A DNA stretch of 64,000 bases from Utricularia gibba (lineage: Eukaryota; Plantae; Magnoliophyta), in the NCBI GenBank assembly GCA_002189035.1, contig NEEC01000008.1, positions 248,001-312,000 on the forward strand. The letters are read 5' to 3'. The notes under the pieces are model-generated. The model searched no databases. It saw only the letters and a list, made by a program, of their open reading frames with translations, and was not told the DNA's origin. A program made the translations under genes and the position numbers. Numbering within the stretch: position 1 is the first letter of the stretch; each line of letters begins with the position of its first letter. Of this stretch, positions 1 through 64,000 are shown one piece after another.

Positions 1-12145: not shown

Positions 12146-12242
12146 CCCCAACCCCACCCCCACCCCCCTCGCGGTCTTATTTTTTACTCTTTTCCACCAC
12201 CACAGAATTCGCTAGTCATTCACCCCCCCCCCCCCCCCCCCC
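12146..12242 (-). repeat. G-rich tracts on the minus strand (G6-A/T-G5-G4-G4 pattern and G20), potential G-quadruplexes
   Basis: The plus strand reads CCCCAACCCCACCCCCACCCCCC at 12146-12168 and C20 at 12223-12242. Confidence 0.6.
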
Positions 12243-12490
12243 TCTTTTTATCCTTTTTCTGTTTTTCTAGTCCATGGAGTTTGCCTGATCGATTGTTCAC
12301 AGGGACAAAAGAATCAGGTGAATAATGCGAGCGTATACACTACAGGTTTTGTTTCTTTTTTTTTTTCTTATTGGATTTGAAAATCTCCTGAAAAGACACC
12401 ACAGCAATTTGGAAATAGCAAACTCCCCCTTCAAGTTATACATCCAGAAACAAAAGGATTATCAGCTGAAGCAGGCAGGCAGGCCATCAT

Positions 12491-13800
12491 TCAGCATTCC
12501 ATGACAGCACAATTATAAACAAAGCTGCTGGAACGTTTCTGGCCGAGCAACTCCCACTGTGGAGGGCTGCCGCCGTCCGAAGGAGTCCAAGAATTCACTT
12601 CTATGTAACCTTCACCCGAGTTTCGAGGCCCCCCACTACGATAAGGCGCTGACCACAGGCTCTGAAGGCTAATCCCCAGCCGTTCATCGAGTTTGCTCGT
12701 TCAGGAAGCCGTCCAACCGTTGTCCAAACGCCTTCTTGTTTCATGTATTTTCTAACCTCCATGTAAGCATAATCTGCAGCGTACAATTCATTATGTACAA
12801 CGGCAATCAAAGGAGGAGCTTCAGATGTAGGAGGAGCCTCATTCCCCCTTGCTGTGGCAGCAACTCGTGAGGGTGACATGTTTGGTATTTCCTGCCATGT
12901 TTGAGTTTCCAAGTCATATTCCTCTCCGCATGTGAGAAGCTTAGAGTCGACTCCTCCGATTCCTCCGACAACATAGAACTTGCCATCCATGAATACTCCA
13001 GAGCACATTTTCCTTGGTTTATTCATGGGTGGAAGCATAGTCCAAGTTCCTTCTTCTGAATTGTATAGCTCTGCAGAACTTAAAATGTTTCCTTGTGAAT
13101 CACAGCCACCTGCTAATATTGCTATTTCCCTGAGACTCGCAGATCCGAATAGGCATCTAGGCTCATTCATGGCCATTCCCGTCATCCATGTATTTGTCAA
13201 CAAACTGTAGCGGTAAATCACATGGGACATGAGATCCCTTCCAAAAACTAGAAGCTCAGTCCCAACAGCCAAGGATTCCTTATCTGCAAATACAAAGCAG
13301 TCATTAGGTGCCATTCGTGGTAGATTCATCCATCGCCGGTGGGTTGGATCAAAAGCCTCCCACTCAAGAAGCTGGCAGGATAAATAAATCCACTGCTCCA
13401 CCATTCCACACTGGCGTCTTGCTTTGTAGACCTCACCGCTTCTAATAAGCTCTCGAAAACTCCGGTTCAGAGATGCAATCACCCCATAGTCAGCCCGAGA
13501 ACACCGGCTAACACAACTGATAGAATTGTCTCTACCAATAGCAACAATCAGCGAACTTGAATCATCACAAGAATCAGAATCCGACAGGGATATCCTATTA
13601 ATAGAAAAAGAAGTACCCATCCTATCTCCTAATTGCTTGGGGAACTTCCTCACAACATATTCTTCTTCTTCATCCTCCAAAGATCTCTTTTTGGAATGCT
13701 CCTCAGGTTTCTCAGGCAGGAAATTCATCCGCCAACCACCTTCTCGTTCACAGCTCCCACTGTTCTCTACCGAAATGAAACAAGGTCTATCCTCCAGCAT
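12491..13800 (-). CDS. F-box/kelch-repeat protein (SKIP11 type), intronless, with a 1-nt frameshift in a G6 run at 12634-12629
   Basis: The ORF 13800-12601 has an F-box-like region (GRDNSISC...ASLNRSFR) and kelch repeats (KESLAVGTELLVFG, PRCLFGSAS, RKMCSGVFMDGKFYVVGG). The conserved end GGPR..IEVNSW....PQWELLG.KRSSSFVYNCAVMEC* is in the shifted frame and stops at 12493-12491. Confidence 0.88.
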
Positions 13801-15549
13801 CCTTCTCGGATTTGATCAGCAGTTTTATATCAATCTTAGTTACAGCACAGTCAGCCTTAGTGTCAAACTGCAAGAAGAGAAAAAAAAAAAAAAAACAATA
13901 CTGAATTTAAGAAACTAGAAGTGAATTATGATGAATGGGATAATGTAAAGCTAGATCTCAAATATGGTTCAAGCGTCATCCAGACACCAAAAAAATTGTA
14001 TTTTGGCACATTTTTTCAGCACAGTTAAAAAGTTGAAAACCTAATCACATATAGAAATGAAAAGGACAGACCTTCTACAGATATTGGTCAACATCCAAGA
14101 ACAAATAAATAAACAGTCTCCCAAAAGGTTAATGCTTTACAAAATACGAAACCAATCCACGATACAAAATCCTCCGAAACTGCGAACCCAAGCAACCCAG
14201 ATTCAGAAATATCTCCAAACGGATCATTCGAAAGTTCAATCTTTACATTTTTTTTTAACCAACCCCGGAATCAAGAACCTAGCAAGACAAGGCACAACTA
14301 AAACCTTGATCGACTAAAGCCTAGCATCAGATCATTGATGCCCACGGCACGAATACCTCAACCCACAAAGGAGTTACTCAAATTGGATCTATCAGCGGTC
14401 ATTGAAGAAGCAAGGCCATTACAAAAACAAGCCAAGTTCCGAAGAGAAAGAAGCGAATTTGAAAGCAGTAAACAGGAACTTACAAAATGAATGGAATTCA
14501 AGCTATCACTTTGTTGCTCTATCTATTCACAGCTTTCGAAATTCATCGCTCCGGTATTCCTCCCCTTTTGAGCAGCCCTGGATCTGTGAAGCATAAAAAG
14601 GGGGGGAGAGAGAGAAGTTGAGTTTGGGTCGTGCAATAGAAGAAGTTGCAGCAGCAGATTCTGTCTGCAAATCCAAGGCTTGGCGAGGCTTGGCGAGGTT
14701 GGGGTGTTGGGCGTAGGGGCATGATCTGGGGGAGGACCCCTTTTTATCTCTCTCTGCTTTGCCTTGCGTGCTTGCTTGCTTGCTGGCTGCTGCTGTGCTC
14801 GGCTCGGCTCGCTGTATTTTGTGTACATTATCTTTTCGGCCCCAAGAGTTGCTATTTATTCCGTTTGCCACAATACATATTAACCTAGAAATTTAGTTCC
14901 GTCTTAGTCTACGGCCCCGGAATTGTTATCAAATTGAATGGGAGTGTGCGGCGCGCCCTCCCGGGTCGGGTCAGCCCCCACCCACAACACCATTGGATTT
15001 GGGTGGAGTGGAGTGGAGTCGAATCTATTCTTGTGTGTGGGTGCTGGATTTCATTTCATGAAAAGTAAGTGGGCGCATTAGTCATTGATGAGGAAGATTC
15101 CTTTCAAACCCACTGGTCAATATCATAAACCCCCCCGGGCTTCAAAAAACAAATACTAATTACTTATTATCCATCCCCCATTATTCATTAATTAATTGAT
15201 TAATTCATGGGGGAGGGACACAGGCCGAGCCCCCCGTCCGCCTCTACGGCTCTGGCGGATGCGGATGGAGAGGAGGAGGAGTCTGCCTGCCTGCGTGCCT
15301 GCATTGGTTTGGAGTTTGGACCGTTGCGGGTGGGGGGAGACGCACATCGGCACAGCTGGGGAATGAGCTGGGGAGGGGCGCGGCGGTGATTCGAATTCCA
15401 ACTACCAAGATGTCTGAAACTTGGACCATCTACACCACCACCCCGCCTGCCTGTGCCTACACCAGGACCATTCTCAAAGATGATGACAATAATACACCCA
15501 CACCCACACAGATATATGTATGCATGTTCCAATGCGAGGTACGATGGAT

Positions 15550-15568
15550 GGGTGGGTGGGTGGGTGGG
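15550..15568 (+). repeat. (GGGT)4GGG G-quadruplex motif
   Basis: GGGTGGGTGGGTGGGTGGG read directly from the sequence. Confidence 0.6.
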
Positions 15569-18500
15569 CTTTGCCTAATCAATTCCACTCAGAGTGGATG
15601 GATGGAACAACAACACACATCTGCCAGATGGGCGACCAACCTCTGACTACTAGACCCATTAGGGTGATTGAACAGATCCAACCCTCACTCCCAACGGCTA
15701 TAAGCTCTTTTAAAACAAAAAGCACTGCACTGGTTTGGTTGCATCTTCCCCCAGTGAAGAAAGGTAAAAACAGTCAGTGATTGGGGTGGGATTATGGTGG
15801 TGTGGTGGGTGGTGCTCGGCAACATTCCACGTGAGTGGCGAATGAGTGATGAGGCACCGGCATGGTGTGTTAGATGGGGATAATGTTAATTATCCTGAAA
15901 AAGGGGGAGCCCAGGGGAGGAGAGGAGAGGAGGAGGGAAGGGTTCCGATCTCTCTCTAAGATCTGAAATCGACCGTCGCCTCGGCGTGGGTGTGGTGTAA
16001 GCCAGCTGGGATTCCATCTAATTCATTTATCCATCCCCTTCATCACTTTCACAATTATTATATTATTATTATATCATATCCCCATAAGTTTCACTTTCAT
16101 AAAATTTCTAATTAACTTTAAAACTTTCATGCAAAAATAAAACCATATAACACCAATTCCCCTTTTAAACATTGCAATTAAAATTTTCAAAATTTACAAT
16201 TCAACTTATAAACTTAGAATTGTTTAAAAATTCGATCTCAAATAATTTTTAAATAAATAAATTATACAACAATGTTAATTACCTTTTGTCTATCAAGTGG
16301 TATAAAAGCTCATTCGATATGGAGAGGTTGAGCATTCTAAGAAAATGCTTATTGCAAATCTGGAGATGGAGTGTGAGAACTTGTGCATGCTCCCATCTAA
16401 AAATAAAAAAAAAATCAGTTTACATAGGTGGTCCTTCAATTGCAAATGCTTGATGTTCTAAAAAGTGGTTTTGCAATGGCAGAAAAGATCATGCACACTG
16501 TACTACCTAGTTTTGAGATTATGAGAAATTAGTTGTTGCTAATTATTGTCTTTGACATACATCGCAAATCATGATATAGTTGATTGTTGCAAATCGATTT
16601 CTCGTCTCTAGAGTGTAGTGCGAATTATGAGAAATTAACTATTGTTAAGCTGTATAGTGCCTTACAAGCACTTGAATGTAGGGTTGTTACACGAGATCAA
16701 GTCATGTTGTGAGCACGAGCTACACTTAATTTTAGAAAATAGGATAAAAAATATGCAGAAGGATGAAATGAAGGTGTTGTGGTTAGAAATTGAACAAGTA
16801 GCATATTGTCAACTTCTAAAGGGTAAATCGGTAAACCCAACTTTTGACGAGTTTGAAAGCAATAAAACGAGACGATGCAATCTTATAAATTTTTATTGTA
16901 TAGTTCTCAAAGTGAAATTGTCATCCAGAGAATCATCTTTTTTATGCTCACTTTTTAAATTTGACATTCTAAAAATAAGAGAAAAGAAACAAGTAGCAAG
17001 GAATAAAAGAAAAATAAACAGGAAGAATAAAGAAAACACATATTGCTTTTACCACTCAATCCTCAAGCTTCAAGTCTTTTATGCACTCTTTAATATCATC
17101 ATGTTAAATCTCATGGTATTCCAACAATTAAATTACTTCCATAGTGGTAATGGTCATGATGATATGATGAGATTAAGTGATAATAAGAATGATACTTGAG
17201 TCAAGATAGAGACAAAGAGAGAATGGTTGAATTAAAATGAGATCAATAAGTTGGTAGCTTATTAGATTGGATGGATAACAAGCAAAAGAGAAGATGAATC
17301 AATGGAACATGCACTAAATTCAAAATATGTTGCTTATTGTATTCTACGAAATAGAGGAATGGGAAATAAATAAAGAGAGTTTTATAATGGGATGATAGTG
17401 ACAAGTAAATGACAAGTAATTGGTGATTGAAATAGAAGAAAACAACAAGGAATATGTTTCTTGTTAATGAAATAGAGGAATGTGTGATAAACAAAGAAAG
17501 TTTTATAATGGGATGATAGTAACAACTAATGATAAGAGATAGTTGTTCATCTTCTTTTTCACACACTTAAAGTTGATGTTCAAGATGTTCTTTCTTATAC
17601 ATTGAAATTGAATTTCAAGTTCCTCCTCAACAAACTTTCTTTCCACCTTTTTTTTGCTTTACGAAAGCCTTATGGAGAAGGCCATGGCTCTCTTTTTTCT
17701 TTTTGGAATAAGTAGAAGGAAAAGAACTAAAATAATAATTAAAGAAAAACAATATATTGATAAAGAGAAGCAATCTCAAAGTTCTAATACCAAATAATGT
17801 GAACATTTAATTTAAAAGAGATTAGCGACTAATAAATATGAGGAAAAACAATGCTTTTAAAGGAACCCACCCAATTCTATTTTTAAGAAAAAGAATCTTT
17901 TACAACTAAACTTTGAAAAAAAGGGGAAAATTAGGAGTCACTTCAAAATGAAAAGTAACACACATCAAGAATGAAGACACGTTTTTGAGCTTTAGGATAG
18001 ATCTACTTTCAAATATTTGAACTCCTTTGGTGGCATGACTTAAAGCCCAAATGGTAATTCAAAATTGATGAGTAGAGACTTAAGTATAACTTGAATTTTT
18101 TTGCTCTTATTCCTTGTGATTGATCCAACTAGAATGATTTTGCTATCCAATCCTCATCATTTTTCAAATGCTCTTCATCATCTTGCTGAGATTCATTACC
18201 TCTCCATTTTCTAAGCCTTCTCCCTTCCTTGTCGGTTTCCTTGCTCAAAATGATCCATAAATCCAGTGAGTTGGATATTTTCGCAATCCGCACTCGGTCC
18301 CTCACAAGTATATAATCTCCTAAGCTCTAGGTTTCTTGGGGAATCAGAAGCCACCCACTTCCCACTCTTAGTTTTCCCATACCTATAGCTTATTTTGATT
18401 GTTTGATTTCCTTTGCATCGTATGATTGTTCGATTTCTTCATACTTTTCCATCCCATTGTAATGTTTGGCGCCAAGTTCAATCTTCTGCTTTACTGCTTC

Positions 18501-19329
18501 CCTATTTTACTCTTTGGGGATAGACTCAGCTCCTCCCTTAGTGAAGTTCTTGCAAATTTTCAAAGTTGCAATTTGCAAGGCAAAACTACTTGTGGCTAGG
18601 GTTTCAGATTTCCAATTTCTTCGATTTGAAGAAAACCCTCATTTTGTGATTAAGGCACTCGACACCCATCACGACTAGTGGTTCTCTTTTTTTGGGTTGA
18701 CTTTGGTCGGTGCTCGGAGGAATTTTCCTATTGTACTCTTGATTCCCTTTATAGTGAATATCTTTGGCCCATTTCGGTCCTCTTTCACAAACTAAGATTT
18801 GATCTATGAAAAATTCGGTGAAACTACTATTTGAAATGAATCCCATGCCTCTATGATTTTGGACTCAACTCTAACCCAATCTAGTTTTCTTAGTAAATGC
18901 TAGCATGATTTTGTTTTTTTTCAAACTGTCGACTTTGAGTCCCCTATCATAAACTACTCTTTCTCTGGGCCCCCACTTGTTCCAATTGCCACTCAACTTG
19001 GAACATCTCGCACTCCGACCCCCAAATCTTGTTTTCAGTCCTAAGTTTCAAAAAGGTATTTAGACTTATCTTGGCCATCTTTTACCAAATCATTGGGTTA
19101 ATCAATTTTTTCTTTAGTCTCACAGTTGATGAGATGAGAAGATCACAAGCCATGCAACCAATTGCAAGAGCTTGTCTAGTTGCCCAAATGTGGGAAGGGT
19201 ACGAATCGGGTTTTTGTCCGGAATCTTCATCTGTAGTTTGCATCTCTGAGGTTGAATTCTTTCTTATGTTCTTTTCCCTATTCCCAAATTTTTTGGCCGA
19301 TTTCAGCTTTTTATTTTTATAGTTATGTC

Positions 19330-19720
19330 TTTTTTGAGATAGATTCTATCAACATTGATTCTCCCTTGAAGAATACTTAAGTTGCTGGATCCTCCTCTGT
19401 TCAAGTGTAGATTTCAATTCCTCTTGAGGTCTCTACCACAAAGTTGTTGAGATGGTCAAGATTCCAACTCTTCCTTATATTGAAATCATGTCTTCTATTC
19501 GGACTCAACCTCCTCCAAGCCAACTTTTAGTCTGAAGGTCTGCATTATAGAGTTAAAACCTTCTATAAAACCAGACAATTTGTAAAACAATAGAGAATGG
19601 AGCAACTTAATGAGAAAATCTTCAAATCTGTAAAGAAGATGAGGCAATTTTTTTAACATGGAAACCTTTGCAGGAAAAACCACAAGTGAATCCACACTAG
19701 GTTAAAAAACTTTCACTATC
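19330..19720 (-). mobile_element. Possible second Copia fragment (LTR U5 end, degenerate PBS and gag start, SIRE-like)
   Basis: Minus strand GTGGTTTTTCC..GGTTTCCATGTTAAAA..TTTACA|AATTGTCTGG resembles a Copia U5/PBS junction. Downstream GGSSNLSILQG resembles the SIRE gag GGSxNRPPxLDG. The sequence is highly decayed. Confidence 0.3.
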
Positions 19721-22700
19721 CTTAGTCCCTTTTATGTACTATAACAACCACTTTACACATTCAAAATGTTGCTTCTCATAATTTGACATGTATTTGCTAA
19801 CAACATTTGAAGCAAATCCTATAACTAGCCTTGTACATGCCATAAGATACATAATTGATCCTACCATAGAAGTATAGAGCTGATTCTTCAAATGAGGTGT
19901 CTCTTGTTGGTTTCGGGGGTGATAACACATATTTTTGAGTAATTGAATACATGAAAATTACTTATATTGTGCTACAAAAATCAGATTTTACTGCCAATTT
20001 CTATTTTTTTTTTGCCAAAGTACCATAGTAGTGTTATTTTAGACTTAGTAGTTCCAACATTTTAATAGTTTCCTTCGAGCAATGCAGCATAGGTCACAAT
20101 ACAAATCCCAAGGAGCCGAATATGAACAGTGTAGTGGCAGAGAAGGTGGCAGAAGTCTGAAAAGGAGTACACACAAAATCCAAGGAGATTAAAAGTGAGA
20201 TTTTGGACAAAAAGGGGGAGAGAATGGAGAGAGAAGGCAGATCTCCCCATTGGAGAGTCAAAACAACTTTCTGGAGAAGGTTTCTAGGGGAGGAAGAAGG
20301 AGGAAGACGAATAGGAACTAAGCTGATACTTGAAGATTATTTTCTACTTTCCAAAGATTATTACTCCTAGCTAGGATTAGCTAGCGACATTTCCAACTTT
20401 CTGTTGAACTTTTAAGTTTCTTGCTTTTTTATTTCCTGGTAGTCGACTGAGCCATGAGTACATTGTGGATGATGTTTTCTTTTCTATTTTCATTTGCCTT
20501 AAGCATGAGTGGGTAAGCACTTAGGGGGTGCCTTGAGGTGAAAAGGGGAGAAATACGTTAATCCATCCTTAGACCTAATCAACCATAAATCACACTATTT
20601 CCTTAACAAACCAGGATACTTCCAGGAGGGGGAAGTAGTGAAACCCAGCTTAACAAACTTAATTAGAGGTAGACCAAAGATTAGGGGGAAAAATAAGAGT
20701 CCGGGAAGACCTACATTTTGTGTGTTAAGTTGTATGATTTATGGTTTGTGTGAGCTTGTTTAGTGATAAGCATACATCCCCTAGGAGTCCCAAGGCATCA
20801 CGCATTTCATTACAGAAACAACCGAGCTCCAAAACTTATTATTTTTCTTTACTGTATTTCGTGTAGTTCTGCCTTAGTTCTAGTTAAGACCAATTCTACC
20901 AAAGTGACATTGATTTCATGCATTAACTTTCACATAGCAAGCATCTAGCTCCTTGTGTTCGACCCTAGTCCACTATGCTCATATTTTCCATGTAATTTGA
21001 GGTGAATTAGGTTTATAAATTTTATTTGATAGAAGAAATTTGTATTTAACGACTTGCACAAATTTTTTGTTTATCAGGGGGACATTTCCTTTGACAGTTT
21101 AAGGTGTGATGGCATAGATCCTATTACTGCCTTTGCTTTACTTAACTCAAATTTCTTTAAAAGCTATTCAGTATACTACTCTTGTGAGAGAGTCAAAGTC
21201 TTCTTTACTCTGTCTTGAGTGATTTCAATGCTCAATATTCTTTTGGCAAAACTGAGATCCTTCATACTGAACTTTAAGGCCATTTGATTCTTTAGTTGGA
21301 TGATCCTTTGCTTGTTTGGAGATGCCACCAACATATCTTCTACATACAAGAGTAGAAACATGTAGTCATTAGAGCCATGCTTTCTCCAATAATCGCATTG
21401 GTCTCCATTAGTTTTGTGAAACTGTCGGGAGATCATAAAGCTGTTGAACTTTAAATGATTGTTTAGATATCTGCTTAAGTCCATAAAAGCTCCTCTTTAG
21501 TTTACATGCCAAGTGTTCTTGCCCCTTCTTAATGAAGCCTTCTATCTACTTCATATACATTTCTTCTTTGAGCATCTAAGAAGGCTGTTTTAATGTCCAG
21601 CTACTAAAGCTCTCAATCAAAATGTGCAGTTAGTGCTAAAATCAACCTCATAGGAACGAACTCGACCACTGGTGAGAACATTTCATCAAAACCCACTCCT
21701 TGTTGTCTGAAACCTTTCACTATAATCGTAGCTTTGTGTCATGTAGACGCATTAGCATTTTTCCTGAGCGTATAAATCCATCTACTTTCTAGAGTCTTCT
21801 TACTAATAGGTAGTGTAACTAGGTCATACGTATCATTAATTAGTAGAGAATTCATTCCATTCTTTATAGTATTCAACCACTTTTCTTTATCTGCCATAAT
21901 GAGAGTTTCTTTCATATTTTTTTGGTATTCCTTCCTTTGAAATTAGAATATACTCATATGTGGGATATCTAACACAAGGAAAACGAATTTTGGATGGCCT
22001 CGTTAGTTGCAGATTATTTGCATCAGTAGTTTCCCTCCCCTGGTCCTCATTGTTTTTCGATGTGTTATCTTGTTCTTGCAAGAAATAAGAGTTAGAAAAT
22101 ATAGATTTAAGAGATACCTGAAACTCCGTTCTTGTTGGTTGTACGTTAATGTCTTTGAACTGTTTGATTTTCAAGAAACTTTACATCGCTAGATCTTAAA
22201 ATCTTGTTGGTAATAGGATCCCATACTCAATAGCCCATATGATCTTCTCCATATCCCATAAATACACACAGTATGGACCTGTTATCAAGTTTCTATCTTT
22301 GATTTTTTGGAACATGAACATAGGCTTTGTACCCAAAAATCCTTAAAAAACTCAAGTTTGGCTTCTTCCCTATCCATACTTCTTGCGGATTAGATAGCCT
22401 AGAGCTGTTTTTGGTGATGAGTTTGATAGGAAACAAGTTGTAATAATAGCCACACCCAATAAAATTTTAGGCAACTATGGTGTATTCAACATACTCCTTA
22501 CTTTATCTAGTAGAGTACGATTAAATCTTTCTACTATGCTATTATGTTCTGGAGTTCTTAGAGAAGTAGTTATTTTCCTTATACTAGTAGATTTGCAAAA
22601 TTTTTCTCATTCTAAGGAACAATATTCACCACCATTGACACTCTTGAACTTCTTGATTTTCTTATCGGTCTATCTTTCCGAGAAAGGATGCAATATATTG

Positions 22701-24180
22701 AAGCATGACAAAACTTCACTCGTCCTTTCCAGTAGGTATATCCAGGACATTCTAGCACATCATCAATAAACATAGTATAAAATCTCTTTCCTTCCTTGGT
22801 GGCTGGTTCAGTATACCCTTCACATCCAAGTAGATAGTATTTAATAGTTTCAAGCTTTTTCTAAAAGTCTTTTTTGAAGCTGATCTTGTGATATTTGCCA
22901 ACAATACAATTTTTATAGATGTTTTGAAGAGTTTCACTATACCTAATAAGCTTATGCTTCTTCAGGTACTCAAGTCCTTTGATTGAGATGTGATACATCC
23001 TTTTATGCCATAGGTGGTGATTTGTTTCTATATTAACTGCTATGTTAGTCTCAGAAATTTTTGGTTCTAAGTGAGTATGACACAAAGTTACTTCTAGATT
23101 GTATTTAGCTATCATTGTTGATCCCTTTACTAGCTTGCATATTTGTTTGCCAAAGTTTCTAAAATAACTCGTTTTATCAAATTGATTTATTGCTAATAGA
23201 TTCAATCTGATTGATGGAACATGCCTCACGTTTTCTAACTTAAGAGTAAAACCATAGTTTGTAGTAACATAAAGATCACTAGTTCCTATAATGTCACATT
23301 TTGTAGGGTTACCCATCTTCAGCTTTTCTTGATATCCTGCTGAACAATTGACTGGAAAATTCTTGTGAGGAGTGGCATGAAAACTGGCTGTGGAGACAAT
23401 AACTCAATCAGTTCAAGTTAGAGAGTAAGCGGTTTCAATTGGCATAGTACCTGTGATTCCTTTCTCAAAATTTCAGATAACACTACCATCACTTCTCCAT
23501 CTGCTTTTTGTTTTTCTTTAGAATTCTCCTTTCTCTTGTACCTTTGCATAGCCCTCTACCTAAACTTTCACTTTTTCTTGAAATGTCTAGGTTTCTTATA
23601 ATAGAAGCATGCCTTCTCGGTTTGAGTTTCTAAAACCTTATTTGATAAATTTTCTCTAGACTATTGTCCCTTCTCTTTCCAATTTCTCGTGTTCTTGTAA
23701 TTGTTTTTCCGGTTACCAACATTTTCTTTATGTTCGATAGTAGTCAATGTGTCCTTCTTGTCACTACTAGACCCTTTCTATCTTATTTCTTATTGTGACA
23801 AAGCATTGCCCATGTTGTCGTATATTCTCAATTCAGTTGACGAAAATATTTACTTGAGGATTTACTATTGGTTGAGAAGGCAATATTCTAGATCTCAATT
23901 TCTCCAACTCACAAAGCCAATTGTTTGATTTGTTTCTCAAGACTTTTTATGGCTCCTTGGAGTGTTGTCTTCTTCTTATTTTCCTCTATTTGCAATTTAT
24001 AGTCAAGAGTGAAAATATGGAGGAATCATTTGGGATGGATAAATTGAATTCCAAGAATTATCCTCGTTGGAGTTCTAAGATGAAGTCTGCATTGATTTGA
24101 AAAGATCTATGGAATCCTATTAGATGTGGAAGCAAAAAACCAAAGAAAACATCAGGTGATGATTGGAAATTCAAGTAGAT
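19720..24180 (-). mobile_element. Decayed Ty1/Copia internal region (gag, protease, integrase, RT), interrupted by a solo LTR
   Basis: On the minus strand in Copia order: zinc-knuckle relic CFYYKKPRHFKK (about 23620), protease relic STASFHATPH..KMGNPTKCDIIG (23400-23290), LENVRHVPSIRLNL, HLWHKRMYHIS, RT FLLLYVEDMLVA and FSMKDLSFAKRILSIEI (about 21370-21230), and YTSMVGSIMYLMACTR (about 19870). Many stops and frameshifts. Confidence 0.88.
19920..21076 (+). mobile_element. Solo LTR 1 (Ty3/Gypsy, Athila-like), 1157 bp, inserted in the Copia RT
   Basis: Ends TGATAAC...GTTTATCA; 5-bp TSD GGGGG at 19915-19919 and 21077-21081; family motif AGCTCCTTGTGTTCGACCC near the 3' end. Confidence 0.88.
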
Positions 24181-24750
24181 CTAAATAGTAAAATAACTAG
24201 AAACATAGCTTAGAAACTTGAAACTCGAAACTCAATATGAATGTAGACTAAAGAATCGGAACGAGTAAAATGAGTGATGTCCTCGAGTAGAAGTTGATAG
24301 AACCAAGCATACCTAATTCTATTCATTTTATGAATTGAAAAACTTAATTGTGGATTGATTTCGAATGTTAGAGAATATCTTCACTGAAAAATCTAGAAAA
24401 TGACTTGGATATTTGTAAAGATGAACATTAGATTTTACAAATTGTATATCACACTATTGAAATTATTTTAGGGTATCATTGTTCTGTTTTGTTTTGTATC
24501 AAAGCACTTTATTACTTTATACATTTATATTTAATTTCAATTGCTGATTTTGTGTACAATATTTAGTTTAGAATAGAATTTAAAGTGCAATCATTCTATA
24601 AATTTTTATATTATTTCCACTTAAAAAACATTAGTTCCTTGTATTCGACTTTAATATCTACTATATATTTTGTGTTCAATTTTGATTTTATAAAATTAGG
24701 AATCATAAATTTACGTAATGTAAAAATTGATTTAAGTAATGTTAAAAGAG
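24180..24750 (+). mobile_element. Degenerate 3' half of an LTR related to the solo-LTR family
   Basis: TTCCTTGTATTCGACTT at about 24635 resembles the family motif CTCCTTGTGTTCGACCC. No termini or TSD found. Confidence 0.35.
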
Positions 24751-25549
24751 CATATTCCATATAAGTTATTGATTACTTTCATGAATGCGTAGCATTTAAT
24801 TAAAAGATTGACACTTGAATTATAACACCCATTATTTGTAAACATAATGTGACATAAATTAAAAGTAGAGTGACTACAAAAAATATGAGTCAATCCTATC
24901 CACAAAATAAATAGTAGATAGATCCAACTAGCATCATTACAAAAATATTTTACAAAATTAATATAATTAAATATCTAAACGATTCTAAAGCACATGATAC
25001 ACCACCACTATGCATTCGAAGTTTCATTGGTGCACTACCATCCAATTCTATACGAGAGGAAATATGTTCAGTTTGCGATATATACCCAAGACAGTTGAAA
25101 ATCAAAATAATAGTTCAATTCAACTATTATCTCCGATTATGATTTCTTATATGTTTTCAATTCAACTCATGCATATATGGAGTTTGATATTTTTTTCGAT
25201 CAAATTCCAAATGAAGTGCTGAATGATGGTTGTGACATTGATTTGAATGTTGATAATGTTGAATACAAAACAAAAGAAATTGATTATTCTCAAGAGTATG
25301 ATACTGATGATTAGTTTGATACAAATGAATATTATATTTGGTGATTTGTAACATTGCAATAATGAGTATTATGTACAAGGGAATGAGTCGATTTATGAAA
25401 GAGAGTATATAAATAAGAAAAAAGAAGAGAAGGAAAACGCTATGAACTATAAAAGTAGGAGCTTTTATCTGTTAGACCCCATTAATTTATAGAAAATTGA
25501 CTTCAATTCTCTTCACAGATTTCTTAATCAACAACAAATAGGTCTGGGG

Positions 25550-25700
25550 ACTAGGTCAAATTCTTCTCTAATTCGTCACTAAGCACACTAAAAGTCATAA
25601 GAAAAACTTGTTCTTAAGAATCGACTGCAACAACAATTAGCAAATCCTCTTTAGTTTTTCTAGAATATGTGACCATCCACACACGTAATTGGTTGATTGT
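25550..25700 (-). mobile_element. MULE transposase core fragment
   Basis: The minus strand translates with a frameshift as QPITCVDGHI..KTKEDLLIVVAVDS*EQVF, resembling the MULE motif RPVIxVDGTFLxGKYKGxLLxAVAxDxNxQxFP. Confidence 0.5.
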
Positions 25701-26879
25701 AACGAAATCTATCTTTATATGCTTAAATAACACATAATAAATAAATAATATTTAGTTAAAATAATACAAAACTGGCTTTATATTTTTACCTTTGAAATCT
25801 TCAAACTTCATTAGACAAAGCAAGTTGGGATTCCATTTCAGAAAATTGTGAAAAAAAGTTCTCATGTTTTCAATGTCAAAATCTTAGTTTTGCCCATATT
25901 GATGAATACCTTTAACGCATGCTTTTTACAACTTATAATTTTTAGAAACATTGAACATCACATTTTACACTAATTAAATGTTTTAAGAGAGAAAAAGTGT
26001 TTTGTATATTTTTCAAGTATTTTTTATTAATTTGAGAAAAAAAAATCAAGATCCAACAACTTATAGATTTAAGGGTGTAAGAGTTTGAGTCTAAGGGAAA
26101 ATACACGAATGGTCATTTTATCCAAGAATTAAAGCATAGATAAAGATTTAAAAATAATCTGAAAATATTTAGATATTTGGATAAAAAATAGATAAAAGAT
26201 CTTATTCAAACTCATTTCCCAAGCTTAATAAAAGATTTAAATATTTTTTCTTATAAATAACTCATTCTCTCAATAATTGGAAACTTCTTTTGACTACTTT
26301 TTATTATTATTGATATTTTTTGGGTTAATATTTATGATAAAAAAGTCAAGTATGTGAGTCTAGGTGCTTGCACCTACTGATATATAGTTTAACCTTATTT
26401 TCTGAGATTTTTATTTTATCTTTTGAAATGTTTCATTTGTCAATATGCTCTTGATTCTTATAAAATATTACAAGAATGAGAACTGTGCAAGAATGAGAAG
26501 CATTTCACTATTATCAAAGTATGGATTGCTAGAAACACAATGTTGTGGTCCAAAATCTATAAATGAGAAATATCCGATTTTTGGGATGAAATCAGTGTTT
26601 TTGTGTCCAATTTGGTGATTTAGGGGAGATTTTGTATAATGATAAAAGCGATAAAGGAGGCCAGAAATTTTTATGTGAAAATTACCGTAATAAAAAACCA
26701 CAAAGCTGGGAAAGCTAACGATAAAAGCGGTTTCACTGAAAAGAAGAGAGAAAATTACCAAGGGCGTAGTGAATGCAGAATGTAAAATGTCTCTCTTTTG
26801 CATTGAGCTTCTATTTATAGGGTAACCCTGGCTTACCGATTCTAATAGAGTAAATTGCTTTATCCGCGTAGTAGGATTT

Positions 26880-27099
26880 GCTAGTCTCACTTCTGATTCT
26901 ACTTACAGATAACAGTTGGCTATTCTGAACCCCTGCAAGTAAATTTCTTTTTAGACTATGTTAAAACATTTGGGATCTAATGCTATCCTTTTCCTCTGCT
27001 AGTCTCACTTCTAATTCTACTTACAGATAACCATTGTCTATTCTGAACCCCTGGTTTAGACTATGTTAAAACAACTGGGATCTAATGCTATCCTTTTCC
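26880..27099. repeat. Imperfect tandem duplication of about 110 bp
   Basis: GCTAGTCTCACTTCT(G/A)ATTCTACTTACAGATAAC...TTAGACTATGTTAAAACA..TGGGATCTAATGCTATCCTTTTCC at 26880-26994 and 26998-27099. Confidence 0.85.
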
Positions 27100-27554
27100 A
27101 GTCCCCTGCAGGTGCGTGCCTGGTTTATCGAATGCCTTGGATCGATTTATATGTGTAGACTGCTATATTGCTTGTAGTCCGGTTTGTTGTTTCTACTCCA
27201 TTCTATAACCGATTTACATCCCATAGTCAATTTAAGCAATATCCATCCAATCTACATAGGTGTCCAATTTAACGTTTTGTTTCCTATTTTGTCTTTATAC
27301 CTTCTCTATACAACATATTGATTTTCACCACCATCACACAAGATTTTTTTTCATTGCTCTTTAGTTAGTTGCTTCTCAAAATCACATTATCCATTATGTG
27401 AATTACTATCACCTCTTGGTGGTAAAACATACACTTTATATTATCTATTTAATTTTTTAAAAATGAAGGTTATTGTGATCTAAATAAGTTGGGCACATTT
27501 TTTAAAACCTTCCCAATTCTTGATTTATTTATATGCAAAAAAATTCATGACTGA

Positions 27555-28894
27555 TGATGACACACATTTTCTTTGAATTTTATAATGCAAAATAATTATA
27601 TTTTATTATGGTTTAGGTTAGGTATATGTGGTTTTTCATGTTTCATGTATGTTTATGTTAATTTTGTGTCTTTATATTAAAAAGTGGACTAAATCATTTG
27701 ATTTAGTCCACCACCTTTGTTACTAATGTTCAACTCAGTTCAGCAAGGAGATTGGCAGAAAAATCAGACTTACAAACGTGTGGAACAATTAGAGAAGGGC
27801 ACAACTTCCAAAGAGAAACAAAGAGTACTGTTCTGCTGCCTGCAGTCTGCAAGTTCAGGCCGAGAACTGGTGTCAGGAACAGTTCGTTGGAGTAAAGAAG
27901 GGGAGATATTTTTCAAAAAAGAGGAGAGCGGGAACGAGAAGACAAAGCGCAGAGTGCACGAGGGGGCTTCTCCTCTAAAGCGAAAAATACCAACGAGAAG
28001 AGGAGAAGGGGGGGCTTCATCATCAAGGGCAACACTAGAGCCCAATTCAGCGCTACTATTCCAGACCGTGAATAGTAGCAACTGGGCGACAGAACCATCT
28101 TTAATTTCTTTCCGTTTACTGAGCGTTTAGAGTTTCTGTATCTGACTTGCTTGCAATGCTTCTGTTATTTTCAACACATTATCTAAATGAAATGATGTCT
28201 TATTTTCCAAACATTAGTAGCTAAAGCCTGAAAGATGCCTTAAGGTAAAGTATAGTGGTGTGGATCTAGGGTTAATGGTATAATTTATGTTTCATTCCAT
28301 AGGTAGATCTAAATAGGGGGACAAATAACTTCGCAATTAAGATGCTTGATTTAGAGGTAGACCTATAAATCAAGGTGGACGCAATCGGTGTTAGTCCTGG
28401 GTAGAATAGGGTAGACCTAGTTCTATATGCTTTGCATGCGGGTAGACCTTATTGCAATGTTGGTCATGATATTGGAGACTAGCTTAACCAAAAATATGTT
28501 GAATGACTTTTGTAGACTTATGTTATTTAAGGTTGTGAGTGTAGGAACATGGTAAATTAAATTAGGCACTTTAGCACCACACCACCTATAGACCCTTAAG
28601 GCATCTTCGCATTAGCCTGTGTTAAAACTAGTATCTGTTATTTTCAGCATTGAGACGATCTTGTTTATTGAACTTGTTTACCTCTTTTAGTCCGAGCTTA
28701 GACTACGACCTATAGTTATTCCAAATTATGCATCTACTAAAATATTTAGCAAGCACAAGCTCCTTGTGATCGACCCCGAAATCCATTATACAAGTTTTCT
28801 AAATTTGTATTTTGTGTAAATTAGGGCTTATAAATTTATTTAATTCAGAAATTTGCTTTTATTGCAACTACATTGTTAGAATTTTCGTTTATCA
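27555..28894 (+). mobile_element. Solo LTR 2 (same family), 1340 bp
   Basis: Ends TGATGACAC...GTTTATCA; TSD ACTGA at 27550-27554 and 28895-28899; motif CAAGCACAAGCTCCTTGTGATCGACCCCG at about 28750. Confidence 0.88.
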
Positions 28895-29699
28895 ACTGAT
28901 AGCATGTAAAATTGAATGACTTATGGTGAGATATTTCTAACACAATATATTTGATGTCGTACTGTGCATGGTAAACTTCTATTCAAATTTACATCTTGTG
29001 GATTGAGAATATGTATTGAGGATTATGAAGATTCTTTTATATCTAATGTATGAAAAGAGTAAGTATGATATGGAAAGAATAATATTATCTATATCTTATG
29101 TTAAGAAAATATTCTTTCATAGAAGTTATTCTCTTCTTATCTTATAAGTCATTTCTATTGAGTTCTTTAATATTGTTTGTGATAATAATTCTACAAGTAT
29201 ACAAAAATTATCGAAATAATAAATAAATACAATCTATACAAAAAATTGATACTCTAGTATTTTTTGTAAAGAGATTAAAAATAGGTAACAATAAAATAAA
29301 ATAGTAGATTCAAATCAAAAATCCACCAATACAATAAACTGTATCTATGTATATGTTAAATGTCAAGAACAGACTTATTTGTATGTATTTTGGAAATGCT
29401 ACTTTAAAATATGACTATTCATTAATATTATCTTTCATTTAATTTGATGATAAAATAAATCGCGATAGTCTGTTTATTTAAACTTTTGTGATAACTCATA
29501 TTTTCTCAAGATTCTATCTTAATCGTTACAAGTCACATACTCTTAAATATTATGCCAAATATACCTTGACAAAGATATTCAATTGAACTCCTCTATTTAA
29601 TTTCTTGAGAATAATATTGGATTTTTCTATATTTCCTTATGGCTTGAGTTTAGAAATGAAAATTACTAAATTTTTGCTGCTCCTATAGTGACCAGACTG

Positions 29700-30730
29700 A
29701 GACACACAGAAAAAAAGAGAAAAAAATAGGGGTGCCAAAGGTAAGGATGTTTGGCGGAACCGTGGTTAACACCACACATGAGGTTTTGTAATCCAAATAT
29801 TCTTCCCCAAAGGGGGGACCTCTATCTGAAAAAAAAAAAAGAGAAAAGAGAGAAAGAGGTCTTGAGTCACTATACTGTATGTTCTTTGGTGTTTTTGCCT
29901 TAATGATGTAGTTTATAAGTAGTCATTGGTTAAATCTTTACCTGATGCATGCGAACTTAAGTGGCTTGCCTTAATTTGATTGAAGGACAGGAAAAGAATT
30001 GGATTAAACGCCTGCTGTAGGATGAATGTACCTTAGTAATGCATCATGACTTAGGTTTTACTTTTTTCGTGGACTGCTATAATTTTCATACTTGAGGACA
30101 AGCATGATTTAAGTGTGGGGAATATGTTAAGTGTCATTTTCTAGTTAATTATTAGGTATTATTATGTGTTAATTATGTATGAAGTCGCCCAAATTAGGAG
30201 TTTTATTATTAAGTATTTGATTTTTACTAGAAAATTCCTATTTTCTCATTTTGTGTATATTTTATGTCTTTTTTCTCACACTTTGACCGAGACAAGTCAG
30301 GAGACTGTCATAGAGTGTTGCAGGAGTATTGCAGGTGGTCAGACTTTGAGTTTTCGTGCCTTGTACACGAGTTGGAATGATTGTGGGCGGAAGACTGACA
30401 CTGGTGAAGGCCCATGACTTACGGCATGTCAGAGTCTGCAGCAATGATTGGGTGCTAACTTGCACGCAAAGAAAGGCTGATGGCACACACAAGACAGAAG
30501 AAATGATGGGAAGGGGACCCAAAGGAGTTAATGCACGTGGGAAGTCATATAAAAGACATTTGGAACACTTAGTTTGGGACTTTTGAACATTTTCCCTTGT
30601 ACTTAGAACTTTTGAGTTCTTCCTCCTGAACACTTAGTTTTTTTTCGTTTCTGTTTCTATGGCCCTTTCGGGCTAAAAAACTTTAGTTTCTGGGAAGTAG
30701 ATGAAGTTTCCTTTCAAGTCTTGAGCAATA
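29700..30730 (+). mobile_element. Athila-like Gypsy 3' internal region with polypurine tract and truncated 3' LTR
   Basis: CTTGAGGACAAGCATGATTTAAGTGTGGGG (30091-30120) matches the Athila-type sequence found before the 3' LTR, followed by TG at 30125. No closing CA or TSD found. Confidence 0.6.
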
Positions 30731-30853
30731 TACTCGATTCTTCACTGAATTCAATTTGGATTCCGCATACTTCCACGCATCTTGTTGCAGTTTTTCTGTA
30801 ACGACTCTTTCGATCAAATTGAAGACTTGAAGAATTGGTGAATCCCTGGGGCC

Positions 30854-30907
30854 TGCAAGTTTTAGTGGAATTTGTTTCGTTATCCCTTGATTCCACTAAA
30901 ACTTGCA
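30854..30907. repeat. Perfect 18-bp inverted repeat with an 18-nt loop
   Basis: TGCAAGTTTTAGTGGAAT (30854-30871) and ATTCCACTAAAACTTGCA (30890-30907). Confidence 0.9.
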
Positions 30908-32580
30908 CTGGAGAACCGAGCATTCTTTGTTCAAGTAAGTGTGGCGTGTATTTTAGGCCCCATACGCGTGCCTACTGGCAACCTTACTGCTGCCACAAGG
31001 GGCCATAGTATTGAAAAACTAGGACCCTGGTCTCAGATATTGCCTCCTCCATGATTGAAGTAGCTGTCTCAGAACTGCCTTCTTGAGAGCACAATGTCCC
31101 TGTGGAGGGAGTGATCTGGGTTTTTTTTTTTTTTTTGTAATGCTTCTTAACCTTTCATTGTTCTTAAATGGATATCTTTAGGATATGCTTCCATAAGTTA
31201 TCCGCAGCATACTTTGTAGGTGGTGAATCTTTAGTTTTACATATTTAACTGCAGGTTTTACACTGCTATTTGAACGCCAAGTTAAGTAATGTTTCACTGA
31301 TTTTTCTCTGTACTACTACAAATATGGGATGAATGGAATGTTCAAAATAAAATGCACTCAGTTAAGCTGATAGATGAAGCTAGATGACGAGGAGTTTATC
31401 TGAAACAGGAAATTGAGAATAGAAACACTCCACATGATTGAACGATGTTGTGACAGAACCCTGGATAATGCACGATGTGTGTCTGTTCCCATTTCTGGTG
31501 GCGGGGAAGAAAGCAGGCTGGTACATGTTTGTTTTTAAATACCTTTGTTTCAATTTGAATAAGAACAGCTATCAGGAGATGTAAGAAATGGGGCAGGGAC
31601 TGTCCCCACCACAAGAAAAAACTTACTAATCAGGTATGGAGCATCTGTGTCTTTCACCTTCTTACAGGGAGAAATGTGTTCCCCTGATATTCTGACAATG
31701 GTTTTGGGGGTATTAGACATCACGTGGATGGTGTCTTTGGTGTCGAGGTAAAATGCATTGAATAATCAGGTTTTGCGCGGAAGATGAAAGTGCCTGATTG
31801 CAACAAGGCGTTTGCATTTTGATTGTTCCTGTAACAACTTTCATTTTCCTCCCGCAAAACTCTCCAACTGACAGGTGCACTTATTTCTATCTTCACACAG
31901 TATAAATTCTCCACATGGTCTAATTATTGTTTGTCCCACTCTGGCCTTTTATAATACATCTATCTTCTGAGTAGAAATGCTTTCCTTTTTTATATACGTA
32001 GGCTTGTGTAGATTTATGATTGGGGCCATCTTTGATAGAGATTAAACTATGGTAGTGGTTTATCCGTTCATATTAGCTCTCACAAGGGCTCTCCTCCTTT
32101 ATCCGTTGAAATCTGGGGACTCCTTGCAAGCTTCCAATGAGACATTTACTTTGATTGAACAACCATCAACCCCAAGGAAAATGAAGCACACATTAAATGG
32201 TGCTGTCCTGCTACTCTAATCGGTGTGTGTTGCAGAATGTGTGCGCGACCGGGGAGGAATCTCGTGCATGCCCTTGACTGTTTGGTGCCGTACCATTATT
32301 TTTAAAAAAACATGTTTTTCTTTTTTACCGTCCCAGTGAAAGAAGCCTTCCAGGACATTGATGTCCATGTATCCAGCATCGATGAGTCGGGTTATTTGGG
32401 AATACAGCCCAAAGTAGATGAAACTAATGGCTTGCGTACATGAACTTGATATACAATTTCGGGTAGTGGTTGTCCACATTCTGTGGATACATAAGGAGGC
32501 ATAGGCTCACTACTTCTCTTACTATAATATTGTTCTGTTTCTCTTCATCAGTTCAATCACTTGTTCTTCTCATAGCAATA

Positions 32581-33117
32581 ATGACCACAAGAAGAGCAAG
32601 TTCCAGGCAGCCTGCTCATGTGTCCAGGGTCAACGAACAACATATCATGGATCTCCTCTCTAGATTGCAGCAAACCCTCCCGCAGATCCACAGCCACCGC
32701 TCCCGACGCTCAGACAAGGTGAAGTGAAACCTTTTTCAAATATCGCACTAGCTATGTTCTTAGATTTTGACAAAATCTTATTCTTCTCAAAGTTTCCATT
32801 TTTTTTTCTTTCTTGGTTTTCATGCACCTCTCACTTTGCGGGTGGGACTCATTGTCGCCCAAGTTGCTACAAGCGTGTTTTAAGTGTATCAAAAGTTTCT
32901 CCTTTCTCGACTTAAATGGTTGGTGCTTGAATACCAAGTCCAGAAACCAAATGTCCAGGTTTCGGCTTCAAGAGTGGTGCATGAGGCGTGCAGCTACATC
33001 AGAAGCCTGCAACGTGAAGCGGGTGAACTGAGCCAGCGGTTGTCGTGCGTGTTGGCGTCTAAAGACGTGGAAAGCGATGAAGCAGTCGTGGCCAGGAGCT
33101 CACTGATGAGAGATTAG
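32581..33117 (+). CDS. PRE/ILI-type non-DNA-binding HLH protein; exons 32581-32718 and 32959-33117; 98 aa
   Basis: MTTRRASSRQ..VNEQHIMDLLSRLQQTLPQIH..RRSDK|VSASRVVHEACSYIRSLQREAGELSQRLS; a phase-0 intron at the conserved DK|VSAS position. Confidence 0.9.
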
Positions 33118-34744
33118 ATAACTTCCATGGCAGATTCTGCCTCTTTCTTGTAGCATCACCTCGGGGTTCTTTTTTGTGTCAATCAAATTTCCGTGGAAAT
33201 AATCCAACAGATCCGAGCCTTATGCATTAACCCAAAAGAAGATCTGGCAAAATGGAATCTGGAAACCTTGTGACTCTTTCTTGGAGCCTGGAGTGGTGAA
33301 AGAGGTGATCGATCAGCTGGCGAAGGTTCCCTGTTGGGTTGGGCCGATTCAATACACGAGTCATTGTAAAGCTTTCGTTTGGGCCTGAACCGTCTATCAT
33401 TAACAAACCGACACTGTGTTCGCAGGCTGTGAAGCAGCAAGTGTGCTCTGCTTCATTGACAAATGGCGTTTTCCGGATTCTCAAAAAGCGAAGGATGAAG
33501 TTGGGTAATACGGAAACCTGAAGGAGAGTGGTTAGCAAGTTGCGCTCAAGTGGAAGAAAAGGGTGAAATAGTGATGTCAGCCAAGAGGCTGCTGTCACAT
33601 GGGCTTTTCCTTCTTTGTCATTAACTCGCTGTGCATTGAATTGAATCAAGTGGAGTGGGAATATAATCCGTACTTGTCTGCTGCTTGTCTGTTTAAATGA
33701 ATTATGCTCTCTACTCACTTTTCAGTCTTTCTTCTTATATCTTGGTATTGTGTTTAGTTGTTGAAACCAATTTAAGTATCCAACGAACTTGGTGAGATGG
33801 TTTGAGCGGGATATGAGTGCATACGCGTACTGCACTGTACTGTGCAAAGGGAAGGAAGGTGAAGACAAGGGACAAAAATGAAGGGGCCCCTCTAAGAAAA
33901 GCAGGTATATGAAGGAAAACCAAGCAAATGCAGAGGAAAAAGACAGTTGGAGGGGGCCGCCATTACACGAACCACAAAAGCTGGGCTACCCCTGCAAACA
34001 GATTCCTTTCCAATACAAGGGATGAGAATGCATTTCTGATTAAAAAATGGTTTATACTCAATTTTGTGGGGAATGGTTTCAGGGAAGGTGAAGGTGGTTT
34101 GGCCTCAGGCACGATGGCTGTCGGTGGATTAGTTGGCAAGCCAAACCCCTCTCTTTGTAATCCACACATATCTCCATATGGGGTTATGTCCTGTGGTAAT
34201 TTATCTTCTATTAGATTTTCCCTAACGGATCTTGAATGTGTTTGGCACTAGATGCATTCATTATTCCATGCAGAGAGGCACACGAGTTGAATGAGTTTGT
34301 TGGATTAGACCCATGGTGACAATGAGTGAAGTTGGTCAAGACATCCGGTTTAGAGCTGAAAAGGACATGTCATCCTGAATTGAATGAGGTCACATTACTT
34401 TTTTCTTCTTACAAATGCTTCACCTTTAATCATCTTCATGCTGCTAATGAATTATCCGAATAACTTGATGAGGCTGCTGTGGTATATATCCACCAGAGGA
34501 ATGAATGCGTCTCTCTCCCAGGCCAACTCAGAGCATTATAATATGGTTTTCTGTGTTTCGTGTAGGACAAAAAACGATGGCCCTTTTCTTTGGTTCTTGG
34601 GATATAATATTCACTCCAATCGTGACCATTTCTTCTTGCATCACTCTTCAGAACTGGCACGATGGGTAGATCATCTTAAGACGAATTGTTCATCGATTAG
34701 TGCTGATTCAACTTCAAGATCAGTCGTTTCTCGGGGTAAAAAAG

Positions 34745-35910
34745 ATGGCCTTCTTCCAGTCCAATTTCATCCTGCAATCCACTCGTGAAGATGAGCAGAA
34801 TCTCCCATCCACATCTCTTGCGCCTCTGCTTTCTCCATGTGCTCCTCTGGAGTTTCAAGGTAACTAAAGTACTCATTTCTGTCCATCATCACCTGAAGAG
34901 AGGAATCTAATGATTACACGATTCTGCACTGCCTTTGGAGGCGTTTTGACCGTTCATGAATCTACATGTTTTTGGTTTATACTTTGGCAAAAGAAAGTAG
35001 GAGAAAAGCTGCTGAAAGTCGTTTCCTTTCTTCCGCATGATGGGTCCCATCAATCTTGTTCATGATTTCAGTAGGTGTGAGTTCACAGTTTTGGAAGAGA
35101 TCCATGTCATTTCCAGCAGCAGGAGCTGAGTTGTGCGAAGAAATGGCTCACAACAGTCATGGGGAAGATGAGTTATCTGATGATGGATCTCAGCTTGGGG
35201 AGAAAAAGAGGAGACTCAACGTTGAGCAAGTGAAAACGCTGGAGAAAAATTTCGAGTTGGGAACGAAGCTCGAACCGGAGCGGAAAATGAGGCTTGCTCG
35301 AGATCTCGGGCTGCAGCCACGCCAAGTAGCTATCTGGTTTCAAAACAGAAGGGCAAGATGGAAAATTAAGCAACTTGAGAAAGATTATGATATCCTCAAG
35401 AGGCAGTTGAAGGCAACCAAGGCTGAAAATGATGCTCTTCAGGCACAGAACCAGAGGCTTCATGGCGAGGTAAGAACCATTTCAGAAAATAACATTCTCT
35501 TGTTTTGAAAAAGGGGGTTACTGGTACTTATATTCGGCCATTGTGATTTGCTACGCTAGATATTGGCACTGAAGAATAGGGAGTCAAATGAATCTATTAA
35601 TCTGAATAACAAAACAGAGGGTTCACCCAGCAGCAGAAGTGAAAACAGTTCAGAAGTGAAGCTGGAGATTTCTAGAAATCCGGACATCGACAGCCCCATT
35701 ACCGCTTCGCGGCCTGGGCTATTTCCATCTTCAGTTTTGCGGCACAATGCTATCGAACAGCTCTTCCAGACTGCGCCGAGGCCCGAAATGCACGCTGCCC
35801 CGAAAATGGATCACGCTGTCAAGGAAGAAAGTAGCTTCTGCAACATGCTTTGTGGGGTGGATGATCACACACCGTTCTGGCCGTGGATGGAGCACCACAA
35901 CTTCAGCTGA
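34745..35910 (+). CDS. HD-ZIP class I transcription factor (ATHB13/23 type); exons 34745-34859, 35075 (or 35072)-35469, 35560-35910
   Basis: [12 protein letters not shown]-terminus; homeodomain [33 protein letters not shown], leucine zipper, and C-terminal [12 protein letters not shown]. Both introns are GT-AG with matching phases. Confidence 0.94.
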
Positions 35911-38900
35911 ATCGCAGTTCAGCAGCCTGGTTTGTGAGAAGATGTTAATTAATTTTCCCTGTTCTTGATTCTTACATATAAGATTTCCGTACAAACTACA
36001 GAGTGGTGACGTTTCTGAGTGATGGGAGGAATATATAATGGTAAAGATGTTGTCTTTTGATCTATAACCCCAAGATGGCCGTAAGAACAAGCAGCATCTC
36101 CTTGGAAGATGAACTGCAGTTTTACCAATGAAAACTTGAGATGATGGTGAAAATGTAAGAATCTCAAGCACACGTTCCAATGGAGGGATGAGGACAAGAG
36201 GAGGGGCATCAGTCAGTCATCTCTCTTTCTTCTCTTGCTTGTTCTGACAAGTCACAATGACATGCGAGCGCACGCTGATGCACGGAATCTCCTTTTCATT
36301 CGTCCGCCATATTTGCCCACAAACCCGCATACAGACACTTCTCATGCGCAGAGTTGAGGGCATGATCTTCAAATCCAGAGACACAACGATTGTTTTTCAT
36401 GCTTTCACAGTCCAGTCACCCATCGCAATCTTCAGAAATGACACCACCATTAAGGAAAGAGGATGGCGAGGTTGATCGATCAGCCTGGGATCAGGTGCAT
36501 TGCTCCGACAAAAAGAACTGTGCTTGTCTAAAGACAAGCCTGGTACCTCCAACCTTTCAACTTCTATCCACGTGGTAAGCATCGATTGGCTGGAAACACA
36601 TGCCGATAGATATGACTGGCAAAAATTACTATACATCTCCCCCCTCCATGCTTGATAAAGGGTCATACTCTCAAAAACTTTTGAGAAATCAATATCTTTA
36701 ATATTTAAATTTAAAATAAATGAATAAAATAAGAAATACATTTTTTTATCTGTGTATTTATATATATATATATATTCATAATTATTGTTTTATTAATATT
36801 TTAAGACACAATAATAAATATAATATTTTTTCATGCATCATGTGATAGTATAATCGATATGCAACATTTTTTTAAGTTTATTTTTTTAAAAAATAAATGT
36901 TAATATTTTTGACATGTTCAATAACAAATAGTGTCTAATATACTTTAAGCATCGCTTCAAATAACAAGCAACATCCAAACAAGGTGTTATTATATCACTC
37001 TTTTGCAAAATTTGTAATTTGGTAGAGTATTGTAGTTTTGATCTTACAAAGAAGAAATCGACAACTAGATAATTACTTTAAAAAATATTTCATCATAAAT
37101 ATATTTTTAAAGGAAATACATTTGTTATTATCAAAGTATATTTTAGTATTTTCAATCTCGATTCATGGATGAAAATTAAAATTTTTGACATGATGCGATG
37201 TAGTATTGACTTTATAATAGAAAGACCAACAACTAGAAAGTTACTTCTAAAAAAATTCCATTGTGGATGCATTTTAGTTTGTATTGTTTATTAAAATTAT
37301 GTACTTGGATCATTGATGAATTCTTCTACTAATTAAAATAAGAAACCCCTCTAATACAATTGTCCTAGTACATAAAACTACATTTACTTATATTTTAGAG
37401 ACTTGCAAAGCTTCCATTGCTCATGTCCTTCTGTCATTGGAGATTTCTCTCATCAAAATGTTTCTGCATAGTTGCGTACATCATGTTTTATATAATCTTT
37501 CCAAAAATAGTCAAATGAATCTATCACTCTATAATGCATTGTCATCCTTTTGTGTAATGTTGTAAAAAATAAGGGAAACATTGCATTTTGTTTACCTATT
37601 AAATATGATAAAAAAATTCACACAAATGGATTCTAAGATAGTTGTATAAAGTATAAGTACATTATCTGATTTAGAAGTGACTGTTGCGGTGAATCATTGA
37701 TCAATAATGTATTACTAGCATTACAATGATAGTTGAAGGTTGTACCATCATTGCACATGCATTGCGAATCTTTAAATTTGATTGTGCTAAAACTTCCATT
37801 AATATATATTTATATGTTAGTGCACTTACTAATATCCTAACAAAACACTAAATCTTTATGATGGCAACTAGCAAGAATGAAATCGATTTTTTATGTACAA
37901 GTTCACTACAAAACAAACAAAGTTATTAATGCTTAAAACACACCAATGAATTATTCTTGTATAAACTTACTCTTTATGTGAGTACCAAATGGTAACATAA
38001 ACATTTCCATGTACCAATCTATAAATTTGCTACAAGTTGGTCTCAAATAAACTACAATGAAAAAATGAATATCATTAATGAACAAGTAGTTAGAGTGACA
38101 AAATCATACTATTTACTTACTCTGTGCTTGATGATGCAGTTAAGGCTTTCTTACTGTACATCATTTGTCTATGTACACAACATCTACTAGTAGATTATTA
38201 ATCTCTAACTTGATTAATTTCATAAGACTTAAAAGTATCAACATTCTTAATAATGAACATCGAATATCTTGCTTTGCATTGATAAATGGTTTTCCTCAAT
38301 TGTTTGACTTTCTTCTTGGCTTCCTCAAGCTCTAAATGCAATTATAAAACATTATTATCTTCCACTTCTTGTGGAGCAGGCGAACCTATAGTCTCCTCGT
38401 ATATTCCATGGTGTGGTGTATGTTGTTCCTTTGGATGAGCCTGCACTATTCTGATCTTACAAGGAGTGTCACATCAAATATATATTGCACCTCTAACATT
38501 TGAATTAGTAGTTCAATATCTCTCCATCACATGTCTTTTGCCACGAGCAATGTTTCAAGATATTTTTTGTCTTCTTCATCCAATAGTTGGATAACTTAAA
38601 ATACAAAAAGTTTTTATTTAAAAACATACAAAAATGTGATGAAAATAAAAAGATGCTTACAAAGTAAACATTTTTACCTATTGGTTTTTTAACATTTGAT
38701 GAGGTTGAAAGTTGTCGAGGTATTTTTATCCTCACATCTTCTAGTGGAGTGATCTATATGAAATTCCAATCTGGCCATGGAGCCTATTTGGTCACTAATA
38801 CTTCACATGTTGAGGCGATTTTGTCCTCATTTTTGAAGTGGTACCAATTTAATCCTCATTAAGTGAATGTAGTTTCACAGGCGTCCTTCAACTTTAAGTG

Positions 38901-40290
38901 TTGTTTGGCTTCATTAAATCAAAGGTTAAATGTATAATTTGACACATTTATGCCGTGAAAATCATACATTCCCCCATTTTTAGTGGTACATTTCCTGATT
39001 TGCTTTCATCCCTGTTGCACCTACGTCAATTGCAATTGGGAAAGGTGACGAACATCTCTGCGGTAGCATAGGTAAGCATTCATTATAACTACAATTCCAT
39101 AGTCGTCAATATTAAGTGATTTGGTTTACATTGGACATTCTAATTTTGTAAAAGTTGCTTGTGGGCAAGGTTGCAAAATGGGGTGGAAAACGATGTTCTT
39201 GAATCATAGTGGGTTCATGGCGTATGACGAACCTCAAAACTATCAAGGAATAGGTCTGGAAGCTCTGCATGATGCCAAGGGTTCCAATTTTTCAATGGAT
39301 ATGTTGCTAAATTTGTTAAGACCTTTTGGGTTTACGATTCCTAGTTGTATGCATTTTTGGGTGAAGTATATTGAATGGAGGAATACAATTTGGAAGGCTG
39401 TTTCTAATGAGGCTGATTGTGATATAGTTAGAAGAAAGTTAATGTGATGTGCTAGTATCTGTGTGGAGTATTTGAATCTTAATGTGATTGAAGGGGGTTT
39501 GAATAGTAGTTGTTATGAGTTTGAACAAGATAATGACACTAGTCTCTAGGATATACCTTTGGATGATAAGATTAATAAGGATAGTGATGAAATAGCTCTT
39601 GAAAATGACTATTACATGTTGTCTGATATAGAGCCTGAACATGAACAACTTTTGTGATCAAATGAGGAACAACAGAACAATGTAAGTGAGGAAGATGAAG
39701 ATGAGCTACAAGTTAATGATCCTAATTGTGTAACTTTAAATGATAAATTAGATATAAACATAGGTGATGATGATGAGAATATTCAAGAAAATAGCCACAA
39801 ACCAGTGTACAATCCTAAACATGGATTTAACTATGTAGAACTTAAGGAGGTACTTCATTTTTTTTGGAAAAGCACATGCTCAAAAAGCTATTATTAGGCA
39901 CGCAATTGAGAATGGGAAGGAGCTTCAATAAAAAAATGATTCAATTTGTTTGAGGGTATGTAACTTTAAGTTGCTTTATTTTTTTTTGTTGCATTGAATA
40001 AATTTTTTTTTCATTTAGACTAAGTGTTCAACACCAGATTGCAGTTGGGTGGTCTATGCTCATAAGTTCAAGGATGGTAATGGATGGGTAGATATGAAGA
40101 TGGTTAATCCCAGCCATGCATCTTACTGTGGGAAGGTGTTATCCAATGGTACGATCACTACTTCATAGTTGGCTCAAACATTCATGTATAGGTTCTATGA
40201 AAATCCAAACCTGGACATTCATAGTTTTAGGAATGAGGTAAACAGGAAATTGCAGGTGTGCATAAGTTACAACCAAGCACGAAAGGCTAG

Positions 40291-41701
40291 TGATAAACGG
40301 AAATTTTAGCATATTGTTGCAATAAAAGCAAACTTCTGTATCAAATACATTTATAAACTCTAATCTACACAAAATACAAATTTAGAAAACTTCTATAGTG
40401 GATGTCGGGGTCGATCACAAGGAGCTTGTGCTTGTCATGTATTTCAGTAGATGCAGAATTCAAAGTAATGGTGAGTATTAGTCTAAGCTCAGACCAATAG
40501 TGATGAACACGTTCGGTAAACAAGATCAGTAAACAATATCAGGTCTTAACGCTAAGGTAACAGATACTGGTTTTAACTCAAAATAATACTAACGTGCCTT
40601 AAGGATCTACAAGTGGTGTGGTGCCAAAATTCCTAATTTAATCTACTATGTTCCTACACTCACAACTTCAAACAACCTATACCCAGGTCATTCATCATTT
40701 TTTTGGCTAAGCTAGTCCTCCATATCATCACTAACCTTGTAATTAGGTCTACCTGCATGCAAATCATATAGAACTAGGTCTACCTGGTTCTACTGGTTCT
40801 ACCCTGGACTAACACCTACTGTGTCCGTCTTGATTTGTTGGTCTACCTCTAAACCAAGCTTCTTAGTAAACCAAACTTCTTAGTCGCGAAGTTACTTGTT
40901 TCCCTCCTTAGGTCTATCCATGTAATGATAGAAACAAGAACTAAGAAACAATGATGAATTTTACTAAGAATCCTAGATCCACACCACCATCCTTTACCTT
41001 AAGACATCCCTAGGGTTCTAGCTACTCATGCTTTGAAGGTAAAATGTAATGGCATTAACATAAAAAACGAAAATGTTAAGAACATTGTGCAGAAATTGGA
41101 CGCAAAAACTAAAAACATCAACAAGCTAAAATAAAGCAGTAAGGTTTCTGGATTCCGCCTGCCACTGTTCACAGGCCAGAACAGTGGCGCTGAACTGGGT
41201 CTTGATCTTCTTCCTTCAAGTTGGAGGTTCTTCTCCAGAAAAATCACCTTCTTCCTCCTTCTCCTTCAGTATTCTTCTATGTTTGTTTTGGGGGAGAAAC
41301 CCCCTCGTGTGTGTTCTGAAAGTTCTGGGGTGTGTCCCTTTTTTGCGACTCTCTCTCCTCATCATCTTTCTCTTGCCTCCCACTGCCCAAGGCAAGTACA
41401 TTCTCTGACAACTCTGCTGCTCTTGGCCCTGATTTTCAGACCGCCACTGTGATAGTGTACTCATTGCCCCCTTGCAGCCTGATGACTTGTACGAAATCCA
41501 GATTTTTCCTTGATTCTTGGGTTGCTGCTAGACTCCAAAATCGGGTTAGACATGGAGTGAGCTAAATCAGGATTTAGCGCACTAATCACACCAAAAATTA
41601 CATTTTCCTAAATTACATAAAAACATTTAAAAATATAAAATAAACATAATTAAAAATTTATGATTTTTCATATCCTAAACATGAAAATTTGTGTGTTATC
41701 A
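40291..41701 (-). mobile_element. Solo LTR 3 (same subfamily as solo LTR 2), 1411 bp
   Basis: Minus-strand ends TGATAACAC...GTTTATCA; TSD GCTAG at 40286-40290 and 41702-41706. Removing it restores the MULE frame QARKA|RQMV. Confidence 0.9.
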
Positions 41702-42835
41702 GCTAGGCAAATGGTTCATGGTCGTGTTAAAGCAATATATGAGGCGTAGTTTAACAAAATAATGGGTTATTATTGCCAGCAATTGGAAGCCACTAATCCA
41801 GGTTCGATAGTTAAACTAGATTTGGTTGATGATTCTGTTGACCTAGGCCACAAACGGTTCCGAAAGTTTTACATTTGCTTGAGTTCTTGAAAAAAAGGTT
41901 TTAGGCTTGGTTGTAGAAAAAGTTTTGGCGTAGATGGATGCTTTCTGATTGAAAATGTAGAGGGCGAGCTGCTTATCGCAGTGGTTCTTGATACAAATAA
42001 TGGAGTTTATCCAACAGCTGGTTTCTATCTATTTTAAAGGAGGATATCAATATTACGGATGACAACATGCAAGAGTATGTGATCATGTCCAATCGAGATA
42101 AAGGATTAGAGTATGCTACGATGACTATTTTTTCCAATATCCACGTTCTCATTTTCTACTTTGTTATGTTTTTTCATTTTCTGTCACATTTTAACGAATG
42201 GCCCCTTGATTCCAAGTAAGGCATTTTGATAGACACATGGTCCAAAATTTGAAAGATAATGGCTATGGGGCTATGGTGATTCAAAGCATTGTATGGATTG
42301 TTGCTCGCGCAGCAACTAAACAAGCATTCAACCTCCATTTTTCTGAACTTGAGAAGGTTAGTGAAGGTGCTTATGCTTATATACGTAATATACCATGGCA
42401 TTTTGGGTTAGGTGCACATTTTCATAGGGCACCACTTGTGATATATTACTAAAGCACATGGTTGAAACCTTCAACTCAATGATTTTGCCCGCAAGAAAGT
42501 TACCTTTGGTGCCAATGTTAGAGGGGATCAGAAAGAAACTCATGAAATGCTTTGCAAAAAATCTATATGCCTGCCTAACATGGAAGACTTCAATCTGTCC
42601 TCGAATACAAATTGTCCGATTGAGAATGAACGGGTGGTGAAGATTTGTACTGTGTGGATCTTGCAAAGAAAACATGCACCTGCTGCCGGTTTCAATTAAT
42701 AGATACTAATATTATAAGTATAGTATATGGTTTCTTTTTCTAATTTGTATTTTTCTAGGCATACTCTATGAACATGCACTAGTAGCACTGAAAGCAAAAA
42801 AAGAAGCCATCCACAATTTCATAAGTCTTCACTAT

Positions 42836-43348
42836 TGATGGGGTACAAATCGGGTATGGTTAGCCGATCTCTGAAAAGGTGCCAAAAGATGTTCTGATAG
42901 GATCGCGCCGGCCGACAAAACGATACAGATCAGAGACACAGTTTGGAAAGTGACCGAATTGCGATAATGCAGACGGCGATTCTCTGAGGAGCAGAATCAT
43001 GATATAGGCGCGAAAAGCAATCGACAACGCTAGAATTCAGGAGCCGTCAGTTCGTCCTCTTCTATAAATAACAAAAACCCTGAAGAGAAAGGGTTCGACC
43101 CTAAGCCTCCCAACCTGTACCTTTCTTCACCACCTCCGTCTAGTAAGGACTTTTTCCGGCAAGCTCCAACAACTCCGTGGTTTTTTCCATCTTACGACGG
43201 TTTCCACGTGAAAATCTTTGCCTGCCCTTATTTTTTTTGTTGATCAAATCGAACAAATCACAAAAAAGCATAACAAGGCGCGATATTTCCAGTCGCATTA
43301 TAACCCAAAAATCGGCCTCATCTCGAACGCTGATTTTTACCCTTAACA
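42836..43348 (+). mobile_element. Short solo LTR (Tat/Retand-like ends), 513 bp
   Basis: TGATGGGGTACAAATC...GATTTTTACCCTTAACA; TSD ACTAT at 42831-42835 and 43349-43353; internal CTATAAATA at about 43063. Removing it restores the MULE frame SLHY|SVNAYE. Confidence 0.85.
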
Positions 43349-44099
43349 ACTATAGTGTAAATGCTTATGAAATCTGCTAAGGCACACCTATCCCACCCCT
43401 ACCTGGCAACTTGGATTGACCATTATATGAGGGGGATTTCACTTTTCCACCATTGGTTCCTTTTATGTGAAATGGTAGACCGAAGTAAAGTTAGCATCGA
43501 AAAAAAGATGAACTGCACACAAGCATGAGTGACGATAGATGCTCCATTTGCATGGCCAAAGGGCACAACAAGAAGAACTATCCCCAAAAAGGCACTCACA
43601 TTGATTCACAGTGACAACGAGATGGCACCAAAAGGAAGAGGGGAAAGAAGAATACACTAAAAGGGTAAGCATTTGTTAAGGCTTATGTAGTAATGCCACT
43701 AGCTTTTAAAACTAATGCCAAGCAAATCTTTTATAATGCAAAGTTATCTTGTCTTTTTGTGCTATTGCCTTGTTAATGCATCAGCAATGTGCATTTTAAT
43801 GAAAGTCATTCTATTGAAAACTAACAAGCATGTTCTTTAAAACACATTACTTTTACAACATAAATAAATCACTTCAACATAATCTAATTTCTTCCAATGC
43901 TGAGCGATTTTTTTCAACCAATCCACCTTTTCCAAATGATGCTGTAGACCAACACGATACTAAAACAATTTTAGGAAATATTATGCATTTTACAAATCAT
44001 AAATAATTAAACTTTAAGAAATAATCACATTCAATCTCAAATATGCCAAGAAATTCCTATCTCCTCAACACGCATTTGTGCTTCACAGATTTTCTCCAC

Positions 44100-47000
44100 A
44101 AGATCCATGTTAGCCTCCTCTAATGCTTGGATCTTCAATTATAAACGCATGATTTGTCATCAGTTTTGAGAATCAACATGAACATCAATTTTAGCGTAAA
44201 AAGGCCTAACTTGCTGCACCACTTTAGAGGGAGTCGATGAATTATTTTTTACCCCATTAGATGACTCCAAGCATTAGGAACTCTAGAAAAAATATAATTC
44301 TCCAAGTCGGGTTTGTTAAAATGGCTGGATCAATCTTTTAAAGTCCATGGGTTTGTAACGGAGAGGATCAAAATAACGCAAGAATATGATAAAAAGGATT
44401 CAATTGATTCTACAGTAAAAAGAGGGACTAAATAAAATCCCTTCCCAATAATTGAGGATCAATTTGGTGATTTCTCCAATTTCCATAGGAATCTCATAAA
44501 CATGTTACAATCTTAATTTTCTTCTTCAATGATATTGTGAAATGATTTGTGTGAGAAACTCTGAAACACTTTATAATGCTAAACAATGCACTAACATTAA
44601 ATGGATATCCATCATCTTCACATAACCTCATAAATGTAATAATATTACTGATGGAAGTCACTGTTATGTAAGATAGTGGAAGATGCACCAAATGAAGTAC
44701 AAATTTTTGAAAAATGGCTGAATTTTTAAATGGATTATTTTAACCCATATTTAAAATATTTTGTGCTAACTACAAAAGCACGAAAGCCAATATGTTGTAG
44801 TGGTTCATCTATAATATGTTTATATCGTATTTGTCTAATATTAGAAATTTCTCGAGTACTAAGTATCTTTATCAGTTCTTATCTTCAAAAGTCATTTATC
44901 ATTATGAATCTTAGTGGAAGTAGGAAAATCAAAACATGTAGATAATATAAAAAATAAACAAATCTCCTTGAATTTTGTTGATAGAATTTGCAATCTTGTA
45001 GATTAAAAAAAATTTATCTCATGAAATCTTCACATACATTGGGAAGAAGAGAAAGGAGATTTTGATTAAGGACATTGGAAAAAACAGTGATAGAGAAGAA
45101 GCAGAATTAGAGTTTAGAATAAAAGTTGGTATATATTAAATTAGGAAAGGTATGTATTTAATATTTTGAAATATTTAATATTTTCAAAAAAAAATTAAAA
45201 AATTAATTATAGCTTATATTCAATAATGTAATTATGATATATTTTTGACAAGTAGGATCAATGTTAAACATTCGGGCATGCTTTCACACATGAAGTTACA
45301 ACTAAATGTGATACAAAATTATGATATGTAATTCAAAGTTTTGAGTACGTACCTAATGTGCATTGGAGCATGTGTCTTGACTAACCATCAATTAAAACCT
45401 TCCTTTGAATATGATCAACTACTTTTATTGATGTATGAGGAATTGATTTATCTCCATTTGAATATAGTTTGTGAGGTTGGTCTGCAAAAACATTATGTCG
45501 TCGAGTTGATCACGTGTCTTTATAGTTTATTAGAGAAGTAGTACTCACATTGAGCAAATATAATTATATTTGTTGTTATGCACCTAGAGTCAACAATACG
45601 TGTGTCAACAAGCATAAGGGTAAATGTCTTGTTTTCTTCAATATCCCATTCATGCCTTTAATTTGATTCGTTGTTAAGATGCTGGACTTACAGAGTATTC
45701 AATGCTGTAGATTGAATTTCACATTAATATGCAAATATTGGTGATTATACCTTGCTTGTCCATCATGTGCTAGAGTATATGTCTCAAATTGTAACTTATT
45801 TAGGTAATCTCTTCCTTCCGGATGTATTTTATAAATTTTTTCTATTTACAACTTCCATTTAGGTTTTGATGTGGCACACGTGGCTTTTGTAAATTGTTCA
45901 TGCATACGTGAAACTTTTCTATATTTTTTGAGGAAATTAGAACACAAATGACGTATAGAGAGGCAACGATTTGATATAATGCAATATGCTTTGTCCAGAT
46001 GTTAATCTAATAATTAAATAAACTAATGCCAAGAATCATCATTCTCACTATCAATAACCACATAGGCAAGAGGTAAAAAGATATCAAAAACATCTAATAT
46101 TACTGCAATTAGTAATTTGTGGAGAGTATCGTGAACACGTATTTGAATGTTTTTATTTCATATACATATGGCTATCTTTGTTGATATTCCACAATTGTAT
46201 GTGGATTTCTAAATTGTAGAGGTAGAAGGAGTAAAAATGACTCTCATGTCCTGTAAATAATTTTTTAGCATTTTGTCTTTTGTACTAAAGTCAACTTTGA
46301 GAAAAGATTTTGCACTCTACAATATATGATGGCATGATATTTTGATGATAAAGTGGTTTTGACTCAAGACTTCTACAAGTATGTGATTTTTTATTTATAG
46401 ATGTTTTTCACACTATATCACAAATGAAATATACATAATATATCATTTATTTGCATCCCCTTGTTCTTTCATCTTGTTCTTCAAAAATTATTTTCATCGA
46501 ATAAATATTAGAAATAGTCATTTTTTAAAAAATATTTTTAATTCATTTTCTTAATAAAAATACATTTATAAAATTTATTTTGTTTCAAACTTCATCCAAT
46601 AATAGTAGGTTGCTTCGTACCGTAAATTTGGGGATCTCTAGTATTGGGTCATCATCAAGGGCGGACCCGGGGGGAGAGGGGTGATGGAGGCCATCGTCCC
46701 CCAGAAAAAAAATTCATGTTATTTTTTAAAAAAAATTAGGAATTTGAACGATTATCATTGAGTTTTGCCCCTCTTTTCATGTTTCTCTCGCTCCTCTTTC
46801 ATGTTTCGCCCCCTTCCATAAAATCCTGGGTCCACCACTGGTCATGATACACATCCCCAATCACTTCAATAGCTCTCCAATGCAACATTATTGAGAAATT
46901 TTGGAGTATTAAACACACCTTTCCAATCACGTAACTTCGATATTGCTGATTTATCTTGATTTTTTATTATTATGACTACAATACCCTTTGCTCTATGTAA
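44100..47000 (-). mobile_element. Heavily decayed MULE transposase gene 2 (same lineage as the 57.7-60.5 kb transposase)
   Basis: Minus strand HKLLIAVILD..LPLAYVVIDSENDDSWH*F (about 46120-46022) and IISNRCLSI (about 45980) parallel HKMLIAVTV..LPLAFAIVDEETDASWLWF and LISDRCDSI in the younger element. SHTCRS..HQNIMPSYI (about 46385-46330) parallels PHTCKR..HRNINHDYI. Confidence 0.65.
46656..46840. mobile_element. hAT-family MITE, 185 bp
   Basis: TIRs CAAGGGCGGACCCGGG and (reverse complement) CAGTGGTGGACCCAGG; 8-bp TSD GTCATCAT (46648-46655) and GTCATGAT (46841-46848) with one mismatch. Confidence 0.8.
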
Positions 47001-47220
47001 TTGTCCTCCCATGTGTAGTTTCTAGTTCATTTGTAGTGATATACAATATGCACTTCTACTGATGTTTTTGAGAGAAAAATGAAATATTACTTGAGCTACG
47101 TATACAACAAAATATATGGTTTTTAATATGTATTTTGTTGATACTATGCATTTTTCAATTAATATAGTGGACATACTTCATGCAATATACGATATTCCAT
47201 ATGATTATTAATTTATTTTC

Positions 47221-48290
47221 TTATGATACCAAGTGGTTGGTCTACTTCGGGAGTGAGACCTCCTATTTAATACTTTAGAGGAATGGTAATCCTAGTTAAA
47301 GGATTTGAAAGTGATGTAAAATCTTCTTTGAATTTATTTTTAATTATTCATTTACATAAATCTTTTAGTGGGTGCACTTATGCCATTGGCGGTGCTTGTG
47401 ATATTTACATTCTTGCAATTTTGCATTGACGAAGGAATCAAATCTACTATAGTCGTTTCCTTTGTATTGTACAATTGAATTAATATCAGTTGGTACTTTC
47501 AATCTTACAATCACCAACCTTTACTCTCTATGGCATTCAAAGCATTTACCAATGTATATTAGTATATAACATTCCTATTATACCACCTTCATATGTCATA
47601 TCCGAGAGCTAATGAAATTAACACAAATCGTATATTTAACTTGCTACCTAATGATTAATATCATGATATAATGAGACATCTTCAAGGAAAGAACTATCAT
47701 TGGCAACAAATAAAAGAACCATCTACCACTCACGCGCTTCGGGATCTTCGAGGTGAAATTTATCTTTTCATCCATGCTCCTTGCCTTTTTATTTTTTACA
47801 AATAAATGACATGCAAGTTTACGGTGTATTCATGGGGTTCTAGAGTGGATTCGAACAGAGGTGGAAGCAAGAGGGGAACATCAAAGATAGAGAGTGCAAC
47901 GTCGACATATTGATGAAGAAGGTGAAAATGAGGAGATGGAGGAAGAGATGATGGCTTTTGAACAACACAAGATGGAAAGACTATGAAAAATGGTGTAGGA
48001 AAATGAAAGTGTTATTGAGGACCTCAAGAATACTAGACACGAGATTAATACTCTCTAGAACGAAGTGTATGAATTGAGAAAATAAGTGCAAGAGTTAAAG
48101 ATCACAAGTGAGGATTAGTAACACACCAAACAAAATGTTATAAAAGCAGCTAGATAATATTATATTAACCACCTTTTGAATGAAAAGGAAGAAGAATCTA
48201 TATATACAATACTATACTTAAAGGATTGAATTTGCCTCCTGAACACATTCCAAATGGAAGATGATTGTGATTTTTATTTTAGATGTGTTG
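47221..48290 (+). pseudogene. Putative decayed Transposase_28-like accessory gene divergent from MULE gene 2
   Basis: The relics IPSGW...RP...GMV..KGFESDVK.SLNLFL and GALMPLAVLVIFTFLQFCIDEGIKST..SWYF resemble the IP..RP/FExGLRLPL/QLxPN..F..LC..GI.PT pattern. They are followed by an acidic stretch (EEGENEEMEEEM) and a coiled-coil-like stretch. The match is weak, with many stops. Confidence 0.35.
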
Positions 48291-48513
48291 AATGAATATT
48301 TGGTTTATATGATAGACTTTTTGTTATTTTATTAATTAGAGATTGACCAAGTTTATTTCAAATTGGTAATTTTGCCATGAATAAAAAAAATTGTTATGTT
48401 AATAGAAGAAAATATTTTTAAGAGAACCCTTGGGTTGTTGATCTCTTTTTTATTGAATGAAAGCTGTATCACTCTCGAATTATGCATATTGTAGAAGAGT
48501 GATATAGTATGCA

Positions 48514-49545
48514 TGATAAACAAAAAATTTACAATGTCGTTAAAATTGCAAATTTTTTTATCAAATAAATTTATAAACATAATTCACACCCAATCATTCA
48601 ACAAATATGAGCATAGTGGACTAGAGTAGAACACAAAAAGCTATATGCTTGTTGTGCGAAAGTTGATACATATCGTTTTTGTCACGGTTGAAAAATTTAA
48701 TCTAAACTAGAACTAACAGTTTTATAATAATATGCTAAAAAGCAGAAAACGAGTAAAAGAAATTATATCTCTAAAATTAATCAAGGTGATGCCTTGGGAC
48801 TCTCAAAGGTTGCATACTTATCACTAAAATAACCTCATCAAAACTACAAATCATGCATCTAATAAGCAAAAGTCTAGATTTACCAAAACTCTTGTTTTTC
48901 TCTAATCTTTGGTCTACTTCTAATTAGAGTTGTTTAAGATGAGTGTCACTATCTTCTTCTCCTGGATCTATCCTACTTTGTTAAAGAAGTAGTATGATTT
49001 ATTGCTAACGAGATCAAAAGAATAATTTGCACACTATCCCCCTTCCCCCCTTTGGTCTCAAGGCACCCCTAGATGATTAGCTAATTATACTAAGAGAAAA
49101 TAAAACACTTTTATAACATAACATGAAAACTATCTTTGTTCCACAACTTAACAGCAAGAAGAGAGACAACAAAATCAGCAGTAACTCTAATTATAAACAG
49201 TTGTATGAAAAAAAACTAAAACTATTCTTAGTTAAGAATAATGTTTTTCATAAGTGAAAGAAGTTATCAAAAGAGGACTTGGTTCATGGTTTGTCTTCTT
49301 CATTTTTTCTTGTAAGTTTCTCCTAGATCTCCCTCTCAAAAGTCTGTGGCATGTTGTTCGAAGTCTTGGAAATATTTTCCCACTCTCATTATGTCTAAAA
49401 TCCATCTTTTTATCTTCTTGGATTTTGATGTACTTTCTTTCAACTTTTGTCCACTTCTTATGTAACTTCACTCTTCGCTTTCGTCTCCTTGGATTTGGGT
49501 TGCTAAAAACATGCTGCATTGTTCAAGAAAATGATTAGAATTAAA
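48514..49545 (-). mobile_element. 5'-truncated LTR 4 (same subfamily as solo LTR 1)
   Basis: Ends GTTTATCA on the minus strand at 48514. It shares CTAGTCCACTATGCTCATATTT and CAATGCAGCAT with solo LTR 1, but about 135 bp of the 5' end is missing. Confidence 0.75.
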
Positions 49546-49785
49546 GAGTGATATAGTATATATTTACAAATAACATTTTGCATGGGTACTACTTGTTATT
49601 GAAATGGTACCAAGAGTATGCTAGATGCTACTTATTATTAAAAACAATAATCAAGATATTCACATGTATTTTTTTTTAAAAAACTATTGTGTATTGATTA
49701 TACTATTAAGTAGTAGATAAGAAAATATTTGTAGGTTAAAAAATTGAGTTGAAAGGATTTAGTATGATAATTTTGAATAAATATT

Positions 49786-50284
49786 GAAAAAAATTATTTT
49801 TTAAGTCACAATGTTTGTATTATTTTCATTTTACAGTCTAATATTTTAATTTATTTAAAATGTAGTCAAAAAATTTACCAATAAATTCATTTTGTAACAT
49901 TCTATCCAAAAACTTTTCAGAATTAACTAAATATTGTATCGTTCACTCTCATTTCTTTTTTTATTAAATAATTATGCATTATTTTCAAATAAGTCATAAA
50001 AAAATTTTAAATTTCAAGTGAATTTTTACACTTGTAATATAATTTAGAAAATATAATTTAAAGTTTTTGTATGATTTATTTGAAAAAAATACACAATTAT
50101 TTAATCAAAAAAAGAAATGAGAGTGAATGATACAATGTTTAATTAGTTTTGACAAGTTTTTTTGGGTGAGGTGCCATAAAGTGAGTTCATTGTTAAATTT
50201 TTTGATGAATTTTTTACAAATTAAAATGTTTGATTGTAAAATACATATGTACCAAATATTATGACTTAAAAAATGATTTTTCTC
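49786..50284. mobile_element. AT-rich foldback element (long imperfect inverted repeat with arms of about 220-230 bp)
   Basis: ATTGTATCGTTCACTCTCATTTCTTTTTTTATTAAATAATT (about 49932-49973) pairs with AATTATTTAATCAAAAAAAGAAATGAGAGTGAATGATACAAT (about 50095-50137). The outer TTTTTTAAGTCAC pairs with ATGACTTAAAAAA. Confidence 0.8.
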
Positions 50285-50889
50285 ATAAATATTTATGTAA
50301 TTTTCTATTATTGATATGATAATATATTTAGAATAATTACAAAATATTTACAATGATATTTATGATGTTTTCATATTAAATTATATATATAATTTATTAG
50401 GTTTTTTAATATTATATATTTTGAATATAAATAATATTATATTCATCATTATTTCTTAAAATATTAATAAAATAATAATTATGAATATATATAGAAATGT
50501 AAAGATTAGAAAAGGAAATGTGCAATACACTTATTCTAGATTTTATACATTTATTTTAAATCAAAGTATCAAATATGACCATTTATTAAAATTTTTTAAA
50601 AGGATAGCCATTTATCAAATATAATGATAAAGAGATGATCATTAATCAAATAAATTCCTGAAACTTGTGAGCCATTCCTGAAATTACGCATTGGGTGCGC
50701 ACCAGATGGGTGTAAGGCATGTGATTTTTTTGTTGTATTTGATAAATTAACTTTATTTTACTTATAATTGTATTAATTTGTATAATATGTATATATTTTA
50801 AAATAATGCAACTTTAACACACCCTAAAAATCGGATTCATAAAATCAACTAATCTCGCACCTATACACCCTAAATCTAGCACCTCGTAC

Positions 50890-51918
50890 TAGAGGTGGGT
50901 TCGGTTACGAACCATATGATTTCGGTTCGGAACCGAACGATTCCAAAACCGCGGTTCACTGTAGACAACGGTTCCGGTTTCGGTTCGGAACCATACGGAC
51001 GAAACCTTGAACTGGAACCATATGGACGGTTTCGGTTCGAAAACAGAATCGAGATTCGCGAACCGAACCATAACCGAAACTGATCAGTTACTGTTTGTAG
51101 ATGTTTTCCAGGCACCCATATGAATCATTGTGGGTGATTGGTATTGAAATTTGTAATAATTATTTTTTTTATATTTAAATATTATCAAACAATATATTTA
51201 ATAATATTAATTTTTGTATTTAACTAGATAGATTATGTAATATACTATATTAATTTATAAAAAACTATAACTTAAATTATTTGATAAATTATCTCAATAA
51301 AATATAATTAAAATCAATATAATTTGTGACTTAAATAAATGAAATAAATAATTAAATTATTAGCATTTGAATATATATTTGATAAATAAATTTATAGTAT
51401 GCAAATAAATGAAATAAATTATTAAAGTGATAAAATTATCAGTAATTGAAAACATATACAATAAAATTACATTTTTTCAGATACCCACATTAGTTTGTGA
51501 GTGTTCGGGAAGAACATCTAAAAGACAGAGACCATTCCATGGCCACCCGCATTTACTCATGCCTCATGTAAGAGTGTCATGAGGGCGAATGAGATCATTT
51601 TTCAGGCACCCACATCTATCGTCAGTCTGTCTGGGAATGGGTGTTTCAGAAGATTTTCCAGGCACCCACTTACGTCGTATGTGTGTCTGAAATCATATAC
51701 ATTTATTTATTTTTTTTAATTTTTTTCTAATTTTTTAATTTTTTTATGTTTTTTTTAAATTTTTTTCGGTTCCGAACCGTGAACAGTACGGTTCATACAC
51801 GGGTCGGAACCGTCGGTTCCACGATTGCAAATTTGTCAAATCGAACCGAAACCGATACCGTACGGACATCCACCTCCTGGAACCGAGCAGAACCCGGTTC
51901 GAACCGAACCCAACTCTA
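50890..51918. mobile_element. Non-autonomous hAT element, 1029 bp
   Basis: TIRs TAGAGGTGGGTTCGGTT and (reverse complement) TAGAGTTGGGTTCGGTT; perfect 8-bp TSD CCTCGTAC at 50882-50889 and 51919-51926; dense subterminal AACCG/CGGTT repeats at both ends. Confidence 0.92.
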
Positions 51919-51995
51919 CCTCGTACCCATTATGGTGCAACCTGGCGTGTGAGGCTGCTGTATGATATCGAAGTAGCGCAGTTCAAGTGAATATC

Positions 51996-52035
51996 AGGCC
52001 CATGTCGCCCATGACCCACTTCCAATTTGGGCCCA
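51996..52035. promoter_or_regulatory. Site II (TGGGCY) cluster in the PPR proximal promoter
   Basis: AGGCCCA 51996-52002, GCCCA 52007-52011 and TGGGCCCA 52028-52035, about 150-190 bp upstream of the ATG. Confidence 0.5.
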
Positions 52036-52182
52036 ATTTTCTCCAATTAATTATTTGAGAAATAATCCATGATTCAAAGAACCCTACGTTATTCTTTCTT
52101 CGTATTTGGTTGTGACCTCCCGCCTCTTTGAACTGGTGACTCGATTCCGATGTTTCCATTGCTCGGATGGTAGATTTAGTCT

Positions 52183-54037
52183 ATGAGGGACAAGATTTGC
52201 AAGCTAGTGAAGAATGGATTCTACAAGGAAGCAATTTCTCTGTTCACCAAGCGTCACGCCTTCGCTATTGCTCCAACAGATTTCACTTTTCCATACATCC
52301 TTAAGGCCTGCTCTGAGCTGAAAGCAGTCACCTATGGCGAAATGCTCCACGCCCACATATTGAAATCCGGATATACGAGTACTCATACTGTTACCGATTT
52401 GACTAACATGTACATGAAGATTGGTTGGGTCGATAGTGCAGCCAAGTTGTTCGATGAAATTCCTATTCCAGCATTATCTATTCTTAACGTTGTTATTTCT
52501 GGGTTTGGGCAAAATGGTTTTTTCGAAGAGGGTTTTTCAATATTTAAAGTGTTCTGTGTGCCTAATGCTCGGGTTGACTCAGTTACAATAGCTGGAGTGA
52601 CATCTAGTTGCAGGAATGTAGTCATTGGCGTACAGGTTCATTGTCTAGCGGTTAAGATTGGTGTGGAAAAGGAACACTTTGCGGCAACATCGTTGATGAC
52701 CATGTACTTGAGTTGTGCAGAACTGAATTCTGCTGAAAGATTTTTTGATTTGATTGAAAACAAGGGTGTAATCTGCTATGCTGCATACTTGTCAGGACTC
52801 GCGCAGAATGGAGTTGTTGAGATAGTAATACGGGTTTTTCGGGAAATGCTGGGATTGTTACATGAGCGGCCTACTGGAGTGACAGTTATAGCTGCCCTCT
52901 CTGCTTGTGGTAATGGAAAGCTTATTCGGTTTGGTAGGCAGCTTCATGCGCTTATAATAAAACTGGAGTTGGAATCCCATACCAAAGTAGGGACTAGTCT
53001 TGTGGATATGTATTCAAAATGTGGATCTTGCCAATGTTCCATTGCTGCATTTAGAGAAATGGAAGGCACCAAGAACCTTATAACGTGGAATTCAATGATT
53101 GCAGGATTACTCCGGAATGGTCAACATGAGAATGCTATCATTCTTTTTGCTGAGTTAGAATGTGGAGGGCTGAAACCTGATATTGTTACATGGAATTCTT
53201 TAATTAGCGTTTTTTTCGAGCTTAGGAAAAGCTGAAGAAGCCCTGCTCTTTTTCAGAAAGATGCTTGCATGTGATGTAAATCCAAATGAAAAATGTATTA
53301 CTAGTTTGTTAGCTGTTTGTTCATCATGTTCCCTGGAAAAGTTTGGAAGGCAAATTCATGCATATTCTGCAAGAACAGGATTCATTGATGACCAAATTTT
53401 GGGTACGGCTATTATTGACATGTACATGAAATCCGGGCAACCTTCGTTAGCATTTAATGTTTTCAACCAGTTTCATATGAAGCCAAATGATCCAGCATTC
53501 TGGAATGCGATGATTTCTGGGTACAGTAAAAATGGGCTAAGTGATGCTGCTTTTGGTATTTTCGACCAAATGGTAGCACAGAAAATCATACCAAATTCAA
53601 TTACTCTCAGTTGCCTATTGTCCCTCTGCAGTCACACTGGTCAGCTAGAGAAGGGTTTTGAGATTTTCAGGTTATTGACAGTAAAATATGGTTTGGATCC
53701 AACTCCAAACCATATGAGTATATTGATTGACCTTCTCAGTCGTGTTGGTCGTCTAGACGAGGCTTTTGATCTTCTTAAGGCAGAAGATAAAAATTCTTCT
53801 GTCACAGGCTTGGCTTGTCTGCTTGATGCTGCTAAGGGTCATTTAGAACCCAAGCTAGGAGAGGAAATGAGCCAAAGAATGTTAGACTTGCAGCCTGAAA
53901 ACCCTATCCCTTTTGTGATTTTGTCCAACATTTATGCAGGTCTAGAGAAGTGGAAAGATGTACATATGGTAAGACAGTTGATGGATGAGAAGGGACTTAA
54001 AAAACTCCCTGGCGTCAGTTCCGTGAGAGTAGCTTAA
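52183..54037 (+). CDS. PLS-class (E subgroup) pentatricopeptide repeat protein, intronless, resembling Arabidopsis At2g02750, with a +1 frameshift in a T7 run at 53210-53216
   Basis: P/L/S motifs (FTFPYILKAC, VGTSLVDMYSKCG, NLITWNSMIAG, PDIVTWNSLIS) and an E domain (PFVILSNIYAG..W.DV..VRQLM..KGLKKLPG). The ORFs 52183-53235 and 53261-54037 join if one T is removed (SVFSSLGKAEEALLFFRKML). Confidence 0.88.
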
Positions 54038-55789
54038 GAACCAGCATACAGATCTCAGCTTGAAAACTGTAGAATCTATCCTCTGCTGCACCACAAGCAT
54101 GCATTTCAGAAAAATTGCAGCAGATGCCGTCTTTAGAACCATTAACTGAATGGTCCTTCGGCAGCTAGTGAACATTATCCTCGTGGCGTTGCTGCTAGAA
54201 CGATGCTTCGAGTCTGTGCAGATTGAACCATCCATGTACCCTTTTGCTTCATAAGCATTGGCAACACAACAGTGCACTTAGCTTCTTCAATATAAGCTTG
54301 GCCTGCATGGGCTAGAACGATACTCGAGTTTAGGATCATTTTTTACATTCACGTAGAATTACAATTGTACATTTGTGAAGTATGTAAGGTTAATTTTTGT
54401 TTTTTTAAATTAATTTAAAATACATTTAATATTTTCAATTACTAGTTTTATTAATGGTAAACAGTTTTTATTAATTCAAAATTTTCATTTAAGATACATT
54501 TTCAAGCACTAAAGTAGAGTTTAATGATCTTTGGAAAAAAACATGTATTTTTAAGATTTTATTTCCAATTTTTTATAAAAAAGTATAATAATATTTCAAA
54601 ATAACATATGGTTTTTAAAGTATTATTTCCAAATGTTTAAAAACAAGGTTTGCTGTGTTTGGAAACTTAATAATTTGATGAAACAAATATAAGATTCGGA
54701 TTATGATTCAGACAAAATAAATGCGATGTCTTAAAATTATAGGGATCGTATCATCATCACTAATATCATCTTAACCCTAATAAGAACCTGATTATTCAAT
54801 AAACTACTCGAGTCCACCAAAGTCCTTTCATTTACTTAACTTTTTTATTTGTCTTTAATTAAATTTGAGGATAAATATGTTACTCTATCCTTCCCTTAAA
54901 TCTATTCGTATTTGATAAGAAAAGAATGACAAAATTCAATTATTATAAATTTTAAAATAATGGACATATTCACCTTTTTTTTATTCTAAAGTGTCACATT
55001 GTTTTTAGCTAATGGATTAAACGAATAACAATACTTGCCAACCAATCATAAAACAAAAAACAATGCAAAATAAAGCAAATTTCAAAGAAAAAGTTAAACA
55101 ATTTGTTTTCAATTTATTCCTAGCAAGTATGTGTTTTTGCACTTGAATTCTTCATATTATCTAGAAATGTGAATTCTTTTAATTTCTTTGTTTTTCAATT
55201 TTTTTCTCCCTTTTATTCTTCAAGTCTCATTTGAAGTCATGTTTGCATACTTTTATTCTCATCTCTTTTCCTTCTTTTTTTTTTACTTCCTTAGTATATG
55301 CGTGTACTGTCATTTCCTATTTTTCTAGTTTTTTTTCTCTTTCGATCTCCATTTTACTATTTATATTCTAGGATAGACTTTGCTATATCTAAACTTTTCG
55401 AAATGTGATCCATGAAATGTTTAATTGTACTTAGGTAGATAGGATTAGACCAAAATTTCATATCATTAATTTAGTCTCAATCTTGATTAAAAGATGAAAG
55501 TTGCATTACATAAACATTTTCAGAAATATCAAAATTCATAGTAAAATTTTCATTTTCATAGTAAACTATATCAATTTCCCTAACTAAAAATAATCAACAA
55601 TTATGTGATATCATTTACTCTCTCTATTAAAGTCTAATTCGACTAATCCAATCATTTTCAATTCTCTTTGTAACATAATATATTAATAATCTTTGCTACA
55701 CTTATTATCAAGCTTAATTTGAAATTGTTTCTCTTATTAATTTCATGTAAAAAGCTATTATATAGATGTCAATCACAACACGAATATGA

Positions 55790-56220
55790 GATGAATTTGA
55801 ACTTAATAACTTTCTACCAAAGAAAGTTTTCATTCACATGTTGTCAAGTGAGCAACCCAACTACTCCACCATACTTAGTAGTGATAACTAATTTCTATAT
55901 AAGCCCTTCTCAACCTAAATAGCATCATCTTTTCATTTATCATTTTTAATTTCTTGATATTCAATTGTCACATTGACTACGATTTAATAGTTAACGATGC
56001 ATTTTGTAATAATCTCCCCAAGCTAAAAGAAACAACTTTTGATTGGCAAGACAGTTAAGATGGCTTTGCAAGAGTTAGATGTTTTCTTATCAATAGTAAC
56101 ATGCATATCTGTTGCTTATACTTTTCTTCCACTTTTTTCAATTAACTTATCCGTTGAACTTCTAAAGGGAATTCCAATATAATTGGAGGGGAGGGAATCA
56201 ATAACTTAGCCAAGTGAAGC
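55790..56220 (-). mobile_element. Decayed LINE (L1-type) ORF2 fragment, C-terminal to the RT
   Basis: Minus strand IDSLPSNYIGIPF..LIEKVEEK resembles LPxxYLGxPL..LIEKI. KLVITTKYGG..HVNENFLW*KVIKF resembles W.KVC.PK..GG...N.ALL.KW.WRF. Confidence 0.55.
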
Positions 56221-57154
56221 TGTCGTATGAAGTATGATAGTTTATAATATATTTACATTCATCATACTGATTGTGTGTAAATTTATACATAGACTTAAAA
56301 CATTAGCAAAAATCATTATTAATTACATTATTTTTTAATATTTCTATTGCTCCACTTATCAAGTACTGTGCGGGTCATTTTCAAAACCACCAACTGCAAA
56401 AAAACCCAATTCCAAAACCATCCACTGTGTGTACTATGTGTACAAAACCACTCATCCTAACTTTTTCTTTTCTTTTTTGAATTACTTTTATTCTTAGATA
56501 TCGTACACATTTAAATATAATAAATATATACATTTAAATAATATAATTTCTGTTATAAATATGTCAAATTTTTTTAAAACACTGTTTATGTCACTCAAAC
56601 TAACTAATTAATAAAATATTTTTAAAAAATTACTCATAATTATAATTGTATAATTTTAAAATAAAAATACACATATTTATATTTCTAATATTCCTCAAGA
56701 TATTTACGTTTTTTTGAAATTACAAATATAATACATATATATTATATGTATCATTATTTTTGAACATATAATAATAGAAATCATATTTTTCTATATAATA
56801 TAATGATATTTTGATTAATGAAAACAAATTTTACATATATTAATTTATATTGAAATTGATGCCTACAATATAAATTATAGTGTCCGAGATTTTTAAGCAC
56901 CATAATAATCTATTACAGTTACTAGAAATGTACAACAATTTTGAAATAATAACAAAATATAATATTTATATTTATAATATTCCACAAGATATTCGATTTT
57001 TTTGAAAAAATACAAAGATATATCTTATATGAATCATTATAATACATATATATCTATAATGTGTCGATTTTTTTTATAATACAATAATAGAATTCATGTT
57101 TTACTATATACTAATTGTATTTCAATTTTACATATGTTACCTTATGTTGATCAA

Positions 57155-57705
57155 TCACTACAATTCATCAATTACAGTTACCAGAAATGAAAGTAATATA
57201 AGTAATACGATAATTCTCTATTTTTTACAATCACTGTAATCATGAATTACAGTTATCAGAAATAAAAGTAATATAAGCAAAACGAAAATTGTTTATTTTT
57301 CCAATCCTCGTAATCATCAATTACAGTTACCCAAAATGAAAGTAATATAAAGAAAATGACAATTACTTATTTCTGGCGATCACTGTAATTCATCAATTAT
57401 AGTTGCTAGAAATGAAAGTAATATAAGCAAAATGAAAATTGTTTATTTTTTCCAATCCTTGTAATCATCAATTACAGTTATTAGAAATGAATGTAACCAA
57501 AACGAAAATTGTTTATTTTTACCAATCCCTGTAATCATCAATTACAGTTACCAGAAATGAATGTAACCAAAACGAAAATTGTTTATTTTTGCCAATCCCT
57601 ATAATCATCAATTACAGTTACGAAAAACAAAAGTAATATAAAGGAAACGATAATTGCATAATTATGCTGATCACTGTAATTCATCAATTACAGTTGCCAG
57701 GAAAA
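57155..57705. repeat. Tandem array A, about 8 units of 70-76 bp
   Basis: (G/A)TAATCATCAATTACAGTTA recurs at 57461, 57531 and 57601 (period 70). Units contain the hairpin (A)CTGTAAT(T)-CATC-AATTACAG(T). Confidence 0.92.
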
Positions 57706-57735
57706 TAATATTTTACATATTGATAATATTAATCC

Positions 57736-60462
57736 TTATTTCATAAACGACCCAAAAAATTTACGCATATGTGACTTCTGCTTCCTAGGCTGTTGAGTAG
57801 ACAAGCTTGGAAGATCAAACATAGTGTTCATACCTTGAGGTCGTTCTTGAATAGATGACCGTGGTTGTTGAGAAACACCTTCGAAATCATGGAGATATGG
57901 TACATCAATAGATACCCGATGGCTGTGAGGTGGACTATGTGCAGGTGAAGCTGTATCTTGTGAAAATCTTGGTCTCCCACTATGTCTACTTCTCCTTCCT
58001 ATGCTCCTTCCCCTATCCATATTCATCCTATATCGCGAACTACGTGTACGACCATGTCTAATCATCTTTTTACGTGTAGGATCATGAATGAGGGGCATTG
58101 TTGCTGACCAATGTCTCTCTGCTTGAAGTGGATGAAATTGGACCTTGTATGCTTTCAACAAATGTTGTTGTAAGTGTATGGGATCCACATATTGTCTTGA
58201 ATCAACTCCAAGTCTCTTGCACGCTTGAAATAAGCATGTCTTTTATATTGAATAAATGAAAATTATTAAATCATAGTCTAACCTTTTGTGCATGTGAGCA
58301 TGGTATTCCATAATTTTGCCCTCCTTGATGCGCACCACACAAATGTTATCTTTCCCATTTGCTTTCCTTCGGTTGATTACATGAACTATCATTTTGTAGC
58401 GATCATAAATCTCTACTCTTGAATAAGGATGAGACTTGTCCCAATGATCAAACAATCGTTGTGCTTGTGTCGAAAGGACTTGATTCTTCCTTTGTGGCCT
58501 CTAGTGCCAACTCCAAACCTTCTGAAATATACTTTTTGCATCGAGCAAATGTAGCCTGCATGTTATTACATTCAAAATTTTCGGTAAATTTAAAACACAA
58601 AACACAAATTAATCATACTTGAGCCAATGCCGTAAGTGGGAGATGTCGTGCTCCTTTCAAAACACCGTTCATTCCTTCAACTTGATTGGTAGTCATTGTT
58701 CCATATCTTCGGCCACCATCGTGAGATATTGTCCAAGCCTCGGAGTAACATTCATTAAGTAGTTCCAAGCCACAATATTTATCATTCTAAGCTCTTCCAT
58801 ATAATCATAGAATTTCTCCATGTACCCGGTGAATGATGCTTTAAGGAAAAACGTTCGAACCGGCTCAGATTTAAATCTGTCAAAGAAATTTGCTCGAAAA
58901 TGGCGAAAGCGATAGCGATGACATCCTCCAAATTCTTCACTGAATGCTGTAACTCTGATTGCTGCCTTTCGAATAGAGTCACATCTATCAGAAATCAAGC
59001 ACGTGGGTTTTCCCAAAGTAATGTAAGTTCCCACTAACTCTAGAAACCATAGCCAAGAAGCATCAGTTTCTTCATCTACTATGGCAAAGGCAAGCGGCAA
59101 AATCTTTCCACATTGAGAGACGGTCACCGCAATGAGCATTTTGTGCCTGTATGTCGCATACAAGTGCGTTGCATCGACTGAAATAACCGGACGGGTGTGC
59201 TGGTAGGCATGTATACATGGTCCAAACGCCCAGAAGTAATAGTGCAATGTGACTCCATCTTCCTTATTCCTCCATTGGATTACGGTGCCTGGATTTTGTA
59301 AGACAACTTCATTTAAGAAAGCTGGAAGTTTCTTTACTGATTCCTCCCATGTGCCATACACCTTCTCAAAGGCCTTTCGCATTCCATACCATGCACGTTT
59401 GTACGGTACTTCATAACCAGTTCTATCCAACACAGCTGCAATAATAGTTGACACTTTGGTCCCAATGTCTGCTTCAATATATGGCTTGGCAATCTTAGAG
59501 ATATAATCATGATTGATGTTTCTGTGAATAAAGAATCCCGCCCCCTACCGCTTGCATGTGTGAGGCTCAATAAGCTTTGAGATCTTCCATTTTCCCAACC
59601 ATTTATAATGAGCTGTGCGAATCCTCCAGTGACAATTTTGAGTGTCACGTTGTTTGCAATACATCTCCAAGACTCTAGGTTCAGTGTCACCAACAGTGAA
59701 CTCCTTTCCAATTTCAATGGAAAATTCTCTAACTTGTCTTCGAAAATCTTCTTTATCTTCAAATAGATCACCTTCCTTAAATCTCGGTTCATATTGATGT
59801 GTGTATACTCCATGATTACTTGATTCTTCCTCTATATCATGTAAACCTGAGTTAGGAAACCATTCCGATTCAAAACTTGCGTTTCCTTCAAGCACATTCT
59901 CTTCGCCTTCTGAGTTTTGAGGAGTATGATCAATATCGGGAACCTCATTTTCATTAGTGAATTGTATAAATGAATCGCCATCAACATTTTGGGTTGGACC
60001 GAAATCATAATTCACATATTCATCTATAGAAAAATAGAATATCATAAAATTAAAAAAAACATATACAATTTCGAAATTTACAAGAAAGAAATAGTCATTA
60101 CCGTTGTCTCCAATTTGTGAGTGAGATTCTTCTGAAAAAAATGGGTCATATTCCACAAATAAATCCACCGGAGCAATAACATGGTTAGGTTCATGAAGAT
60201 AATCTAGGTTGCTCTGTGCCTCTAAATTCAAATACCTCGTTTCTCTAGTCACAACATCAAAAAACTGGGCTGATAATCTAAGATTGAACCTCAAAGAAGA
60301 CAATTGAACAATCTCATATAACCTTGCTTTTAATTCTTCCAATGAAATATCGGCATCTGACTAAAAAAACTGGATTGGTGCCACATTATAACTTACATAA
60401 TTCCCGTAATTAAAGATTTGACCTTCAAAGAAGACCTTGTATGAGACAGATCTGAAGACCAT
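57736..60462 (-). pseudogene. MuDR (MURA-like) transposase with introns, in-frame TAG stops at 60361 and 59545 and a frameshift near 58740
   Basis: MuDR domain FKEGDLFEDKEDFRRQVREFSI..CHWRI..PHTC; DDE core SVDATH, ISDRC and NQVEGMN; SWIM relic GIPCSHA (about 58300); C-terminal GRTRSSRYRMNMD. Probable ATG at 60462. Confidence 0.92.
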
Positions 60463-61050
60463 CCAAATAGAGAGATATGTAAGAATGAGGTTGCAAGAAG
60501 ATGAGGTTCTGAAGAAGTATGAAAGAATGGTTTTCAAAACCCTTTCAATTTGAACAATTCGGTCATGTAATTGGGGCATGTGAGTCCAAAACATGGGGAC
60601 ACATGTCAGTAGACTTTATTGATCTTGGAACATGTAGCTGTCGATGTTGTCGGCTGATAATGGAATATAGGCGGTACACCGCAATGGAGAAACTAGTGAG
60701 CAGCCAAAGATATAATCAAAATTACACAAATTAATAAAGATTTAGTATGTTTAACAACCTAAAAACGTGTGATTAAGTGTATGTGTATGATGCAATAGAG
60801 AGTAAGTGTATACTTTTCCTGTTTTTATAGTAAAAAAAGTCGAAATCGAAGAATTTTTCACAATGAAACACATTCTCATTACTGCATCTAAAACACTTCA
60901 TATACATTCATTTCACATTTTTTTGAATCTTATTCATGTATGTAACAAAAATTGTAATAAGTTGCAAATGATATGTAATTCATAACTATGTTCAATATAT
61001 GATCATATTTTTTAATCTCGTCTTCAAAACATTAATCAGATTGATTTATA

Positions 61051-61127
61051 GGGTTTAGGGTTTAGGGTAAACCTCGTTTACCCTAAACCCCAAATATGGT
61101 CACCATATATTCAATTACGGTGACCAT
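61051..61127. promoter_or_regulatory. Telomere-repeat (telo-box) palindrome plus a second palindrome in the divergent promoter
   Basis: GGGTTTAGGGTAAAC-CTC-GTTTACCCTAAACCC (61058-61090, perfect 15-bp arms), preceded by one more GGGTTTA; ATGGTCACC (61096-61104) and GGTGACCAT (61119-61127). Confidence 0.75.
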
Positions 61128-61559
61128 CCGTAAATCTGCTATTTTTAGCAGAATCGCGTCAATTTTACTTCGCGCGCCTTCCACTTATCACATGCTACAG
61201 TTTTTTTGATTGAATAAGTATCATTCGGTTCCCGATAAAACAAACTGACAATTTTCCTGAATTTATTAAATTGGGGTTTAAAAAAAATTAATTACTTTAA
61301 AAATTTATTTACACCATTCTTCTCTTCCTTCTTCAACCACCATATCAATCTTCACATTTCAAAGGTTTTTTCACGCAGAATAGGTATGCTTTATGTGTAA
61401 TTTTTGTTTATGTTTTTTTATATCTTAATGGTTATAGTATTGGGTTCTCTATTTCACGAGGATCTGAAAGCATACAAGATTTGTTTTATCTGCAAATTTT
61501 CGTTACTGTATTGATCAATGTTGTGAGTGAATCTAAAAAGGATGGATGGATTTCTTTTT

Positions 61560-62295
61560 TTTTTGAAATTATAGTCACCATAATGCGTTTGTTACAATGC
61601 ATTGCTCTGAAAGTATCCTCACTCTTTTTCATTTTGAAATTACGGTCACTATAATGTGCAAAGATCTCAAAGCATATGAAACGTTATTTTACTCTTGTCA
61701 CTGTATTGTGCAATAATTGCGGTGTGTGGCTCTGAAAGTATGCATATGTTTATTATATTTTGGATTTGTAGTCACTGTAATTCGTTTGATTGCATTGCGT
61801 GGATTTTCTCGTTTGATTGTGGTGTGTGGCTTTGAAAGTATGCGAAATTTATTTTATTGTGAAATTTTAGTCACTGTAATGCGATCATCGCGGTGTGTGG
61901 CTATGAAATTATGCGAAGTTTATTTTATTGTGACATTTTAGTCACTGTATCTCTTTTATTGTGGTGTGTGGCCATGAAATTATGTGAAGTTGATTTTATT
62001 GTGACATTTTAGTCACTATATCTCTTTCATTGCGATGTGTGGCTATGAAATTATGTGAAGTTTATTTTATCGTGAAATTTTAGTCATTGTAATGCCTTCA
62101 TTGCAGTGTGTGGCTATTAAATTATACAACGCTTATTTTATTATGAAATTTGAGTCACTAAAATGCTTTCATTGCAGTGTGTGGCTATGAAATTTTAGTC
62201 ACTGTAATGCTTTCATTGCGGTGTGTAGCTATAAAATTATACGAAATTTATTTTATTATGAAATTTTAGTCACTGAAATGCTTTCATTACAGTTT
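61560..62295. repeat. Tandem array B, about 9 units of about 71 bp, in the putative first intron of the accessory gene
   Basis: GA(A/C)ATTT(T/G)AGTCA(C/T)T starts at 61861, 61932, 62003, 62074 and 62145 (period 71), then 62189 (truncated) and 62260. Units contain GTGTGTGGCTATGAAATT. Donor TAG|GTATG at 61384; acceptor TGCAG at 62335. Confidence 0.92.
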
Positions 62296-62335
62296 ATGAA
62301 TTTGAAAGTATCCATTTTCATTGTTATTTATGCAG

Positions 62336-63875
62336 ACATAAACACATCAAAAAAGTTGAGGCTTCGATTCAATATTCCTACAGAATATCAATTGTGGGAT
62401 AAGGAAGAGGATGAAGAGATCGTTGGTGATATTCCAGAACGTGTTGGTCCTAGGGGTTTTGCTATCAGTACTGAGCACCTTAGATGTGACTTGTGTGTGC
62501 CAGTGGTACCATTTATGTTGCAAGTTTTGACATGCCTTCAAATTCCATTTTCACATTTGACTCCTAAGTCAGTGGCATATATATTGGCATGTGTTTACAT
62601 TGCTTGTGAGGAAAGCATTCCCCTAGAATCGTCTATTTTTTTGCTGTGAGCATGTGTAGTAGAATAAAGGATTCACCAAATTATGTGATAAAGGGTAAGT
62701 CTACAATTAAATTAGTGAAAGGTCTACGAAGTGGCTATGATAGTTGGTGGAAAGTTTTGTATGGGTTTCTCTCTTGAAGATTTACCAAATGATTTCCCAC
62801 GCACACTTCCAAATTCTCATCTTATTGGAAAACCACAAGGTATTTTATGTGTTAAACAATTTTTTATACTATGTTCTTTTATGAGAATTGTTCTGATTTT
62901 ATTGATCTAATTTACTTATGCTTACTATTAGGTGTTGAGATGTTACCAAGGGATGTCGTTGATGAATTCATTGCTTTCTTTAAAGGACAGACTAGGTCAT
63001 TGACTACAATCTTACCTTCCATCTTTAGAATACGGGGCACAGCCAAGTTTTGGTGTGGGAAAAAAAGAATTACAAAGAAGGATGATGATGTGGATGATCA
63101 AAGTGGAAATGATGCTGATAATTTACATGAAGATGTGGCGGTTGACAATGAAACAAATGATTTGGCAGCTGAAAATGAGGCGTTGAAGCAGCAACTAAAG
63201 TGATATCAATCCAGATGGCCTTCTTTCTATGAATCAAGTAGTCATATTCCAACGGTGCGGAAATTAGTAGTATTCGACGTCAATGGGATTTTTGCTGATA
63301 TTATTTTTCATTCATCATCAACCATCAAAGGGCATCCAGATAAGCGGATTTATGGGCGAGCAGGTATGGTATTTATTTAGTATTTCACACATTTGCAACA
63401 TATAGTTAGTTGCTAATTTATTGACTTGACTTTATTGCATATGTTATATTTTCAGTGTTTTTAAGACCAAATGCTAGGGAGTTTATGGAATGGTGTATGC
63501 AACATTTTGATGTTGCACTATGGTCCTCATGTGGAGGGTAATATACAAAATATTATATTATCTTTTTTATATATATGTTTTACATGTTATTCTTTTTGTA
63601 ACAGTGCACAACTAAACCAAGTCGAATATTGGATGTTTGGCGAGAAGATGTCAAATTTGGCATTCATATGGGATGGAACGAAATGCATCACCACAAACCT
63701 TCGAGTCCTCAAGAAGCCAACAAGTATAGTTTTGCTGAAAGAGTTGCGAAAAATATGGGAGGATGATGTTTTTCATGGCCGATATACACATGGTAACACC
63801 TTGTTTGTAGATGATTCATCATACAAGTCTACAACAAATCCAATAATAATTTTAGTTAAAAATTTCATAAGTTAA
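62336..63875 (+). pseudogene. MULE accessory gene: Transposase_28-like domain, acidic/coiled-coil linker and FCP1/NIF-type HAD phosphatase domain; exons about 62336-62839, 62932-63363, 63456-63537, 63605-63842+
   Basis: LRLRFNIP..VPVVPFMLQVL..IPFSHLTPKSVAYILAC..KLVKGLRSGYDSWWK. Then, in one frame across a single TGA (63201): RKLVVFDVNGIFAD..GRA|VFLRPNAREFMEWCMQHFDVALWSS..|..LAFIWDGTKC..LLKELRKIW..GNTLFVDDSSYK..NP. Three GT-AG introns with matching phases (1, 1, 2). Confidence 0.82.
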
Positions 63876-63907
63876 ATTTTATTTTTTTAGTTTAAATTAT
63901 ACTCTGA

Positions 63908-64000
63908 GAATTGTAATTGATGATTACAATGATCAGTAGAAATAGTTCATCATCGTTTTGCTTAATAAAGTATTATAAACATTTTCTCTAGTAACTGTAA
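63908..64000 (-). repeat. Inverted copy of an array A unit at the window end
   Basis: The reverse complement TTACAGTTACTAG..TAAGCAAAACGA..CTGATCATTGTAATCATCAATTACAATT matches array A (e.g. CTGATCACTGTAATTCATCAATTACAGTT at about 57667). Confidence 0.8.

Follow-up and report, generated by a model that had tools for sequence, protein, structure and literature searches.

Positions 56372 to 64000 of the window, a 64,000-nucleotide stretch of Utricularia gibba DNA, hold a decayed, 3'-truncated copy of a Mutator-like element (MULE) that carries a transposase together with a second, spliced gene (Table 1). As stated in the original prediction, the two genes are divergent; a PF10551 match confirms the MuDR transposase, and homology to NIF proteins confirms the HAD gene. 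The spacer between them contains a telomere-repeat-like palindrome at 61054-61094.

The second gene is flanked by inverted copies of the 70-bp array A. The inverted copy begins downstream of the last NIF exon, so that the gene does lie inside the array-A boundaries proposed earlier. The right end of the element, with its terminal inverted repeat and target-site duplication, lies beyond position 64000; of sequences paired at the two ends, only these inverted subterminal arrays are seen within the window. Self-comparison of the window reveals no inverted match to the element's left end upstream of the NIF exons; a right terminal inverted repeat ahead of the HAD exons, which the original prediction had named as an argument against itself, is therefore not seen within this stretch. 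A probable deletion breakpoint lies at 63895-63905, where loose ends of other copies are found whose continuation is absent from the window.

Table 1. Features of the element copy (window coordinates), with the evidence for each.
Feature	Coordinates	Strand	Evidence or remark
Presumed left terminal region	56372-57151		Putative boundary; no inverted partner within the window
Array A, subterminal, 70-bp unit, 7.4 copies	57152-57700		TRF; inverted partner at 63903-63964
MuDR/MULE-type transposase pseudogene, intron-bearing	57736-60440	-	PF10551, PF03108, tblastn
Spacer between the divergent genes	60441-61319		Multi-copy; bridged by paralogous contigs
Putative non-coding first exon	61320-61383	+	Inferred; GT donor at 61384 and AG acceptor at 62334-62335 readable
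Array B, 71-bp unit, within putative 5' intron	61556-62328		TRF, self-BLAST
Coding exon 1, Transposase_28-like domain and linker	62336-62849	+	PF04195, Atlas score
Exon 2, acidic/coiled-coil linker and start of NIF domain	62932-63363	+	Reading, host alignment
Exon 3, VFLRP...WSS (NIF motif II region)	63456-63537	+	PF03031, E = 0.0032
Exon 4, NIF motifs III and IV (LKELRKIW, NTLFVDDSSYK)	63605-63842	+	Protein search; Atlas NIF score 0.92
Inverted copy of array A, extending past the window edge	63903-64000		Starts downstream of the last NIF exon

The two divergent genes

The minus-strand gene, mildly decayed, encodes a MuDR-type transposase with its catalytic domain, which identifies the element as a MULE: the PF10551 MULE domain is matched at 58951-59187 (E = 2.7e-12; 47.4 bits against a cut-off of 27.6). 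DBD_Tnp_Mut (PF03108) is matched below its cut-off at 59608-59775 (E = 1e-4; 22.3 bits against 25). The frame is interrupted by one in-frame stop near 59545 and by frameshifts near 58741 and 58496. Relative to the window, other copies of the element, which are known as differences in the contigs of U. gibba DNA runs, have an additional G at 58741 and one nucleotide fewer at 58496. The transposase is 35-41% identical to Gesneriaceae MULE proteins by tblastn and 35-49% identical to annotated MULE proteins overall, and a word-based homolog search with its ORF returned relatives at no more than 49% identity. The nearest annotated MULE proteins are from Primulina and Henckelia, and neither TRP28 nor NIF sequence was found within 10 kb of their loci.

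The second gene, on the plus strand, can be read as a four-exon gene in which every internal intron is GT-AG and all exons join in frame. Pfam scans were made on its single exon pieces and gave two weak matches only, PF04195 and PF03031. The first of these lies in exon 1, which resembles Transposase_28 (TRP28) over profile positions 3-50 of 69 at a score below the Pfam threshold (E = 4.6e-5; 24.0 bits against a cut-off of 26.2). The Atlas feature score of this exon to PF04195 is 0.97, and PF04195 accounts for 66 of the 100 nearest clusters; no relative of the TRP28 ORF emerged from a word-based homolog search. TRP28 (PF04195), a domain of unknown role reported from flowering plants only, occurs as antisense ORFs in Retand Ty3/gypsy retrotransposons, and a phosphatase is not mentioned for it (PMC11963269). 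Whereas the Retand domain sits in a retrotransposon, the TRP28-like part described here is carried by a DNA transposon, in fusion with an NIF domain.

This NIF/FCP1-homology domain is recognized by significant and collinear homology. Among the NIF pieces only exon 3 reached Pfam, with a PF03031 match under the cut-off (E = 0.0032). Exon 4 alone gave E = 1.2e-14 against 1.84 billion proteins; the best ten matches, once scanned, were all NIF (PF03031) proteins, and the Atlas NIF score of the exon is 0.92. When spliced into a 161-residue reading, exons 2, 3 and 4 align collinearly with single-domain plant NIF proteins at 95-110 bits. The domain had been described as a near-complete HAD fold, a description that does not hold: the conserved C-terminal ~70 residues (HTAIFP...PFGQ), about the last third of the domain, are missing from the window. 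Against PDB sequences, exon 4 gave chance matches only and no solved structure, scans of metagenome contigs gave no match, and the exact look-up of a host ORF gave no record.

Motif I, with its Asp at 63276 in exon 2 (within VVFDVNGIF), reads F-D-V-N-G-I and thus departs from the DxDx(T/V) of active FCP1/SCP-type phosphatases. The domain shares NIF/HAD homology with canonical FCP1/SCP1 CTD phosphatases and, like them, has a nucleophile Asp in motif I and a DD in motif IV; other residues stand in place of the general acid/base Asp and the T/V, a substitution common to the whole plant D-x-N-G subfamily. The WSS, the K of KELRK and the DD all align with host motifs. Because the host alignment reveals D-x-N-G to be near-invariant throughout this subfamily, decay of a DxD motif within the element is ruled out as the source of DxN, and the DxN of the element carries no special signal of the substrate trap suggested earlier.

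The window copy of the gene is dead. Its start codon is lost (ATA at 62338, at the start of exon 1), exon 1 contains three frameshifts, and a TGA interrupts exon 2 in frame at 63201-63203, just upstream of the NIF domain. Exon 4 ends after NP, exactly where host genes carry their next intron, with ATAATA at 63843 in place of the host GT donor, and the last exons are missing. The original prediction of a mildly decayed copy had listed the ATA, slips at 62636-62642 and about 62755-62775, the TGA and the donor change. Other copies carry an additional T at 62635 and an additional C at 62751 and at 62770; by frame arithmetic on the contigs, these three differences together would give one open exon 1 frame. 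With the frameshifts repaired accordingly, the two domains would be joined in frame as predicted, the TGA at 63201 excepted. No RNA run holding the stretch is found among the runs listed.

Relation of the NIF domain to host genes

Plant D-x-N-G NIF proteins, often automatically named TIM50 (e.g., Erythranthe tilingii KAL7094636.1), have PF03031 in common with the window domain and share with it the motifs (L/V)xDxNG(L/I), RP, WSS, KEL.K.W and NTL.DDS.YK. Their genes also contain the same two introns. Intron 1, after exon 2, lies in phase 1 after GRA, and intron 2, after exon 3, lies in phase 2 at the sixth codon past the W of WSS; both are identical in position and phase in the Erythranthe and Apostasia host genes. 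We therefore find that the NIF domain was taken as genomic DNA, in agreement with the DNA-level capture initially proposed from the introns. In contrast to the host genes, the window gene occurs in many copies, is carried by a transposon, is devoid of the C-terminal ~70 residues, and lacks the host intron between FCW and D. Conversely, TRP28 or another transposon domain is present in none of the 67 host D-x-N-G NIF representatives scanned.

The domain is far removed from these relatives. It is 35-42% identical to any host protein found among the 1.84 billion (U. gibba's own proteome being absent from the collections), against 58% identity among the host proteins, and its branch length of 3.2 is about seven times the median of 0.43. 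Of the columns that are highly conserved among hosts, 37 of 54 (~70%) are nevertheless retained in the window. Since the window branch is too long, the tree gives no placement of the domain among host lineages, and we do not claim a donor lineage.

Other copies and alternative origins

The entire stretch from 58001 to 64000 is multi-copy, NIF exons included, with 221-5012 contigs per run aligned at 80% or more. Single NIF positions are covered by many contigs (e.g., 23, 9 and 7 at 63806), and paralogous contigs link successive parts piecewise and in the same order, from the 5' end of the transposase through spacer and array to the exons. The gene is thus characteristic of this family of transposase-bearing MULEs. 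Since DNA runs of U. gibba contain the NIF exons in multiple copies, and other copies are free of the frameshifts of the window copy, a one-off capture, which would have undermined the original prediction, is ruled out. The depth of the spacer, array B and exon 1 equals that of the transposase, while the NIF exons have a k-mer depth 0.3-0.8 times that found elsewhere in the element, and perhaps not every copy includes them. Differences among copies are mostly C>T and G>A; at 63688 and 63806, where the window encodes I and F, other copies encode T and L, the residues conserved in hosts.

Pack-MULEs lack a transposase, capture intron-containing DNA of host genes, and are typically chimeras from several loci. 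The second gene could likewise be a passive transduplicate, its TRP28 and host NIF fragments captured once and copied along uselessly, with the conserved residues as leftovers of the donor. Like Pack-MULEs, the element combines fragments of different origin, a trait typical of MULE capture, and retains host introns at their original positions. A pseudogene that lacks the last third of its domain, with no RNA run among those listed for the stretch, would also fit. However, captured fragments have not replaced the transposase, which is retained in the same element, and the captured domain, although it diverged long ago, was open in the common form of the copies. In fact, neutral decay over the distance implied by the long branch and the 35-42% identity would have destroyed both this common frame and the ~70% of invariant host columns that are kept. 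We therefore consider a passive transduplicate unlikely, albeit deserving of real weight. Since the U. gibba proteome is absent from the protein collections, the domain may instead be a recent capture from a fast-evolving paralog in U. gibba itself.

It is improbable that the fusion gene came from another mobile unit (e.g., PIF/Harbinger) that entered a MULE, wholly or in part, by insertion or recombination, the MULE then spreading the composite. The lower depth of the NIF exons compared with the transposase would agree with such an origin, as would the breakpoint past which other copies continue differently. Against it, the gene lies between inverted copies of one and the same 70-bp array, transposase depth extends through the spacer and array B into exon 1, paralogous contigs connect the parts in an unchanged order, and no Harbinger transposase or Myb-like ORF is found in 60.4-64 kb. 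We reject a host (domesticated) gene adjoining transposon debris as having next to no likelihood: the gene is spliced, with host-type introns and a promoter-like spacer containing telomere-box-like repeats, but it is multi-copy with many sequence variants that differ mostly by C>T and G>A, its window copy is broken, and no RNA run is listed for it.

A putative accessory gene of a MULE family

We favor, with a probability of roughly two-thirds, a reading in which the window holds a decayed copy of a multi-copy MULE family, from a Lamiales plant, with a selected, host-captured TRP28-NIF accessory gene. Such a family would be built like an autonomous element, with inverted subterminal 70-bp arrays, a MuDR-type transposase and a divergent second gene. 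The second gene would be a chimera in which a TRP28-like module and an acidic linker are joined, within one exon, to an NIF/FCP1 HAD domain. The NIF part would have been captured as genomic DNA from a host D-x-N-G gene, with two introns kept and one lost, and would have diverged very far since then. The ancestor of the present copies would have had an open fusion frame and most of the host-conserved residues; both features suggest that, ahead of the last copying burst, selection probably maintained the gene for the sake of an element-encoded accessory protein.

As for its role, the NIF module would act on a phosphoprotein, binding it or slowly removing its phosphate, much as is presumed for the unstudied host D-x-N-G proteins, and the TRP28 part would supply a transposon-related interaction. 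The fusion protein would thereby aid expression or transposition of the element and would not itself catalyse transposition. A counter-silencing role is pure speculation, and action on the Pol II CTD is not supported. A broader proposal, that TRP28-NIF is a new, non-canonical D-x-N-G phosphatase-like factor, targeted by its TRP28 domain and acting on host transcription or silencing for the benefit of the element, and maybe common to the unrelated MULE and PIF/Harbinger superfamilies of U. gibba, strikes us as quite doubtful.

MULE accessory genes include mudrB of MuDR, VANB and VANC of VANDAL elements, and the ULP1-like protease of Kaonashi. Each of these is likewise a second gene, divergently or separately transcribed, that occurs family-wide in a transposase-bearing MULE. 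Their domain content, however, is unrelated to the TRP28-like and NIF combination of the candidate gene described here. Our literature search for an NIF, FCP1 or CTD phosphatase domain borne by a MULE or other transposon found no relevant paper, consistent with the original prediction that a MULE-borne FCP1-like domain is undescribed.

Few transposon accessory proteins are understood, and those that are (VANC, MURB) showed how elements evade or exploit silencing. Because the window copy is a dead pseudogene, the value of the finding rests with the family, in which the fusion provides a handle on two unstudied domains, TRP28 and the host D-x-N-G NIF. Should the gene prove to be a mere passenger, it would still show cleanly that an autonomous MULE had long ago captured a host sequence together with its introns; if our favored reading of a selected accessory gene is true, the family would carry a new class of candidate host-manipulation gene.

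Layout of the element and its two genes

A single Mutator-like (MULE) transposon copy spans about 56.4 kb to the end of the window. It carries a MuDR-type transposase gene and, divergent from it on the plus strand, a predicted spliced gene (the fusion gene), in which a TRP28-like exon 1 (Transposase_28, PF04195) precedes a FCP1-homology, HAD phosphatase-like domain (NIF, PF03031).

Features of the element and host genes of the window, in window coordinates
Feature	Position	Strand	Remarks
F-box/kelch SKIP11-like host gene	12601-13800	-	best matches in Lamiales
PPR host gene with E motif	52183-54037	+	
Array A	57152-57700		70-bp unit, 7.4 copies; just beyond transposase 3' end
MuDR-type transposase gene	57736-60440	-	PF10551 and PF03108 matches
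Telomere-repeat-like palindrome	61054-61094		AGGGTTTAGGGTTTAGGGT ... ACCCTAAACCCC; spacer between divergent genes
Array B	61556-62328		71-bp unit; within putative 5' intron of fusion gene
Fusion gene exon 1	62336-62849	+	
Fusion gene exon 2	62932-63363	+	
Fusion gene exon 3	63456-63537	+	
Fusion gene exon 4	63605-63842	+	
Array A, inverted copy	from 63903		continues past window end

The transposase gene matches the MULE domain (PF10551) in Pfam at E 2.7e-12 and DBD_Tnp_Mut (PF03108) at E 1e-4, slightly below cut-off, and among annotated proteins it most resembles MULE proteins from Gesneriaceae and Paulownia (41–49% identity). Only one in-frame stop, near 59545, and two frameshifts interrupt its reading; compared with the window, other copies in Logan contigs have an additional G at 58741 and one base fewer at 58496. 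Related MULE loci of Primulina and Henckelia yielded no fusion-type gene. We note that further transposase-like fragments lie at 45591–46264 (minus strand) and 41750–42019 (plus strand), 27–41% identical to the annotated MULE proteins named above. Arrays A and B differ; every unit of both contains a short palindrome around ACTGTAAT, and the two are candidate protein-binding platforms. In one paralogous contig, 61050–61161 is replaced by 113 other nucleotides. The F-box/kelch host gene shows 70–78% identity to Lamiales proteins, partial Genlisea ones included, as befits a Lamiales plant, perhaps one of Lentibulariaceae.

All internal introns of the fusion gene are GT-AG and every junction is in frame. 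The original prediction placed the gene's landmarks correctly (ATA at 62338, slips near 62636 and at 62751–62770, TGA at 63201, motif I Asp at 63276), and ATAATA indeed occupies 63843, the expected donor position. Exon 1 matches PF04195 at E 4.6e-5, a sub-threshold 24 bits against a Pfam cut-off of 26.2; its Atlas feature score is 0.97, with PF04195 accounting for 66 of the 100 nearest clusters. As no closer relative emerged from a word-based search, we call exon 1 TRP28-like and not a proven TRP28 member. The role of TRP28 is given as unknown, with no mention of a phosphatase (PMC11963269). The transposon-type and host-type parts join inside exon 2.

Identity and origin of the NIF domain

Exon 4 alone (80 residues) matches 260 proteins among 1.84 billion at E ≤0.001 (best E 1.2e-14), and all ten of the top matches scanned are PF03031 NIF proteins. 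The matches of exons 2, 3 and 4 follow their order in NIF proteins, the spliced 161-residue reading scores 95–110 bits against single-domain NIF members, and NIF makes up 93 of the 100 nearest Atlas clusters. These similarities show a genuine phosphatase-like domain. Exon 4 is also matched in 13 stretches by one protein of unnamed origin; DUF724 occurs in 3 of 67 NIF representatives scanned.

Mapping of exons in two host NIF genes, of Erythranthe tilingii and the orchid Apostasia, reveals introns in both after GRA/GKP (phase 1), in the sixth codon past the W of WSS (phase 2 demonstrated in Erythranthe), and after FCW, NP and SLG. The fusion gene shares the first two, identical in position and phase, and lacks the FCW intron, while its exon 4 stops right at NP, where ATAATA would be a former GT donor altered by a G>A transition. 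The retained host positions and phases support the predicted DNA-level capture, and we therefore infer that the NIF part was acquired as genomic DNA.

The original prediction took the DxN of motif I, with Asn for the second Asp, as a possible sign of reduced activity or of a phospho-substrate trap; the alignments show it to be normal for the family. Across 40 plant relatives the motifs LL(V/I)LD(L/V/I)NGLLADIV, FKRPF, (V/I)WSS, KPLV.KEL.K.W and SNTLL.DDSPYKAL.NP are kept, and each of the motif I residues D, N and G is at least 90% conserved among 67 aligned proteins. The named members of this D-x-N-G subfamily are host genes (Erythranthe, Oldenlandia, many Asteraceae, orchid, Sphagnum, a streptophyte alga); several (Sphagnum, Helianthus, Bidens) have two NIF domains. 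The Asn is therefore ancestral there and did not change within the transposon. The DxDx(T/V) motif typical of active FCP1/SCP enzymes is lacking from the fusion gene and the host D-x-N-G proteins alike; to our knowledge, the activity of these host proteins is unstudied.

Nor is the domain near-complete, as first thought: after NP, host proteins continue with about 70 conserved C-terminal residues (HTAIFP...SLGP.G.LR.YLE...PFGQ), all missing from the window. At 63895–63905, around the start of inverted array A (63903), contigs of other copies leave the window sequence and continue into ...GGTTCTCAAATAGGTTGA..., which the window lacks. The simplest reading is that a deletion here probably took the last exons from this copy; they may also lie past the window end.

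Over the shared part, identity to host proteins is 35–42%, against a host–host median of 58%, and 37 of the 54 alignment columns with conservation of 85% or more are kept in the window. Exon 1 and the linker are matched by none of the best 150 NIF representatives, and none of the 67 scanned has a transposon domain. The host proteins compared are those of other plants. The proteome of U. gibba lies outside the collections searched, so a near relative of the element's genes is absent from the matches. In a maximum-likelihood tree the suggested comparison with host NIF genes recovered a long branch for the element's domain (3.2 changes per column, median 0.43) and no reliable placement; consequently, we claim no donor lineage. 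The capture may also be recent, its source a fast-evolving host paralog in this genome.

A family of copies

Logan contigs of four DNA runs (three species-labelled, one plant metagenome) were compared with 58001–64000 at a likeness of at least 80%. Each run yields 221 to 5012 matching contigs, with likeness from >99% to <90%, and many sequence variants cover the whole interval. Position 63806, inside the NIF domain, is covered by 9, 23, 3 and 7 contigs. The NIF exons are thus multi-copy, and the fusion gene is a feature of the family, not a one-off capture. The NIF exons reach 0.3–0.8 of the summed word depth seen over the transposase and exon 1, contig depth not being copy number; either some copies are without them or their sequence has diverged further. 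Two scans of metagenome contigs gave no match, and no RNA run containing the stretch is listed.

In exon 1, other copies carry single-base insertions (+T behind 62635, +C behind 62751, +C behind 62770) that, by frame arithmetic, make it one open frame, and at 63688 and 63806 they encode the host-conserved Thr and Leu in place of the Ile and Phe of the window. The window copy is therefore a decayed derivative of a more open form, and is dead. As reconstructed from the contigs, the ancestral form is open in both genes at every break readable in other copies. Differences between copies are mostly C>T and G>A (e.g., 235+225 of ~836 sites in run X13), as expected where methylated cytosines of silenced repeats deaminate.

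Interpretation of the fusion gene

We favor, with a probability of roughly two in three, an autonomous-type MULE family whose accessory gene combines a TRP28-like module with a NIF domain captured long ago, introns included, from a host D-x-N-G gene. Past selection on the gene is argued indirectly, from the open frame and from the survival of about 70% of invariant host columns on a branch of sevenfold typical length; that the gene was instead a passive, Pack-MULE-like passenger we consider unlikely. It is more doubtful still that the gene belongs to another mobile unit, e.g., of the PIF/Harbinger family; paralogous contigs bridge the transposase 5' end, spacer, array B and exons piecewise, in the window's order. 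A host gene is very improbable: the fusion gene is multi-copy with many sequence variants, which differ mainly by C>T and G>A, and it is broken in this copy.

MULEs with accessory or captured genes are a known kind; in agreement with the original prediction, we found no published description of a NIF domain in one. Under the accessory-gene reading, (I) the NIF module might bind or slowly dephosphorylate a phosphoprotein, (II) the TRP28 part might aim this module, and (III) the fusion protein might thereby aid the element's expression or movement. The window copy contributes one broken example only, and the interest rests with the family.
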